Shown: positions 1-64,000 of the stretch, in pieces
Layout of the letters: each line of letters starts with the position of its first letter
Numbering within the stretch: the stretch's first letter is position 1
Notes under the pieces: generated by a model
Database searches by the model: none
Told to the model about the DNA's origin: nothing
Seen by the model: the letters and a program-made list of their open reading frames with translations, nothing else
Program-made: the position numbers and the translations under genes
Source of the DNA: Thermoanaerobaculia bacterium
GTDB taxonomy: Bacteria; Acidobacteriota; Thermoanaerobaculia; Multivoradales; Multivoraceae
Direction of reading: 5' to 3'
DNA length: 64,000 nucleotides
NCBI GenBank assembly: GCA_942492505.1
Contig: CALOFD010000012.1
Location: 23,514-87,513 of the forward strand

Positions 1-240
1 GGTTTCCTCGCCGGAGACGGTAGATTCCTCGTCGAACTCCTCGATCGTCGGACTCGGGGCAGGGCCACGCTCCCACTCGATCAGTCCTTCGAGAACCTCT
101 TCCATCGCTCGACGGGCCACCTTGGGGCTGTCGTGGACGAGTTTCGGGCGAGCGCCCGCCATCAACTGCTCCGCGCGCTCGGCGGCGAGCAGGATCACCC
201 GAAACTTGCTGTCGAAGTTGTCGTTCAGAATGCGGTCCAT
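1..240 (-). CDS. rpoZ: DNA-directed RNA polymerase subunit omega (3' end runs off the window)
   Basis: My own minus-strand translation from the ATG at 240 gives MDRILNDNFDSKFRVILLAAERAEQLMAGARPKLVHDSPKVARRAMEEV.... It carries the omega-like SKFRxxLLAAxRAxQL motif and lies directly downstream of gmk. It is absent from the ORF track because no stop falls inside the window. Confidence 0.75.
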   Translation of the reverse strand, partial: MDRILNDNFDSKFRVILLAAERAEQLMAGARPKLVHDSPKVARRAMEEVLEGLIEWERGPAPSPTIEEFDEESTVSGEET

Positions 241-291
241 GATCGGTCCTCTCAGAGGGTTCGGTTTGCAGAGTCGAAGAAGGCGGTGGGA

Positions 292-960
292 CTAGTGGTT
301 GGCGGCGCGATGAAAGTCGTCGAGAACGGCGGCCACTCGTTCTCGCATGCGCTTCGTCCGGTGGCGCTTGTCGAGAATGATCGACGCCAGAATCCGGCTG
401 GCGCGTTCGACGCGGTCGTTGAGAATAACATAGTCATACTCCTCGAAACGCTCGACTTCGCGCCGCGCTGCGGCCAAGCGGCGGGCGATACTCGCTTCAT
501 CGTCGAGATTGCGTTGCACCAACCGCCGGCGAAGCTCGTCGAAGCCCGGCGGCAGGACCAGAACCGCGTGGCGGTCGACGCCGGGGAGGACCCGATCTCC
601 GTGGGTCCGAATGTTCCCGGCCCCCTGGACGTCGATATCGAGAATCACATCCTGCCCCTGGCTGAGGCGTGGAAGGACTTCATCGACCGACGTACCGTAG
701 AGATTTCCGTGCACATCGGCATGCTCGATGAACCGGTCACGCGCGATCATCTCCTCGAAGGTCGTGCGATCCACGAAGTGATAGTCCCGACCGTCGACTT
801 CTCCCTCCCGCGGCGTCCGAGTGGTATGACTGACCGAGAAGGCGATACCTTCCACAGGCGGGTCCTCCTGGGCGAGCATGGCTTGGATGAGTGTCGTCTT
901 GCCGGCCCCAGAGGGAGCGGAGACGATGAACAGTTCACCTGGCGCCGCGCTACTCGACAT
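292..960 (-). CDS. gmk: guanylate kinase
   Basis: 222-aa ORF with the P-loop SAPSGAGKTT and a Gmk-like body (SHTTRTPREGEVDGRDYHF). Confidence 0.95.
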   Translation of the reverse strand: MSSSAAPGELFIVSAPSGAGKTTLIQAMLAQEDPPVEGIAFSVSHTTRTPREGEVDGRDYHFVDRTTFEEMIARDRFIEHADVHGNLYGTSVDEVLPRLSQGQDVILDIDVQGAGNIRTHGDRVLPGVDRHAVLVLPPGFDELRRRLVQRNLDDEASIARRLAAARREVERFEEYDYVILNDRVERASRILASIILDKRHRTKRMRERVAAVLDDFHRAANH

Positions 961-1843
961 TCTGGACCTGTTCTCTCATCTGCTCGCACAGGGTACGCCC
1001 ATCGAGGATCGAGCGGGCGGCCTCCGTGTCGCGGTTCTTCGCACTCAGTGTATTGAACTCGCGCTGGATCTCCTGCATCAGGAAGTCGAGTTTCTTGCCC
1101 CGAGGAGACGGTCCGGCCAGGATCTCGCGAGTCCGCGTCAGGTGGGCAACCAACCGGTCTAGTTCCTCGCACACGTCGGACCGGTCTGCGAGCAGCGCGG
1201 ATTCCTGGGCCAGCCGGATCGGATCGACAGGGATTTCGTCGAGCAGCGCCTGAAGGCGCTTCTGGAGTCCGTCGTGAATGGACGAACGAATGCCCTCCTG
1301 GAGGCCCCGGATCGCGTCCACCGTCCTCTCGAGGCCTCCTACTGAAGCATCGAGAACCTCCAGAAGCGACGCCCCTTCCCTGCGCCTGGCCTCGATCAAC
1401 TCGGCGAGCGCCTTGGAAACCAGATCGAGAACGAGCTCGTCCTCCGCGACGCTCCACGCCTCGGAGTCGTCGATCGCGGTCACGACACCGGGCAGGGCCA
1501 GGATCTCTCCTGCTGACGTCTTTCGAAGCCCCTCTTCCAACTCGCCGAGTTGCCGGGCCGCCGCGATCAATCGTCGCGCCAGGCCTTCATCGACTCGAAC
1601 ACGATCCCCGCTCGAGCCGCCCCCGACGACCTCGACGCTGATCTCGATCCTGCCCCGGTGGAACAGGGTTCTGACGCGATCCCGCAAGCCCGCTTCCAGA
1701 TCTCGCGCCGGCTCGGGAAGCCGAAGCTGAAGGTCGAGGTTGCGATGGTTGACGCTTCGAGCGCGTACGCTGATCGTCCACGAGTCCGTGGCACTGGACG
1801 CTGAGCCGAACCCGGTCATGCTCATCAACGGCGACTCGCTCAT
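950..1843 (-). CDS. YicC-family stress-induced protein
   Basis: 297-aa ORF. The N-terminus MTGFGSA...SVNHRNLDLQLRLP is typical of YicC. It overlaps the gmk start by 11 nt, consistent with an operon. Confidence 0.88.
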   Translation of the reverse strand: MSESPLMSMTGFGSASSATDSWTISVRARSVNHRNLDLQLRLPEPARDLEAGLRDRVRTLFHRGRIEISVEVVGGGSSGDRVRVDEGLARRLIAAARQLGELEEGLRKTSAGEILALPGVVTAIDDSEAWSVAEDELVLDLVSKALAELIEARRREGASLLEVLDASVGGLERTVDAIRGLQEGIRSSIHDGLQKRLQALLDEIPVDPIRLAQESALLADRSDVCEELDRLVAHLTRTREILAGPSPRGKKLDFLMQEIQREFNTLSAKNRDTEAARSILDGRTLCEQMREQVQNVE

Positions 1844-1853
1844 GGCAGCCGAC

Positions 1854-2051
1854 TCAGGGAATCGGAGCGGGAGGACCGCCAGGGAACGGATAGAGGAGCC
1901 AACCGACGATCATCGCGCCGATCATCAGACCCAGAAAGATCTGACCGAAGAGTCGTCTCTGCTCGGCCGCCTCACGCCGCCAGAGAGCGGCGAAGAAGAC
2001 ACTGATCAGCAACGCATAGATCGTCATGAGAAGGAGGTGGGACACCATCAC
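1854..2051 (-). CDS. small hydrophobic membrane protein (hypothetical)
   Basis: 65-aa ORF with two hydrophobic segments. There is a 4-nt overlap with the upstream ORF ending at 2048, and GC3-rich codons. Confidence 0.5.
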   Translation of the reverse strand: MMVSHLLLMTIYALLISVFFAALWRREAAEQRRLFGQIFLGLMIGAMIVGWLLYPFPGGPPAPIP

Positions 2052-2494
2052 TCCTTCTCCCCCCGGGCGATGTCCCAGGCGTCCAGGATCACGAGGATGT
2101 TCATGAGTCCCGCGGTCAGGATGAAGGCCTTGCCGTACTCGAACCCCGGCGCGCTCCAGTCTCCGACATAGCCGAGACCGACCGACGCCAGCCAGTAGGG
2201 AATGCCGATCGCCATGCAGGCGAGACCCGCCAGCGTGGCCAGCGGTTGACCGGGAGTCGGTCGATAGAGCTGGCCCTGGAGAAGCAGTCCGATGACGAAA
2301 CTCGCGATGATCAGGCAGAAGAAAAGGAGTCCCCGGCTTCTGCGCCCCAGGAGGGCGTGTCCCGCCCCCGGCACGAGCCAGGCTGCGATCAGGTATCGCC
2401 AGGGCATTGGACGCGGCTCAACGCCGGCAACCGGACGTTCCTTCTCGTCTCCAGCCGCTGCGGCCTTCCTGCTCTCGGATTTTGGACTCGCCAT
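2048..2494 (-). CDS. membrane protein (hypothetical)
   Basis: 148-aa ORF with a charged N-terminus followed by 3-4 hydrophobic helices (WLVPGAGHALLGRRSRGLLFF...). I could not assign a family. Confidence 0.6.
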   Translation of the reverse strand: MASPKSESRKAAAAGDEKERPVAGVEPRPMPWRYLIAAWLVPGAGHALLGRRSRGLLFFCLIIASFVIGLLLQGQLYRPTPGQPLATLAGLACMAIGIPYWLASVGLGYVGDWSAPGFEYGKAFILTAGLMNILVILDAWDIARGEKE

Positions 2495-2530
2495 CGCCGG
2501 AGGGCTTCGTACCCGTCAGGTCCGCCGACC

Positions 2531-2842
2531 TCAGCTGTCGGACTTGCGGCGGCTGTTGAGGAGCTCTCGAAGTTCCTTGCCGGGCTTGAAGTAGGGGATC
2601 TTCTTCGACGGGACTTCGACGGTTGCCCCCGTCTTGGGATTGCGGCCGATTCGCGAATCACGTCTTCGAATCCTGAAACTTCCGAAGCCGCGCAACTCGA
2701 TCTTCTCGCCGTCCTTCAGCGAGTCGACGATGCTGTCGAAAACCGTGTTGACCATGATCTCGGCATGCTTCTTGGTGAGTTGTGTATTGCGGGCCACCTG
2801 GTCCACCAACTCGGCCTTCGTCATACCGCCTCGGGTCGTCAT
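2531..2842 (-). CDS. HU/IHF-family DNA-binding protein (IHF-beta-like)
   Basis: 103-aa ORF containing MTKAELVDQVA...IELRGFGSFRIRRRDSRIGRNPKTGATVEVPSKKIPYFKPGKELR. The true start may be the internal ATG at 2824. Confidence 0.9.
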   Translation of the reverse strand: MTTRGGMTKAELVDQVARNTQLTKKHAEIMVNTVFDSIVDSLKDGEKIELRGFGSFRIRRRDSRIGRNPKTGATVEVPSKKIPYFKPGKELRELLNSRRKSDS

Positions 2843-2904
2843 CGGCTCTCTCTCCTCTCCCCCGGTCGAACTCCCGGAGAAGTCACCGGGGATGCGAGTT
2901 CGAT

Positions 2905-4842
2905 CTAGTCCTTGTCTTCCTCGTCGTCTGACTCGTCGTCATCGGACTCGTCGTCGTCTGACTCGTCGTCGTCCGACTCATCGTCATCGGACTCATCGTC
3001 GTCATCGGACTCATCGTCGTCATCGGAGTCGTCGTCGTCATCGGAGTCGTCCTCCGAAGCCTCGGCGGCCTGCGCCTCGGCAGACTCGTCGGCCGCCGCT
3101 TCCACCGCGTCCTCTGCCTCTTCCTCATCCTCGTCTTCGTCGGGAAGAGCAGCAGCGAGCGCGGCGGCCACCTTCTTCTGGTACTCGGCTTCCAGCTTCC
3201 CGGCCTCCTCGTCCGACAGTCGATCGACACCGCGCATGGTCAGTCCGACCTTGTGATCGGCCTCATCGATCCGCAGGATTCTCGCTCGCACCCATTCCCC
3301 GACCGTGTAGAAGTCTTCGAGTCGGGCACCCGGGATATCGATCTCGCTGACGTGGGCGAGTCCTTCGAGACCGTCATAGACGTCCACGAACAATCCGAAG
3401 TCGGTGATGTTCACGATCCGTCCGTCGATCGCATCGCCCACCAGATGACTGTCGATGAAGTCCTGCCACTCGTTCGGGAGGAACTCCTTGATCGAAAGGG
3501 AGACGCGCTGATTGTCGACGTCGATCGAGGTGATCCGCGCCCGGATGGGGTCGCCCTTCTGGAGGACCTCGCTGGGATGACGAATCCGCTTCGTCCAACT
3601 CATGTCGGACACATGGATCAGCCCGTCGATCTCATCGGTGATCTCGACGAAGGCGCCGAACTCAGTCAGGTTGCGCACATGGCCCTCGACGATCGTACCC
3701 ACCGGGAAGGAATCGGCGAGATCCTCCCAGGGGTTCGCTTCCGTCTGGCGCAGGGAAAGACTGATACGTCGGCTCCCCATGTCCAGTTCGCTGACGATGG
3801 CCTCGACTTCGTCGCCGACACTCAGAACCTTGCTCGGGTTGACGACCTTCTTGGTCCAGGACATCTCACTGATGTGCACCAGACCCTCGACACCCTCTTC
3901 GAGCTCGACGAAGGCGCCGTAGTCGACCAGGGAAACCACCTTGCCGCGCACGCGCGAGCCGAGCGGGAACTTCTTGTCCACCAGAGTCCAGGGATCCTCG
4001 CCGCGCTGCTTGTAGCCGAGAGAGACTCTCTCGGTCTCGCGATCGAACTTCAGGACGACGATCTCCACTTCGTCGCCGACCGCGAAGTGCTCGGAGGGGT
4101 GATTGACACGCCCCCAGGAGATGTCGGTGATGTGGAGCAGACCGTCGATGCCGCCCAGGTCGATGAACACGCCGTAGTCGGTGATGTTCTTGACCGTTCC
4201 CTGCATCTCGACGCCCTCTGCCAGCTTGTCGAGGGTCTCGGCCTTCTTCTTCTTGTATTCCTTCTCGAGGACGGCCTTGCGCGAGAGCACGATGTTGTTG
4301 CGACGACGATCGAGGCTGATGACCTTGAAGTCCAACTCCTCGCCGCGGAAGCTCTCGAGATTCTTGACCGGCTTGATGTCCACCAGCGACCCGGGCAGGA
4401 AGGCGCGAAGTCCGACGTCGACGGTGAGTCCGCCCTTGATGCGGTCGATGACCCGGCCCTGGATGATCGAACCTTCATTGAACGCCGCTTCGACGCGGTT
4501 CCAGATCACCATCCGCTCCGCTTTGCGCTTCGACAGCAGGATGCGGCCCTCGATGCTCTCGGTCTTCTCGAGCAGGACGTCGACGGTGTCTCCCACGCCG
4601 ACCTCGAGTTCGCCATCCCGATCGGTGAACTCCTGAACGGGGATCAGTCCCTCGGACTTGTACCCGATGTCGACAACGACTTCATTCGAGGTGATCGCAA
4701 TGACCTTCCCCTGCACGATCTCGCCTTCGACGAGATTGCGCATGCTCTCGTCGTAAAGCGCGACCAGTTCGTCGTATCCAAGGTTGCGACCGTCGACGTC
4801 ACCGGACAGGACGGACGACGAACTTTCTTCGGTGGACTCCAT
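2905..4842 (-). CDS. rpsA: 30S ribosomal protein S1 with an extended acidic C-terminal tail
   Basis: The ORF track gives 2905..4959. I prefer the ATG at 4842 (MESTEESSS...) because CCTCCT on the plus strand (GGAGG on the minus strand) lies about 10 nt upstream. Repeated S1 motifs are present (GxVxGxVxxxxxxGxFVDxG). Confidence 0.93.
   Translation of the reverse strand: MESTEESSSSVLSGDVDGRNLGYDELVALYDESMRNLVEGEIVQGKVIAITSNEVVVDIGYKSEGLIPVQEFTDRDGELEVGVGDTVDVLLEKTESIEGRILLSKRKAERMVIWNRVEAAFNEGSIIQGRVIDRIKGGLTVDVGLRAFLPGSLVDIKPVKNLESFRGEELDFKVISLDRRRNNIVLSRKAVLEKEYKKKKAETLDKLAEGVEMQGTVKNITDYGVFIDLGGIDGLLHITDISWGRVNHPSEHFAVGDEVEIVVLKFDRETERVSLGYKQRGEDPWTLVDKKFPLGSRVRGKVVSLVDYGAFVELEEGVEGLVHISEMSWTKKVVNPSKVLSVGDEVEAIVSELDMGSRRISLSLRQTEANPWEDLADSFPVGTIVEGHVRNLTEFGAFVEITDEIDGLIHVSDMSWTKRIRHPSEVLQKGDPIRARITSIDVDNQRVSLSIKEFLPNEWQDFIDSHLVGDAIDGRIVNITDFGLFVDVYDGLEGLAHVSEIDIPGARLEDFYTVGEWVRARILRIDEADHKVGLTMRGVDRLSDEEAGKLEAEYQKKVAAALAAALPDEDEDEEEAEDAVEAAADESAEAQAAEASEDDSDDDDDSDDDDESDDDDESDDDESDDDESDDDESDDDESDDEEDKD
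2921..3050 (-). repeat. in-frame ~15-nt-period coding repeat (SDDDE/SDDDDE units) in the rpsA tail
   Basis: The plus strand shows reiterated gactcgtcgtcgtc / gactcatcgtcgtcatcg units. They translate on the minus strand to DSDDDDDSDDDDESDDDDESDDDESDDDESDDDESDDDESDDEEDKD. Confidence 0.7.
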
Positions 4843-4996
4843 GCTTCCGAAACCTCCTGAAATTCTTGAGCCGAGGCGGTGTGAGCCATCCGGACGATCT
4901 TGGACGGCATGAGGCCTCGAAGAGCGAGCGCTCGAACCGCGAATTATACGGAGTTCCAACCCTGCGCGTCAACCATTCCCGCCGCCGGAAAACCCT

Positions 4997-6109
4997 TTAC
5001 TCACAATGACTCAGCGCTAGTTCGACGCTCTCCAGCAGCCCGCCGTGCTGCAGTTCGGAGAGCTTCTGCCGCAGCGCCTCTCCGGCTCGGGCTCCGCCGA
5101 TCTCGCCCAGCGCCCACGCCGCATGCGATGAGACATCGGGATCCTCGTCGTTCAAGGTCGCCGCGAGCACGTCGACGTACTTCTCTTCTCCGCTGTTGCC
5201 CATCGCCACGACCGCGTTTCTGCGCAGCCCTTCGAGCTTCGCCCGCTTCATCGGACTGTGCCTGAACAACTCCACGTAGTCGCCCCTCTCGAGACGCAGC
5301 AGGTCGACCAACCCCATCGAGCGGCGCTTCTCCGGAAGCTCCAACGCCGGATCCACCGCCTGGGTCAGGTCTCCGTTCCAGGGGCATACCTCCTGGCAGA
5401 TATCGCAGCCGAACACCCATTCCCCCTGGCCCGCTCGTCGCTCCGTCGGCAGTTCTCCCCGATGCTCGATGCTCCAGTAGCTGATGCAACGGTTGGCGTC
5501 GAGGACCCAGGGTTCTACCAGGGCCCCGGTCGGACAGGCCTCGAGGCAGCGAGTGCAGCTTCCGCACAGGTCAGCCATCGGAACGTCCGGCGTGAGGTCG
5601 AGACTCAGGAAGATCTCGCCGAGAAAGAAGTACGAACCCGCCTCGGGATGAAGCAGATTCGTGTTCTTGCCGATCGCGCCGAGGCCCGCCCGTTCGGCGA
5701 TCTCCCGCTCGAGAACCGGCCCCGTGTCGACGTACCAGCGGGTTCGGCTCCCCGGAAAGCCCTCCTCGATCCGGCTCGAGAGGGCCGCGAGCCGCTTCCC
5801 CATCAGTTCATGGTAGTCGTCACCGGTTGCGTAGCGAGCCACCCCCCTCCAGAGATCCCCCTCGGGGATCGACCGCGACGCATTGCCGTACTGAAGCGCC
5901 ACGCACAGTACCGATCTGGCCCAGGGGACCAGGACCGACGGGTCGAGCCGCTCCTCGACCCTCCGTCCGAGGTAGTCCATTCCGGCGGCGTGGCCGCACT
6001 CGAGCCAGGAGCGAAGGGCCTCGCCATGGGCCGAGGGACCGAGCGCTGCGATCCCGCAGCGGTCGAATCCGGCCTCGCTCGCCCAACGCTTGAGTTCCTC
6101 GACCGCCAT
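4997..6109 (-). CDS. queG: tRNA epoxyqueuosine(34) reductase
   Basis: Two ferredoxin-type cluster motifs (CGSCTRCLEACPTGA, CDICQEVCPWN) plus a C-terminal HEAT-like segment. The ORF track start at 6166 would overlap folA by 52 nt, so I prefer the internal ATG at 6109. Confidence 0.88.
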   Translation of the reverse strand: MAVEELKRWASEAGFDRCGIAALGPSAHGEALRSWLECGHAAGMDYLGRRVEERLDPSVLVPWARSVLCVALQYGNASRSIPEGDLWRGVARYATGDDYHELMGKRLAALSSRIEEGFPGSRTRWYVDTGPVLEREIAERAGLGAIGKNTNLLHPEAGSYFFLGEIFLSLDLTPDVPMADLCGSCTRCLEACPTGALVEPWVLDANRCISYWSIEHRGELPTERRAGQGEWVFGCDICQEVCPWNGDLTQAVDPALELPEKRRSMGLVDLLRLERGDYVELFRHSPMKRAKLEGLRRNAVVAMGNSGEEKYVDVLAATLNDEDPDVSSHAAWALGEIGGARAGEALRQKLSELQHGGLLESVELALSHCE

Positions 6110-6114
6110 CTGCC

Positions 6115-6621
6115 CTACGAAGCGATGGGCTCGACTCGCTCGTACTCGACGATCGAAAAAGGCCATCGATTCTCAGAATCGGCGCTGAAATCCGTCCGAT
6201 TCGACTCGCGCCAGTCGCAGACCTCGTACTTCGGAAAGTAGGTGTCGCCCTCGAAATCGGCCTCGATGTGCGTCAGGACCATGCGATCCGCAAACTGCAG
6301 GCCTGCCGCATAGACCCCGGCGCCCCCGGCGACGAATAGTTCCGTCTCACCCCCATCGCGGGCGACCTCGACCGCTTCTTCGAAGCTCCCAACCACCCGG
6401 ACTCCCTCCGGAACCCCTGGATCGCTGCGCGAGAGCACAAGGGTCTTCCTCCCGGGCAGCAGTCCCGGCAGGGACTCCCAGGTCCGACGTCCCATCACCA
6501 GGGTATGTCCGAGAGTCTTCTTCTTGAAGTGGCGCAGATCCGCGGGCAGCCGCCACGGCAGGTCGTTGTCCCGCCCGATCACTCCGTTGCGAGCGACCGC
6601 TGCGATCAGGATCACCCTCAC
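6115..6621 (-). CDS. folA: dihydrofolate reductase
   Basis: 168-aa ORF beginning [52 protein letters not shown]. There is a 4-nt overlap with thyA. Confidence 0.95.
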
Positions 6622-7415
6622 ACCGCCACCGGCGCTCGAATGGCTGGATGAGGCTCGTAGCCAACGATCTCGATGTCCTCATAGCGATAGTCGAAGATCG
6701 ACTGCACGTCGGGGTTCAGGTCAAGACGTGGAAGCGGCCTGGGTTCGCGCCCGATCTGCTCCCGGGCCTGCTCGAGATGATTCGAGTACAGGTGGGCGTC
6801 TCCGAGCGTCAGGATGAAGTCGCCGCTCTTCAAGTCGCACATCCTGGCCACCATCTCCGTCAGCAGGGCGTAGGAAGCGATATTGAACGGAACTCCGAGG
6901 AAGACGTCACCGCTGCGCTGATAGAGCTGGCACGAGAGTTCACCGTCGGCGACCCAGAACTGGAACAGGGCGTGACAGGGAGGCAGTCGCATGGCATCGA
7001 CCTCGGCAACGTTCCAGGCGCTGACGATGTGACGTCGCGAGTCTGGATTGGTCCGGATCTGCTCAATCACCTGGGCGATCTGGTCGTACTTCCTGCCATC
7101 GGGTCCCGGCCAGGAGCGCCACTGGGTGCCGTACACCGGACCCAGTTCACCGTTCTCGTCCGCCCACTCATCCCAGATCGAGACGCCGTGCTCCTGCAGG
7201 TAGCGAACGTTCGAGGTGCCCTGGAGAAACCACAGGAGTTCGTGAACGATCGACTTCAGGTGCAGGCGCTTCGTCGTGACCAGCGGGAAACCCTGCCGTA
7301 GGTCGAATCGCATCTGATGACCGAACAGCGACAACGTCCCGGTCCCGGTCCGATCTCCCTTCACGGCCCCCCGGTCGAGGATTTCTCGAACGAGATCCAG
7401 ATACACCTGCATCAA
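6618..7415 (-). CDS. thyA: thymidylate synthase (ThyA type)
   Basis: 265-aa ORF. The motifs ...[12 protein letters not shown]..., [10 protein letters not shown] and DAHLYSNH are diagnostic of ThyA. Confidence 0.97.
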
Positions 7416-7439
7416 TCCAGTCCTTCCTTCGAATCCCGA

Positions 7440-8050
7440 TCAGGCCGCCGATCGCGCGCCTGTGGACCATCGATGAGGCCCCCAGCTCAAGCGTAGTTCG
7501 AGGACCCCCTCCGACACCGAAACGGCGAATCTCAGCGGACCCTCGCTCCCTGGGGTCGTGGCGTGGCGAAGCGGGATCTCCGCCACGTCGGCAGCCGGAT
7601 CATGGTCGGTCCCCCACACGTCCACCGATCGGTTCACCACCAGGCTCCAACCGCCCGCGGTCCGCTTGAGCCACAGCGTGTAGGCGCCGGGGAATCCACG
7701 CTTCTGGTTCTGCGCCCTCAGGATCGAGCCGCCGAAATCGAGATCCACATCCGTGGTCAACTTCGCCGCGAAGCTGTCGTTCCATGGAACGACCTGACCG
7801 GGTCTGGCCGAGGACAGGGCGCGAAAGGCTTCTCCGCCCGGCGGAAGCGGTGGAAAGCTGACCGCGATCTCCCTCCTCGGACCCGAATCCGTGAATCTCC
7901 AGGAGCGTAGCCGGCCTCCCTGCGGAGACGGTCCCGGCGCTGGGCTTCCGTCTCCGCGGCGGCGGAGTCGCCGGAGTCCTGGCCCTGCGGCAGGAGCGGC
8001 GCTGCGAGCAGCAGGAGAAGAGCGATCGCGAGACCAGCTCGGGCTCCCAT
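7440..8050 (-). pseudogene. DUF2911-like secreted protein, reading frame broken once (or an assembly indel)
   Basis: The ATG at 8050 opens a signal peptide (MGARAGLAIALLLLLAAPLLPQGQ) in one frame. The DUF2911-like body (...REIAVSFPPL...GQVVPWNDSFAAKLTTDVDLDFGG...GAYTLWLKRTAGGWSLVVN...) is open in the adjacent frame, with no ATG/GTG/TTG until 7760. The junction lies near 7915-7955. The track pieces are 7440..7760 and 7757..8215. Confidence 0.5.
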
Positions 8051-8058
8051 CCCCACCT

Positions 8059-8229
8059 TCAACGATTCACCGCCATCACCCGATGAGCCACGTAGGCGAT
8101 CAGGCCGAAGGCGGCCATCAGGCCGGCGACCGCCCAGAAATCGACCCCCTCGACCCAGGCCAACCAGGCCACGTAGGCGAAGCCGAAGACCACGCAGATC
8201 GCCATGGAGACGCATTGCGACACCCGCAT
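8059..8229 (-). CDS. small two-helix membrane protein (hypothetical, 56 aa)
   Basis: My own translation gives MRVSQCVSMAICVVFGFAYVAWLAWVEGVDFWAVAGLMAAFGLIAYVAHRVMAVNR*. It is below the ORF-track size cutoff. Codons are GC3-rich, and it sits just downstream of the acyl-CoA dehydrogenase. Confidence 0.4.
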   Translation of the reverse strand: MRVSQCVSMAICVVFGFAYVAWLAWVEGVDFWAVAGLMAAFGLIAYVAHRVMAVNR

Positions 8230-8251
8230 TGATTTCAACAGGGCGCCGGAG

Positions 8252-9400
8252 TCACTCCGGCGCCGTGCCCTCCAGCTTCGAGAGAATCCTCAACATCACT
8301 TCGTCGGCGCCCGCCCCGATCGAAGTGAGTCGCATGTCGCGGAAGGCCCTGGCCACCCTCGATTCCCACATGTATCCCTGACCGCCCCAGAACTGAAGGC
8401 AGGCATCGGGGACCTCGCGCGAGAGTCGACCGGCCTTGAGCTTCGCCATGGTCGCGAGTCGCGTCACATTCTCACCGGCGACATACAGCTCGGTCGCGCG
8501 GTAGATCAAGGACCGGAGGGCCTCGACCTCGGTTCGCAGCTCGGCCAGGCGGTAGTGGACCACCTGATTGTCGAGGACCGAACCGCCGAAGATCTTGCGC
8601 TCGCGAGTATAGGCGATGGTCTCGTCGATGACCTCGTCCATCGCGATCAGATTGCTCACCGCCAGGAAGATCCTCTCCTCCTGGAACTGCTGCATCTGGT
8701 AGATGAACCCCTCGCCTTCTTCACCGATGCGGTTCCTCTGCGGAACTCGAACCTCGTCGAGGTAGATCTGGGCGGTATCCGAAGACCACATCCCGAGCTT
8801 GTGCAGTTTCGCGGCTCGCTCGACTCCGGGTGAGTCGAGCGGAACGATGATCAGCGACTTGTTGCGATGGGGCGCTCCGTCGCCGGTGTTCGCCAGGCAG
8901 CACAGCCAGTCACCCTGAAAGCCGTTGGTGATCCACATCTTCTCTCCCGAGATGATGTAGTCGTCGCCATCCTTCCTCGCCACGGTCTTGACACTCGCCA
9001 CGTCCGAACCGGCGCCCGACTCGCTGACGCCGATGCAGCCGATCGAATCCCCGGCGATCGCGGGCGCGAGAAACTCCTCGCAGAGTTCGTCGCTGCCGTA
9101 GCGAGCCAGCGCCGGCGTGGCCATGTCGGTCTGGACCCCGATCGCCATGGGAACTCCGCCGCAGGCGATGTGACCGAGCGTCTCGCCGACGACAACGCCA
9201 TAGCTGTAGTCGAGGCCGGCACCGCCCCAGCGTTCGGGCTTGGTCACACCGAGAAAGCCGCCGTCTCCGAGGAGCTTGAAGACCTCTCGGGCCGGGAACA
9301 TCCGCGCCTCTTCCCAGTCCTCGACATGAGGGTTGATCTTCTCGTCGATCAGCTGCCTCAACGACTCGGCGATCAGACGGTGTTCTTCGGTGAACTGCAA
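8252..9400 (-). CDS. acyl-CoA dehydrogenase
   Basis: 382-aa ORF with ACAD-like sequence throughout (CIGVSESGAGSDVASVKTVA...WITNG...GGQGYMWESRVARAFRD). Confidence 0.93.
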   Translation of the reverse strand: MQFTEEHRLIAESLRQLIDEKINPHVEDWEEARMFPAREVFKLLGDGGFLGVTKPERWGGAGLDYSYGVVVGETLGHIACGGVPMAIGVQTDMATPALARYGSDELCEEFLAPAIAGDSIGCIGVSESGAGSDVASVKTVARKDGDDYIISGEKMWITNGFQGDWLCCLANTGDGAPHRNKSLIIVPLDSPGVERAAKLHKLGMWSSDTAQIYLDEVRVPQRNRIGEEGEGFIYQMQQFQEERIFLAVSNLIAMDEVIDETIAYTRERKIFGGSVLDNQVVHYRLAELRTEVEALRSLIYRATELYVAGENVTRLATMAKLKAGRLSREVPDACLQFWGGQGYMWESRVARAFRDMRLTSIGAGADEVMLRILSKLEGTAPE

Positions 9401-9522
9401 GACGATTTCTCCCGACCCGGCCTGACGGCGTGGTCAGCCCTTCGACTGCGCGATGATACTCCGTCAGCCCTGCTTCGGTCCCCATCACGCTCTCCCGACT
9501 GATAGCCTGCGCGCCGGAGTCG

Positions 9523-10800
9523 ATGATGACCGCGTCTGCGCCAACACGGATCAGTCAACCCCTCCCCGGGTTCCGTTCCGTCCCCAGGACGGGCGTGATC
9601 TACGTCATGCACCGCGCCGCAGAACTCGGCTTCACCTCGGAGCGTCACGTGTGGTCGAACCTCGGCCAGGGCGCGCCCGAGTGCGGGGTCCTCGAAGGCG
9701 GCGTCGAACGTCGAGATCAGCTCCTGATCCCCCCGGATCGTCAGGAGTATGGACCGATCGGCGGGACACGCAACCTGCGACAACGGGTCGCCGACTACTA
9801 CAACCGGCAGTTCCGCAGCGGACGATCGTCGCTCTACACCGCCGACAACGTCAGTATCGCTCCCGGGGGCCGCGCGGCCATGACCCGTCTGGCGGCCAGC
9901 CTCGGTGAGATCAACATGGGGCACTTCATCCCCGACTACACCGCCTACGAGGAACTCCTCAGCTCGTTCAAGGGATTCGTGCCGATCCCGATTCTGCGAG
10001 GAGTGCGGGACCGCTACCGCGCCTCTCTCGAGGAACTCGAGCGTGAGATCGTCGGCCGTGGGCTGAGCGCGATGCTCCTTTCCAATCCGTGCAATCCCAC
10101 GGGGCAACTGGTCTCGGGCGATGAACTCTCCACTTGGGTCGATCTGGCACGGGAAACGGCCTGCAGTTTCATCTTCGACGAGTTCTACTCCCACTACATC
10201 TACGACGGCGACGGCAGCGAACCCGGACGAATCGTCTCCGCGGCCGAATTCATCGATGACGTCGAGCAGGACCCGATCGTCCTGGTCGACGGACTGACCA
10301 AGAACTGGCGCTACCCGGGCTGGCGAATCTCCTGGATCGTGGGCCCCGAGACGCTCATCGATCAGGTCAACAGCGCCGGTTCCTACCTCGACGGTGGACC
10401 CAACCATCCGTTCCAGTCCGAGGCCGCCGAGCTTCTCGACCCGGACATCGTCGAGCGTGAGACGGTGGCGATCCAGAAGGCCTTCCGAGTCAAACGCGAT
10501 CACCTCCTGCGACGTCTCCACGCGATGAACATTCGCATCGAAGTCGAACCCCAGGGCGCCTTCTACGCCTGGGCCAACCTCGAGGAGTTGCCCGCGCCGC
10601 TGAACGACGGCATGCAGTTCCTCGAAGCGGGCCTTCGCCACAAGGTCATCACCGTTCCAGGCGCCTTCTTCGACGTCAATCCAGGGCGCCGAAGGGCCAA
10701 CCATCGCTATCAGAGCTATTGCCGATTCTCCTTTGGACCGCCGCTCGAGGAGATCGACCGCGGTCTCGATGCCGTCGAAGAACTCATCCGCCAGGCCTAG
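9523..10800 (+). CDS. PLP-dependent aminotransferase (class I/II)
   Basis: 425-aa ORF. Contains NPCNPTG and the lysine region LTKNWRYPGWRISW. The long antisense ORF at 9373..11076 is rejected. Confidence 0.88.
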   Translation: MMTASAPTRISQPLPGFRSVPRTGVIYVMHRAAELGFTSERHVWSNLGQGAPECGVLEGGVERRDQLLIPPDRQEYGPIGGTRNLRQRVADYYNRQFRSGRSSLYTADNVSIAPGGRAAMTRLAASLGEINMGHFIPDYTAYEELLSSFKGFVPIPILRGVRDRYRASLEELEREIVGRGLSAMLLSNPCNPTGQLVSGDELSTWVDLARETACSFIFDEFYSHYIYDGDGSEPGRIVSAAEFIDDVEQDPIVLVDGLTKNWRYPGWRISWIVGPETLIDQVNSAGSYLDGGPNHPFQSEAAELLDPDIVERETVAIQKAFRVKRDHLLRRLHAMNIRIEVEPQGAFYAWANLEELPAPLNDGMQFLEAGLRHKVITVPGAFFDVNPGRRRANHRYQSYCRFSFGPPLEEIDRGLDAVEELIRQA

Positions 10801-10807
10801 TCCAGGC

Positions 10808-12501
10808 TTGCGCAGGGTCCTTTTCCGATCAGCGGCGACGCTCGTCTGCCTGCTGCCGGCGGCAACGCTCTTCGGAGCCGCACCCCGATCCGAGTTCGGA
10901 GATCGCTGGTTCTCGTCCAACGGACCCGCCTGCAGCGTGCTCGGTACCGCCCCATCCACCGTGGAGCAGGTGGCTGTCCGCTGTTCGGCGATCCACTCGG
11001 CCTTCCGGCTGCTGCTCGACGCCGAGGACCTGTCACCGCCCGAGCCGATCGAGATCCTGGTCGTCGACGACTCCATCCGACATCGGCTCGAAGGTCACGA
11101 CGCTGCGCCGGCGGACCTGGGCGTCTCCTGGACGCTCGATCGGCGGGGACCTCTCCTGATCCTCTCGATCGACCCGCCTGCCCTGCTCGAGGCGGCGGCC
11201 GGGCGGATCGCGACCCATCTCTTCGAGGGCTTCCTGCCGACTGCGGGAACCTGGCTCAGTACAGCGCTGCCGGAGGTTCTCGCCCGTGCGGAACTGAGGA
11301 GGACGGGACTGGCCCTGCAGGAGGCTGACGGTGATCCCCAGTTGGAGTTGCTCTATTTCCTGATGGCTCCGGGAAGCGACCGACAGGCCCAGTTCTCTCG
11401 CTATCTCAAGCTCCTGCGGGCCGCAACTCCCGATGCCCTCGCCTTCGACATCGCTTTCGCCGGAGACCTGGACAGCGTCCGAGCGGAGAGCCTGAGGGGT
11501 GCCCCCTCCCAGCCCCCATCCTCGCTCCGATCGCCGCCCGCACAGATGTCGAGCGAACTGCCGGGACTCCGGCGGTCCGCCTGGCGGACGCGATCACCCG
11601 AGTGTCGCCATTCAACACCGTGACGGCCGAGGTCCTCTACAGCGATGTCCTGGCGTCCAGCCCCGAAGATGAGGCCGCCCTCCGGGGTATCGCCGTCGTC
11701 CGGGGTATCGATCGTCGCCATGAGGCCGCTGACCTCGCCTGGGAGCGAGTCCTGCCCGAGGCCGACGACGACGACACCTTCCTGCTCCATGGCTGGTCTC
11801 GACTCGATCGCTTCCTGTCCCTCCCTGGGCGGTGGGAGCGTTCGACCCCGCAGGCCGCCGATCTCTCCCTGATCCAGGCTCGATCCAGCTGCACCCGGGC
11901 CCTGCGAATCGGCGGTGCCAGGCCTGCCGTGCAGCAGTGCCTCGCCGTCGCAGACATGTACCTCCAGCCCGGCCTTCATGACGGCTCTCCACTCGAACGG
12001 CTGTCCTCCGTCCATGCCTGGCGAAAGCGTGACCCAGGCTTCACGAGCGACTGGATTCTCAGTCACGCCTACGCCGGCTTCCCCGAGGAAGCCTGGGAAC
12101 TGCTCTCCACACAGGCCGTTTCCGCAGTGCTTCTTGGCGACGCCCCCGGCCGCACCATGGCGACTCTCGGCGAACTCGCCCTGCATCGCGCGAGGCTGCA
12201 AATTCTCGCCGGCGACATCTCGGCTGCTCGCCAGTCCATCGCCCCGCTCCTGGAGCACGCTCCCGATGATCGCGTGGTGGACTTCGACCGCCAACTGGTG
12301 GCACTCCTCGAGGAGCGGCGACGGGAGGCCTGGATCGAACGCCACAACGAAGCTGCCGTGCTGGTTTCCGAGGGCAGCTACGAGCAGGCGCGGCGGCTTC
12401 TGGACGAACTCTCGGCCGAACCGCTTCCAGACGACATCGCAGAATCCGTCCACCGCCTCATCACGCAGATCGAGGCGGCGCGGCCGTCTCCCACTCCCTG
12501 A
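10808..12501 (+). CDS. hypothetical secreted protein; two ORFs probably joined by a 1-nt indel
   Basis: The TTG at 10808 gives a signal-like N-terminus (RRVLFRSAATLVCLLPAATLFGA). The first frame degenerates after about 11500. The second frame (track ORF 11602..12501) is already open and protein-like from about 11500 (APILAPIAARTDVERTAGTPAVRLADAITRVSPFNTV...). The junction lies at the C-runs near 11493-11515. The C-terminal half is helical-repeat-like. No family assigned. Confidence 0.45.
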
Positions 12502-12526
12502 GGGCGACGGCCGAAGTACCGAAAAC

Positions 12527-14638
12527 CTATTCGGTCGGAGGCGGCGGGGGTGGGACGTCGGCAGGCGGCGCAGGCGGCGAACCGGCGTCGGCGCTCTCGC
12601 CTTCGGACTTCTTCGTCCGCGGAGCAGCACGCCTCCGGCGCGGACGGCGACCACTCCGAGATTTCTCGTCGGACTTCTCGTCCGACTTCCCGACTTCGTT
12701 GTCAGCAGCGTCTCCGCCCTCCGACGACTTCGACTCGGACGAACCGGCACCCCGGCTCGAGCGTCTCCGTCGGGGGCGACGGGAGCCACGCTTCGGCTTC
12801 TCCTCGTCCTTGTCCTCGTCTCCCGAATCCGCCTTCCGGCGCGACGTTCCGCCCGACTCGTCCTCGCCCGTCGAATCGTCTCCGGATGCGGAGCGAGATC
12901 CTCCTCGACGCCGACGTCCTCGTCTCGAGCGCGAGCGTCGGGGCTTGGATTCCTTGTCATCGGCAGCCGCTTGCTGTTCGTCTTCGTCCTCGTCTTCGAA
13001 TTCATCGTCTTCGAATTCATCGTCGTCGTCAGGCGGCTCGATGACGACCACTTCCTCTTCCCGTGCAGCGGGCCGAATCTTCCTCGAGCGACGACCCTGC
13101 GAGGCCATCTCCTCCGCGTCCACGGCGGCCTCTTCCGTAGCCTTCGCTTCATCCCGCTCCTGAACCGAGAGGGCAACCCACTCCACCTCTTCTTCCGTCA
13201 GTCCCAACTCCGGGGTCGAGACCACCTCGACCTTCAGGTCGAACTCGACCTCGAGGGCCGCGACCTCCTTTCGGCGCTGGTTCTGGAATGCGTCGGCGAT
13301 GGCAGGGTGCAGGCGGATCCGAACGCTCTTCATGATTCCGGTCGCAGCGCGAGCCTCCACCCGACGCAAGAGCCTGAGCGACGCCAGCTCGGGACTCGGT
13401 ACCCGGCCGCGGCCGGCGCATACGGGGCAATCGGTGAAGCTTCGTACCCGCAGGGGCTGACGCAGGCGCTGCCGATTGACCTCCAGCAGTCCGTTGCGGC
13501 TGATCCGGCTGACCGTGGTTCGAGCCTTGTCCGTCTTGAGCGCATCACGCAGCGCCTTCTCGACGCTGCCACGGTGCTTGAGCGAACGCATGTCGATGAA
13601 ATCGACGACGATCAGACCGCCGATGTCCCGCAGCCTGAGCTGCCTGCCGACGACGGCGGCAGCCTCGAGGTTCGTCTGCAGGGCGGTGTCTTCCTGGCTC
13701 GCCCTCTGGGTCGCCCTGCCGGAGTTGACGTCGATGGCCGTCAACGCCTCGGTGCCCTCGATCACGATCGACCCACCGCTCGGAAGAGGCACGCTGCGCT
13801 GATAGATGTTCTCGATCTGCGCCTCGAGGCCGAACCTCGAGAACAGCGGCAGACGCTCGGTGTAGTGCTTGATCTCGATCCGAGTGCGGGGCATGAAGGC
13901 ACGCAGGTAGCGCTCCGCCTTCACCAGTGCAGCCTCATCATCGACCAGGATCTCCTCGATATCGGAGTCGAGGTAGTCGCGCATCGCCCGCAGGATCAGG
14001 TCCTGATCGGCGTAGAGCAGGCGAACCTTGTCGTCTTTCGTGGCCTCTTCCTTGATGCGGCGCCAGATCCGCAGCAGCGCGGCGAGGTCGCGATTGAGAA
14101 CGGTGCGGCTCTGGTCGCGGGCGTTCGTGCGGACCACGACTCCGCATCCGTCCGGGATCTCGAGCGAGGCCGCGACCTTTCGCAGCTCCTTGCGCTCCTC
14201 CTCACTCTCGACCTTCCGAGAGACGCCTCGCGAGCTGTCGAAGGGAGTCAGGACCAGGAAACGCCCGGCGAGAGAGAGGTTCGTATTGAGGGCTGCGCCC
14301 TTGCGCCCCTCGGGGTCGCGAGTCACCTGGACCACCACGGTCCGTCCCTTCTCGAGGACCTCCTGGATGCGCGGGCGGCCGGTTCCCGTCGCCTTCTTGT
14401 AGCGTGCCTCGGCGACGACATCCTGAGATGCGAGAAAACCGTGCTTCTCGACACCGTAGTCGATGAAGGCGGCGTTCAGCGAAGGCTCGATGCGGGCGAT
14501 GCGGGCGCGATAGATGTTGCCCTGGGTCAGTCCGGCGTCGGCAACGTCGAACTGATAGCTCTCGAGGGTCGAGTCATTGACGATCGCGACTCGCAGTTCG
14601 TCTGACGTCTGCGCGTTGATGAGCATTCTTCTAGTCAT
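12527..14638 (-). CDS. rne: ribonuclease E/G family (RNase E-like, with a long Arg-rich/acidic C-terminal extension)
   Basis: 703-aa ORF. It has an N-terminal S1 domain plus catalytic core (MLINAQTSDELRVAIV...GNIYRARIARIEPSLNAAFIDYG...GGLIVVDFIDM). The low-complexity tail is typical of degradosome scaffolds. Confidence 0.9.
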   Translation of the reverse strand: MTRRMLINAQTSDELRVAIVNDSTLESYQFDVADAGLTQGNIYRARIARIEPSLNAAFIDYGVEKHGFLASQDVVAEARYKKATGTGRPRIQEVLEKGRTVVVQVTRDPEGRKGAALNTNLSLAGRFLVLTPFDSSRGVSRKVESEEERKELRKVAASLEIPDGCGVVVRTNARDQSRTVLNRDLAALLRIWRRIKEEATKDDKVRLLYADQDLILRAMRDYLDSDIEEILVDDEAALVKAERYLRAFMPRTRIEIKHYTERLPLFSRFGLEAQIENIYQRSVPLPSGGSIVIEGTEALTAIDVNSGRATQRASQEDTALQTNLEAAAVVGRQLRLRDIGGLIVVDFIDMRSLKHRGSVEKALRDALKTDKARTTVSRISRNGLLEVNRQRLRQPLRVRSFTDCPVCAGRGRVPSPELASLRLLRRVEARAATGIMKSVRIRLHPAIADAFQNQRRKEVAALEVEFDLKVEVVSTPELGLTEEEVEWVALSVQERDEAKATEEAAVDAEEMASQGRRSRKIRPAAREEEVVVIEPPDDDDEFEDDEFEDEDEDEQQAAADDKESKPRRSRSRRGRRRRGGSRSASGDDSTGEDESGGTSRRKADSGDEDKDEEKPKRGSRRPRRRRSSRGAGSSESKSSEGGDAADNEVGKSDEKSDEKSRSGRRPRRRRAAPRTKKSEGESADAGSPPAPPADVPPPPPPTE

Positions 14639-14742
14639 GGGGAAATTTCCTCAGAGTTCATGAACGAGGGAGCTGAAGGCTCCTCTCGAAGTGCGATCGC
14701 AGGGAGGTCGTCTCATGGACGAGACGCCGGCTCGGAAGCCCC

Positions 14743-15753
14743 TCAGCTGGCTGCGATCAGTCCCATACGTTCTTTGACGACCTCGACTTTCGGCTCTGCC
14801 ACGGCGCGAGCGCCGACGGCTCCGCGAGCGAGCAGGCGATCGAGTTCCGCAGGATCCTGCAGCAACTCGCTCGTGCGCTCCCGAATCGGACGCAGCGCTT
14901 CGATCACGACTTCGGCAACCCGTTTCTTCAGGTCGCCGTAGCCGCGAGCGTCGCGAAAGTCCGACTCGGCACCGTCGCGGGTCCGGCCGGTCAAGGCTTG
15001 ATAGATGGTCAGAAGATTGTTGACTCCCGCCCTCTCGGTCTCTTCGCTGAAGCGAATCTCGCGACCGGAATCCGTGACCGCACGCTTGAAACTGCGTCCG
15101 ATCTCCGAATCCTCGTCCTCGAGCAGGACCGCATGCCCGCGAGCGTCCTCGCTCTTGGACATTTTTTGAGTGGCGTCGTCGAGCCCCATGATGCGGGCTC
15201 CGATCTCGGGGATGACGCCTTCGGGAATCTTGAAGGTCTCTCCATAGAGTTGGTTGAATCGCTGAGCGATATCGCGGCTCAGCTCGATGTGTTGCTTCTG
15301 GTCCGCGCCGACGGGAACTTCATCCGCGTCGTAGAGGAGAATGTCGGCAGCCTGGAGTACGGGGTACGTCAGCAGGCCGGTCGACACTGACTTCTGGCGG
15401 GAACCTTTCGACTTGAACTGAGTCATCCGCTCCAACCACCCCAGGGGTGTGACGCAGTTCAGCAACCACGCTCCCTCGGCATGTGCACGAACGTGGCTCT
15501 GGACGAACAACGTCGTGCGATCCGGGTCGATCCCGCAAGCGAAGAGCTGGGCTGCCAGCTCCCGCGTCTTGTGGGCCAACGCTTCGGGCGATTGGAAGAT
15601 CGTGATCGCATGCAGATCGACGATACAGATGAACTTCTCCTTCGAGTCCTGATCCTCCACCCAGTGGCGCACCGCTCCCAGGTAGTTGCCCAGGTGCAGC
15701 CCACCGGTCGGCTGGATTCCGGAAAAGACTCGAATTCGATCAGTGTCTGGCAT
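14743..15753 (-). CDS. trpS: tryptophan--tRNA ligase
   Basis: 336-aa ORF containing GIQPTGGLHLGNYLGA (HIGH region) and KMSKS. Confidence 0.95.
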   Translation of the reverse strand: MPDTDRIRVFSGIQPTGGLHLGNYLGAVRHWVEDQDSKEKFICIVDLHAITIFQSPEALAHKTRELAAQLFACGIDPDRTTLFVQSHVRAHAEGAWLLNCVTPLGWLERMTQFKSKGSRQKSVSTGLLTYPVLQAADILLYDADEVPVGADQKQHIELSRDIAQRFNQLYGETFKIPEGVIPEIGARIMGLDDATQKMSKSEDARGHAVLLEDEDSEIGRSFKRAVTDSGREIRFSEETERAGVNNLLTIYQALTGRTRDGAESDFRDARGYGDLKKRVAEVVIEALRPIRERTSELLQDPAELDRLLARGAVGARAVAEPKVEVVKERMGLIAAS

Positions 15754-17977
15754 GCGAGAGGGAATCGACCGGTAACTCCGCCAAGGCCTCCGTGACTTCC
15801 TCCGCAGAACCGAAGCGGCCCTCGGGACGCTTCGCGAGCAAGCGAGCCAGAAACGACTCCCAGGCCATCGGCGTGTCGGATCGGAAGGTACTGAGACGAG
15901 GTGGCGCTTCTCCTAAGTGCTTCAGGGCAAGCGCCGTCGGCGTAGTCCCGGTGAAGGGTTCCCGCCCCGTCAAGGCGAAGAAGGCGAGAACACCCAGTGA
16001 GTATAGATCGGATCGGGCATCGAGTGTCTTCCCCTGCAACTGTTCGGGAGACATGAACATGGGCGAGCCGATGACGTGCCCCGTCCGCGTGAGGCCCATA
16101 TCGTGATCGAGGCTGTGGGCAATCCCGAAGTCCATGATCTTCGCACCGTCCTGCGTCAGAAAGACGTTCAGCGGCTTGAGGTCACGGTGGATCACCTTTC
16201 TTCGATGGGCTTCCGAGAGTCCCGAAAGAATGTCACCGAGGACCGCACGCACGCCGGCGAAGCTCAACGGTCCTTCTTCCCGCACGGTCGCATCGAGCGT
16301 CTCGCCCTGGAGGAGTTCCATGGTGATGTAGACGCTCGCACCGTACCTCCCGAAATCGAACACCCGCACCACATTCGGGTGGCTGATGCGGCGACAGATC
16401 TTGACCTCCTGGAGCAGGCGCTCCTCGGCGGCCCGATCGTCGTCCGAGCGAGGCACCAACAACTTGAGCGCCACGGGGTCTTCGAAGTCGGCGTCGAAGG
16501 CTTCGTAGACCCGGCTCATGCCGCCACGTCCGAGTTCTCGGACGATCTCGTAGCGATCACCGACTGTATCCCCGGGACCGACGAGCCAGGTCCCCGAAGG
16601 CTTCTCCGCAACGGGTTCGCCCGTATCGAACGACTGCGTCGAGAGCGCCTCGCGCTCCTCCAGCCGCCGCAGGCGCTCGCCCAGGTCGGCAAGGCTCCTG
16701 TCGATCGCTGCCGCCTTCTGATACGCCAGGATGGCGCGCGAGTCCCTCCCCAGCGACTCCCACGAACGACCTTCCCAGTAGAAACGTTCGGCGGTCGAGG
16801 CCGAGACGCCCGGAGCCTCCTCCAGCATCGACAGGCGGTGCAGGGCGCCACGCCCGAGACCGTCTTCCAGCAACAGGGGCACCAGTCGGAACGTGGCTGC
16901 CTCGAAATCGGCGTCGTCGACCTCGACACATTGGAGTGCCCGACTCGCCGCTTCCGGGTCTCCCGCTTCCATGTAGCGCAAGGCGGCCGGAAGGAACCTC
17001 CCCAGGCGCTCATGGCAGCGGGCGGCTTCACGATCGGCGCCGGCCTGAAGCCAGGCGCGCGCCGCCGAAGTGTAGTCCTCGATGCGCTCGAAACAGCGGC
17101 CTGCCTCCTGCGGCAGACCCGCTGTCAGAAACAGGGCGGCGGCCCTCTCCAGTTCCCCGAGTCGCTCCTGCAGCAACGCGGCCCGCTCGAACTCAGCTGC
17201 CTTCTCGTACTGCTCCGCCGCCTCCTCCAGCCGCCCGGCATCTTCGAACAAGCGCGCCGCCCTCGCCGGCTGCCCGGCGCGCGAGAGGATCTCACCCTCG
17301 AGACCCGGCGCCACATCCCCGGCCTCCGGAAGAAGACGTGCCGCGTCGACCATCGCGTTGGCACGGGCAAAGCACCGGACGGCGGAATCGAACTCCCTGG
17401 CCCGTTCGAAGAGCCTCGCAGCACGTTCGAACTCCATCTCGTCGCTCAACACCGAGGCTGCCTCGGAGAAGCGACCGGCCCTCTCGAGCAGGGCGGCTCG
17501 ACGCAAGTCGACTTGACGCAGTTCCTGCGGATCCATGGTGGCCTCCATGGCCTGCATCTGCCGCAGTCGCTGCGATTCCGACTCCCAGGCCCGGATCGCC
17601 GAGCCGGCCTCGCCCGCCTCCTCGAAACATCCTGCTGCGCGCCGGAACGCCCCGGCTTTCTCGAAGAAGGCTCCCGCAAGGGCGGGGCGCTGGATCTTGA
17701 GGGCGGACTCCGCGGCCTGCCACCAGGCGCCTGCGGCCTCGAACTGGTCGATCGCACGTCGATGCTCGCCGCTGGCGGCCAGGGCATCACCCGCGTCACG
17801 CGGAGAACCGCCTGCCAGGTGATACGCAACGGCGCCTTCGAGATCTCCGTTCTCGAGGCAGATTCGGGCGGCCTGCGAGAACTTCCGCGCCCGGGCGTAG
17901 AGCTCCGAAGCGCGCTCGAGATTGCCGTCCTGGTAGTAGCGGTCGCCTGCACCCACGAAATCGCGGCGCATCAGCAT
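15740..17977 (-). CDS. Ser/Thr protein kinase with an N-terminal TPR-like helical repeat region
   Basis: The C-terminal Hanks kinase domain shows GRGGMSRVYEA, VALK, HRDLKPLNVF, DFG and SPMFMSPE. About 480 aa of Ala/Glu/Arg-rich repeats lie N-terminal to it. The start is uncertain (17977-18070); I chose the ATG at 17977, downstream of the symporter stop. Confidence 0.88.
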   Translation of the reverse strand: MLMRRDFVGAGDRYYQDGNLERASELYARARKFSQAARICLENGDLEGAVAYHLAGGSPRDAGDALAASGEHRRAIDQFEAAGAWWQAAESALKIQRPALAGAFFEKAGAFRRAAGCFEEAGEAGSAIRAWESESQRLRQMQAMEATMDPQELRQVDLRRAALLERAGRFSEAASVLSDEMEFERAARLFERAREFDSAVRCFARANAMVDAARLLPEAGDVAPGLEGEILSRAGQPARAARLFEDAGRLEEAAEQYEKAAEFERAALLQERLGELERAAALFLTAGLPQEAGRCFERIEDYTSAARAWLQAGADREAARCHERLGRFLPAALRYMEAGDPEAASRALQCVEVDDADFEAATFRLVPLLLEDGLGRGALHRLSMLEEAPGVSASTAERFYWEGRSWESLGRDSRAILAYQKAAAIDRSLADLGERLRRLEEREALSTQSFDTGEPVAEKPSGTWLVGPGDTVGDRYEIVRELGRGGMSRVYEAFDADFEDPVALKLLVPRSDDDRAAEERLLQEVKICRRISHPNVVRVFDFGRYGASVYITMELLQGETLDATVREEGPLSFAGVRAVLGDILSGLSEAHRRKVIHRDLKPLNVFLTQDGAKIMDFGIAHSLDHDMGLTRTGHVIGSPMFMSPEQLQGKTLDARSDLYSLGVLAFFALTGREPFTGTTPTALALKHLGEAPPRLSTFRSDTPMAWESFLARLLAKRPEGRFGSAEEVTEALAELPVDSLSHARH

Positions 17978-18011
17978 CCAGAGCTTCGACCTGCTCACGA
18001 CTGGCTCCGCC

Positions 18012-19511
18012 TCAATCGGCCTCGGTGAGCGGGTTGGTCCCTTCCGGACGAACCAGGCCGCCGATCGCACAGGCTGCGAAGTTGAACGCCAGCCCCCACA
18101 GCCCGGCGCTGAAACCGAGCGGCGATCGGCTCGCCCAGAAGCCCCACATGACGCCGCACCAGATCGTCAGGGTGATCAGGGTCCCCCCGAACATCCCGAC
18201 AAGGGTCGCGCCGGCTCCCAGGCGCCGCCAGTGGACCCCGAGGAGAATCGCCGGAGCCAGCTGAACCATGAATTCGAGCTTCAAGCGGATCAGGAGCCAC
18301 AGGGAGCTCTCGGTGCGCAACGACACCCAGGCCATGAAGATCAGCACGACCATCAGGCCCCAGCCGACCAACTTGCCGACCATCAGGAGGTGATGCTGCG
18401 AGGCCGCTGGTTTCAGGTAGACCTTGTAGATGTCCTTCGTGAACATCGAACCGATCGACAGCAACGCGGAATCGGCCGTCGACATGATCGCGGCGACCAC
18501 GGCCGAGAAGACCAGCACCACCAGCCAGTAGGTGAAGGCATTGTCGTCGATGATGTCCGCCAGCACCAGGACCGTCACTTTGTCGCTCTCGAGCGCGTCG
18601 AGTCCCGGAAACCGAGCCAGGGCGATCAACCCGATCAGGAACGCCAACAGCGTCGTCGCGAGCGGCATGAAGGACATCAGACCCAGGGACCGGCGCAGGC
18701 TGGTCAGGGACCCTGCCGCGAAGATCCGCTGGATCGCATGGGGATAGATCGCCACCCCCAGACCCAGCAGGAAGAGATTGCTGAACCAGGTGCGAATCCC
18801 CGCACCGCCGGGAACCTCGAGCTTCTGCGGTGTGGATGCGGCAATCGCCTCGGTGGCCGCCGGAAGGCCACCGCGCGAAGTCACCAGGATGTAGAGAATC
18901 GCCCCGCACCCGACCAGCAACAGCCAACCCTGGATGACGTCGGTCCAGGCCACCGATCGCATTCCCCCCAGGGATTCGTAGACCAGCATGACCACGGCCA
19001 GGAGGATCACTCCGGCCATGAAGCCGATGCGCCCCCCCGAGATCGCCTCGACGGCATGACCCATCGCCACGAGTTGCTCCAGGATGTAGTTCGCCAGCCC
19101 CCAGCAGAGCAGCAGTACGGACAGAACCCGGAGCCGATGCGAACCGAAGCGGTGGAAGACGAAGTCAGCTGGCGTGATGTAGCCGAACTTCCGGGCCAGG
19201 CGAAAGAGCCGTGGCGCATAGATCATCATGGTCGTGATGACCAGGATCATGAACATCACGCTCACGATGTAGGTGCCGCCCTGCTGATAGGCGCGGCCGG
19301 CGAATCCCAGCAGGGTGTTTCCGCTGTACTGGGTGGCGAAGAGCGTCAGGAAGAGTACGACGAAGCCGAAACTCGAGCCTCCCAGGTAGAAGTCGCGCAT
19401 CGACTCCTCCTTGCGGGAGACTCTTCCCAGCCATCCAAGCGCCAACATGGCGGCCAGATAGACCGCCATCACGACGAGCGCTGAATTACCGAGGTCGGGG
19501 GCCGAGTTCAC
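18012..19511 (-). CDS. sodium:solute symporter (SSS family)
   Basis: 499-aa polytopic membrane ORF with SSS-like sequence (GGSSFGFVVLFLTLFATQYSGNTLLGFAG...). Confidence 0.88.
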   Translation of the reverse strand: MNSAPDLGNSALVVMAVYLAAMLALGWLGRVSRKEESMRDFYLGGSSFGFVVLFLTLFATQYSGNTLLGFAGRAYQQGGTYIVSVMFMILVITTMMIYAPRLFRLARKFGYITPADFVFHRFGSHRLRVLSVLLLCWGLANYILEQLVAMGHAVEAISGGRIGFMAGVILLAVVMLVYESLGGMRSVAWTDVIQGWLLLVGCGAILYILVTSRGGLPAATEAIAASTPQKLEVPGGAGIRTWFSNLFLLGLGVAIYPHAIQRIFAAGSLTSLRRSLGLMSFMPLATTLLAFLIGLIALARFPGLDALESDKVTVLVLADIIDDNAFTYWLVVLVFSAVVAAIMSTADSALLSIGSMFTKDIYKVYLKPAASQHHLLMVGKLVGWGLMVVLIFMAWVSLRTESSLWLLIRLKLEFMVQLAPAILLGVHWRRLGAGATLVGMFGGTLITLTIWCGVMWGFWASRSPLGFSAGLWGLAFNFAACAIGGLVRPEGTNPLTEAD

Positions 19512-19550
19512 GACGCCCCTCGGTCTTGCGACGACTCGACTCGAGCCGCC

Positions 19551-19853
19551 TCACTCGACATCGTCACGCCAAACCTTGATCGCCATCCAGCACGTCAGAC
19601 AGGACAGCGCCACCGAGCACGCCAGCGTCACCCACACCCAGAGCGGCAGGCCGCCGGGAAGTCCTCCGACGAAGCCCTGCGGCAGGTACCACGGCACGCT
19701 GATCAGGATCAGGAGGGCGACGACCGGCAGGAACCATCGCCTCCGAACCGGCTCGTCACGAGGCGTGATCGACGACCAGAACAGTTCCATGTCGCGCTCA
19801 CTCGCGTACTCTGCAAAGGGTGGATCAGTGGGGTCCCTGGGAGTCGATGCCAT
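19551..19853 (-). CDS. small membrane protein, DUF3311-like symporter-associated subunit
   Basis: 100-aa ORF with two TM helices, immediately upstream of the SSS symporter, as is seen for DUF3311 partners. The family call is from memory. Confidence 0.5.
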   Translation of the reverse strand: MASTPRDPTDPPFAEYASERDMELFWSSITPRDEPVRRRWFLPVVALLILISVPWYLPQGFVGGLPGGLPLWVWVTLACSVALSCLTCWMAIKVWRDDVE

Positions 19854-19944
19854 GGCAAAACCGCCCTTTCGGGGCTCGGATTGTCGGAAGGGAAACGCAG
19901 CGGATCATATCGAAGATCGGCGATACGAGCCGCGAAGCCCTGCT

Positions 19945-21471
19945 ATGCTGCCCCGCCCCGACGCAGGAGCCCTCTCGATGACGAGTGATATCGACCGCCT
20001 TCTCGAGATCTGGCAGGAGATCCACGACCTCGACAGCACCGCGCTGCTGCTGTCCTGGGACCAGGAAACCATGATGCCGCCGGGCGGCGACGCCGGGCGG
20101 GCCGAGATCAACTCCACGATCGCAGGCCTCCAACACCGCCTCCTGACGAGCCCCGAACTCGGGGAGTTGCTCGAGCGTCTCGAAACCGTCGAACTCGATC
20201 CGATCTCTGAAGCCCAGGCCCGGCAGGCAACACGACGACGGCTGCGGGCCGTCGCTCTGCCCGAGAAGCTGGTCAAGGCGATGGCCACTGCGACCAGCCT
20301 GGGGGTGACTCAGTGGCGTGCAGCGCGGGAAGCCGCCGACTTCTCCATTTTTGCCGATTCACTTCGCGAGATCGTAGGGCTGAAGCGGGAGGAGGCCGGC
20401 TGCATCGGCATCGGCGAAGTGCCCTACGATGCCCTGCTCGATGAGTTCGAGCCTGGACTGCTGGCGAGCCAGGTGAAGGGCCCCTTCGCTGAACTGGAGC
20501 GGGAGCTGCCTCCCCTGATCGCGGCGGTGCGCGAGAGCGGCATCGTGGTCGACGAAACACCGGCAAGGGGGAACTTCCCCCTCGACGACCAACTGCGCTT
20601 CGGACGCTGGTTGGGCGAACAGCTGGGCTTCGACTTCCACCGCGGTCGCCTGGACCGCTCGACCCACCCCTTCTGCGTGGGAATTCATCCCGACGATGTC
20701 CGTCTGACGTGGCGAGGCTACGAAGACGACTTTCGCTCGGGGATCTTCGGCCTCCTGCACGAAGCGGGGCACGGGCTCTACGAAGCGGGTCTGCCTGCCG
20801 CGTGGCATCGGAGCCCCCTTGGCGGCGCGGCTTCGTTCGCCGTTCACGAGTCCCAGTCGCGCCTGTGGGAGAACCACGTCGGTCGGCATCCATCGTTCTG
20901 GGAGGGTGTCCTGCCCCATTTCATCGAGGCGTTTCCCGAGGCCTCGGAATTGACGGTCGATAGGCTCTGGCCGACCCTGCACACCATTCAACCGTCATTC
21001 ATCCGTGTCGAAGCGGACGAAGTGACCTACCACCTCCATATCCTGGTCCGGTTCCAGATCGAGAGCGCGCTGTTCGCCGGCCAGCTCGAGATCGAGGATC
21101 TGCCCGGGGAGTGGGATGACGCCTACGAACGGCTGCTGGGCATCCGCCCTCCCGACGACAGCGTCGGAGTCCTTCAAGACGTCCACTGGTCCTCGGGCCT
21201 GTTCGGCTACTTCCCCACCTACAGCCTCGGCAGTCTGCTCTCGACCCAGCTTTTCGAGACGGCCGAAGCCGAGTTGGGAAGCTTCGACGCACCGTTTTCC
21301 AGGTTGGAGTTCGGTCCTCTGCTGGAGTGGCTCCGCAAGGCCGTTCACTGCCACGGTTCCCGGTATACGGCGGACGAGTTGACGCTTCAGGCGACAGGCG
21401 CGCCGCTGTCGACCGACCCCTTCCTGCGCTATGCCAGGGCCAAGGCCCGGCGAATCTACGGAATCGAGTAG
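19945..21471 (+). CDS. carboxypeptidase M32 (Taq-type metallocarboxypeptidase)
   Basis: HEAGHGLYE zinc motif plus LLSWDQETMMPPGG and HESQSRLWEN. The track ORF starts at 19576, but the plausible start is the ATG at 19945 or 19978. Confidence 0.9.
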   Translation: MLPRPDAGALSMTSDIDRLLEIWQEIHDLDSTALLLSWDQETMMPPGGDAGRAEINSTIAGLQHRLLTSPELGELLERLETVELDPISEAQARQATRRRLRAVALPEKLVKAMATATSLGVTQWRAAREAADFSIFADSLREIVGLKREEAGCIGIGEVPYDALLDEFEPGLLASQVKGPFAELERELPPLIAAVRESGIVVDETPARGNFPLDDQLRFGRWLGEQLGFDFHRGRLDRSTHPFCVGIHPDDVRLTWRGYEDDFRSGIFGLLHEAGHGLYEAGLPAAWHRSPLGGAASFAVHESQSRLWENHVGRHPSFWEGVLPHFIEAFPEASELTVDRLWPTLHTIQPSFIRVEADEVTYHLHILVRFQIESALFAGQLEIEDLPGEWDDAYERLLGIRPPDDSVGVLQDVHWSSGLFGYFPTYSLGSLLSTQLFETAEAELGSFDAPFSRLEFGPLLEWLRKAVHCHGSRYTADELTLQATGAPLSTDPFLRYARAKARRIYGIE

Positions 21472-21520
21472 TCGGCGAGGCCGTGCCTGCACGGAAATCG
21501 AACGGGGTCGAAGTGCGAAC

Positions 21521-21549
21521 TTGACTTACGCCTTTCTTACGCCTACGCT
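21521..21549 (+). promoter_or_regulatory. candidate promoter upstream of imuA, with an 11-bp-phased direct repeat in the spacer
   Basis: TTGACT (21521-26), a 17-bp spacer, then TACGCT (21544-49). CTTACGCCT occurs twice (21525-33 and 21536-44). This rests on sequence pattern alone. Confidence 0.2.
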
Positions 21550-21612
21550 GTTTTCTTTCGCATCATCAACCAACTACCCACCTGTCGTCGGCCATGACCG
21601 ACGGTCCCGGCC

Positions 21613-22434
21613 GTGTCAGCAATCGCTCTTCCAACCAGCCTCCAGACCCACCTTCGGACGGCTCGCGAACTTCTCGATCCGGACCGAACCCGTGAAGACC
21701 GAGACGAAAAGCTGCCCACCGCTCTCGACTCGATGGACCGAATCCTCCGAGGCGGCCTTGCACGGGGTGAACTCGTCGAACTGATCGGCCGTCACAGCAG
21801 CGGTCGCTACTCCACGGTCCTGGCCACCCTGGCGACGACGACCCGGCTCGGCGAGGCCGTCGCCCTCGTGGATCTCGGTGACCATTTCGACCCCCAGTCG
21901 GCAAGACGAGCCGGAGTCCTGCTCGATCGTCTGCTGTGGCTTCGTCCCCAGAATCTCAAAGAGGCCCAGAATGCGACGGAGATCCTGATCGGCGGAGGCT
22001 TTGCTCTCGTCGTCCTCGACCTCGGAACGCCTCCGATCCCGGGCGGGCAGGGTCCCCAGGGTTCCTGGCTGAGACTGCAGAAGGCGATCCGGGAGCATCG
22101 CGGAGCTCTCCTGGTTTCGACTCCCTATCGAGTCAGCGGAGCGGCGGCTTCGATCGTGGTCGAGGCCCGCCGCAACAAGGCCCTGTGGTCCGGCCAGGGC
22201 CTCTCACCGCGCCGTCTCGATGGGCTGGATCTCGCCATGGTCCTCGGCAAGGCGAGGGGAAGGAGTCCAGGACAACGCGAGGATCTTCGCCTGTATCTCG
22301 AAACAGGCTCGGTAGCGCGTCACGGGACCGTCCTACCCATCCTGCCGCCGGACAACCGCACCGAAGACACTTCCCCAGCAGTGCTCGAGGCACGAGGACC
22401 ACAGGTCGTCGATCGCCGAGTCGCCCGAGGATGA
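21613..22434 (+). CDS. imuA: ImuA-like (RecA/SulA-fold) translesion-synthesis accessory protein
   Basis: 273-aa ORF with a GTG start. The segment LPTALDSMDRILRGGLARGELVELIG...ALVDLGDHFDP...LLWLRP resembles ImuA, and the gene is followed 5 nt later by imuB. Confidence 0.7.
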   Translation: MSAIALPTSLQTHLRTARELLDPDRTREDRDEKLPTALDSMDRILRGGLARGELVELIGRHSSGRYSTVLATLATTTRLGEAVALVDLGDHFDPQSARRAGVLLDRLLWLRPQNLKEAQNATEILIGGGFALVVLDLGTPPIPGGQGPQGSWLRLQKAIREHRGALLVSTPYRVSGAAASIVVEARRNKALWSGQGLSPRRLDGLDLAMVLGKARGRSPGQREDLRLYLETGSVARHGTVLPILPPDNRTEDTSPAVLEARGPQVVDRRVARG

Positions 22435-22438
22435 GGCG

Positions 22439-23974
22439 ATGAAGTCACGACTGGCCTGTGCCGTCGTCCCCCTGTTTCCGCTCGCAGCGCGTCTACGCAG
22501 CGAACCCGAACTCCTCGGCGAAGCCCTGGTCATCTTCGAAGGCAACGCCCACAATGCGAAAGTCGTCGCCGCAACCCGAACCGCGCGTCAGGCCGGGATC
22601 CGCCCCGGACTCAGTCTGCCACAGGCTCGGGCCTTGATGCCGGCCCTGATCGCCCGGGGCCGCGACGCCGACTGCGAAGCAACGGCCCAGGAGACGCTGC
22701 TCGAGATCGCGGAATCGATCTCGCCCCGGGTCGAGCCTTCCGGGGAAGGCATCGTCCATCTCGATATCCAGGGGCTCGAGCGGCACTATCGTCGCGATGA
22801 CCCGGAAGTCGATCTGGCCCATACCCTCCTGCGCGAGCTCGACAATGTCGGATTGCCTGCACGCGTCGGAATCGCCGGCAACAAGCTGGCGGCGCGGATC
22901 GCCGCCGAGCTCCCTCACACGCCGACCGTGGTCGCCGCCGGTGAAGAGGCGACGTTCCTGGCCCCCCTCCCTCTCGAACGGTTGGCGCCCGAGATCGGAA
23001 TCGCCGAAACGCTGTCGCGTTGGGGGGTGCGCTCGATCGGTGAACTCGCATCCCTGCCCCGCTCCGAAGTCAGCAGTCGACTCGGTGAGATCGGCCGGAT
23101 TCTCCACGAGAGTGCTCGAGGGCTCGACGCTGAACCCCTGATCCCCCGTCAACCACCTCCCACCTTTCGGGAAGGCATGAGCCTGGAATGGCCCCTCGTG
23201 ACTCTCGAACCGCTGATGCATCTCTTCGAGGCGGCACTGAAGCGTCTGTGTCGACGTCTCGACGCCCAGGGACTCGGCTGCCTCCGCCTTGCCGTCGTTC
23301 TCAAGCTGGAGCCCGATGGACGGCATGAGCGTGACCTCTGCCTGCCGAGTCCTACTCGCGACGTTCGTACCCTGCTCGAACTGCTGCGTCTCGACCTCGA
23401 AGCCTTCTCTCCCCGGGCTCCCGTCGTCGGGTTCCGATTCGACGCTCACCCCGAGAAGCCTCGCACTGCGCAACTGTCGATCTTCGGCCCGGCTTCCCTC
23501 TCACCCGAGAAACTCGCAACGACTCTGGCGCGACTCTTCACCCTGCTCGGCAAGGGGCGGGTCGGGGCGCCGGAAGAGGTCGACGGCCATCTCCCCGAAC
23601 GCTTCGCGATGACCGACTACGCCCCCCCTGCACCGCCCCAGAATCGCCTTCAGCCGCCGAGCGCTCGAGGGCTCCTGATCGTCCGGGCGCTCAAGCCGGC
23701 CATCCCTCTGGAAGTCGGCCTCGACCCGCGCAATCAGGGAGACTCCTGCTTGCGCCCCTGCGCCCTCAGACCGAGGCAGGAAGCCGCCAACAGCACTCGG
23801 ATCGCCGGTCCGGTGCGGGTCGCTTCCGGCCCCTGGCAGTTGGAGGAGGGCTGGTGGAAGCAGAACCCGGTCCAACGCGATTACTGGGATGTCGAGATGG
23901 GCAGCGGCGAACTCCTGAGGATCTACCAGGACCGCCAGACGCAACGTTGGTTCATGGACGGGATCTACGACTGA
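22439..23974 (+). CDS. imuB: ImuB, Y-family-polymerase-like protein
   Basis: 511-aa ORF. The N-terminus LACAVVPLFPLAARLRSEPELLGEALVIFEG...ARQAGIRPGLSLPQARAL is typical of ImuB. Confidence 0.8.
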   Translation: MKSRLACAVVPLFPLAARLRSEPELLGEALVIFEGNAHNAKVVAATRTARQAGIRPGLSLPQARALMPALIARGRDADCEATAQETLLEIAESISPRVEPSGEGIVHLDIQGLERHYRRDDPEVDLAHTLLRELDNVGLPARVGIAGNKLAARIAAELPHTPTVVAAGEEATFLAPLPLERLAPEIGIAETLSRWGVRSIGELASLPRSEVSSRLGEIGRILHESARGLDAEPLIPRQPPPTFREGMSLEWPLVTLEPLMHLFEAALKRLCRRLDAQGLGCLRLAVVLKLEPDGRHERDLCLPSPTRDVRTLLELLRLDLEAFSPRAPVVGFRFDAHPEKPRTAQLSIFGPASLSPEKLATTLARLFTLLGKGRVGAPEEVDGHLPERFAMTDYAPPAPPQNRLQPPSARGLLIVRALKPAIPLEVGLDPRNQGDSCLRPCALRPRQEAANSTRIAGPVRVASGPWQLEEGWWKQNPVQRDYWDVEMGSGELLRIYQDRQTQRWFMDGIYD

Positions 23975-24801
23975 TCGGCGCCCGCCCCGCCATCGCACAC
24001 CAGGACCTGCCCGCTGATGTAGTCCGACTCCGGCAGACACAGAAGCAACAGCGCTCCGGCCGCCTCCTCGGGAGTCCCGCGCCGCCCCAGCGGAATCCTC
24101 GTCTCCATCGCCCGAGCCACCCTGCGCGGGAATCCCACTCGATACGACCTGCCGCCGACCTCGATCTCGGCGGGACGATCCTCGAAATCCTGCGTCAGTC
24201 GCGTGCCGATCCAGCCGAACGCGACCGCATTCACATTCACCCCATAGCGCCCCCACTCCTTGGCGAGAGTCCGGGTGAGCCCCAGGAGGGCCGACTTCGC
24301 CGACGCATACGCGAGCTGGGTGGCCGCGCCGTACAACCCCGACACCGACGACACGTTGACCACCTTCCTGAAGCGCACCCGCCCCTCCTCTTCTTCCCTG
24401 CGTGCCGCTTCCCGTAGGAAGGGCGTCAGCGCCCGCAGCAATCGGAAGGGCGCCGTCGCATGGACCTCGAGCATCGCGTGCCATTGCTCGTCGGTTGTGT
24501 TCTGGATCGTCGTATTCCAGATATAGCCGGCGTTGTTGACGACGATGTCGACGCCTCCGCCCAACCGCAGCGCCTGCTCCACCGCGCGCTCGCCAAAATC
24601 CTCGGCCGTGACGTCCCCGACCAGGAACTCCACCCCCAGTTGATCGTGCAACGCTTCCAGAGGCTCGCGATCGAGGTCGCAGGCCAGCACTCGCGCCCCT
24701 TCACCGACGAGGCGTCGAACCAGCGCGGCGCCGATCCCTCGTCCCGCGCCGGTCACGATTGCCGTCCGGTCCACCAGCCGTCCGGGATCTCCATCCTTCA
24801 T
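23965..24801 (-). CDS. short-chain dehydrogenase/reductase (SDR)
   Basis: The ATG at 24801 (MKDGDPGRLVDRTAIVTGAGRGIG) opens a 278-aa product with NNAG and YASAKSA motifs. The longer track ORF (to 25371) is an upstream read-through artefact. Confidence 0.9.
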   Translation of the reverse strand: MKDGDPGRLVDRTAIVTGAGRGIGAALVRRLVGEGARVLACDLDREPLEALHDQLGVEFLVGDVTAEDFGERAVEQALRLGGGVDIVVNNAGYIWNTTIQNTTDEQWHAMLEVHATAPFRLLRALTPFLREAARREEEEGRVRFRKVVNVSSVSGLYGAATQLAYASAKSALLGLTRTLAKEWGRYGVNVNAVAFGWIGTRLTQDFEDRPAEIEVGGRSYRVGFPRRVARAMETRIPLGRRGTPEEAAGALLLLCLPESDYISGQVLVCDGGAGADQS

Positions 24802-24864
24802 CTGCGCTCCTCCCCCACCTATACTCGGATCCATTCGAACCCTCCCATTCGGACCAGGAGATCC

Positions 24865-25458
24865 ATGAGACTTTCTGCCCCCCGCGTTCCTCCCATCGAT
24901 CCTCACGACGAGAATACTCCCGCCGAGGCGCTCGAGTTGCTCGAGCGTTTCGCTCGCAACGACGGCCGCGGCGTCGACGGCCAGCTCAACATCTTCAAGA
25001 CCCTGGCGCACCATCCCGATCTCCTGCGCCGCTGGACCGTGTTCGGGAACCACGTGCTCTACAAGTCGTCCCTTCCGGCGCGCGAACGGGAACTGGTCAT
25101 CCTGCGCGTCGGATGGTGCTGCAACTCCGGATATGAGTGGGGCCAACATTGTGTGATCGGCGAGCGCGCCGGACTCACTCCCGAAGAGATCCGCAGAATC
25201 GCCGAGGGACCCCAGGCCGCCGGCTGGACCGAGACCGAGTCCGCACTGCTCAGGGCGGTCGACGAGCTGCACGCGGACTCGTTCGTCTCGGACGACACCT
25301 GGGCCGTCCTGCAGCGCTCCTTCGACACTCGCCAGCTCATCGACCTGGTGTTCGCCATCGGGCAGTACCACCTGGTGTCGATGGCCCTCAACACGCTCGG
25401 AGTCCAGCTCGATCCCGGAGTGCCGACCTTCGAGCAGACGGCGGGGCGGACCCCTTGA
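24865..25458 (+). CDS. carboxymuconolactone decarboxylase (AhpD-like) family protein
   Basis: The ATG at 24865 gives a 197-aa product with CMD-like helical sequence (LRRWTVFGNHVL...ERELVILRVGWCCNSGYEWGQH). Confidence 0.75.
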   Translation: MRLSAPRVPPIDPHDENTPAEALELLERFARNDGRGVDGQLNIFKTLAHHPDLLRRWTVFGNHVLYKSSLPARERELVILRVGWCCNSGYEWGQHCVIGERAGLTPEEIRRIAEGPQAAGWTETESALLRAVDELHADSFVSDDTWAVLQRSFDTRQLIDLVFAIGQYHLVSMALNTLGVQLDPGVPTFEQTAGRTP

Positions 25459-26252
25459 GCCGACTGGAGGGCAAGACAGCCGTCGTGGTCGGGGCCGGCC
25501 AGACTCCAGGCGACACCATCGGAAACGGAAGGGCGACGGCGATCCTCTTCGCCCGGGAGGGGGCCCGCGTGATGCTGGTCGACCGCGACACCGACTCAGC
25601 GAACGAGACAGCGGCGATGATCGCCGAGGAGGGAGGAGACTGTCGCGTCTTCTCTGCGGACATCACGAAGAAGGACGATTGCCATGCCTTTGCCCAGGCG
25701 ACCCTCGCCAGCTGGGAGAGAATCGACATCCTCCACAACAACGTGGGGATCGGAGGCAACGACAGCGGGCCGGTCCATCTCGAGGAAGAAGACTTCGATC
25801 GGATCCTGAGGGTGAATCTCAAGGGGACGTTCTTGAGTTGCAAGGCGGTCCTGCCGATCATGCGGCGACAGGCGAGCGGCTCGATCGTCAACGTCTCCTC
25901 GATCGCCGCCGTCTGCTCGGTGGGTCTGATGGCCTACAAGTCCTCGAAGGCCGCCGTCAATGCGATGACCCACTCGATCGCGATGGGCAACGCGAAGTAC
26001 GGCATCCGAGCCAACGTGATCATGCCGGGCCTCATCAACACCCCAATGGCGATCGAGGGCATCTCCCGAGGACGCGGAATCGACAAGGAGGAACTGATCA
26101 CGGAACGCAACGCGCGAGTGCCCCTGAACTCACGCATGGGAACTGCCTGGGACGTCGCCTACGCCGCCCTCTTCCTGGCGTCGGACGAGGCGCGCTTCAT
26201 CACCGCAGTCGAGCTGCCCGTCGATGGCGGCCAGCGGGCACGGATCGGCTAG
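25455..26252 (+). CDS. short-chain dehydrogenase/reductase (SDR)
   Basis: The TTG at 25455 overlaps the preceding stop (TTGA). The product begins LEGKTAVVVGAGQTPGDTIGNG and carries NVSS...YKSSKAA. Confidence 0.88.
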   Translation: MSRLEGKTAVVVGAGQTPGDTIGNGRATAILFAREGARVMLVDRDTDSANETAAMIAEEGGDCRVFSADITKKDDCHAFAQATLASWERIDILHNNVGIGGNDSGPVHLEEEDFDRILRVNLKGTFLSCKAVLPIMRRQASGSIVNVSSIAAVCSVGLMAYKSSKAAVNAMTHSIAMGNAKYGIRANVIMPGLINTPMAIEGISRGRGIDKEELITERNARVPLNSRMGTAWDVAYAALFLASDEARFITAVELPVDGGQRARIG

Positions 26253-26275
26253 ACGGCCGAGTCCCGGACAACTCC

Positions 26276-26281
26276 TATAAT
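26276..26281 (+). promoter_or_regulatory. candidate -10 hexamer for the egt operon
   Basis: A perfect TATAAT lies 54 nt upstream of the egtB ATG in an otherwise GC-rich intergenic region. No convincing -35 was seen. Confidence 0.25.
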
Positions 26282-26334
26282 CGGAGAGCCTTCGGGTCCG
26301 ACCTCTCTTCACAGCCGCCGCCACTCTCGCTCCC

Positions 26335-27621
26335 ATGATCGCCGACTCAACCCCCTCGGAGAGCTCCGGGGCAACTCGAACGCTCGCTCTCCTCGAGCGC
26401 TTCCGAGCCGTGCGCGATCTCACCCGGGATCTGTGCGAGCCCCTTGCGACCGAAGACTTCGTCATCCAGACGATGCCCTCGGTCAGCCCCACGAAGTGGC
26501 ATCTCGCTCACACGACCTGGTTCTTCGAAACGTTCATCGCACTTCGCCACGACCCGGACTATGTCGCGTTCGACGATCGCTACGCCTACCTGTTCAACTC
26601 CTACTACAACTCTCTCGGGCGCTTTCATGCCCGCGATCAGCGCGGCCTTCTCAGCCGCCCCACGGTCGAGGAGATCTGGGCCTACCGAAGCCATGTCGAG
26701 CGGGCGCTGGAGCGACTGATCGAGACAGCGAAGCCCTCGCTCATCGTCACCCTGGAGCCCCTTCTGGAGATCGGCTGTCATCACGAGCAGCAACACCAGG
26801 AACTCCTCCTCACCGACATCAAGCATGTGCTCGCCTCGAACCCCCTCGAACCTGCCTACGCCTCGGCTTCGAGGCCGTCCAGCCGGACCGCTCCCCTCGA
26901 ACTCACCTGGAGTGAGCACCAGGGAGGCATTCACGAGATCGGTCACTCGGGCTCTTCCTTCGCCTACGACAACGAGGGACCTCGACATGAGGTCCTTCTG
27001 CGTCCCTACCGACTGGCGGATCGCCTCGTGACGAACGCAGACTTTCTGGAGTTCGTGTCCGACGACGGCTACCAGCGTCCCGAACTCTGGCTGTCGCAGG
27101 GCTGGTCCACGGTTCAGGCCGAGGGCTGGCAGGCCCCCCTCTACTGGAGGCGCCAGTCAGGCGACTGGAAGGAGATGACCCTTCTCGGACTGCGTGCTCT
27201 CGAGGCGGCAGAGCCCGTATGTCACCTCAGCTACCTCGAAGCCGACGCCTACGCACGCTGGAAGGGAGCCCGTCTTCCCAGCGAAGCGGAGTGGGAGGTT
27301 GCCGCACGCGCCCATCCGGTCGAGGGCAACTTCGTCGATCGGAGGACCTTCCATCCCGTCGCCGCCGAGAGCAACGGGCCCACTCAGTTCTTCGGTGACG
27401 TGTGGGAATGGACTTCTTCTCCCTACGTGGGCTACCCCGGCTATCGCCAGGCCGCGGGCGCCCTCGGCGAGTACAACGGCAAGTTCATGCTCGGACAGCA
27501 GGTGCTTCGCGGCGGCTCGTGCGCCTCGTCCCGCGACCACCTTCGAATCACCTACCGCAACTTCTTCGAGCCGCAGGCCCGTTGGCAGTTCAGCGGCCTT
27601 CGACTCGCCGCCGACTCATGA
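26335..27621 (+). CDS. egtB: ergothioneine biosynthesis sulfoxide synthase EgtB (DinB-like + FGE-sulfatase domains)
   Basis: 428-aa ORF with SPTKWHLAHTTWFFE, CHHEQQHQELLLTDIK, and the C-terminal GDVWEWTSSPY...LRGGSCAS. Confidence 0.9.
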   Translation: MIADSTPSESSGATRTLALLERFRAVRDLTRDLCEPLATEDFVIQTMPSVSPTKWHLAHTTWFFETFIALRHDPDYVAFDDRYAYLFNSYYNSLGRFHARDQRGLLSRPTVEEIWAYRSHVERALERLIETAKPSLIVTLEPLLEIGCHHEQQHQELLLTDIKHVLASNPLEPAYASASRPSSRTAPLELTWSEHQGGIHEIGHSGSSFAYDNEGPRHEVLLRPYRLADRLVTNADFLEFVSDDGYQRPELWLSQGWSTVQAEGWQAPLYWRRQSGDWKEMTLLGLRALEAAEPVCHLSYLEADAYARWKGARLPSEAEWEVAARAHPVEGNFVDRRTFHPVAAESNGPTQFFGDVWEWTSSPYVGYPGYRQAAGALGEYNGKFMLGQQVLRGGSCASSRDHLRITYRNFFEPQARWQFSGLRLAADS

Positions 27622-28610
27622 GCGGCTACGGGCCGGAAGATCTTCCTGTCGGGTCGGTCTCTCCGGCACCCGACCCGGCCGCGGCGACGTTTCGATCCGA
27701 CGTCCTGTCGGGACTGCTCAGTCGTCCCAAGACCCTGCCCCCGAAGTATTTCTACGACGAACGTGGACTCACGCTCTTCAACGCGATCCGTGAAACGCCG
27801 GAGTACTACCTCACACGAACAGAACTCTCCATCATGACCGGGGCGGCCGGAGAGATCGCTGCGGAGATCGGGGCCGGTGCCGTGCTCGTCGAGTACGGCA
27901 GTGGCAGCAGCGACAAGGCCGCCCTGCTGCTCGAACAGATGCAGGACCCGGTGGGCGTCGTGCTCATCGACATCTCGCCTGAACACCTGCTCGCCAGCGT
28001 CCAGGAGCTCAGGCTGGCCTACCCCGACCTCTGGATCGATGGCGTCGCCGCAGACTTCACCCGCCCCGTCGTACTGCCTGCGCCCCCGCGGCGCACCGAA
28101 CGCACGGTCCTCTACTTCGCCGGATCGACGATCGGCAACTTCGACCACGAACACGCCTTGAGCCTGCTGCGTGCGATGCGGGCGACGGTCGAACCCGGAG
28201 ACGCCCTGCTCATCGGTATCGACAGAATCAAGCGGCTCGAAGTCCTGCTTCCGGCCTACGACGACGCGCGAGGCGTGACCGCCGCCTTCAATCGCAATCT
28301 CCTCCATCGGGTCAACAGGGAACTGGGCGCAGACTTCGACCCCTCGCTGTTCCGTCACGAAGCGCGCTGGAACCCGGAGTACGACCGCATCGAGATGCAC
28401 CTGGTCAGCGAGCGCGCCCAGACCGTCCAGGTCGACGGTCACGCCATCGACTTCGCGGGCGGCGAATCGATCCACACCGAGTCGTCCCACAAGTACGACC
28501 TCGAGCGTTTCGTCGCCGACGCGGAGGGCTGCGGCTTCCGTTTTCGCAAGGCCTGGAGTGACTCCGGCGACGCCTTCAGCGTGATCCTCTTCGAAGCGAC
28601 TCCTCCGTGA
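27618..28610 (+). CDS. egtD: L-histidine N(alpha)-methyltransferase EgtD
   Basis: The ATG at 27618 overlaps the egtB stop (ATGA). Contains LPPKYFYDERGLTLFNAIRETPEYYLTRTE and EYGSGSS. Confidence 0.9.
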   Translation: MSGYGPEDLPVGSVSPAPDPAAATFRSDVLSGLLSRPKTLPPKYFYDERGLTLFNAIRETPEYYLTRTELSIMTGAAGEIAAEIGAGAVLVEYGSGSSDKAALLLEQMQDPVGVVLIDISPEHLLASVQELRLAYPDLWIDGVAADFTRPVVLPAPPRRTERTVLYFAGSTIGNFDHEHALSLLRAMRATVEPGDALLIGIDRIKRLEVLLPAYDDARGVTAAFNRNLLHRVNRELGADFDPSLFRHEARWNPEYDRIEMHLVSERAQTVQVDGHAIDFAGGESIHTESSHKYDLERFVADAEGCGFRFRKAWSDSGDAFSVILFEATPP

Positions 28611-29377
28611 TCAGGATCCGGGGTCTCACGAGGACCTGGGGCGACACGGTCGCGGTCGAGAACCTCGACCTCGACGTCGCTCGCGCTGAGACCCTCGTCC
28701 TCCTCGGTGGATCCGGTTCGGGCAAGACCACGACGCTGAAGATGATCAACCGACTCCTCGAGCCGACTTCTGGAAGCATCGAGATCGACGGAGTGAACAC
28801 GCTCGACTCGCCGGCCTGGGAAGTTCGTCGAGGCATCGGCTATGCCTTCCAGGAAGTCGGGCTCTTCCCCCACATGACCGTCGCCGAGAACATCGCCCTG
28901 CCGCTGCGACTGCGGGGCGACGATTCAGCGGTGCAGCAGGGAAGGGTTGACCAACTCCTGATGCGGGTCGAACTCGAGCCGGCCGAATACCGAGAGCGCT
29001 TTCCCGACGAACTTTCCGGGGGCCAGGCGCAGCGTGTCGGACTGGCGAGAGCGCTCAGTGCCGAGCCTCCCCTGCTCCTGCTCGACGAGCCCTTCGGCGC
29101 GCTCGACCCGCTGGTTCGGGACCGGCTCCAGCGCTTCTTCATCAGGCTCACCACCGAGCTCGAACTGACCGTGATCTTCGTCACTCACGACATGGCCGAG
29201 GCCCTGATCCTCGCCGATCGCATCGCGGTCCTCGACCAGGGACGCCTGCTGCAGCTCGGCACCCCTTCCGAGCTCCTCCGCAACCCGGTCGACGACACCG
29301 TCCGCAACCTGATGGAGAGCCCGCTGCACCAGGCGGCCGTGATCGATCGGCTCCTCGACGCCGGCTCAACAGGGTAG
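28607..29377 (+). CDS. ABC transporter ATP-binding protein (quaternary-amine/betaine type; EgtV-like candidate)
   Basis: The GTG at 28607 overlaps the egtD stop (GTGA). Walker A is GGSGSGKTT, the signature is LSGGQAQR and Walker B is LLLDEP. No CBS domains are present. Confidence 0.9.
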   Translation: MIRIRGLTRTWGDTVAVENLDLDVARAETLVLLGGSGSGKTTTLKMINRLLEPTSGSIEIDGVNTLDSPAWEVRRGIGYAFQEVGLFPHMTVAENIALPLRLRGDDSAVQQGRVDQLLMRVELEPAEYRERFPDELSGGQAQRVGLARALSAEPPLLLLDEPFGALDPLVRDRLQRFFIRLTTELELTVIFVTHDMAEALILADRIAVLDQGRLLQLGTPSELLRNPVDDTVRNLMESPLHQAAVIDRLLDAGSTG

Positions 29378-29383
29378 CCGGAA

Positions 29384-30934
29384 GTGGCCGAACAACTCTC
29401 CCGCCTGCCGCTCTATCTCACCGGGCATCTGCAGCTCTCCCTGCTGGCTCTCGCCCTCGGCGTCGTCATCAGCCTTCCACTCGGCGTCTGGGTGTCCCGT
29501 CGTCCACGAGTCGAGTCGCTCGTTCTCGGCGTTGCCAGCGTCCTACAGACCATTCCCGCCCTCGCTCTGCTCGCCCTGATGGTTCCGCTTCTCGCCTGGG
29601 TCGCAAGCCTCGGGGCGCCGATCCGCAGCATCGGCTTCCTGCCGGCGGTCATCGCTCTCGCGCTCTACAGCATCCTGCCCATCCTGCGAAACACCGTGAC
29701 AGGACTCTCGCAGGTCGATCCCGCCCTGATCGAAGCAGCGCGAAGCGTCGGAATGACTCCTCGACAGCGCCTTCGGCTGGTCGAGCTCCCACTTGCACTG
29801 CCGGTCGTGGTCGCCGGTCTGAGAACCGCAACCGTGTGGGTCGTGGGAAGTGCGACCCTGGCCACGCCCGTCGGCGCCACGAGTCTCGGCAACTATCTCT
29901 TCTCCGGCCTGCAGACCCGCAACTTCTCCGCCGTCGTTCTGGGCAGTGTCTCCGCCGCCGCCCTGGCGCTCGGCCTCGACGCCATCGTTCGCACCCTCGA
30001 AGTCGGCGTCCGGGATCGTCGCAGGAGCAAGAGTCTCTTCGCCCTCGCCCTCCTGATCGGCCTCTGCGCCTACGCCCTCGGTTCGGCCCTCTACGCAGCG
30101 CGCCCGGGCCGCGGCGAGGTCGTTCGGATCGGCGCCAAGAACTTCACCGAGCAGTACATCCTGGCCGAGGCGCTCGCCCTCCAGGTCGAATCGATGACCG
30201 GCAGACCCGCCGAGGTGGTTCCCGCGCTCGGCTCGACGGTCGCGTTCGACGCCGTGCGCACCGGAGAGATCGACGTTTCGATCGACTACTCGGGGACCCT
30301 CTGGGCCACGATCCTCGAACGCGACACCGACGAAGCCAGTCGCTCGGAACTGCTGACCCGACTCCAGGAGGATCTTCCTCGAAGTCACGGCGTCACGGTC
30401 GTTGCCGCGCTCGGTTTCGAGAACACCTACGCTCTCGCGATGCGTGCCGAGCAGGCCGACCGACTCGGCATCCGTCGGATCTCAGACCTTCAGCGTCATG
30501 CCGGCGGGCTCTCGATCGGCGCCGACTACGAATTCTTCGATCGTAGAGAGTGGCAGCAGATCACCCAGGGCTACGGACTCGAGTTCAGGGAGCGTCGCAC
30601 CATGGACCCGGCCCTGATGTACCAGGCCGTGGCAGCCGGCCAGGTCGACGTGATCAGCGCCTATTCCACCGACGGTCGAATCGAGGCCAACGATCTCCTG
30701 CTGCTGGAGGACGACCGTGGAGTGATCCCGCCCTACGACGCCGTTCTGCTGATCCAGGCGGTCAAGCTCACGGCAGACCCGGCACTCGTCGAAGCGCTGC
30801 AGACCTTCGATCACGCCATCCCTGCGCAATTCATGAGAACCCTCAACTGGCAGGTCGACGAACTCGGTGGCGATCCTGCCGGTGCCGCCAGGGAACTCCT
30901 GCAGGCCTGCTGCTCGGGGCATGAGACACCCTGA
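29384..30934 (+). CDS. fused ABC permease + substrate-binding domain (OpuC/ProWX type; EgtU-like candidate)
   Basis: 516-aa ORF. The N-terminal half has about 6 TM helices. The C-terminal half is a periplasmic betaine-binding-like domain (GAKNFTEQYILAEAL...DYSGTLWATI...ISAYSTDGRI). Confidence 0.88.
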   Translation: MAEQLSRLPLYLTGHLQLSLLALALGVVISLPLGVWVSRRPRVESLVLGVASVLQTIPALALLALMVPLLAWVASLGAPIRSIGFLPAVIALALYSILPILRNTVTGLSQVDPALIEAARSVGMTPRQRLRLVELPLALPVVVAGLRTATVWVVGSATLATPVGATSLGNYLFSGLQTRNFSAVVLGSVSAAALALGLDAIVRTLEVGVRDRRRSKSLFALALLIGLCAYALGSALYAARPGRGEVVRIGAKNFTEQYILAEALALQVESMTGRPAEVVPALGSTVAFDAVRTGEIDVSIDYSGTLWATILERDTDEASRSELLTRLQEDLPRSHGVTVVAALGFENTYALAMRAEQADRLGIRRISDLQRHAGGLSIGADYEFFDRREWQQITQGYGLEFRERRTMDPALMYQAVAAGQVDVISAYSTDGRIEANDLLLLEDDRGVIPPYDAVLLIQAVKLTADPALVEALQTFDHAIPAQFMRTLNWQVDELGGDPAGAARELLQACCSGHETP

Positions 30935-30946
30935 TCCGACCCACGA

Positions 30947-31627
30947 TCAGGCGCTCGGTTCGAGCAACGATACTCCTCCGGCCTTCACGTACACCTCACA
31001 GCCTTCCTCGACCCGTGGAGCCAGGCGACCTCCGGCCGGGATGCGCAGCCACGACCCTCGGTTGAACAGCTCCCCGGACTCCTCGAACGCCCCCGAAAGG
31101 ACGAAGACTTCTCCTCCATCGGGCCACTCCCGCTCACCGACCTCCGGAGACCAGCGCTCGATCGTCACCTCTTCGGGGAACCGATCGTCGCGGTAGAGGA
31201 TCTGCCGCCGGCTTCCAACCACCCTTCCTTCGGCCCAGATCAGGGCATCTCTGTGCAGCGCCACGGTCTCCCTGCCGGCGCCTCCGTACTGACGCAGCTT
31301 CACGAACAGGGTGCAGCCGGGCGTCGAACTCGGCCGATGCTCGAACCCCTCGGGACTCAGCAGGTACGAACCCGCGGGCCAGTCTCCCCGCTCGTCCGTG
31401 AAGACTCCCTCCAGAACGAGGATCTCTTCGCCGTCCGGGTGCTCGTGGGCCGAAAACGCCGATCCCGGGGCGAAGCGGACGATCGAAGTCACCTGCCCTG
31501 ATTCGACCGGACCCACACGATGCAGACGCTTTCTCGACACGCCCCCCGACGGCGAGTCGGACCACTCGAGCGCCGTCGAGTGCATGCTGACGCGGACGCC
31601 GAGGTCGCCATTGAGATCAGAACTCAC
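30947..31627 (-). CDS. bicupin protein (ChrR-like cupin domains)
   Basis: 226-aa ORF with two cupin-like halves (FAPGSAFSAHEHPDGEEILVLEG...). There is a 4-nt overlap with the upstream decarboxylase. Confidence 0.65.
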   Translation of the reverse strand: MSSDLNGDLGVRVSMHSTALEWSDSPSGGVSRKRLHRVGPVESGQVTSIVRFAPGSAFSAHEHPDGEEILVLEGVFTDERGDWPAGSYLLSPEGFEHRPSSTPGCTLFVKLRQYGGAGRETVALHRDALIWAEGRVVGSRRQILYRDDRFPEEVTIERWSPEVGEREWPDGGEVFVLSGAFEESGELFNRGSWLRIPAGGRLAPRVEEGCEVYVKAGGVSLLEPSA

Positions 31628-33066
31628 GAGGCCTGCTCAGCCTCCATCGCCAGCTGCTGGATCTGCTTCCACGCCTCCTCGACATGGCGCCTGCGCGTCG
31701 TCGCCTGCCCAATACAGAAGCGGATCGTGAGCATGCCGGCGAGGCGGGTATGGGTGACGTGGAGCTCCCCCGAAGCGTTCAGCGCTTCGAGGAGTCGCGC
31801 CGTCGCCTCCTCGCCCGCCCGGTGTCGAAAGCACACGAGGTTCAGGGGCGTCGGCGCCACCACCTCGAAAGACGGGTGATCCTCGAGCCATCGCCGGAAA
31901 TCGCCGGTCAGGGCGACGTGTCGGCGGATCATGCGCTGAATCCCTTCCACGCCCAGCGCCCTCAGCGTCATCCAGAGCTTCAAGGACCGGAAACGCCGGC
32001 CGAGAGGGATCTGCCAGTCCCGGTAGTCGATCACCTCGCCGGAGTCGGCTTGCGCCGTCCGCAGATACTCGGGGTGGATGCCCAGCGCACCGATCAAGGC
32101 ACTTCGATCCTTCACCCAGAAGCAGTCGCAATCGAAATTGACCTGCATCCACTTGTGCGGATTGAAGCAGTAGCTGTCTGCCGTCTCCAGACCTTCATGA
32201 ATGAAGCGAAGTTCGGGACACACGGCCGCCGAACCCGCCATGGCGGCATCCACGTGCATCCAGGCTTCGTAGCGTCGGCACAACTCGCCGATCTCCGCCA
32301 GCGGGTCGATCGCCTGGGTGGAAGTCGTCCCAACGGTGGCGCAGACGAAGAACGGGCGTCGCCCCCGTGCCCGATCTTCCTCGAGGGCTCGTGCGAGGGC
32401 CGCGGGGCGCATGGCGAACTCGCTGTCGACTTCGATCTTGCGCAGGTTCGAGTCGCCCAGGCCCGCGACTCTCATGGCCTTCTCGACCGACGAGTGCGCC
32501 TCCACCGAGGTGTAGGCCACGAGTCCGGGTTGCACGCCCGAGCGATTGCTTTCGCCATGCGTCGCACGTTCTCGGGCCGCGATCAGCGCACACAGTGTCG
32601 CACTCGAGGCCGTGTCCTGGATCACGCCGCCGCCGTCGGACTCGCTATGAAAGTGTCTCGGAAGGTCGAGCATCTCGACCAACCAGTCGAGAACCAGGGT
32701 CTCGAGTTCAGTGCAGGCCGGACTCGTGGCCCAGGACATTCCGTTGACCCCGAGCCCAGCCGAGAGCAGTTCCCCGAGCACCGACGCAGCAGAGACGTTG
32801 GAGGGGAAATACGCAAAGAAACCAGGAGACTGCCAGTGGGTGATCCCCGGCAGAAGCAGCCGCTCGATGTCCTCCAACATGCTGGAGACCTCTTCTCCCG
32901 TCCGGGGAGGCGAAGGCGGCAACGCAGCCCGGATCTCGCCCGGATGGACCTGGGACAGCACTGGGAAACGCTCGATCCGCCGCCAGTACTCGGCGACCCA
33001 GTCCACCGCGTCCCGGCCGTCCCGACGGAAGGCCTCCAGACGATCCCGTTCCTCGGAGTCGCTCAT
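31624..33066 (-). CDS. PLP-dependent group II decarboxylase (aromatic-L-amino-acid decarboxylase family)
   Basis: 480-aa ORF with GITHWQSPGFFAYFPSNVSAASVLGELL and FNPHKWMQVNFDC (PLP lysine). Confidence 0.88.
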   Translation of the reverse strand: MSDSEERDRLEAFRRDGRDAVDWVAEYWRRIERFPVLSQVHPGEIRAALPPSPPRTGEEVSSMLEDIERLLLPGITHWQSPGFFAYFPSNVSAASVLGELLSAGLGVNGMSWATSPACTELETLVLDWLVEMLDLPRHFHSESDGGGVIQDTASSATLCALIAARERATHGESNRSGVQPGLVAYTSVEAHSSVEKAMRVAGLGDSNLRKIEVDSEFAMRPAALARALEEDRARGRRPFFVCATVGTTSTQAIDPLAEIGELCRRYEAWMHVDAAMAGSAAVCPELRFIHEGLETADSYCFNPHKWMQVNFDCDCFWVKDRSALIGALGIHPEYLRTAQADSGEVIDYRDWQIPLGRRFRSLKLWMTLRALGVEGIQRMIRRHVALTGDFRRWLEDHPSFEVVAPTPLNLVCFRHRAGEEATARLLEALNASGELHVTHTRLAGMLTIRFCIGQATTRRRHVEEAWKQIQQLAMEAEQAS

Positions 33067-33747
33067 TCGACGTCCAGAAGAGAAAGTCGGATCCTGACTC
33101 GGCTGCCGTCCTCGGGAATCGCCGAACGCTTCAACGTGAAGCGGGTATCACCATCGACATACGTTCGAACCGTGTACGAGGCGTTGCCGACCTTCGAGCC
33201 CGGGCAGGAGAAGAGACAGGCGATGCACCCCGAGTGCCACTCCTCGATGTTCTCGCGATGCCCTCCAAACCGCATGTCGAAACCACGGCCTGCGCGATCG
33301 CGCAGAAGGTCCTCCAGTCCGAGGGGCGCCTCGACACCCGCAAGCAGCACTTCGATCGCGACCGGGGGGCCCTCGATGATCTGATCCGGTTTCCAGGAGT
33401 CGGCGTCATGGCGTTCGTCCCAGGTGTCGATCGACAGGGCGTTCCCCTGGATCGGCGCCCAGTGCCTCCAGGGCATCGAGCACCTGGACATCCGAGACGT
33501 CGCTGACGAAGAGCGCCTTCTCGGTAGCGCTTCCTCCGCGCCAGACGATCAGGTGATAGCCCCCCATGTCCTCGCCGTAGCCCTCGAACGACCCACCCTG
33601 GACCGTGGCGTCGAACTCGATCGCACGAGCGCCTTCCAGCACTGTGACCCGCCCCTCCGGGGACGAGCCACAAGCCGTCAGCATCAAGGCCACGACCGCC
33701 CAACTCGGCCGAACGGGAACCGCCATCCAATCCCTCCCCAGGGTCAA
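33063..33747 (-). CDS. lipoprotein (YdjY-like?), split by a 1-nt frameshift at a C4 run
   Basis: Track ORFs 33406..33747 and 33063..33491 join cleanly if one C of CCCC (33444-33447) is removed: ...DVQVLDALEALGADPG|NALSIDTWDERHD.... A lipobox LTAC follows the hydrophobic N-terminus. The family call is tentative. Confidence 0.5.
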
Positions 33748-33871
33748 TACAAGAGCTTTCTATCTCATCACAGTACGGAGACCCGAAGAACCTTGGAGGC
33801 CTGATTCTCCAGGACCCGATGGTATGCTGCGCGCCCTTGCCCGAGTCGGGCACCACCCCCCAGGAGAAATC

Positions 33872-34600
33872 ATGAAGCGCTTTAGCTGGATCGCAGCCAG
33901 CCTACTGTTCCTTGCCTGTTCCCCAGACGGTTCCGCCCCGGGCGAAACGAGCACATCCGCCCAGGAGTCCACCATGTCCAAACCGGAATCGATGATCGAC
34001 CGCGCCTCGTACGGAATCGGCTTCAACCTCGGCAGCACGCTCAACCAACAGGGCATCGAAGCCAACGTGGACCTTCTTTCACGGGGAATCCGCGACGGTC
34101 TGTCGGGCGCCGACGGCCTGCTCGAAGACGCCGAGATCCAGGCCGCGCTGACCGAACTCCAGTCCCAGGTCCAGGCCGACCAGGCCGCCAAGGCCGCCGC
34201 GGCCGGCGAGACCAACAGTGCAGAAGGCGCTGCCTTCCTCGCCGAGAACGGTCAGCGCGCCGAGGTCCAGACCACCGCCAGTGGTCTGCAGTACGAAGTC
34301 ATCGAAGCCGGCGACGGCGCCAAGCCCACGGCCAGCGACACCGTTACGGTGCACTACAAGGGCACCTTGCTCGACGGCACGGTCTTCGACAGCTCCTACG
34401 ACCGCGGCCAGCCCGCCACCTTCCCGCTGAACCGGGTCATTCCGGGCTGGACCGAAGGTCTCCAGCTGATGTCCGTCGGCTCGAAGTACAAGCTCTTCAT
34501 CCCGAGCGAACTCGGTTACGGAGCCCAGGGTGCCGGCGCCGACATCGGCCCGAATGCGACCCTGACCTTCGAAGTCGAGTTGCTCGAGATCGCCGAGTAG
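33872..34600 (+). CDS. FKBP-type peptidyl-prolyl isomerase (FkpA/Mip-like, lipoprotein signal)
   Basis: AGGAGA lies upstream of the ATG at 33872. The product begins MKRFSWIAASLLFLACS and has the C-terminal FKBP domain VHYKGTLLDGTVFDSSYDRGQPATFPLNRVIPGWTEGLQLM. Confidence 0.9.
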   Translation: MKRFSWIAASLLFLACSPDGSAPGETSTSAQESTMSKPESMIDRASYGIGFNLGSTLNQQGIEANVDLLSRGIRDGLSGADGLLEDAEIQAALTELQSQVQADQAAKAAAAGETNSAEGAAFLAENGQRAEVQTTASGLQYEVIEAGDGAKPTASDTVTVHYKGTLLDGTVFDSSYDRGQPATFPLNRVIPGWTEGLQLMSVGSKYKLFIPSELGYGAQGAGADIGPNATLTFEVELLEIAE

Positions 34601-34744
34601 TCGGCGGCCGGAAGCCTGCCTCGAGCGAGTGCGCCAGTGGGGCCCCTCGGCCAGCCTGACGCCTCGCTCCCAGTCTCGCTGAGCCGGGGCTGCTCCAGAC
34701 GCAGCCTCCGGTCTCGAGTTCGTCTTCTCGCCCTGACCGGCGAA

Positions 34745-36727
34745 TCACTCACCCTGGCCCGAGTCGTCGTCCTCGTGCGGCTCCTCGGAAGTGGCAGCAT
34801 GTAGTCCAATCGACTTCACAGGCTTCATGCCGATCTTCTTGCCGCGCGCTGCGAGACCCGAAAAGTCGAGTTCGGCGAGGTCGAACCAGTCGTCCTTGCG
34901 GCGCTGACGCGGCGCAGGCGTGTAGATCACGTGGGCACGTTGATCCGACTCGCCCAGGATGACGCGATCGAGTCTGCCCTTCTCGTCCTTGAACAGGCGG
35001 TACTCGCGGTCCTTGATGAAGCCGGTGACGTGGACCTTCTTGGCCCAGGCCAGTCGCTTCGAGTCGCGGTACAGAACCGTCATCACGATTCCATTGTCAT
35101 CGTCCCAGCGCACGATCAGGGGAGCGTCCTGCCCCACGAAGACCTTGTCCTCCGGAGCGAACACGCGATAGATGCCGTCGGCACTGACGGCGAGGATCTT
35201 GTCGAACTCGCTGGCGGTGATCTCGAACTTGTCGCCACGAACCGCTGAGCCGAAGAAGCCCGACTTCGAGTCGTAGGACAGCCTGAGGTCCTGTCGGGCG
35301 ACCTCGCGCTTCGACACCTCTTCGAAACTCGTGATCTCCGTCCGCCGGGGATAGCGCTTGCCGTACTTGTCGAGAATCTTCTGCAGCCAACGGATGCTGG
35401 TCGTGGTGAGGTTCCGCAACTTGGAGCGGCACTTCTTGATCGCCTTCGTGGTGTCTTCGATCTGTTGCCGATTCTTCTCGATGTCGTAGGTCGAAATACG
35501 GCGGATGCGGATCTCGAGGAGTCGTTTGACGTCCTCCTCGACCATGTCGCGCAGGAAGAACATGCGGAACTGGTGCATGCCCTCCCAGACCGCCTCGAAA
35601 ACCTCTTCGGCGGTCCTCGCTTCCTCGATCCGCTTGTAGACCCGATTCTCGATGAAGATCTGCTCGAGCGTCAGGTAGTGCTCGCGGTCCTCGAGTTCAC
35701 CGAGTTCGAGTTCCAGCTCTGCCTTGATCTGCGACTTGAGCTGCTTCGTCAGCCTCTCGAGCGCCTCGGTGACAGTCAGGTCGCAGGGCCGGCCTTCGTC
35801 GATGGCGATCATGCTCAAGGAGAGCGAAACTTCGCAGTTGGTGTAGGCGTAGAGCTGCGGCTCGACCTCGTCGGCGTAGACGCCGCGCTGCAGGTGCAGC
35901 ACGATCTCGACCTCCTCACCCGTCCGGTCCTCGATCGAGCCGACCTTGAGCTTGCCCTTCTGGACCGCCGCCTCGATCGAGTTGACCAGGCTCTCCGTCG
36001 TGGTCGAGAACGGGATCTCGCGAATCGTGATCGTCTTGCGGTCGCGGGCCACGTCGAGCTTCGCGCGAACGCGCACCTTGCCCTGCCCGTCTTCGTACTC
36101 CGAGGCGTCCATGAGGCCGCCCTGCAGGAAGTCCGGGAAGAGCGCGAACGGTTCCTTCTCGAGAATCGCGATCTGGGCCTCGAGCAATTCGCAGAAGTTG
36201 TGCGGCAGGATGTGGGTCGACATGCCGACGGCGATGCCGTCGACCCCCAGCATCAGCACTACCGGCAGCTTCGAAGGCAGGACGACCGGTTCTTCGCGGC
36301 GCCCGTCGTAGCTCGGCCGGGTTTCGGTGAGCTTCTTGTTGAACAGCGTTTCCCGAGCCAGGTCTGTCAGGCGACACTCGATGTAGCGCGCCGCGGCGGC
36401 GGAGTGGCCGGTGACTACGTTGCCGAAGTTGCCCTGACGCTCGATGAAGTACTCCTTGTTCGCAAGGACCACGAGAGCGTCGCCGATCGAGGCGTCACCA
36501 TGGGGGTGCAGCTTCATCGTGTCGCCGATCACGTTGGCGACCTTGTGGAAGCGGCCGTCGTCCATGTCGAAGAGCGTCGCCAGGATGCGGCGCTGGACCG
36601 GCTTGCAGCCGTCGCGCACGTCGGGAATCGCGCGATCGACGACGACGTAGCTGGCGTACTCCAGGAAGTTGCGCTCCATCATGGGGCGCAGGGTCAGGGA
36701 GTGTTCGATTTCCTCGTTCTCGCTCAT
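34745..36727 (-). CDS. parC: type IIA topoisomerase subunit A (topoisomerase IV ParC-like, short C-terminal domain)
   Basis: 660-aa ORF with AIPDVRDGCKPVQRRIL and HPHGDASIGDALV; the active-site Tyr region is AARYIECRL. Confidence 0.85.
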   Translation of the reverse strand: MSENEEIEHSLTLRPMMERNFLEYASYVVVDRAIPDVRDGCKPVQRRILATLFDMDDGRFHKVANVIGDTMKLHPHGDASIGDALVVLANKEYFIERQGNFGNVVTGHSAAAARYIECRLTDLARETLFNKKLTETRPSYDGRREEPVVLPSKLPVVLMLGVDGIAVGMSTHILPHNFCELLEAQIAILEKEPFALFPDFLQGGLMDASEYEDGQGKVRVRAKLDVARDRKTITIREIPFSTTTESLVNSIEAAVQKGKLKVGSIEDRTGEEVEIVLHLQRGVYADEVEPQLYAYTNCEVSLSLSMIAIDEGRPCDLTVTEALERLTKQLKSQIKAELELELGELEDREHYLTLEQIFIENRVYKRIEEARTAEEVFEAVWEGMHQFRMFFLRDMVEEDVKRLLEIRIRRISTYDIEKNRQQIEDTTKAIKKCRSKLRNLTTTSIRWLQKILDKYGKRYPRRTEITSFEEVSKREVARQDLRLSYDSKSGFFGSAVRGDKFEITASEFDKILAVSADGIYRVFAPEDKVFVGQDAPLIVRWDDDNGIVMTVLYRDSKRLAWAKKVHVTGFIKDREYRLFKDEKGRLDRVILGESDQRAHVIYTPAPRQRRKDDWFDLAELDFSGLAARGKKIGMKPVKSIGLHAATSEEPHEDDDSGQGE

Positions 36728-36749
36728 CTCTCTGGAAGACTCAGCTCGC

Positions 36750-38597
36750 CTAGACCGTGTCGACGATCAGGTTCTTGACGATGAAGTCGCGACGTTCGGG
36801 CGTGTTCTTGCCCATGAAGAAGTCGAGCGCCTTGTTGGCCTCGGACAGCGACTTCAGGTGGACCGGAATCTGCAGCGAGTCGTCTCGCAGGAAGGCCTTG
36901 AACTCGGAGGGAGAGATCTCGCCCAGTCCCTTGAAGCGGGTGACCTCGGGTGAGGAGATCTCAACCGTCGCCCGGTCGCGCTCTTCCTCGCTGAAGCAGT
37001 AGCGCGTCTCCTTCTTGTTGCGTACACGGAACAGCGGCGTTTCCATGATGTAGACGTGACCGCGCTGCACCAGCTCCTCGAAGTAGCGCAGGAAATAGGT
37101 CAGCAGCAGGTTGCGGATATGCATGCCGTCGACGTCGGCGTCAGTCGCGATCACCACGCGTTCGTAGCGCAGGTCGTCGACCGAGTCCTCGATTCCCAGC
37201 GCGCGCATGATGTTGTAGAGCTCTTCGTTCTTGTAGATCGCGTCGCGCTTCTGGCTGTAGGTGTTCAGCGGCTTGCCACGCAGGGCGAAGATCGCCTGCG
37301 TGTCGACGTTGCGACACTGCACCATCGATCCGCCGGCCGAGTCTCCCTCGGTGAGGAAGATCGTCGACAGCGCCCCCTTCTGCTGCTTGTCGCCCCGGTG
37401 GTATTTGCAGTCGAGCAGCTTCGGTATGCGGATCGCCGTCTTCTTGGCGCGCTCCCGAGCCTGCTTCTTGACGGCCGACAGCTCCTTGCGCAGCTTCTCG
37501 TTGGCGCTGATCTTGCCCACCAGAGCGTCGGCTGCGTCGGAGTTCTTGTGCAGCCACACCATCACGGCGTCCTTGACCGCGTTGACCACCCAGCCCCGGA
37601 CGTCGGTCGAACCGAGCTTGTTCTTGGTCTGGCTCTCGAAAACCGGGTCCTGCAGCTTGACCGCGACCGCGCCGATGATCCCGTCGCGCACATCCGGTCC
37701 GGCGAAGCTCTTCCCTGCGAACTCGTTGATGCCCTTCAGGAGCCCTTCGCGAAAAGCGCTCTGGTGGGTACCGCCGTCCGACGTGTGCTGGCCGTTCACG
37801 AACGAGTAGTAGTTCTCGCCGTAGTTGTTGGTGTGGGTGAAGGCGAACTCGAGCTTCTCGTCTTGGAGGTGGACGATCGGATAGAGGCATTCCTCGTCGC
37901 CGAGCTCCTCCGCCAGGAGATCCTTCAGCCCGGCCTTCGACTGGAACCGCTGACCGTTGTAGACCAGCGTCAGACCCGTGTTCAGGTAGGAGTAGTACCG
38001 GAGACGATGCTCGATGAAGGTCTCGTTCCAGCGGTACTTGCCGAAGATCTCCTCATCGGGTGTGAACTCGACGAACGTGCCGTTCTTCGCCTTGGCGTCG
38101 CTGCCGCCCTTCTCGAACTGCTTGAGTCCCTGGGAGAACAGCGCCCGCTTGAACTTGCCGTCGCGGTAGCTGCAGACCTGGAAGTGGATCGACAAGGCAT
38201 TGACCGCCTTCGTTCCGACTCCGTTCAGGCCGACCGAGAACTGGAAGACGTCGTCGTTGTACTTGCCGCCCGTGTGCATCTCGGACACGCACTCGACCAC
38301 CTTGCCGAGCGGAATCCCGCGCCCGAAGTCGCGCACCGTGACCGTCGCGTCCTCACGGGTGATCTCGATGCGCTTGCCCTCCCCCATGATGAACTCGTCG
38401 ATCGCGTTGTCCACGACCTCCTTGAGCAGCACGTAGATGCCGTCGTCGGGATGCGAGCCGTCGCCGAGACGGCCGATGTACATCCCCGTCCGGAGACGGA
38501 TGTGAGAAAGCGCATCGAGGGTCTGGATCGCCTTCTCGTCGTAGGCAACGCCGCCCTTCTTGCTGCCTCCTGGAGTCTTGTCGGAAGAGTCACTCAA
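36750..38597 (-). CDS. parE: type IIA topoisomerase subunit B (ParE-like)
   Basis: 615-aa ORF with a GHKL ATPase (LLKEVVDNAIDE, RDFGRGIP) and a Toprim domain (FLTEGDSAGG, IATDADVDGMHI). Confidence 0.88.
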   Translation of the reverse strand: MSDSSDKTPGGSKKGGVAYDEKAIQTLDALSHIRLRTGMYIGRLGDGSHPDDGIYVLLKEVVDNAIDEFIMGEGKRIEITREDATVTVRDFGRGIPLGKVVECVSEMHTGGKYNDDVFQFSVGLNGVGTKAVNALSIHFQVCSYRDGKFKRALFSQGLKQFEKGGSDAKAKNGTFVEFTPDEEIFGKYRWNETFIEHRLRYYSYLNTGLTLVYNGQRFQSKAGLKDLLAEELGDEECLYPIVHLQDEKLEFAFTHTNNYGENYYSFVNGQHTSDGGTHQSAFREGLLKGINEFAGKSFAGPDVRDGIIGAVAVKLQDPVFESQTKNKLGSTDVRGWVVNAVKDAVMVWLHKNSDAADALVGKISANEKLRKELSAVKKQARERAKKTAIRIPKLLDCKYHRGDKQQKGALSTIFLTEGDSAGGSMVQCRNVDTQAIFALRGKPLNTYSQKRDAIYKNEELYNIMRALGIEDSVDDLRYERVVIATDADVDGMHIRNLLLTYFLRYFEELVQRGHVYIMETPLFRVRNKKETRYCFSEEERDRATVEISSPEVTRFKGLGEISPSEFKAFLRDDSLQIPVHLKSLSEANKALDFFMGKNTPERRDFIVKNLIVDTV

Positions 38598-38721
38598 GGT
38601 CTAACTACGCTCGATCAAAGGTTTTTTCATATGCGGGTCGATCCTAGCAACGCCTCGATAGCACATTCGACACGACGGCGGAAGCAAATTCGGCTGCGAA
38701 GCACTCGAGGAGGATACGCGG

Positions 38722-39508
38722 TCAAGGTCGGGGGTTGGCCAGCCGCTCCTGGAGGCAGCGCGCGAACGGCCCACGTCGATCGTACTGCGTCACCTCGACC
38801 AGTCCCAGCCCCTCGATTTCGGCATGCGAATCGAGCTGCAGACCGACCCATTCCCCTTCGGGCAGCCGCGCCAGGTGGACCGTCAGATCGGCGTTGATGA
38901 AGCCCGCCCCCGGTCGGTGGCCGCCGGTTCTCGCCCTTCCGGCGAGCGCGTTCGAGAAGTCCGCGATCGCTGCCGCGCGCTGGAAGGCCGAGAGTTCCTC
39001 CCCCTCGACGAGCGCCATCGGCAACCGGATCCAGACCGCCGGGCGCGGCGAGTTGACGGAGATCCAACGGGCCTCGACGCTGTTGTGGAACCCCCGCAGC
39101 GGGATCAGGCCACGAGCGAAGAGTGGTTCCACCGGCGCTTCTTCTCTCCACTCGAGCTCACGGCCGTCGAGTTCGGTCTCTCCACCCTCCGAAGGACGCA
39201 GAAAGAGTGCGGTGGCGCTCGCGGTGACCGTTCCCCTCCACCCGCAGCCTCGCGCTGTAGACCCCGATCCGGCGTCCCTCCCGCTGAACCTCGGCTTCGA
39301 CTTCCACCGCCGCCATGGGGCTCACCCTGAAGAGGTCGACCGTGAGACGAGCCGGCCGCATTCCCTCCGGGGCCAGGCCCTCGAGCGCGCGAGCCAGCAG
39401 GGCCGCCGGAGGCCCTCCGTGTTGCATCCCCTGCACCCAGGGACCATGAGCGAGGTCACTCGGGACGTAGGCCTCCCCCACCGGGGAATAGAGGTGAGAG
39501 GCCATCAC
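38722..39508 (-). CDS. acyl-CoA thioesterase-like (double hot-dog) protein, split by a 1-nt frameshift at a C4 run
   Basis: Track ORFs 39158..39508 and 38722..39132 are the N- and C-terminal halves. Removing one C of CCCC (39233-39236) gives ...RLRVEG|TVTASATALFLRPSEGGETELDGRELEWREEAPVEPLFARGLIPL.... Confidence 0.6.
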
Positions 39509-39513
39509 CGCGC

Positions 39514-40530
39514 TCAGTCAGCGAGCATCTGGGCAACGCGGGCGTCGGTTTCGGGAGACAGTCGCACGCCGACGTGAGCGATCGCATCCGAGGCCATCAG
39601 GGTCGCGATCTCGCCGCAGCGCCGCAGCGACTTCCCATGGGCCAGTCCGGCGAGGAAGCCGGCGGCATAACAGTCTCCCGCCCCCGTCGTGTCGATGACC
39701 TTCGTGGGGATCGAAGGAACGTGGATCACCTGATTCCCCGAAGCGATGTAGGACCCATTGCCGCCGTCGGTGACCACCGAGATCTCGACCGTCCTCGCCA
39801 TCGCGATCGCCGCGTCGCGGGCACCGAATCCGGTCATCATGCGACCCTCTTCGGTATTGGCGAACACGACGTCCATGCCGTCGCGAATCAGCTCGCTCAG
39901 CCGATCCTTCGAGCGGTCGACCGCGAAGGGATCGGCGAGGTCCACGGCGACCTTCGCGCCGGCCTCATGGGCCTTCGACAAGGCCATCTCGATCGCTTCG
40001 ATCTGGTTCGGGGTGTCCCACATGTAACCCGTAGTGAAGAAGATGCGGCAATCGCGGATATCGGCCTCCGGCAGATGCTCCTTGCCGTACTCACGACAGA
40101 CACCGAGATGCGTGTTCATGGTTCGCTCGCCATCGTCGCTGACCAGGACCACCGAGGTCCCGGTCGCGCCCTTGACCATCGCCAATCGGTCCTTGACTCC
40201 GGCTTCGTTGAGCTCGTAGGAGAACAGGGATCCATGGAGGTCCGGCCCGACCGCCGAGCTGTAGCTCGTGCGACAGCCCATCCGGGACGCCATTCGCAGC
40301 ACGTTGGCGCATGACCCGCCGGCTTCGATGTCCGGTTCCATTCCCCCCACGTGCTCGAGAATCACGGCCTGCTCGTCGGTGTCGACGAGTTTCATGGTCC
40401 CCTTGGTCAGCCCGAGTTCACCGAGCCGGGAATCGTCGACTTTCACGAGAAAGTCGAGAATGGCGTTCTCCACGCCGCAGATGTCGAAGGCTCGCTCTTC
40501 TCGTTCGTGATTCCAGAAATCGGTGCTCAT
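39514..40530 (-). CDS. PfkB-family carbohydrate/nucleoside kinase (adenosine-kinase-like)
   Basis: 338-aa ORF with GGSCANV near the N-terminus and DTTGAGDCYAAGFL near the C-terminus. Confidence 0.88.
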   Translation of the reverse strand: MSTDFWNHEREERAFDICGVENAILDFLVKVDDSRLGELGLTKGTMKLVDTDEQAVILEHVGGMEPDIEAGGSCANVLRMASRMGCRTSYSSAVGPDLHGSLFSYELNEAGVKDRLAMVKGATGTSVVLVSDDGERTMNTHLGVCREYGKEHLPEADIRDCRIFFTTGYMWDTPNQIEAIEMALSKAHEAGAKVAVDLADPFAVDRSKDRLSELIRDGMDVVFANTEEGRMMTGFGARDAAIAMARTVEISVVTDGGNGSYIASGNQVIHVPSIPTKVIDTTGAGDCYAAGFLAGLAHGKSLRRCGEIATLMASDAIAHVGVRLSPETDARVAQMLAD

Positions 40531-40722
40531 CCATCTCCTCCAGGTCGGCGGGACTCGTCGCTCGATCCATCGCTCCGGCAGTCCGACGAAGCTCTGCCGC
40601 GACTCGCGATCCCCTCGACTCGGGCTCTCTTCGGCCCCACGTTCCGTCCGGCGGACACTCTATCGACAGCCACCGACGTCGGCAACGAACAACCTGCCTG
40701 AAGCCCGTTCCGCCACGGACCC

Positions 40723-40773
40723 TGACGATCACGAACCGTGACGATCACGAACCGTGACGATCACGAAACCGTG
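40723..40773. repeat. 16-bp tandem repeat x3 (TGACGATCACGAACCG)
   Basis: Copies lie at 40723-38, 40739-54 and 40755-71; the last has one extra A. The last copy contains the stop codon and final codons of the Dabb gene on the minus strand. Confidence 0.85.
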
Positions 40774-41051
40774 TAGTCCTCGACCTTCTTGTCGGCAAGA
40801 ATCGGACCGATCACCGTGGCGAGGAATCGTTGGTGCTCCGGGTGGACCTGATAGGCCGCCAGGGCGTCCTCATCCTCGAAATCCATCAGCAGAGCCAGCG
40901 GATGGGTGTCGTCGCGGATGTTTCGCCCGATGCGAAAATTGAGAACTCCCGGAATCGGAGTCAGGATCTGCCTGGCCCGATCGAGGAAGTGATCCACTTC
41001 CGAGTCCGGGAGTCCGCTGACCAGACGAAGCATGACGATGTGATGGATCAT
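40761..41051 (-). CDS. Dabb (stress-responsive alpha/beta-barrel) family protein
   Basis: MIHHIVMLRL...DHFLDRARQILTPIPGVLNFRIGRNI...ALLMDFEDEDALAAYQVHPEHQRF. I chose the ATG at 41051 rather than the track start at 41123. Confidence 0.78.
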   Translation of the reverse strand: MIHHIVMLRLVSGLPDSEVDHFLDRARQILTPIPGVLNFRIGRNIRDDTHPLALLMDFEDEDALAAYQVHPEHQRFLATVIGPILADKKVEDYTVS

Positions 41052-41280
41052 GGAATGCAGAGTAGCCCAACTGAAGGCTCGGAGAAAGCCAACCCAGGGA
41101 ACGCTCCGCTTCGGCGTCTCCAACGTCTCGGGTACCGGAAGAGGAGATGGCCTGCGCTACGATGCACAATGGACCTTCTGGGCGACCAGGGAATACGACT
41201 CCACGTAACCGGAACCCTGGTTCTGCTTCTGGCCGTCGGCCACGCAGCAACACTTGTGCTTCCATGACCCGGAGAAAGCC

Positions 41281-42057
41281 ATGACATCTTCACCCCGCCT
41301 GGCCCTCGTGACCGGAGGCAGCCGAGGCATCGGACGCGCCATCGCCCTGGCTCTCGCCGAAGACGGCGCCGACGTCGCGGTCAACTACCGGCGTGACCGC
41401 GAGGCGGCCGATGACACTGTCGCCGCAATCCGCCAACTCGGCCGACGCGCCGCGGCCTTCCAGGCCACGATCGGCGATCACGACGAGTGCAGTTCGATGG
41501 TAGAAGCGATTCGGACCGAACTCGGCGACCCCTCGATCGTCGTCCACAACGCCGGTATCGCGAGCCGAGGGATGACCGTCGAAAGACACCGAGCCAGCCG
41601 AACTGGCCCGGCTGTGATGAACGTTCCACGCCCTCGGGCCCCACGATCTGACCGCCATGCTGATCCCGGGCTTCCAGGAGAGTCGGCGTAGCGGCGCGAT
41701 CGTATTCATCTCCTCGGTTGCCACCCTGAACATGGCCGCCCGCGGGGTCCCTACAACATGGGCAAGGCGGCCATGGAAGCCCTCGCCTCCACGCTTGCGA
41801 AGGAGTTGAAGAACGACCACGTGCGAGTCAACGTGGTCGCACCGGGTCTGGTCGAGACCGAGATGGGAAGGCGCCTCGTGAAGGCCCGCTCGGGCGTCGA
41901 GGACCTGAGGGAGCTCGATGCCACGATGCCGTTCGGTCGGGTCTGCCAACCGGAAGACATCGCCAACGCGGTTCGTTTCCTGGTGTCGGAAGGCGCTTCG
42001 TATATCACCGGCGAGAAGATCAACGTCCACGGCGGCGGCCAGGCCGGCCTCAGCTGA
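41281..42057 (+). pseudogene. FabG-like SDR, multiply disrupted
   Basis: The N-terminal part (MTSSPRLALVTGGSRGIGRAIA...NAGI) and the C-terminal part (YNMGKAAMEAL...PGLVETEM...GEKINVHGG) lie in different frames. The middle (DTEPAELARL, TFHALGPHDLTAMLIPGFQESRRSGAIVFISSVA) is in a third frame and carries tandem in-frame TGA TGA (~41614-41619). At least 2 frameshifts are needed. Confidence 0.7.
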
Positions 42058-42090
42058 CCCGTCCTTCTTCCCAGCGGCTCGCCATCCGAT

Positions 42091-43242
42091 TCACGAATCG
42101 GCCGCGGCGGCCAGCGCTGACTCGAGGTCTTCCATCAGGTCCTCGGGCGCTTCGATCCCCACGGAAAGCCTGAGAAGGTCCCTGGGGACCGGTGAGCCGG
42201 CGCTTTCGACACTTGCCCGATGCTCGATCAGGCTCTCGGTTCCTCCGAGCGATGTCGCCTGCTTGATCAGCCGGGTCGAGTTCGCGACCTTCCGGGCCGC
42301 CGATTCCCCGGCTGCCACGCGAAACGACAGGAGCGAACCGAAGCCGCCCTCCATCTGCTTTCTGGCGACCTCGTGCCCGGGATGCGAGGCGAGGCCGGGG
42401 TAGAACACCTGCGACACGCCGGCATGACGGTCGAGGAACTCCGCAACCCTCTGGGCACCCGCGCTGGCAGCTTCGACGCGCACGAAAAGCGTTCTCATGC
42501 CACGTAACAGCAACCAGGCCTCGAACGGGCCCATCACGCCACCCCGGCGCGACCGCTGCGTCCGGATCCGCTTCCAAAGGTCAGTCGACGCTGCGTTCGT
42601 GGTCAAGCTTCCACCGAGAACGTCGCTGTGCCCGTTGAGCGACTTGGTCGCCGAATGGTGAACGATGTCGACGCCGAACTCGAGAGGGCGAGTATGAACG
42701 GGCGTTGCCACCGTGCTGTCGGCCACCACCGTGGCCCCGGCCCCATGCCCCAATCTCGCCGCCTCGCGAAGATCGACGATCTCCATCGTCGGATTGGCGG
42801 GCGTCTCGAGCCAGAGCAGATCCGCGCCGCCGGCGAGCGCCCTCGCCATGGAGTCGAGATCCCCATTCTCGACCAGCACCAGCGAAAAGGCTCCGGCTTC
42901 AGCACGCTCCGTCATCCACGAACGCAGAGCCCAGTACATGACCTCCGGCGCGATCACGCGCGCCCCGGCGCGCAGCGAGTCGATCACGGCCGCTGCGGCA
43001 GCCATTCCCGACGCGAACACCAGGCTCTCTTCTCCACCTTCGAGCAGGCTCAACAACCGCTCCACCGGCTGGTATCCGGGGTTCTCGTCGCGAGTGTAGG
43101 AAGCGCCGCCCGGATAGCCCCCGTCGACACCCCTCTCGTAGGTGGTCGACGGATGGATCGGCGCAACCAGGTCGCGGTGGGTCGGATCGACGTCACCGCC
43201 CGCCTGGGCTGCCAGGGACCGTCGATCTCGAGGGGAACTCAT
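42091..43242 (-). CDS. PLP-dependent trans-sulfuration enzyme (cystathionine gamma-synthase / beta- or gamma-lyase family)
   Basis: 383-aa [15 protein letters not shown] (PLP lysine) and the overall Cys/Met-metabolism fold sequence support the call. Confidence 0.88.
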
Positions 43243-43376
43243 GGGGTCAGCCTACTGAGCCGCCGTCGCCCTCGCAACCGTGGGGATCCGCTTGCCGTAC
43301 GCCATCGGGGATATCATCGCGACCCCGGCGGGCCTTCGTGCAGCGCCAGAGTCGAGAACCCTTCAGGAGATCACCC

Positions 43377-44507
43377 ATGGGACCGCTAACAGGAATCAAA
43401 GTCATCGAGATCGCCGGCATCGGCCCCGGTCCGTGGTGCGCCATGATGCTCTCGGACATGGGCGCCGAAGTGGTCCGAATCGATCGCAAGTCTGCCGCCG
43501 GTCAGGGGTCTCCCTACAACGTCCTCAACCGTGGCCGTCGCTCGATCGCGCTCGATCTCAAGACGCCCGCCGCGATCGCGGCCCTGCTCGACATGGTCGA
43601 GAAGGCCGATGTCCTGATGGAAGGTTTCCGACCCGGAGTCATGGAGCGCCTCGGCCTCGGACCCGAGATCTGCCTGCAGCGAAACCCCAGACTGGTTTTC
43701 GGAAGAATGACGGGATGGGGCCAGACCGGTCCTCTCGCCAACGCTGCCGGACACGACATCAACTACATCTCCCTGTCCGGCGTACTCCATTCGATCGGCC
43801 GCCCGGGCGAGAACCCGGTTCCGCCGTTGAACCTCGTCGGCGACTTCGGTGGTGGAGGAATGCTGCTCGCCTTCGGCATCGTCTGCGCCATCCTGCAGGC
43901 TCGAGAGAGCGGCAGCGGGCAGGTCGTCGACGCCGCCATGACGGACGGCTCTGCACTGCTGATGGCGGCCATCTATGGAATGAAGGCGATGGGGGCCTGG
44001 ACCAACGACAAGGGCACCAACATCCTCGACGGCGGCGCCCCCTTCTACGACGCCTACCAATGCTCCGACGGACGCTGGATCTCCCTGGGCTCGATCGAGC
44101 CGCAGTTCTACGCCCTTCTTCGCGACAAGGCCGCACTCACCGACGACACCTTCGACGACCAGATGAACCGTGAGAACTGGCCCCCGACGAAAGCCGCCCT
44201 CGCAGCCGTCATCAAGACGAAGAGCCGTGCCGAGTGGTGCGAGATCATGGAAGGCAGCGACGTCTGCTTCGCTCCGATCCTGGATCTCGACGAAGCTCCC
44301 CGCCACCCCCACAATGCGGCACGCAAGACCTTCGTCGAAGTCGAGGGAGTCATGCAGCCGAACGCGGCTCCGAGATTCTCCAGGACCCCGGGTGCGATCC
44401 AGTCGCCACCGCCGAAGGCCGGCGAGAACACCGAGGACGCCCTGCGCGACTGGGGATTCGACGACGACGCGCTCGCCGCCCTCCGCGAGGCCGGAGCAAT
44501 CGGGTGA
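43377..44507 (+). CDS. family III CoA-transferase (CaiB/BaiF; alpha-methylacyl-CoA racemase-like)
   Basis: AGGAGA lies 6 nt upstream of the ATG at 43377. The product begins [37 protein letters not shown]. Confidence 0.88.
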
Positions 44508-46144
44508 CCGACCTGGCAAGCCGAGCTGCCGAGGGAAACGCTCCACCGCCGCGATCCGGCCTCGAAGACCTGACCTTCGACAACCGATTCGTCGAAGAGC
44601 TGCCGGCCGATCTGGAACGCCTTGGCGGCCCTCGACAGGTGACTGGCGCCGTGTTCTCGTGGGTCGAGCCGGAGAGCGTTGCCGCGCCCTCCCTGGTGGC
44701 GTTCTCGCAGGAAGTCGCCGACGACCTCGGACTGACAGCGGAGGACTGCCTCACTCGAGAGTTCGCCGAAGTCTTCTCCGGCAATCGCCTCCTTCCCGGC
44801 ATGAAGCCCTGGGCGACCTGCTACGGCGGCCACCAGTTCGGCAACTGGGCCGGCCAGCTCGGCGACGGCCGCGCCATCAACCTCGGTGAGGTCGTGCGCC
44901 CCGAAGGACGCCTGACCCTCCAACTCAAGGGCGCAGGGCCGACGCCCTACTCGAGAACCGCCGACGGACGGGCAGTCCTCAGGTCCTCCGTCCGCGAATT
45001 CCTCTGCAGCGAAGCGATGCATCACCTGGGCATCCCGACCACCCGGGCCCTGTCTCTCACGCTGACGGGAGACTCCGTCGTCCGCGACATGTTCTACGAC
45101 GGCAATCCGATTGCCGAAAGAGGCGCGATCGTCTGTCGTGTTTCGAGTTCGTTCACCCGCTTCGGCCACTTCGAGCTTCCGGCCGTTCGCGGCGAACTCG
45201 ACGTCCTGCGGGGCCTCGTCGACTACACGATTCGTCACGACTACCCTCATCTCGGCGAGCCCTCGAAGCAGGTCTACCAGCGATGGTTCGAGGAGGTCTG
45301 CGAACGCACCGCCGAGATGATCGTTCACTGGAGCCGCGTCGGCTTCGTGCATGGGGTCATGAACACCGACAACATGTCCATCCTGGGACAGACGATCGAC
45401 TACGGACCGTATGGCTGGATCGAAGACTACGATCCGGATTGGACGCCCAACACCACCGATGCCAGCGGCCGCAGATATCGCTTCGGGAACCAGTCGCAGG
45501 TCGCGCTGTGGAATCTCAGTCGGCTGGCTCACGCGATCTACCCCCTGGTCGAAGAGGAGGAACCCTTCAGGGCGGCCTTCGAGTCCTACCAGTCCACCCA
45601 CCAGAAGCTGTGGAACCGGATGATGGTCTCGAAACTGGGGCTGCGTGACTTCGAGGACGGCGACGCGGAATTGATCGCCGAGTGCCTCGGAATCCTGAGC
45701 CTGGTCGAGACCGACATGACGATCTTCTTCCGGAGACTCGCGCAGGTGCCTCTGGCCTCGGTCGAGCCCGACTTGCCCACGGGCGTTTCGAGCGACGCTC
45801 TCCTCGACGCCTACTACGTCCCAGAGCAGCGCTCCCTGGACTACGAAGAGCGCTTCGAGCAGTGGCTGCGAAGCTACGCCCAACGCCTGCGTCGGGACGG
45901 CCGAAGCGACCTCGAGCGACAAACGGCGATGGACCGCGTGAATCCCAACTACGTCCTGCGCAACTACCTCGCCCAGCTCGCGATCGACCGGGCCGACGAA
46001 GGCGACTTCACGCCGGTTCGTGACCTGCTCGAGGTGCTCCGAAAGCCCTATGAGAGGCAGGAGGGGCGCGAGGATTTCGAAGGTCGCCGACCGGAATGGG
46101 CTCGCCATCGGCCGGGATGCTCGATGCTCTCCTGCAGCTCCTGA
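44504..46144 (+). CDS. selO: SelO/YdiU-family protein adenylyltransferase (AMPylase)
   Basis: The GTG at 44504 overlaps the preceding stop (GTGA). Contains [49 protein letters not shown] and [12 protein letters not shown]. Confidence 0.9.
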
Positions 46145-46160
46145 AACCGCCTCCCGGAGA

Positions 46161-46775
46161 TCAGCGAAGAGGGTACGGCTCGGAGGCCGCGAGAAGATCC
46201 GCGATCTTCTCGGCCCACTTGCCCTGCTGCTTCTTCCTCAGGCCGTTCCCGGTCTCCCCGTCGTAGGTCAGCTGCATCGTTCCGAGTCGCTCGATGAGCG
46301 CCTCGTAGGCCAGCTGTACTTTGTCGAAGAGGTCCTCCGAGGCAGCGCGCCGGTCCGCGCCGACACCCTCGATCACCGCCATCTCCTGAGCGAACTGCCG
46401 AGCGTGCAACTCCGTGATGTCGAAGTGCCGTTGCTCGTGGGCCAACGTGTAGTCGTTGCGAGCGCCGGTTCGAACTCCCGAGTTCAGCTTGTCCATGTAG
46501 GCGTAGACAGCGGGGAACCTGGGGCGCGCCACGAAACCGTCATCGACCCGTTCGAAGTCGGTTTCGAAGGGCTCGAGGATGACCGTCGAGCGAATCCAGG
46601 CGGCCTGTTGCCCGTTGACGACGGGTCCCCTGAAATCGTCCCAGGACAGCGTCTTGTAGGTGCAGTTGGCTTCGTGGTCGACTCGTGGCACGGCGAAGCC
46701 GACGCCCGACGCCACGACGAACGTCAGCAACCAGGCACAAGCCCCCAGGCGGGGCAATCGGGGGCTCCTTCTCAC
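46161..46775 (-). CDS. secreted HExxH metalloprotease-like protein (DUF922-like)
   Basis: The GTG at 46775 gives a signal-like N-terminus (RRSPRLPRLGACAWLLTFVVASGVGFA). Contains HEQRH. The family name is from memory. Confidence 0.6.
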   Translation of the reverse strand: MRRSPRLPRLGACAWLLTFVVASGVGFAVPRVDHEANCTYKTLSWDDFRGPVVNGQQAAWIRSTVILEPFETDFERVDDGFVARPRFPAVYAYMDKLNSGVRTGARNDYTLAHEQRHFDITELHARQFAQEMAVIEGVGADRRAASEDLFDKVQLAYEALIERLGTMQLTYDGETGNGLRKKQQGKWAEKIADLLAASEPYPLR

Positions 46776-46831
46776 TGCCTGGACTAAACTCCGCCCCCGC
46801 GCCCAGTATTCCTCTCTCCTCCCGCCACACC

Positions 46832-47662
46832 ATGAAGAAACTTCGGATCGTCTCCTGGAACGTGAACGGGCTTCGAGCCTGCGCCCGCAAGGGGTTCCTG
46901 GAGTGGCTGGCGACCAGTCGCAGCCAGATCGTCGGCCTCCAGGAGGTGCGCGCCCTGCCCGAACAACTCGAGCCCGAGCTTCGTCGGCCACCGCGCTGGT
47001 ACACCCACTTCGCGCCCGCGCAACGCAAGGGCTACAGCGGGGTCGGCCTCTACAGTCGACGGCGACCCGATACGGTGGTCGATCGGCTCGGCGTCGAACG
47101 CTTCGATCGCGAAGGCCGGGTCCAGATCGCACGCTTCGGCCGCCTGATCGTCGCGAATGTCTACTTCCCGAAGGGCTCGGGAACGCAACGCGACAACAGC
47201 CGAGTTCCCTACAAGCTCGACTTCTATCGCGAACTCTTCGACCTGCTCCAGGGTCTGCGAAAGGGCGGCTACCGCGTCCTGGTGATGGGCGACTTCAATA
47301 CCGCCCATCACGAGATCGATCTCGCTCGACCGACGTCCAACCGCAAGAACTCGGGGTTCCTGCCCGAAGAGCGCGAACTCGACCGCTGGGTCGAGGCCGG
47401 CTGGGTGGATACCTTCCGCCACTTCCAACCCGAAGACCGGGTCTACTCCTGGTGGAGCCAGCGTTTCGGCCTCCGGGATCGCGACGTCGGCTGGCGCATC
47501 GACTACGTCTTCGCCTCACCCGCGGCTCTTCGCTATGCTCGCAAGGCGTTCATCCTGACCGAGGTCACGGGTTCCGACCACTGCCCCGTCGGTCTGGAGG
47601 TGGACGCCGAGATCATCGAACTGAGCCGCCACAATCCCCGGCCACGGCCCCCTGGAGACTGA
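46832..47662 (+). CDS. xth: exodeoxyribonuclease III
   Basis: MKKLRIVSWNVNGLRA...GLQEV...GDFNTAHHEIDL...WRIDYVF...SDHCPV. Confidence 0.93.
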   Translation: MKKLRIVSWNVNGLRACARKGFLEWLATSRSQIVGLQEVRALPEQLEPELRRPPRWYTHFAPAQRKGYSGVGLYSRRRPDTVVDRLGVERFDREGRVQIARFGRLIVANVYFPKGSGTQRDNSRVPYKLDFYRELFDLLQGLRKGGYRVLVMGDFNTAHHEIDLARPTSNRKNSGFLPEERELDRWVEAGWVDTFRHFQPEDRVYSWWSQRFGLRDRDVGWRIDYVFASPAALRYARKAFILTEVTGSDHCPVGLEVDAEIIELSRHNPRPRPPGD

Positions 47663-47666
47663 ATCC

Positions 47667-48662
47667 ATGACCTACCGCATCTTCGGGTCGGAACTCTCGC
47701 CCTACTCCGTCAAGGTGCGGTCTTTCGCCCGCTACAAGAACATCGATCACGAGTGGATCGTGCGCTCGGCGGCGGTCAGCGATGAGTTCGCCAGGTACGC
47801 CCGACTGCCACTGGTCCCCCTCGTCGTCACGCCCGAAGACGAGGGAATGCAGGACTCGACTCCGATCATGGAGACCCTCGAGGAACGCTTCCCGGAACCG
47901 AGCGTGATGCCGAAGGATCCCGTTCTCGGCTTTCTCTCTGCGCTGCTCGAGGAGTACGCAGACGAATGGGGCAACAAGCCCATGTTCCACTATCGCTGGG
48001 CCTACGAAGCCGATCAGATCTCGACCGCCGAGCGCATCGCAGCCTCGACCCTGGGCGCCGATGCCGGCTCCGAAACCGTCGCCGAGGCCGCAGCGCGCAT
48101 CCGAGAGCGGATGGTCGCACGTCGCAGCTTCGTCGGTTCACACGACGGAACCGCAGAACAGATCGAAGGCTCCTTCAAGACCCTGGTGGAACTCCTCGAC
48201 CGGCACCTCGAATCGAGACCCTACGTCCTCGGCGGCCGGCCGGGCATGGCCGATTTCGGTCTCTGGGCCCAGCTCTACGAAGCCAGCACGGACCCGACGC
48301 CCGGCGAGTATCTGCGGGCGAACTCGACGTATCTGATGCCCTGGATCGAAACGATGCTCTCCCCCTCGCCGCAGGGGGAGTTCGAGGACTGGACGACTCT
48401 GGCCGACACTCTCACCCCTCTCTTCCGTCGCGAGGTCTCGGCCCTCTTCCTGCCCTGGAGCCTCGCCAACGCGGCCGCCCTCGAAGCCGGCGAGCCGGAG
48501 TTCACCGTCGTCCTCGACGGTCGTGAGTTCACTCAGGCCACCCAGAAGTACCACGCTCGCTCCCTCGCCGCGCTGCGGTCGAAATACGACCTCTGCAGCG
48601 ACAAGGAACGCCTCGACCCGATCCTCGAAGACCTGGGTTGCCTGGCAGCGATGGCCGGCTGA
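47667..48662 (+). CDS. glutathione S-transferase family protein
   Basis: 331-aa ORF with an N-terminal thioredoxin-like GST domain (ELSPYSVKVRSFARYKNIDHEWI...VPLVVTPEDEGMQDSTPI) and a helical C-terminal domain. Confidence 0.7.
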   Translation: MTYRIFGSELSPYSVKVRSFARYKNIDHEWIVRSAAVSDEFARYARLPLVPLVVTPEDEGMQDSTPIMETLEERFPEPSVMPKDPVLGFLSALLEEYADEWGNKPMFHYRWAYEADQISTAERIAASTLGADAGSETVAEAAARIRERMVARRSFVGSHDGTAEQIEGSFKTLVELLDRHLESRPYVLGGRPGMADFGLWAQLYEASTDPTPGEYLRANSTYLMPWIETMLSPSPQGEFEDWTTLADTLTPLFRREVSALFLPWSLANAAALEAGEPEFTVVLDGREFTQATQKYHARSLAALRSKYDLCSDKERLDPILEDLGCLAAMAG

Positions 48663-48690
48663 ATCGACCGGCGATGAACTCGGTCCGAGA

Positions 48691-49554
48691 CTACTGACCG
48701 GGAACGACCTGGTCGTAGTTGGGTGTGGCGTCGGCTCCCGAGTTCCCGAGACTCCAGTCGAGAGCATCGAGAAAGGCTTCCTGGAAGGTGGCGTTGTCCC
48801 AAACGTCCTCCCGATGTCCCATGGCGTTGTAGAAGACCCTGCCGGCCCCCACGGCCTTGCACCAGATGATCGGGTACGCCGGCTGCTGATAGAGGGCCTG
48901 CCCGAAGGGATCGCTCGTGGTGTCCAGCAGCGCGATCACATGGAGGTTCTCGGTATCGAGATTCCTGAAGGCGTACCACTCATCCTGGATGGACCATTCC
49001 AGGGGCAGGGAACGAACTGTCGGATGGTCGGCGTCGACGACTTTCACCCGACCTTCGAACTGCCGCCCATGAGACAGGAACTCGCCTCCCAACAAGCGGA
49101 TGTAGGGTGTCGGTTCTCCGCCCGGATTCCTGAAGGTATCGCTTGCGGAATGAAATCCGAGCAGAGCGCCTCCGGATTCAACCCACTGGCGAAGATCTGC
49201 GATCCCACCCGCCGGGATGCCGGGCTCGCTGTCACCACCGAACAACCCCTTTCCCGAGCCCGCCACCGTCAGGTCTCCGGTCGTGTAGAAGATCACGGCC
49301 TGAAAGAGCATCAGCTCGGAGGCCGTGATCAGCGATCCGTCCTTGCTGGTGACGATCTCGAACCCGTTTGCCTCTGCCAGCGAACGAAGCACCTGCTCGA
49401 CGTGACTGGGCTGCCCTTCTACCCGCTTGATCACCGGGTGCTCGAAGCCCGAGGACTTCGAGAAGAACAGCACCCTGGGAACCTGCGCCAGGCCCGGCCC
49501 AGCGAGGATTCCAAGGCTCATGGACAGGACGGCGACTCGCACGACATGCCACAT
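48691..49554 (-). CDS. ThuA-domain protein (secreted)
   Basis: The ATG at 49554 gives a signal peptide (MWHVVRVAVLSMSLGILAGPGLA). The ThuA-like body includes VLFFSKSSGFEHP and LLGFHSASDTF. Confidence 0.72.
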   Translation of the reverse strand: MWHVVRVAVLSMSLGILAGPGLAQVPRVLFFSKSSGFEHPVIKRVEGQPSHVEQVLRSLAEANGFEIVTSKDGSLITASELMLFQAVIFYTTGDLTVAGSGKGLFGGDSEPGIPAGGIADLRQWVESGGALLGFHSASDTFRNPGGEPTPYIRLLGGEFLSHGRQFEGRVKVVDADHPTVRSLPLEWSIQDEWYAFRNLDTENLHVIALLDTTSDPFGQALYQQPAYPIIWCKAVGAGRVFYNAMGHREDVWDNATFQEAFLDALDWSLGNSGADATPNYDQVVPGQ

Positions 49555-49763
49555 CTTCAGCGACCTCCGCGCGCAGTCTGTCACGCGCCTCGAGGTCGAG
49601 CATCGGGCTCCGGTCCCGGGTCTCGACTCGTAGGGCGGGGACACCCTCACCCCATGGGAGGGTCCGCTGCCTGAAGGAAGAGGTATCCTTGGATCGGACT
49701 CGACAGTCCCGACTTCCGGGAGTCGTCGAGTCGCTTGATTGCGAAAGGAGAGGCGAGCGAAAC

Positions 49764-50108
49764 ATGGACATAACGATCAACACACAGCATTTCGATCTGA
49801 CCGCCAACGTCGAGACTGCGATCCGGGATCGGGCCGAAAGGCTCGAGAAGTTCCATCCCAACCTGATCCATTGCATCGTCACTGTCGAGGGACCCAGCGA
49901 GCATCATCAGCACGGCGGGACCTACGATGTGCGTCTCGAGATTCGCCTTCCCGGTCCCGCGATCGTCATCAACCGCCAACCCAACGAAGACCTGGGAATC
50001 GCTCTTCGAGACGCCTTCGAGGCGGCGAAGCGACGCATCGAGGACCACAACGAGAAACTGCGCGGTCCGAGAGGCCACGAACGCAGGCACGGCTCGGTCG
50101 AGGTCTGA
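49764..50108 (+). CDS. hpf: ribosome hibernation promoting factor / RaiA (short form)
   Basis: AAGGAGAGG lies upstream of the ATG at 49764. The product begins MDITINTQHFDLTANVETAIRDRAERLEKFHPNLIHCIVTVE. Confidence 0.88.
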   Translation: MDITINTQHFDLTANVETAIRDRAERLEKFHPNLIHCIVTVEGPSEHHQHGGTYDVRLEIRLPGPAIVINRQPNEDLGIALRDAFEAAKRRIEDHNEKLRGPRGHERRHGSVEV

Positions 50109-50147
50109 TCCGAGCGGCGACCGCCCATCGATGACGCGGGGATCGTC

Positions 50148-51159
50148 TCAGGTCGAGGGGACGCGGAGGCGGACATTGCCGTCCTGGGTGCGAACCCTGA
50201 GCCGACCGGAACCGTCGCCGAGCACGCCCGAGGCTCTCCGGCGCTCCTCGCTGACATCGTCGAGACTCGGTCCATCGATGTCGATCCGACCACTCCCGGT
50301 GTGGATCTCGAAGGCGAGAGCCGCCCCCGGAGGAAGATCGATCTCGACATCGCCATCGTCCGACTCCACATCGATCTGCACCTCGGAGTCGCCGACGAGA
50401 CTCAGTTCGATATCGCCGTCCTGGGTGCGGATATCGATCTCCCCGGCCTCGAGTCGCCGCATCCTCACCGACCCGTCGTCGCCGACTGCGTCGATGTCCC
50501 CGGAGCAGTTCTCGACGTGGAGATCGCCGTCCTGGAGCCGGAAGCGGCCCCCACGACAGGTCGCTGTCACTCAGGTAGACATTGCCGTCATCGGCTCGTA
50601 CGAAGAGCTCGCCGGTCAATCGCTCAGCCGAAACGTCGCCGTCTTCGATCTCGATCGCAACGCGGGGCGAGTCGAGGCCATCGAGATTGACGTCGCCGTC
50701 GTCCAGGCGGATGTCCACTTCTCCAGCCCAGTCGACGACCGAGACGTCGCCGTCGTCGCCGGTGAACTCGAGATCGATCCACGGCGGCGCCGAGATCGTG
50801 TAGAGGTAGTCGTACTGTCGCGAGGAGCGGAAACCGATCGTGAATCCCGACCTGCCCGTCTCCCTGCCGATCACCGTCACCGTGCTGCCGGACTGATCGA
50901 ACTCGACCTCGAAGTCGGCGTCGTCGCGCCCGAGGCCCAACACGGTGATGTCGGCTCGGTACAGCACGTGGACCTCGATCTGCGGCCGCTCCCAGGGGCG
51001 AATCTCGACGTCACCATCGCCATGCTCCAGGCGAAGTCGAGCCCCGGGGGACACCTCGAAGGTCCTGGAGAACTCCTCGTTGATCTCCCTGGCCGAAGCA
51101 GGCGCCGCCAGCAGGGCCAGCGAGAGAACGGACAACCGCAGGAAATGAGCTTGCTTCAT
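50148..51159 (-). CDS. DUF4097-like beta-helical putative adhesin, split by a 1-nt frameshift at a C5 run
   Basis: Signal peptide MKQAHFLRLSVLSLALLAAPASA, then repeated DGDV/DGNV units. Track ORF 49969..51159 degenerates after ...DDGNVYLSDSDLS. ORF 50148..50570 continues the repeats (RFRLQDGDLHVENCSGDID...). Removing one C of CCCCC (50548-50552) joins them. Confidence 0.65.
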
Positions 51160-51210
51160 CGACTTCTCCTTCAGTCATCCCTACGAGATCGACGGGTTCG
51201 ATGTTCTGGC

Positions 51211-51286
51211 GCCCGACGCAGGATGCCCGACGCCGGATGCCCGACGCCGGATGCCCGACGCCGGATGCCCGACGCCGGATGCCCGG
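51211..51286. repeat. 14-bp tandem repeat x5.4 (GCCCGACGCCGGAT)
   Basis: Copies lie at 51211-24 (1 mismatch), 51225-38, 51239-52, 51253-66 and 51267-80, with a partial copy at 51281-86. The repeat sits in the divergent intergenic region between the DUF4097 gene and the ABC permease operon. Confidence 0.9.
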
Positions 51287-51407
51287 TGCTAGCATCGCCC
51301 CGCCCATTCCCCAACGGGACACGTCCGGAAGAGTTCGGTGAATTCTTTCGAATCCGTCGCCGCCTGCCCGCCCAGCCCGCGTCGCAACCACCGCTGATCG
51401 ACACGGC

Positions 51408-52376
51408 ATGCTCACCCGAAGACTTCTCCAGGGAATCCTCCTTCTCTTCGCCGCCTCGGCCCTGTCCTTCCTGCTTGCAGCCCTGACGCCCGGCGAATAC
51501 TTCGACGAACTGCGCCTCGACCCGAACGTTCCCGAAGACACGATCGAGTCGATGCGCCAGCGCTACGGCGTCGGCGACCCTCTAGCGCAGCGATACCTGC
51601 GCTGGCTCGGCTCGGTGACCCGCGGCGAACTCGGTTTCTCGCTGCGCTACCGAACCGAGGTCAGGCCCCTGCTCCTGCGAAGAGCCGGAAACACACTGCT
51701 GTTGACCGGCCTGGCGACTTCTTGCGCGTGGGCTCTCGCACTGCCGTTCGGTATCTGGGCGGCGACGAGCCCGAAGAAATGGGCTTCCTCCTTCTTCTCG
51801 GGATCGACGTCGCTGCTCCTCGCGATCCCCGATCTCGTCCTCGCCCTGCTCGCCCTGATGCTGGCGATCCGCTCCGGTTGGTTTCCCGTCGGGGGCATGA
51901 GGTCCTCGAACTTCGATTCCCTCGGGCCGATCGCCCGAGCTTCTCGACCTGGGGCATCATCTTTGCTGCCGGCCCTGGTGATCGCGCTCGGACTCCTCCC
52001 GACGCTCTCGCGCCATGTCCGCGCCGCGGTCGGCGAGACTCTCGACGCTCCCTTCGTTCGCGCAGCGCGGGCGAGGGGACTCCCCGAACGGACGATTCTC
52101 TATCGGCATGTCCTGCCGGCCGCTGCCAACCCCCTGATCAGTCTTGCAGGCCTGTCGATCGCCTCGCTGGCCGGGATCTCCCTGGTGGTCGAGGTGGTGC
52201 TGGCATGGCCGGGGATCGGCCCGCTGCTCCTCGAGTCGATCCAGGTCCATGACATCGACCTGGTCATCGGCGGCGTCCTGATCACGACGCTCCTCCTGGT
52301 GATCGGAAACGGACTCGCCGACCTCGCCTTGTGGATGACAGATCCTCGACTTCGAAGGCGCGATCCCTCTCCATGA
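51408..52376 (+). CDS. ABC transporter permease (Opp/Dpp B-type, peptide/nickel family)
   Basis: 322-aa ORF. The N-terminus MLTRRLLQGILLLFAASALSF...PGEYF and multiple TM helices match the OppB/DppB pattern. Confidence 0.88.
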   Translation: MLTRRLLQGILLLFAASALSFLLAALTPGEYFDELRLDPNVPEDTIESMRQRYGVGDPLAQRYLRWLGSVTRGELGFSLRYRTEVRPLLLRRAGNTLLLTGLATSCAWALALPFGIWAATSPKKWASSFFSGSTSLLLAIPDLVLALLALMLAIRSGWFPVGGMRSSNFDSLGPIARASRPGASSLLPALVIALGLLPTLSRHVRAAVGETLDAPFVRAARARGLPERTILYRHVLPAAANPLISLAGLSIASLAGISLVVEVVLAWPGIGPLLLESIQVHDIDLVIGGVLITTLLLVIGNGLADLALWMTDPRLRRRDPSP

Positions 52377-53341
52377 GTTCCCGTACGACCCCGCGCCTGC
52401 TGCCTGCCATCCTCGTTCTGGTCCTCATCCATGCGACAGCACTGCTGGCAGGTTTCTTCGGTCCCTACGAGCCCGCCGAGCAGGATCGATCGCGCCCCAG
52501 CGAGTCTCCGTCTTCGATCGACCTCCACGGCGCCGACGGCCGCGTCGGCCTGTTCGTGGCTGACCCGGGCGACATCGCCACGCCCACAGCTCCTCTCCAG
52601 TTCCTCGTCACACGCGACGACAGGGTCCGCCTACTCGGCGTCGATCCGCCCACCCGACTGAATCTGCTCGGAACCGACTCCCTCGGTCGCGATGTGTTCT
52701 CGAGACTGCTGTGGGGAGGTCGCGTCTCACTCCTCGCCGGTCTGGTCGCAACCTTTCTCTCGATCGCACTCGGGACGACACTCGGAATCGTCGCCGGCTT
52801 CTACGGAGGCCGTATCGACGCCCTCCTGATGCGGGTGGCAGATCTGTTCCTCGCGCTTCCGCTCCTCTATCTGCTTCTCGCGATCCGCGCTCTTCTCCCC
52901 CTGTCGATCTCGACCACCACCGCGTTCCTGCTTCTGATCGGGGTTCTCGGTCTCGCCGGATGGGCTCGACCGGCCCGTCTCGTGCGGGGCGTCGCCCTGG
53001 CCGCACGAGAGCGCGACTTCGTTCTGGCGGCGCGCTCCCTCGGCGCCAGTGACATCCACATCCTGTTTCGCCATGTCCTGCCCCAGACGCGAAGCGTGGT
53101 GCTCACACAGGCCGCTCTGCTCGCGCCGCAGTACGTCCTGGCCGAGGTCGCGCTTTCCTACTTCGGGGTCGGCGTCTCGGAACCCACTCCGAGTTGGGGG
53201 ACCATGCTGGCGGAGGGCGCCTCCTTCGCGGCTCTTTCAGTGCCCCATTGGTGGTTGCTCAGCCCCGCCCTGCTGCTGGTCGCCACGTTCGTGGCGTATC
53301 ATTCCCTGGCGCGATCGCTGGATGGAGGTTCGCACGGCTGA
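52373..53341 (+). CDS. ABC transporter permease (Opp/Dpp C-type)
   Basis: The ATG at 52373 overlaps the preceding stop (ATGA). Contains LLGTDSLGRDVFSRLLWGGRVSL, typical of OppC/DppC. Confidence 0.88.
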   Translation: MSSRTTPRLLPAILVLVLIHATALLAGFFGPYEPAEQDRSRPSESPSSIDLHGADGRVGLFVADPGDIATPTAPLQFLVTRDDRVRLLGVDPPTRLNLLGTDSLGRDVFSRLLWGGRVSLLAGLVATFLSIALGTTLGIVAGFYGGRIDALLMRVADLFLALPLLYLLLAIRALLPLSISTTTAFLLLIGVLGLAGWARPARLVRGVALAARERDFVLAARSLGASDIHILFRHVLPQTRSVVLTQAALLAPQYVLAEVALSYFGVGVSEPTPSWGTMLAEGASFAALSVPHWWLLSPALLLVATFVAYHSLARSLDGGSHG

Positions 53342-53350
53342 GAAGTTCCG

Positions 53351-55105
53351 ATGATTGAAACCGCCGCTCGACGGCCTGCCCGATGCTCCCTCGGACTGCT
53401 CGTGGCCCTCGTTGCCGCCCTGTCATTCGGCTGCGGTGACGCGAGCCCGGAGTCCGCGAGCGAGTCGGTCGAGCTGCCCCTTCAGCGCGGCGGACGGCTC
53501 GTTCTGACCCTGAAGAGCGAACCCGAGAGCTTCAATCCCGTCCTCGCCGTCGGCGCCAGCACGCACCGTATCGTCGATCGAATGCATGGCGACCTCCTGC
53601 ATATCGATCCGTTCACGCAGGAGGTGGTACCAAACCTCGCCGAGTCCTGGGACGTCTCGGCAGATGGCACGGTCTACACGGTTCACCTGCGAAAGGGACT
53701 TCGCTTCTCCGACGGGGAAGTCCTCGACGCAGATGACGTCGTGTTCACCTATCGAGTCCACCTCGATCCGTCGATCGCCAGTCCCCAGAGGGATCTGCTG
53801 TCTCCCGGCGGCACTCCCCTGACGATCGAGAAGGTCGACTCCGATACCGTCGAATTCAGCCTCCCCCGCCCGCTGGCGGCGGGCCCCAGACTCTTCGACT
53901 CCATCGCCATCCTGCCGGAGCACCGACTGCGCGAAGCCTGGTCGAGCGGCCGGCTCCAGGAGACCTGGCAGACCTCGACTCCGGCGTCGGAGATCGTTGG
54001 AGCCGGCCCCTTCACGCTCGGCGAGTACCGCAACGGCGAGTTCCTCGACCTCGACCGAAACCCCTACTACTGGAAGACCGGCGACGACGGCGACAGGCGT
54101 CCCTACCTCGACGGGATCCGCTTCCTCTTCGTCTCCGACGACGACGCTCGCGTACTTCGCTTTCAGGCCGGCGAGGCCCACATCATCGACGATCTCGGTT
54201 CCGACAACTTCGCCGCGCTGAGCAGTTCACAGGCCGACACCGGGATGCGACTCGTCGATGCTGGCCCCTCCCTCGAGCGCGAGATGCTGATCCCCAATCT
54301 CAACGATCTCCCGCCGAGCACCGCACCCGAGCACGTCCAGGCCCAGGCCTGGCTGGAGAGACCCGGCTTCCGCAGCGCCCTCTCCCTCGCCATCGACCGC
54401 GACAGCCTCGTTCGGCTGGCCTATCAGGGGCGCGCCAGCGCTCTGCGATCGAACGTCAGTCCGGGGGATCGCTTCTGGCACAACGATTCCCTGCCACCCC
54501 CGGACCGAGATCTCGCGCGCGCTCGCGAAACACTTGAGGGGGAAGGATTCCGATGGGCCGAAGACCAACTCATCGGTCCTGAGGGTGCCCCCGTCCGACT
54601 TTCGATCCTGACGTCTTCCACGAACTCCAAGCGCCTCAAGATGGCAGCCATCATCGAACAGGACCTGGCGGAGCTGGGGATCGAGGTCCGCGTCGTTTCG
54701 CTGCCCCACGGCGCCGTCGTCGAACGGCTCCTGCAGACCTTCGCCTACGACTTGATCCTCCTCGGCTTCGGAAGCGGTGACGCCGACCCCAATCCCGCTC
54801 TTCCCTTCCTCCTATCCACAGGCGGCCTTCACGTGTGGCGACTGAACGACACCGAGCCCTTGAGCCCCTGGCAGGCCGAGATCGATGCACTCATGAAAGC
54901 TCAACTCGTAGAGACCGACCGACAAGCCCGAAAACGCCTCTACGACCGCGTCCAGGAAATCGTGGCAGAAGAACTCCCCGTCATCCCCCTCGTATCCCCC
55001 CACGTCCTGGTAGGCGCCCAGGCCACCGTCGGCAACTTCCGCCCCGCCATCCTCGAACCGAATGCGATCTGGAACGCCGACGAGTTGTTCCTCGCCTCTC
55101 CCTGA
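53351..55105 (+). CDS. ABC transporter substrate-binding protein, family 5 (peptide/nickel)
   Basis: 584-aa ORF with a lipoprotein-like N-terminus (LVALVAALSFGCG) and SBP_bac_5-like sequence. No ATPase genes follow. Confidence 0.85.
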   Translation: MIETAARRPARCSLGLLVALVAALSFGCGDASPESASESVELPLQRGGRLVLTLKSEPESFNPVLAVGASTHRIVDRMHGDLLHIDPFTQEVVPNLAESWDVSADGTVYTVHLRKGLRFSDGEVLDADDVVFTYRVHLDPSIASPQRDLLSPGGTPLTIEKVDSDTVEFSLPRPLAAGPRLFDSIAILPEHRLREAWSSGRLQETWQTSTPASEIVGAGPFTLGEYRNGEFLDLDRNPYYWKTGDDGDRRPYLDGIRFLFVSDDDARVLRFQAGEAHIIDDLGSDNFAALSSSQADTGMRLVDAGPSLEREMLIPNLNDLPPSTAPEHVQAQAWLERPGFRSALSLAIDRDSLVRLAYQGRASALRSNVSPGDRFWHNDSLPPPDRDLARARETLEGEGFRWAEDQLIGPEGAPVRLSILTSSTNSKRLKMAAIIEQDLAELGIEVRVVSLPHGAVVERLLQTFAYDLILLGFGSGDADPNPALPFLLSTGGLHVWRLNDTEPLSPWQAEIDALMKAQLVETDRQARKRLYDRVQEIVAEELPVIPLVSPHVLVGAQATVGNFRPAILEPNAIWNADELFLASP

Positions 55106-55314
55106 AAGATCGAAACAAACGCCCTTCCCATCTCCGATCGAGTCGCTAGACGTCGGGGATCGAACTAGAACAACAGATTGAGAAACTCATCGAGCTGGAG
55201 AGCGACGAGGAGATCCGAGAGTTCATCGCATGGCTCGCAAGTGTTGGGGACTCGATCCTTGCTCCAGCGCTAGCTGGATTCCTCGATGCGCGCGGCCCGA
55301 CAGACGCTGATCCA

Positions 55315-58016
55315 GTGCAACTCAGGGTCGAAAGACTCGTTGATGTGGCGAAGCGTGCGGGGGCAAGCAGAACAACGGCCTTCATCTTCAAGGCCGCGGG
55401 AAACCACATCGCTGCGAACACCCGCGACGCGGAGACAGGCCTCAGCCTTCTCTCAGACGCCCTGGAGCTGTTCACATCCCTTGGAGACGACCTACAGGCA
55501 GGGATCACTCGGAGCTGCCTCATTCTTACCTTGGTGGAGACCGGTGATTTTGAGCGGGCGTCGGCAGAAGCCGGAACCGCCCGACAGACCTTCCAGAGAC
55601 TTGGCGATCAACTTCGGCTCGCAAGACTTGACGTGAACGAGGGCAACATCGCCTTCAAACAAGACCGATTCGCCGACTCAGAGCGTCTGTGGACCAGGGC
55701 CTTGGGAACCTTGATGGTTCGAGGCACCACTACCGACATCACCAATTGTCTGATCAACATAGGCTGCAGCAAGGTGCAGACGGGACACATACCGGAAGCC
55801 CTCAGGCTCTTTGAAAGAGCTAGCACCTTCCTTGCCGAGGAGGGACCGAGTCAGGCCAGACTTGTGCTCCTTTACAATCAAGCTTGGGCCCTCATGCACT
55901 GGGGGCATCACTCTCAAGCCCTCTCACGCCTCATGGCCCTAGAAAAGGCCTTTCTGGAAATAGGGAACCACTACTACGAGGGCCTGGTTCTCCTAGCTCT
56001 CGGCCAGATCCTTCTAGATCATTGGCTTCTGAGAGATGCCCGCCGTCGGATCGATCGGGCGCTGTCTCTGTTTGCGCGGCGCCACGCACCCTACGAACGT
56101 GCAAAGGCCTTCTTCCTTCTCGCAGTCTGTGAGTCGTCTTCCGGTGATCTGGATGTGGCAATGCAACTCCTCGATCAGGCCCAAGCTCGCTTTGAGAGAC
56201 TTGGCAATACAGCCTGGCTTCAGAGAATTAGGTTGCAGAAGGGACAGATACTCCTCGCAAGCGGACGGACGGAGCAAGCGCTGCGAATAGCACGACTATG
56301 CGAGTCGGACCTTGGGCCTCCAGCGACACCAGACATCGAATGCCTTTTCGACCTTCTCTACGGCCAATGTCTCGCAGCGACAGGGGAATCAAAACAGACC
56401 TTCGAACTCGCTCGAAGTCTGTTGCCAAGAGTGGTCCTGCTCGATCGAAAGCACCTTGAGATCGAAGCCCTAGCTCTAGTCGGGAGGTCGGCAGAAGACC
56501 TTGGCTTGGACAACCAAGCCGCCAAGGCCTACCTCCAAGCCGCTGCGCTCGTTGAATCCATCAGTGAGTCTCTACCACCACTAGACCTGAGAGGTGGATT
56601 CCTTGCTGGGAAGGTAGACGTCTACCAACGCCTATTTCTTCTGGCAGCTCGAAAGGGGGACGTCATCCGCGCCTTCGCCTCAATCGAGCGCTCCAAGGCT
56701 GTGAGATTTCACTACTACTCGTCGAAGCCGTTCTGGCAAGACACGACTGCAAGGAGCGGCAGCGCGGCTTCCGAGTTGAGTGCCGGGGCTGAAGAACTAA
56801 GAAGACTTTCCCACCAACTTCGTGAACTCCGAGCAAGCGAGCAGCGAAGAGGTGCCTCGCAGATCGGAGATCTCGCCTCAGTCCTTGAGTCCGAAGCCAC
56901 CGAAACGCTGAGGTTCATGGGAGTAAGGGGACACAAGGAAGGAGCAGGTCCGCTCCCTGAGCTGACAGATGTTCAGGAAGCTCTCGGTTCGCAAACTACT
57001 CTGCTGCACTATTACTCCACCGGCGATCAACTTTGGTGCTTGTCAGCCACGCGCGACAGCGCCAATCTGTTCGAGATTGGGAGCTCCTCTGAAATTGCCG
57101 AGGCCCTTCAGCTATTTAGGTACGCGCTAACTCCTGCAGCAGCAGGTAGAGACCAACAAGCCAGAACCAGAGCAGAGCATCACCTCAGTCGACTTCACAA
57201 CCTTCTCCTCGCACCTGTTGAAGGCACGCTACTCGAGCAGCTGATCGTCATTCCCGAGGGGAGTCTTTCCCGGGTGCCGTTCCATGCGCTCCTGGGACCT
57301 GATCGGGAGTACATGATCGATCGACACAGATTGACCGTCCAGCCCTCGGCGCAATGTCTGTCTGAATGCTCCAGTCAACCCGCAAAGAGCATTGGAGCAT
57401 CCCTATTGGTAGGTGTCGGCGACTCAGTAGCTACAGGCATGGGTGCCGAAGCCGAGCAGCTCTCAAGATTGATTCCAGGTGCTCGCCTTCTCCTAGGTCA
57501 CGATGCAACGGCGGCGGTCGTAGCAAACGAGATCGAGTCAGTCCAACTCGTCCACTTTGCCAGTCATGGAATGTTTGAGGAGCTAGGCCTCTCTTCTCCC
57601 ATCTCAGACTCGGTGATGGTCCCTTCTACCTTCACGACTTGGTCGGGCTGGATCTCACAAACATCGAACTTGCGGTGCTGAGCGGATGCAACATGGGGGT
57701 CGAGCCGGAAGGCCCAACGGCATACATGATGGCTTGGCCACATTTCTTAATGGCTTCTGGAGTGCGAGCTGTTGTTTCTGCCCTCTGGCGGGTTGATGAC
57801 GCAGCTAGCGTTTACTTCATGAGGTGCTTCTATGAAGGTCTCATGAGCGGGGTGCCCAAGGACGAATGTCTGAGACGAGCCTGTCTAAGCGTCCGTGAGA
57901 TTCGCAGGCATCCATACTTTTGGGCTCCCTTCGTCCTCGCAGGGTCAAGTGATGCAATTGAGTTTGCCCCCCCGCCCCCTTCTGAGGTTCACGATGTCAG
58001 CCAGCACTTCAGATAG
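55315..58016 (+). CDS. TPR-repeat CHAT-domain (caspase-like) protease, catalytic dyad intact; one frameshift; start unresolved
   Basis: Track ORFs 55315..57681 and 57639..58016. The His motif VHFASHG lies in the first, and the Cys motif LSGCNMG plus the terminal HPYFWAPFVLAG in the second. Adding one C to CCC (57598-57600) joins them (...LGLSSPHLRLGDGPFYLHDLVGLDL...). The same frame is open and protein-like back to 55150 with no ATG/GTG/TTG. Confidence 0.8.
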
Positions 58017-58082
58017 ACGAGTGCCTGCTACAGTTTCTGGACTGGGACGGGAAGAACTTAGGCTCAGAACCAGGTAGCTATA

Positions 58083-60932
58083 GTGCAGAAGGAATTCTCG
58101 GTCGATCTGACCGCAGTCCGCGCTCTCAGAACAGAGAACGAACGTCTTGAGTTCCTTGCTGCGAACCCATTAGCCGTGTCCCGAGAGGGTCTATCGCACT
58201 TAGCGGCAGAGGCAGTAGAACTCCTCTCATCTGATCTTGAAGGCTGCGATGATTTCCTTGAAACCTTGGAGTGGTTTTCCGAAAGAGCGAAGGATGACTA
58301 TTCCAGGGGCAGGGTGTTGCGCGCCAAGGCCAATGCGAGGTACGTGCAGGGGCGCTTGGAGGAGGCTGTAGGAGCATTCGAAGAGGCAGCGAACCTCTTC
58401 GCTTCAGCCGGGGAGGAACTTGACGAAGCAATCACGTACAGCTCCGGCCTTCTCTCGATTCTCCTGACGGGTGATCATCGTCGAGTCGAAGAATGGGCGC
58501 GCCGAGCACGATCGATCTTCGATGCACTCGGGGACGATCTGAGATTAGCTCGGCTGAACTTTAACTACGCGAACGTACTCTTCCGACGAGATCGCTGGGA
58601 GGATGCAGCGAAGAGCTATGAGGCTGCTTATGGAATCTTCAAGCGCCTAGGGAGTCACCGAGACGTCGCGACTTGCCTAAGCAACATGGCCGTATGCCAG
58701 ATAAGCGTTCACAACTCTGACAAGGCGGCCTATTTCTACAGCAGGGCTCGGTCCTACTGTGAGTCTCATGGACTGGCAGTGCTCACCGCGAGAATCGACT
58801 ACAACTATGCCTACCTTTTCTATCTCCGAGGTGAGTACACGACCTCTCTGGAGCTCTTTGAGCAAGCCCGAGAACGCTGCATCGCATTGGGGGACCAATA
58901 CCATCCTGTTCTCTGCAACCTCGACGAGGCAGAAATCTACCTAGAACTGAACCTGACCCAAGAAGCGACCACTCTGGCCTCAAGAGCGCACCAGGGCTTC
59001 GAAAGCTTGGGAATGCCCTATGAGAGCGCGAAGGCTCTTACTCTCTGGGCGATTGCCGTCGGCAGGCAAGGGAAATGGATCGCGGCTCTCGAGATGCTTC
59101 AACGCGCCCGCTCGATCTTTGAGCGAGAAGAGAACGAGGTTTACAAGAGCCAACTAGATCTTCATTCCGGGATAGTGCTTCTCAAGGCGGGCAGACCCTT
59201 TGAAGCTATCCGGTTAGCCAAACGCGCGCAGAAAGGTCTAGCTAGTCTGGGATTGCAGAGAAAGGAGGCCCAAGCATGCCTGCTGATCTGCAAAGGCCGA
59301 CTCGATCAACGGCACTTAGACGAGGCGGAAACAGAGCTTCGGAAAGCCTTCAGCCTTGCATCTGGACCTGGTAGCGCAACCGTTCTTTGGCAGGCCCACT
59401 ACCTCGCCGGAAGAATAGATCTTGAGAGGGGGGATCGAAGTTCAGCGGAACGAGCTTTCCGTCTGGCGCACGAGAGTCTTGAAGAGATCCGAAGCCACGT
59501 ACGTACAGAGGAGCAAAAGATTCCGCTCGTGGACGACAAGCTTGTCGTCTACGAAGAACTTGTTGTCCAACTGGCTTCGGAAACGCAGACTCCTGAGATC
59601 GCGGCGGAGGCCTTCAAGTTCGTCGAGAAGGCCAAAGCCAGGTCTCTCTCTGACATGGTCGCGACACGAGCAGCGACCCTGTCGGAAAGAACGTCAGGTC
59701 GCAGCCAGCTGGCATCCCAAGTCTCAAAGCTCCGGGAGGAGCTGAACTGGTACTACCGCCAGATAGACCTTCAAGAGATGAGGGGAGACGCGCACGAGCC
59801 CGGGAGCATGTCTCCCTTGCTGAATGCGAGCGAGCGTTATGAGGCGGACCTTCTCAAGTCCTTGGGTCGACTCTCGTCGACTGACAGGGAGGTTAGCTCA
59901 CTTCAAGAGGCATTGGTGGTTGATCCGTCTTCTATTCAGGAACTCCTCAGCCAAGATGAAGTCATCCTAGACTTCTATGAGGCCAAGGGAGTTATGTACG
60001 TCGCCACCCTAGATCAGAGTAGCGCGGAGATCATTCCCGCGACGCTCTCCTCTATCGCTAGTGACCTTTATACCGAGCTTCGATATGTAATGAGCCGACT
60101 CCAGGCTGACCCAGACACCGCGCGAAGCCCAAACGATCAAGCCGGCCTTGACTTGCAGCATCTCTTGGAGAGGCTTTTCGACGAGCTCATTTCACCGATA
60201 GCCCACCGCCTCAAACCAAAGCTGGTTGTGGTTCCATGTGGTGCCCTCTTCCACCTACCGTTTCACGCGCTGAACGGCCCCATAGGTCCCTTATCCAAAG
60301 AGCACCAAGTCACCTATTCGCCAAGCGCTACAACATGGTTTCTCTCTCGCTCAAGAGAAGCTTCGTCGAACACTGGTCTCCTCGTCGCGTTTGAACAACC
60401 TCGAATCAGCACTATTGAGGCATGCTTCAGAAACTCTCTGTTCAGGGCTGCAACCTCCCCTAACGATTTTGTCGAGGAAGCTCGTGAAGCAAGGACCATC
60501 TTCGCGGACGGCTCGGCGTCCTATCGACCAGACAATCCGATGTTCTCGACTCTGCGGATTGCCGGCAAAGACTACTCCCTGTTCGATCTTCTGAACTTGG
60601 ACTTGGACGCTCAACTATTCGTGCTTTCAGGGTTTCAGCAGACTTCGTTGGCAGCGAGCAAGGGTGACGAAGTCTTTGGTCTTTACAGGACCCTCCTGTA
60701 CGCAGGCTCACGGGCGATTGTCCACAACCTTTGGCGACCAAGCGCCCGTGCCCAGGAGAAGTTCGTGGTGAGGCATTGGCAAGACTGGCCTCCGGCACCA
60801 GCGTGCAGATCTCATACTCGGAGACGATGGACGAACTCCGTCAAACACTCTCAGCGGTCCTCACGAGTGGGGACCCTTCGTTCTCGTCAACTCAGTAAGG
60901 CCGAGGAGTGTTCAATAGCCGATCTAGCATAA
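58083..60932 (+). CDS. TPR-repeat CHAT-domain paralogue with substituted catalytic residues (predicted inactive); C-terminus frameshifted twice
   Basis: GTG start. It has TPR-like repeats and a CHAT-like C-terminal domain. The His motif position reads IFADGSASY and the Cys motif reads LSGFQQT. The canonical ending (FYEALARLASG...HEWGPFVLVNS) is recovered only through two -1 frame changes near 60765 and 60865, giving a probable true stop at 60916-60918. Confidence 0.78.
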   Translation: MQKEFSVDLTAVRALRTENERLEFLAANPLAVSREGLSHLAAEAVELLSSDLEGCDDFLETLEWFSERAKDDYSRGRVLRAKANARYVQGRLEEAVGAFEEAANLFASAGEELDEAITYSSGLLSILLTGDHRRVEEWARRARSIFDALGDDLRLARLNFNYANVLFRRDRWEDAAKSYEAAYGIFKRLGSHRDVATCLSNMAVCQISVHNSDKAAYFYSRARSYCESHGLAVLTARIDYNYAYLFYLRGEYTTSLELFEQARERCIALGDQYHPVLCNLDEAEIYLELNLTQEATTLASRAHQGFESLGMPYESAKALTLWAIAVGRQGKWIAALEMLQRARSIFEREENEVYKSQLDLHSGIVLLKAGRPFEAIRLAKRAQKGLASLGLQRKEAQACLLICKGRLDQRHLDEAETELRKAFSLASGPGSATVLWQAHYLAGRIDLERGDRSSAERAFRLAHESLEEIRSHVRTEEQKIPLVDDKLVVYEELVVQLASETQTPEIAAEAFKFVEKAKARSLSDMVATRAATLSERTSGRSQLASQVSKLREELNWYYRQIDLQEMRGDAHEPGSMSPLLNASERYEADLLKSLGRLSSTDREVSSLQEALVVDPSSIQELLSQDEVILDFYEAKGVMYVATLDQSSAEIIPATLSSIASDLYTELRYVMSRLQADPDTARSPNDQAGLDLQHLLERLFDELISPIAHRLKPKLVVVPCGALFHLPFHALNGPIGPLSKEHQVTYSPSATTWFLSRSREASSNTGLLVAFEQPRISTIEACFRNSLFRAATSPNDFVEEAREARTIFADGSASYRPDNPMFSTLRIAGKDYSLFDLLNLDLDAQLFVLSGFQQTSLAASKGDEVFGLYRTLLYAGSRAIVHNLWRPSARAQEKFVVRHWQDWPPAPACRSHTRRRWTNSVKHSQRSSRVGTLRSRQLSKAEECSIADLA

Positions 60933-60944
60933 GATCGGTGTGCA

Positions 60945-61655
60945 ATGTCCACCCCATCGAACATGCTCAGCCCCTTGAACAGGAACCCTCGCATAGCCCT
61001 CAAAAAGCTTGAAGAAGAGGTGCGAAAGACAAGAACGGGTGTCATGTACGCTCTGAACATGATGCTTGATCTCAAGGATCTTCGGACCGGTTTCCATGCG
61101 ACCCGTCTCGCAGAGTGGGCAGTGAGGGTTGCCGAAGACGTTGGAGTTACCAAGGAGGATCTCGAAGATATTGAGCGAGCCTCTCTCCTGCACGATATCG
61201 GGAAGATAGGGGTCCCTGACCAAATTCTTCTCAAACCGGGGAAGCTCACAGAATCCGAGCGAGAGCTAGCCGAGAAGCACCCTGAGTTCGGTTGGGCCAT
61301 TCTGCGACCGATCCCTGGCTTTGAGAAAGCTAGCCTCCTTGTGCTCCACCACCATGAACGCTGGGACGGAGGGGGCTACCCGGCAGGTCTAACGGGATCC
61401 GAGATCCCGCTGGGTTCTAGAATCGTGTCGATCGTAGATGCCTACGACGCGATGATCTCGGATCGAGCCTACCGGTCTGGCCTGCCCAAAGAGGAGGCAC
61501 TTAGACGCCTAAGGAAGGATGCGGGGAGCCAGTTCGATCCGGAATTGACCGAGTTTTTTATCCGGCTTGTTGAAAGCGTTGAGGATGATGCCGAGGGCAG
61601 CATGGAACGGGCTATTCCTGACTTCGCGATCGCTCGAGTTCAACAATCCCTTTGA
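60945..61655 (+). CDS. stand-alone HD-GYP domain protein (cyclic-dinucleotide phosphodiesterase family)
   Basis: 236-aa ORF with LLHDIGKIGVPD and HHHERWDGGGYPAGL. There is no receiver or other sensor domain. Confidence 0.88.
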   Translation: MSTPSNMLSPLNRNPRIALKKLEEEVRKTRTGVMYALNMMLDLKDLRTGFHATRLAEWAVRVAEDVGVTKEDLEDIERASLLHDIGKIGVPDQILLKPGKLTESERELAEKHPEFGWAILRPIPGFEKASLLVLHHHERWDGGGYPAGLTGSEIPLGSRIVSIVDAYDAMISDRAYRSGLPKEEALRRLRKDAGSQFDPELTEFFIRLVESVEDDAEGSMERAIPDFAIARVQQSL

Positions 61656-61858
61656 CTCATTGAATCTTGTTCGCATAAAATTGCTCAGACAACCGATTGC
61701 GTTCAGGGGCATCCGCTCCTGAAAGGTAGCCCGACGAAACTCTCCGACTTTGGAGGAGGTCGCTGGTCCTGCCTTTCTAGCCCCTAGGACTTAGGCCAAC
61801 ATAGTAGAGAAGATCTAGAACACCTACCTACCAGTCTCTGGCTGCGTAGAACCGCAAA

Positions 61859-61902
61859 CCCCGCTTCACTCCGGATTCTTGCTGGAGGTGACGGGGGTTT
61901 TT
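61859..61902 (+). terminator. intrinsic-terminator-like hairpin + T-tract just upstream of the micro-ORF cassette
   Basis: CCCCG-ct-TCAC-TCCGG-attcttg-CTGGA-g-GTGA-CGGGG followed by G-TTTTT (61898-61902). About 14 bp are paired and the loop is 7 nt. Confidence 0.55.
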
Positions 61903-61938
61903 GCGTTTATAGGGACTTTAACCAATTTGGGAGAGACG

Positions 61939-61988
61939 ATGAGCACCATCAAGAGTTGGTCAGAGCATTGACTGCATCAAGGAAGTAA
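61939..61988 (+). pseudogene. decayed leading copy of the micro-ORF
   Basis: ATGAGCACCATCAAGAGTTGGTCAGAGCATTGACTGCATCAAGGAAGTAA matches the GGTCAGAGCAT(C/T)GACTGCATCAAGGAA core. However, it is about 7 nt shorter, out of frame (MSTIKSWSEH*), and an extra G destroys the normal stop. Confidence 0.6.
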
Positions 61989-62021
61989 CCCTCAATCCCC
62001 ATCCAAACGGAGACACACACC

Positions 62022-62078
62022 ATGAAGATCAAAACCAGCGTCAAGGTCGGTCAGAGCATCGACTGCATCAAGGAATAA
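62022..62078 (+). CDS. micro-ORF copy 1, 18-aa peptide MKIKTSVKVGQSIDCIKE
   Basis: GGAG lies 9 nt upstream. ATG...TAA, with codon 10 = GGT. Confidence 0.7.
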   Translation: MKIKTSVKVGQSIDCIKE

Positions 62079-62111
62079 CCCTCAATCCCCATCCAAACGG
62101 AGACACACACT

Positions 62112-62168
62112 ATGAAGATCAAAACCAGCGTCAAGGTCGGGCAGAGCATCGACTGCATCAAGGAATAA
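62112..62168 (+). CDS. micro-ORF copy 2, identical 18-aa peptide
   Basis: GGAG lies 9 nt upstream. ATG...TAA, with codon 10 = GGG. Confidence 0.7.
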   Translation: MKIKTSVKVGQSIDCIKE

Positions 62169-62201
62169 CCCTCAATCCCCATCCAACCGGAGACACACAC
62201 C

Positions 62202-62258
62202 ATGAAGATCAAAACCAGCGTCAAGGTCGGACAGAGCATCGACTGCATCAAGGAATAG
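62202..62258 (+). CDS. micro-ORF copy 3, identical 18-aa peptide
   Basis: GGAG lies 9 nt upstream. ATG...TAG, with codon 10 = GGA. Confidence 0.7.
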   Translation: MKIKTSVKVGQSIDCIKE

Positions 62259-62297
62259 CTACCTTTCACACCTCATAAACGATCAGGGAGTTTCACC

Positions 62298-62363
62298 ATG
62301 AAGATCAAAACCAGCGTCAAGGTCGGTCAAGAGAGATCGAGAGGAGTACCCATCCAGGAATAA
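62298..62363 (+). CDS. micro-ORF copy 4, variant 21-aa peptide MKIKTSVKVGQERSRGVPIQE
   Basis: GGGAG lies 7 nt upstream. The first 11 codons match the other copies in amino acid sequence (codon 11 CAA instead of CAG, both Gln), the tail diverges, and the frame and stop (TAA) are retained. Confidence 0.65.
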   Translation: MKIKTSVKVGQERSRGVPIQE

Positions 62364-62396
62364 CCCCGGACACCCAAGCAACCGGAGACACACACC

Positions 62397-62453
62397 ATGA
62401 AGATCAAAACCAGCGTCAAGGTCGGGCAGAGCATCGACTGCATCAAGGAATAG
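62397..62453 (+). CDS. micro-ORF copy 5, identical 18-aa peptide
   Basis: GGAG lies 9 nt upstream. ATG...TAG, with codon 10 = GGG. Confidence 0.7.
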   Translation: MKIKTSVKVGQSIDCIKE

Positions 62454-62461
62454 TCGAATCC

Positions 62462-62608
62462 ATGAAAACAAAGACAAACCTCAAGGCCGGATTCTCTGGG
62501 AGCGTCAAACCGCAGGTGTTTGAACTTCTCGAGACTCTGGTGAATCGACCCTCAGATCATCGATTCACAGTCAAGACTGGCCAGGCCGTTTCGGCCATTC
62601 TCGAATAG
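62462..62608 (+). CDS. 48-aa ORF related to the micro-ORF peptides at both ends
   Basis: MKTKTNLKAGFSGSVKPQVFELLETLVNRPSDHRFTVKTGQAVSAILE*. It starts 8 nt after copy 5, and the AAGGAA inside the copy-5 end could serve as its SD. The N-terminal MKTKTNLKAG and the C-terminal VKTGQAVSAILE parallel MKIKTSVKVG and VKVGQSIDCIKE. Confidence 0.6.
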   Translation: MKTKTNLKAGFSGSVKPQVFELLETLVNRPSDHRFTVKTGQAVSAILE

Positions 62609-62616
62609 CACTCAGC

Positions 62617-62682
62617 GCCGCGCCTGGTCGCGGCGGCTGTGTGAACCGCAGACCGGGGACCTCACCCAGGAGTGGTCTGCGG
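62617..62682. terminator. two GC-rich hairpins between convergent genes (possible bidirectional terminator)
   Basis: GCCGCG-cctggt-CGCGGC (62617-62634) and CCGCAGACC-19 nt-GGTCTGCGG (62646-62682). There is no clear U-tract. Confidence 0.4.
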
Positions 62683-62750
62683 GTGGCGAACAGCCATCTG
62701 GCCGTGGTCTATTCAGCCACGCCCATCCCCCCCGGGGCCTTCTCCCCCGG

Positions 62751-63998
62751 CTACGAGTGACCGACGACTGCCAGGGTCGGTGATCTCGCGATGATCACCT
62801 TGGCTGCGAGCATCGCGCTCTCGCCGTCGAGGCCACCCAGACTCTCGTCCAGGATCGAGATGTCGTGCTCCTGGATCAGGGTTCTCGCAATGAAGACGCG
62901 GCTGCGTTCTCCATGAGAGAGCTGCCAGCCGTTCTCTCCCACCATTTGGAACAGTCCCGACGGCATTCGCTCGAGGAGATCTCCGAGACCGAGTTCCCGG
63001 CAGAGTTCTTCGGCCCTATCGAGATCTTCCTTCATCGGCGGCCAGCGGTGCCCCATGAGGATGTTGAACGCCAACGACTCGCTCAGGATGTGGTTCTCGT
63101 GGAACTGCGGAGCGAGAATCACCGACTTGCGCCAGAATGCCGTGCCGGCACTCGTTCGATCGAGCCCCCTGAACAGTAGAAGCCCTGTCGAGGGACTGCG
63201 AAGTCCGGCAAGCAGGCTGGCCAGCGTCGACTTTCCCGAACCTGAGGGCCCCTCGAGAAGGATCCGGTCGCCCGCTGCGACCTCGAGGTCGAGATCGTCG
63301 ATGACCGGCTGAGTTCTCGAGGCGTACTGAAAGCCGAGTTCCTTCGCCTCCAGAAGCACTCGTCCCCTCGACTGCCCGCGAGTCAAGGCGAGATCGGGAT
63401 CCGATCGGAGAGAAGGCCGTGCTGCCGCGTCGAACATTTCCGCAACCTGATCCCAGGCGATCGAGGCACCCGACAATTGGCTCAGCCCGAGGGTGACTCT
63501 TCGAAGTGCGCCGTAGGCGAGCAAGATCCCTCCAAACGCCACCGCCAGGCTCTCACTCGAGGCACGGTCGCCCACCAGCAGCGGGGCGAGCCCGAGAACC
63601 CCGACGATCATCCAGCCCCGCGGCAGCGCAGATCCAAGACTCGCGGCAAGCCGATCGAGTCCTCGCGAAGCCCGACTGTATGCCTCGACTTCCCGGTCCT
63701 CGTCTTCGTGCCAACGAGCTCTCGATTCCTGGGCCTGACGCGTGCGATGTCCGAGGAGGCTCTCCACCAGAGCGTAGGTCAGACTCAGCCTGCCTTCGGT
63801 CCAGCCCCGTCTTCGGGCCGCGTAGCGACGCCCCACCCAGTAGACCACCACACTCCAGCCGACCAGCAGCAGGGCGTGGAGGGGGCCTCCGGCGCCGAGC
63901 CCCAGTACGACGGCCGCGAAGGCGACCTCGATGGCCCCCAACAGAAGGTGGAAGCCCCCGTTCAGGGCGAGCGACTCCATCGCTTCCGATTCGAGCAC
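62751..63998 (-). CDS. ABC exporter, fused TMD-NBD (N-terminus beyond the window end)
   Basis: The ORF is open to the window edge. About 200 aa of TM region precede the NBD, which has Walker A GPSGSGKST, an atypical signature LSHGERSR and Walker B ISILDES. It converges on the micro-ORF cassette. Confidence 0.85.
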   Translation of the reverse strand: MLESEAMESLALNGGFHLLLGAIEVAFAAVVLGLGAGGPLHALLLVGWSVVVYWVGRRYAARRRGWTEGRLSLTYALVESLLGHRTRQAQESRARWHEDEDREVEAYSRASRGLDRLAASLGSALPRGWMIVGVLGLAPLLVGDRASSESLAVAFGGILLAYGALRRVTLGLSQLSGASIAWDQVAEMFDAAARPSLRSDPDLALTRGQSRGRVLLEAKELGFQYASRTQPVIDDLDLEVAAGDRILLEGPSGSGKSTLASLLAGLRSPSTGLLLFRGLDRTSAGTAFWRKSVILAPQFHENHILSESLAFNILMGHRWPPMKEDLDRAEELCRELGLGDLLERMPSGLFQMVGENGWQLSHGERSRVFIARTLIQEHDISILDESLGGLDGESAMLAAKVIIARSPTLAVVGHS

Positions 63999-64000
63999 CC

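Follow-up and report, generated by a model that had tools for sequence, protein, structure and literature searches.

Several systems are known in which short ribosomal peptides are released from small precursors. Double-glycine (GG) leader peptides, such as ComC/CSP, the class II bacteriocins and LahA/ProcA, are processed and exported by peptidase-containing ABC transporters (PCAT/AMS). Their leaders end in Gly-Gly, Gly-Ala or Gly-Ser, and ComA and LahT recognise a helix with hydrophobic residues at -4, -7 and -12 and Glu at -8 (PMC6363468). In the NHLP/Nif11 bacteriocin export set (NHLM_micro_ABC1, ABC2, HlyD) and the cyanobacterial GG-type bacteriocin clusters (PMC3140520), a pair of ABC exporters, one with and one without a C39 peptidase domain, lies beside several small precursor genes. 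In the RNPP-type peptide quorum sensing of Firmicutes (Rap-Phr, NprR-NprX, PlcR-PapR, TprA-PhrA), a tiny pro-peptide gene sits next to the gene of a TPR-domain receptor, and the C-terminal 5-8 residues are the active part. In the heterocyst patterning of Nostoc, the patS micro-gene has 13-17 codons and its C-terminal short peptide is the signal, while the substrate of the catalytically active PCAT HetC is unknown and an atypical leader has been suggested for it (PMC10986499). Finally, multi-core precursors (cyanobactins and similar) carry repeated cassettes within one ORF.

Here we describe an array of micro-genes in a stretch of 64,000 nucleotides (the window) from a Thermoanaerobaculia bacterium (assembly GCA_942492505.1, contig CALOFD010000012.1, positions 23,514 to 87,513, forward strand). 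Our results indicate that these are peptide genes under selection, each composed of a 10-residue leader and an 8-residue product which is probably cut off and exported by a neighbouring protease-transporter, and that they belong to a large unannotated family of tiny peptide genes in soil bacteria.

The micro-gene array and its neighbourhood

Four 57-nt ORFs encoding the identical peptide MKIKTSVKVGQSIDCIKE could be confirmed. As the earlier note had stated, they differ only at the third base of codon 10 (GGT/GGG/GGA/GGG) and at the stop codon (TAA/TAA/TAG/TAG). A variant ORF encodes MKIKTSVKVGQERSRGVPIQE: its first 32 nt are identical and its tail is unrelated, but it still ends with I-x-E and a stop. 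Tandem repeat analysis with TRF reported one array at 61949-62452 with a period of 90 and 5.4 copies, and the leader pattern occurs 6 times in the window against 0.00 expected. In addition, a sixth ORF sharing the leader and a decayed copy were found. The features of the region are the following (loci of other assemblies are designated by L and a number).

51408..55105 (+): Opp-like peptide importer genes, two permeases and a family-5 binding protein; the linkage is conserved in L121 only and is absent upstream in L130, so the association is tentative
55315..57959 (+): TPR-CHAT protein 1; His is present, the Cys motif (LSGCN) lies in another frame after a frameshift near 57585
58083..60932 (+): TPR-CHAT protein 2; the catalytic His is missing in all loci, and in the window the Cys is missing too and the C-terminus is frameshifted
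60945..61655 (+): HD-GYP (c-di-GMP phosphodiesterase-type) gene, a conserved upstream neighbour, 65-79% identical in L120, L121, L123, L126 and L127 and 66% in L130
61652..61681 (+): promoter-like site (TTGACT, 18 nt, TAAAAT) at the 3' end of the HD-GYP gene, the likely start of the array transcript; equivalent TTGACA/TTGACC-18-TAnnAT boxes lie upstream of the arrays in L120, L121, L123 and L126
61838..61915 (+): conserved 5' leader element (CACTCCGG...GGAGGTG...GGGG hairpin), in the window followed by a U-run and so resembling a terminator or attenuator; conserved in the window, L120, L121, L123 and L126
61939..61988 (+): decayed first copy of the micro-ORF (would read MSTIK-VGQSIDCIKE), broken by two 1-nt insertions, with a premature stop at 61971
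62022..62078 (+): micro-gene copy 1 (GGT, TAA), with a GGAG Shine-Dalgarno at 62009-62012
62112..62168 (+): micro-gene copy 2 (GGG, TAA)
62202..62258 (+): micro-gene copy 3 (GGA, TAG)
62298..62363 (+): variant micro-gene with the same leader and a different 11-residue tail
62397..62453 (+): micro-gene copy 5, the fourth identical peptide (GGG, TAG)
62462..62608 (+): 48-aa precursor MKTKTNLKAG...RFTVKTG|QAVSAILE, with the same leader, an internal leader-like KTG motif and a conserved C-terminal octapeptide
62609..62697 (.): strong terminator-like hairpins between the convergent peptide operon and the ABC gene (-50.9 kcal/mol, z = -3.49, 0 of 200 shuffles fold as well)
62751..64000 (-): ABC exporter (permease/ATPase), cut by the window end

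The ABC exporter is the orthologue of the 705-706-aa ABC that precedes a C39-peptidase ABC gene in L121, L123, L124 and L130. It is 57-74% identical to the syntenic ABCs and 46% identical to the ABC beside a family member in a Chloroflexota MAG. The order of two TPR-CHAT genes, HD-GYP, array, long precursor (48-56 aa, ending KTG|QAVSAILE), ABC and C39-ABC recurs in L121/L122 and L130, and parts of it recur in L120, L123, L124 and L126-L129. Since the PCAT gene itself would lie beyond the window end, its presence next to this array is inferred from synteny. In the orthologous loci the C39 domains keep the Q...DCG, HYV and DP motifs, and the PCAT of L123 is 52% identical over 889 aa to the PCAT beside an unrelated family member, L093. 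No HlyD or outer-membrane partner was found in the window or in the visible parts of the syntenic loci. A PADLOC search with the TPR-CHAT, HD-GYP and ABC genes revealed no defence system. The best named relatives of the HD-GYP protein are from Acidobacteria/Terriglobales MAGs at 63-68% identity, while the exact HD-GYP, 48-aa peptide and binding protein products are not on record.

Selection on the peptide

Within the window the evidence for selection is thinner than the earlier note implied, which had considered three nucleotides at one silent position to be indicative of purifying selection on the peptide and not of an RNA structure or a neutral repeat. Of the single-base changes possible in the ORF 17.5% are silent, or 21.5% with transitions weighted 2:1, hence three independent silent events have P about 0.005-0.01, which is suggestive but not decisive. 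The spacers before copies 1-3 are almost identical too (1-2 differences in 33 nt), so most of the identity among these copies reflects a recent 90-bp duplication, and two hits on the same fourfold site say little about the other sites. However, the spacer before the last copy differs at 8 of 33 positions although its ORF is unchanged.

In order to test the conclusion, orthologous arrays were compared. Syntenic arrays in eight other assemblies carry 1-5 ORFs of the same 18-codon design (L124/L125 are cut just before the array). The 8-residue tail is identical within each of the five arrays that hold two or more complete copies (L121, L123, L126, L128, L130) and differs between genomes. Counting the window, within-array changes in the 8-codon tail are 9 synonymous and 0 non-synonymous (P = 4.9e-7 at the computed silent-site fraction of 0.20; 4.6e-5 at a generous 0.33), while the leader gives 16 synonymous and 10 non-synonymous events. 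Within-array pS in the tail is 0.22 with pN = 0, so gene conversion alone cannot explain the identical peptides. Between genomes the tail changes (QSIDCIKE, QVANAILE, QSVVAILE, QSVAAILE, QSVCHIAE, QTVSSVLE, SHLNHIME) but keeps its length of 8 and the C-terminal [IV]-x-E. For the long precursor, the 50-aa orthologues (window copy not in the count) give pN/pS of 0.09 for the leader, 0.42 for the middle and 0.09 for the C-terminal octapeptide. Thus the conclusion of the earlier note, purifying selection on a translated peptide, is supported, although translation itself is inferred.

The leader MK[IT]KT[SN]xK[AV]G marks at least 119 loci across Acidobacteriota, Myxococcota, Planctomycetota and Chloroflexota, where we estimate about 0.3 expected by chance. 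These loci hold 175 complete ORFs with a median length of 19 aa, and 38 of them carry two or more. A Shine-Dalgarno-like motif precedes 159 of 178 family ORFs, against 9.6% of random positions. The genes often lie beside orthologous exporters, HlyD or TPR regulators: nineteen loci have a C39-ABC in the 8-kb view, 22 have HlyD, and 30 have an HTH-TPR regulator within 1 kb, this last figure without comparison with a genome background. No significant Pfam-A or NCBIfam 20.0 hits were obtained for the 21-, 48- and 50-aa peptides, nor for 108- and 186-aa multi-cassette relatives. Altogether 1276 homologues of a cassette relative were found; of the best 120 listed, the named ones are nearly all 'hypothetical protein' and none has a Pfam domain that covers the cassettes. 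A scan of JGI metagenomes for the exact KVGQSIDCIKE coding pattern gave 0 hits, and a second scan, for KTGQAVxAILE, gave one locus, L123. No description of the family was found in the literature searched.

A putative exported octapeptide compared with known systems

The most plausible explanation, to which we assign a probability of roughly 0.7, is that the array is a set of tandemly amplified, translated micro-genes for a PCAT-processed, exported octapeptide, probably a signal. In the inferred mechanism the operon is transcribed from the promoter-like site at the end of the HD-GYP gene, and each ORF is translated from its own Shine-Dalgarno site. The convergent exporter pair, an ABC permease/ATPase plus a PCAT, would recognise the leader (MKIKTSVKVG), cleave after the conserved K-x-G and pump out the short peptide (QSIDCIKE), while the 48-aa neighbour would be cut at two such sites, releasing a second, more conserved octapeptide (QAVSAILE). 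Several identical copies would raise the dose. The cleavage site is suggested by the observations that conservation stops exactly at the Gly, that multi-cassette relatives repeat ...LKVKTxVKAG before each variable segment, and that the internal KTG of the long precursor precedes an octapeptide homologous to the micro-ORF tails. The product is most likely an unmodified linear signal peptide specific to the genome. It may be sensed by the co-conserved TPR-CHAT proteins, perhaps after Opp-type re-import, with the HD-GYP enzyme in the same circuit. The signalling role is above all an inference. No expression or peptide data exist. The frameshifts in both TPR-CHAT genes of the window and the loss of the catalytic residues of TPR-CHAT protein 2 weaken a CHAT-protease output in this genome, and the Opp linkage is seen in only two loci.

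In common with the GG-leader peptides, the predicted leader would be removed at a small-residue site ending in Gly, has a hydrophobic residue (V/I/L) at -4, and is encoded in several precursor genes with variable cores, next to a dedicated C39-ABC with intact catalytic Cys, His and Asp in the syntenic loci L121, L123, L124 and L130. It is not a canonical GG leader, however: it has only 10 residues, ends V-G in the window and A-G, T-G or S-G in relatives, carries Lys at -7 and Ile/Thr/Val at -8, and stops at -10. The products have only 4-20 residues, and the host phyla are Gram-negative soil groups. The NHLP/Nif11 models are among the higher-scoring hits for the exporters of the family, but the scores are far below the family cut-offs (for example 193 against 853 bits), the precursors lack the 70-90-residue NHLP or Nif11 leader, and no modifying enzymes were detected in the window genes scanned or in the conserved syntenic block. 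As in the RNPP systems, tiny genes lie next to TPR protein genes and the tails diverge in a pherotype-like way. Here, however, the TPR proteins carry CHAT (caspase-like) domains, not HTH or phosphatase domains, RNPP homology is not significant (RNPP_C E = 0.007, 16.2 bits against a cut-off of 26.5), and export would be by PCAT rather than Sec or PptAB. The domain set resembles that of heterocyst patterning, probably also with respect to the CHAT protease HetF, but there is no sequence relationship to PatS (no RGSGR), and the Nostoc genes are dispersed, whereas here they form one conserved cluster. Relatives of the family carry 2-10 cassettes in which a conserved stretch (...NHNQTxxRGLKVKTxVKAG) flanks each short variable core, as in the multi-core precursors, and the 48-aa precursor has two leader-like motifs; no cyanobactin proteases or heterocyclases are present, and in the window the cassettes are amplified as separate genes rather than inside one ORF.

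Alternative explanations

Several other readings were considered and appear very unlikely. A neutral 90-bp repeat with incidental ORFs would agree with the conserved spacers of copies 1-3, the few events in the window and the decayed copy at the 5' edge. It is contradicted by the orthologous arrays, in which the spacers do not align but the 18-codon ORF, the Shine-Dalgarno site, the leader and an identical tail are kept, and by the recurrence of the leader in several phyla. A function as RNA, for example as a structured sRNA or a protein-binding repeat array, could be suggested by the position of the repeats between a promoter-like site and terminator-like hairpins, downstream of a conserved structured element. 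This is not supported, since every repeat unit folds worse than its shuffles (z = +0.5 to +0.9), substitutions concentrate at third codon positions and are silent, and no Rfam match was obtained at gathering score for the whole window or at E <= 1 for 61600-62800; for the upstream element covariation support is weak (1 compensatory pair), and its fold in the window has z = -1.5. A gene on the opposite strand, the 72-aa ORF at 62051-62269 (-), was also considered, because open antisense frames run through the arrays in the window, L121 and L123, and the wobble-aligned antisense frame shows a similar synonymous excess (28 to 8). Antisense coding is excluded, however: that frame has a stop inside copy 1, created by the GGT variant, and stops in both L128 copies; L130 has 9-16 stops in each antisense frame, and the other open antisense frame turns the codon-10 variants into T/P/S changes. 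Regulation of the 48-aa gene by attenuator-type upstream ORFs would fit their position in one transcript, the last stop codon being 8 nt from the next ATG, but there are no alternative hairpins and no runs of a regulatory codon, the peptide sequence and not merely its translation is conserved, the tails are homologous to the C-terminus of the downstream precursor, and the same leader occurs in free-standing genes beside exporters in many phyla. An assembly artefact also seems improbable, as far as can be judged without read data. Short-read contigs of related loci break at the arrays (L124, L125, L128 and L129 start in or just before them), and two frameshifts in nearby genes could point to consensus errors. 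On the other hand, each copy has a unique combination of variants, two copies have unique spacers, five tandem copies occur in L130 on a 6.78-Mb contig which, judging from its name, is a long-read assembly, and the HD-GYP, binding protein and ABC genes align to their orthologues without frame breaks.

Two further possibilities accept an exported peptide but assign it another fate, and both are regarded as unlikely. The tails might be modified before export, as in RiPPs, which would agree with the leader/core layout, the hypervariable cores, the several precursors per locus and the NHLP/Nif11-like export set (C39-ABC, second ABC, HlyD); the S-x-x-C of the window core may also be a lanthionine-like spacing. 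However, no maturase family (radical SAM, LanM/LanB/LanC, YcaO, ATP-grasp and similar) was detected in the window genes scanned or in the conserved syntenic block, Cys and Ser are not conserved among orthologous tails, and a 10-residue leader would seem too short for known RRE-type recognition domains. Alternatively, the peptides might be antimicrobials (class II bacteriocin or microcin-like) with the ABC genes also giving immunity, since a PCAT with a second ABC and HlyD is the classical bacteriocin export set and the cores differ between strains. In this case the products would have only 8 residues here and 4-7 in many relatives (LRIA, YRIQ, SAVWGS), and would be linear, hydrophilic and unmodified; no immunity gene is conserved, and the neighbours are regulators and signalling enzymes (TPR proteins, HD-GYP, sigma-54 activators and ECF sigma factors).

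A more far-reaching hypothesis, which remains tentative, is that the KAG-leader micro-genes are the signal genes of a previously undescribed ribosomal-peptide communication system, widespread in the Gram-negative soil phyla Acidobacteriota, Myxococcota, Planctomycetota and Chloroflexota. Precursors of 14-25 residues, among the smallest secreted gene products, would be cut by a dedicated PCAT and exported, and the products would be sensed by adjacent TPR-domain proteins, with tails diversifying between genomes like pherotypes. In the subfamily of the window these would be the TPR-CHAT proteins, with an HD-GYP c-di-GMP enzyme alongside; elsewhere they would be membrane-anchored HTH-TPR regulators.

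Since gene callers skip ORFs of 14-25 codons, this family is invisible in annotation, although it marks well over a hundred loci in phyla that dominate soils. Peptide signalling through PCAT export is textbook for Gram-positive bacteria, while the physiological substrates of most Gram-negative PCATs are unknown (PMC10986499). The compact, conserved cluster of amplified octapeptide genes, their putative exporter, TPR-CHAT proteins and a c-di-GMP phosphodiesterase makes it directly testable whether such bacteria use short ribosomal peptides as signals. The family would also offer a minimal 10-residue export and cleavage tag, and it is a clean example of selection detectable on an 8-codon product.

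Structure of the micro-ORF array and its orthologues

The region 61939-62608 on the plus strand contains an array with a 90-bp period, for which TRF reported 5.4 copies at 61949-62452. The features recognized in this region and next to it were the following:

62022, 62112, 62202 and 62397 (+), starts of four ORFs of 57 nt, all encoding MKIKTSVKVGQSIDCIKE
62298-62363 (+), variant ORF, which shares the first 32 nt and then encodes a different tail (QERSRGVPIQE) that still ends I-x-E
62462-62608 (+), the next ORF (48 aa), which begins with the same leader (MKTKTNLKAG) and ends ...VKTGQAVSAILE
61939-61988 (+), a decayed copy with two single-base insertions and a premature stop
61838-61915, a conserved element in the 5' leader of the array transcript (CTCTGGCTGT...CACTCCGG-loop-GGAGGTG..GGGG)

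The four ORFs differ only at the third base of codon 10 (T, G, A, G) and at the stop codon (TAA, TAA, TAG, TAG). The description of these copies in the earlier note is exact. The 48-aa ORF and the decayed copy were not part of that description, nor was the GGAG motif located about 9 nt upstream of each ORF. Elements equivalent to the one at 61838-61915 are present in L121 (about 10867-10962), L123 (about 514-609), L126 (about 794-889) and L120 (about 1567-1662), the related loci introduced below. In the window this element is followed by a U-run and so looks like a terminator or attenuator, although the support for a conserved fold is weak, with one compensatory pair.

Within the window the pattern is only partly more than chance. 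The spacers before copies 1-3 differ at just 1-2 of 33 positions, so these copies are the result of a recent duplication or homogenisation and most of their identity needs no selection. The variation amounts to about three mutational events. Since the silent fraction of the possible changes is 17.5%, or 21.5% with a 2:1 transition weight, the probability of all three being silent is about 0.005-0.01. Better internal evidence is provided by the last copy, the ORF of which is unchanged although 8 of 33 spacer bases differ. The copy at the edge decayed through indels.

In order to test the proposal of the earlier note that the peptide is under purifying selection, orthologous arrays were compared. 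Related loci were found through homologues of the HD-GYP gene, through homologues of the 48-aa peptide and through one metagenome pattern scan. This gave eight further assemblies of the same locus (L121/L122, L123, L124/L125, L126, L127, L128, L129 and L130), plus L120, which ends before the array; L124/L125 start just past theirs. Colinearity was confirmed by tblastn, the HD-GYP being 65-79% identical, the ABC 57-74% and TPR-CHAT2 42-46%. The seven assemblies in which the array is visible show 1-5 ORFs of the same design, and five of them hold two or more complete copies.

Table. Micro-ORFs in orthologous arrays (leader followed by tail).
L121: MKVRT(N/S)..AG followed by QVANAILE, x3, plus MRSSGVKSG followed by QVTNAILE
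L123: three copies with ...KAG followed by QSVVAILE
L126: QSVAAILE x2
L128: QSVCHIAE x2
L129: QTVSSVLE
L130: MN(V/I)KTNVKAG followed by SHLNHIME, x5

The tail in these arrays always has eight residues and ends [IV]-x-E. Among the full-length 18-codon copies it is identical within a genome, while it differs between genomes; QSIDCIKE, the tail of the window, is the most divergent. The first ORFs of the arrays (L121:10929-11042; L127:1530-1680; L130:10929-10982 and 11216-11269) have shorter, divergent leaders (MRSSGVKSG, MSRITVKTG, MKNLVLKTG, MYQPHTKTG) but keep x-K-x-G and the ...ILE tail, and the decayed copy of the window looks like this type. L130 also has a second long precursor, ending TG followed by NCVAAILE.

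Counting minimal events within arrays gave 9 synonymous and 0 non-synonymous changes in the tail (P = 4.9e-7 at the computed silent-site fraction of 0.20, and 4.6e-5 at 0.33), and 16 synonymous and 10 non-synonymous changes in the leader. In the Nei-Gojobori pairwise comparison the tail had pS = 0.22 and pN = 0 within arrays, and pN/pS = 0.44 between loci, while the pN/pS of the leader was 0.18 within arrays and 0.20 between loci. Since the copies have diverged at silent sites, gene conversion alone cannot explain the identical peptides. These data indicate that the peptide is under purifying selection within each genome and diversifies between genomes. The interpretation of the earlier note is therefore supported, decisively by the orthologous arrays rather than by the window alone.

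Other readings of the repeats were also considered. A function as RNA is not supported, since the repeat units fold worse than dinucleotide shuffles (z = +0.5 to +0.9), whereas the hairpins after the 48-aa ORF are strongly structured (z = -3.5), and Rfam found nothing. A mechanical 72-aa ORF (62051-62269, minus strand) runs antisense through copies 1-3, and the wobble-aligned antisense frame mimics the synonymous excess (28 to 8). However, this frame carries a stop in copy 1 of the window, created by the GGT variant, and in L128, and L130 has 9-16 stops in every antisense frame. This ORF is thus an artefact of the stop-free repeat. Without read data, an assembly artefact is made less likely by the unique combination of variants in each copy and by the five-copy array on a 6.78-Mb contig (L130), which, judging from its name, comes from a long-read assembly. 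Several short-read contigs of related loci (L124:1-60, L125:1-60, L128:1-40 and L129:1-60) start inside or just before the arrays, so these repeats tend to break assemblies, copy numbers in MAGs may be underestimated and the copy number is the least secure feature.

Genomic context and the wider family

The conserved block consists of two TPR-CHAT genes, HD-GYP, the array and the long precursor, then on the minus strand an ABC of about 706 aa and a C39-peptidase ABC (PCAT) of 866-901 aa. The window ends inside the first ABC gene. The C39 domains keep the Q...DCG, HYV and DP catalytic motifs. Mobile elements sit inside the block: in L130 (14218-18808) DDE transposase and IS21-type genes lie between the ABC and the C39-ABC, and in L121 (2308-3741) a DUF222/HNH gene lies between the binding protein and TPR-CHAT1.

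In the window both TPR-CHAT genes (55315-57959 and 58083-60932) are disrupted. CHAT1 shifts frame near 57585, which puts its Cys motif (LSGCN) in another frame, and the C-terminus of CHAT2 shifts frame twice near 60780-60855. CHAT2 lacks the catalytic His in the window, L121 and L130, and in the window it lacks the Cys as well. Although decay and general assembly error could not be told apart, this looks more like decay of the CHAT genes, since the neighbouring HD-GYP, binding-protein and ABC genes are intact.

A degenerate DNA pattern for M-K-[IT]-K-T-[SN]-x-K-[AV]-G hit at least 119 loci (L001-L119) in one-genome-per-species GTDB contigs, while by our estimate about 0.3 would be expected by chance. 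The hosts are mainly Acidobacteriota, Myxococcota, Pirellulaceae and Chloroflexota. The 175 complete ORFs have a median length of 19 aa, and 38 loci hold two or more. A Shine-Dalgarno-like motif was found upstream of 89%, against 9.6% of random positions. The tails are hypervariable, but some types recur across different genomes, such as the hexapeptides xAxWGS (L014, L028, L041, L051, L082, L092, L106, L108, L118), SYR(A/V)RGTSGGF (L012, L015, L093, L101, L109), Gly-rich GGGxF/WxG in Pirellulaceae and tetrapeptides such as LRIA, MRVA and YRIQ in Acidobacteriaceae. Arrays in these loci hold different tails, unlike the identical copies in the subfamily of the window. Some relatives (L016, L032, L033, L071, L074, L085, L103) are multi-cassette proteins of 80-190 aa that repeat ...NHNQTxxRGLKVKTxVKAG before each short variable core, and some single-core ORFs end in an NHN(Q)T.. 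follower, which suggests a second, C-terminal processing site and a cyanobactin-like cassette logic.

The neighbours were examined by clustering the ORFs in the 8-kb surroundings of the loci. A C39-ABC was present in 19 loci, an ABC of this kind in 23, HlyD in 22, sigma-54 activators in 10 and ECF sigma factors in 7. The commonest neighbour, found in 38 loci (L064:1809-3527 and 37 others) and within 1 kb in 30 of them, is a roughly 570-aa HTH-TPR regulator with an N-terminal HTH, an apparent transmembrane helix and a TolB-like plus TPR region. Judging from the sequence, a membrane anchor appears to lie between the HTH and the TPR part, and the protein is a candidate periplasmic peptide sensor. 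The exporters are orthologous across the family: the PCAT of L123 is 52% identical over 889 aa to the PCAT of the family locus L093, and the ABC of the window is 46% identical to a Chloroflexota ABC.

Comparison with known systems

As inferred here, the system works like GG-leader peptides exported by PCATs (PMC6363468), and its exporters score among the higher NCBIfam hits to the NHLP-type ABC1, ABC2 and HlyD models, although far below the curated cut-offs. The leader, however, lacks the defining features of GG leaders, having 10 residues, x-G rather than G-[GAS], and no -7, -8 or -12 determinants. The system resembles RNPP/Phr cassettes in logic only, not by demonstrable homology. It shares a domain set with the Nostoc PatS, HetC and HetF parts; the substrate of HetC is still unknown and an atypical leader has been considered (PMC10986499).

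No Pfam-A or NCBIfam 20.0 model matches the peptides or their long relatives. In the databases 1276 homologues of a cassette relative were found; of the best 120 listed, the named ones are nearly all 'hypothetical protein' and none has a Pfam domain that covers the cassettes. No description of the family was found in the literature searched, which was incomplete, thus prior description elsewhere cannot be excluded. What is already known is the export of leader peptides by PCATs, while the micro-genes reported here, with their different leader, belong to a large unannotated family.

Proposed processing and role of the peptides

The ORF architecture, the translation signals, the selection on the peptide, the conserved exporter neighbourhood and the intact protease motifs are supported by the sequences. 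It is very likely that the ORFs are translated and selected. It is inferred that the PCAT cuts after the conserved K-x-G and exports the tail, and we put the probability that the peptides are cleaved and exported by the adjacent PCAT system at about 0.65. [quoted passage not shown] In the 50-aa orthologues of the long precursor the leader, the internal motif and the C-terminal octapeptide are strongly constrained (pN/pS 0.09, 0.16 and 0.09), while the middle is looser (0.42). Since no modifying enzyme is conserved nearby, and Cys and Ser are not conserved in the tails, a linear peptide is expected, possibly with N-terminal pyroglutamate where it starts with Gln.

The tandem identical copies would act as dosage amplification. 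That the product is a signal sensed by the TPR proteins is the most speculative step and remains tentative. It rests on the tiny size of the products, on the pherotype-like divergence between genomes, on the presence of regulators rather than immunity genes as neighbours and, in this subfamily, on the co-conserved TPR-CHAT and HD-GYP genes, plus an Opp-like importer in two loci.
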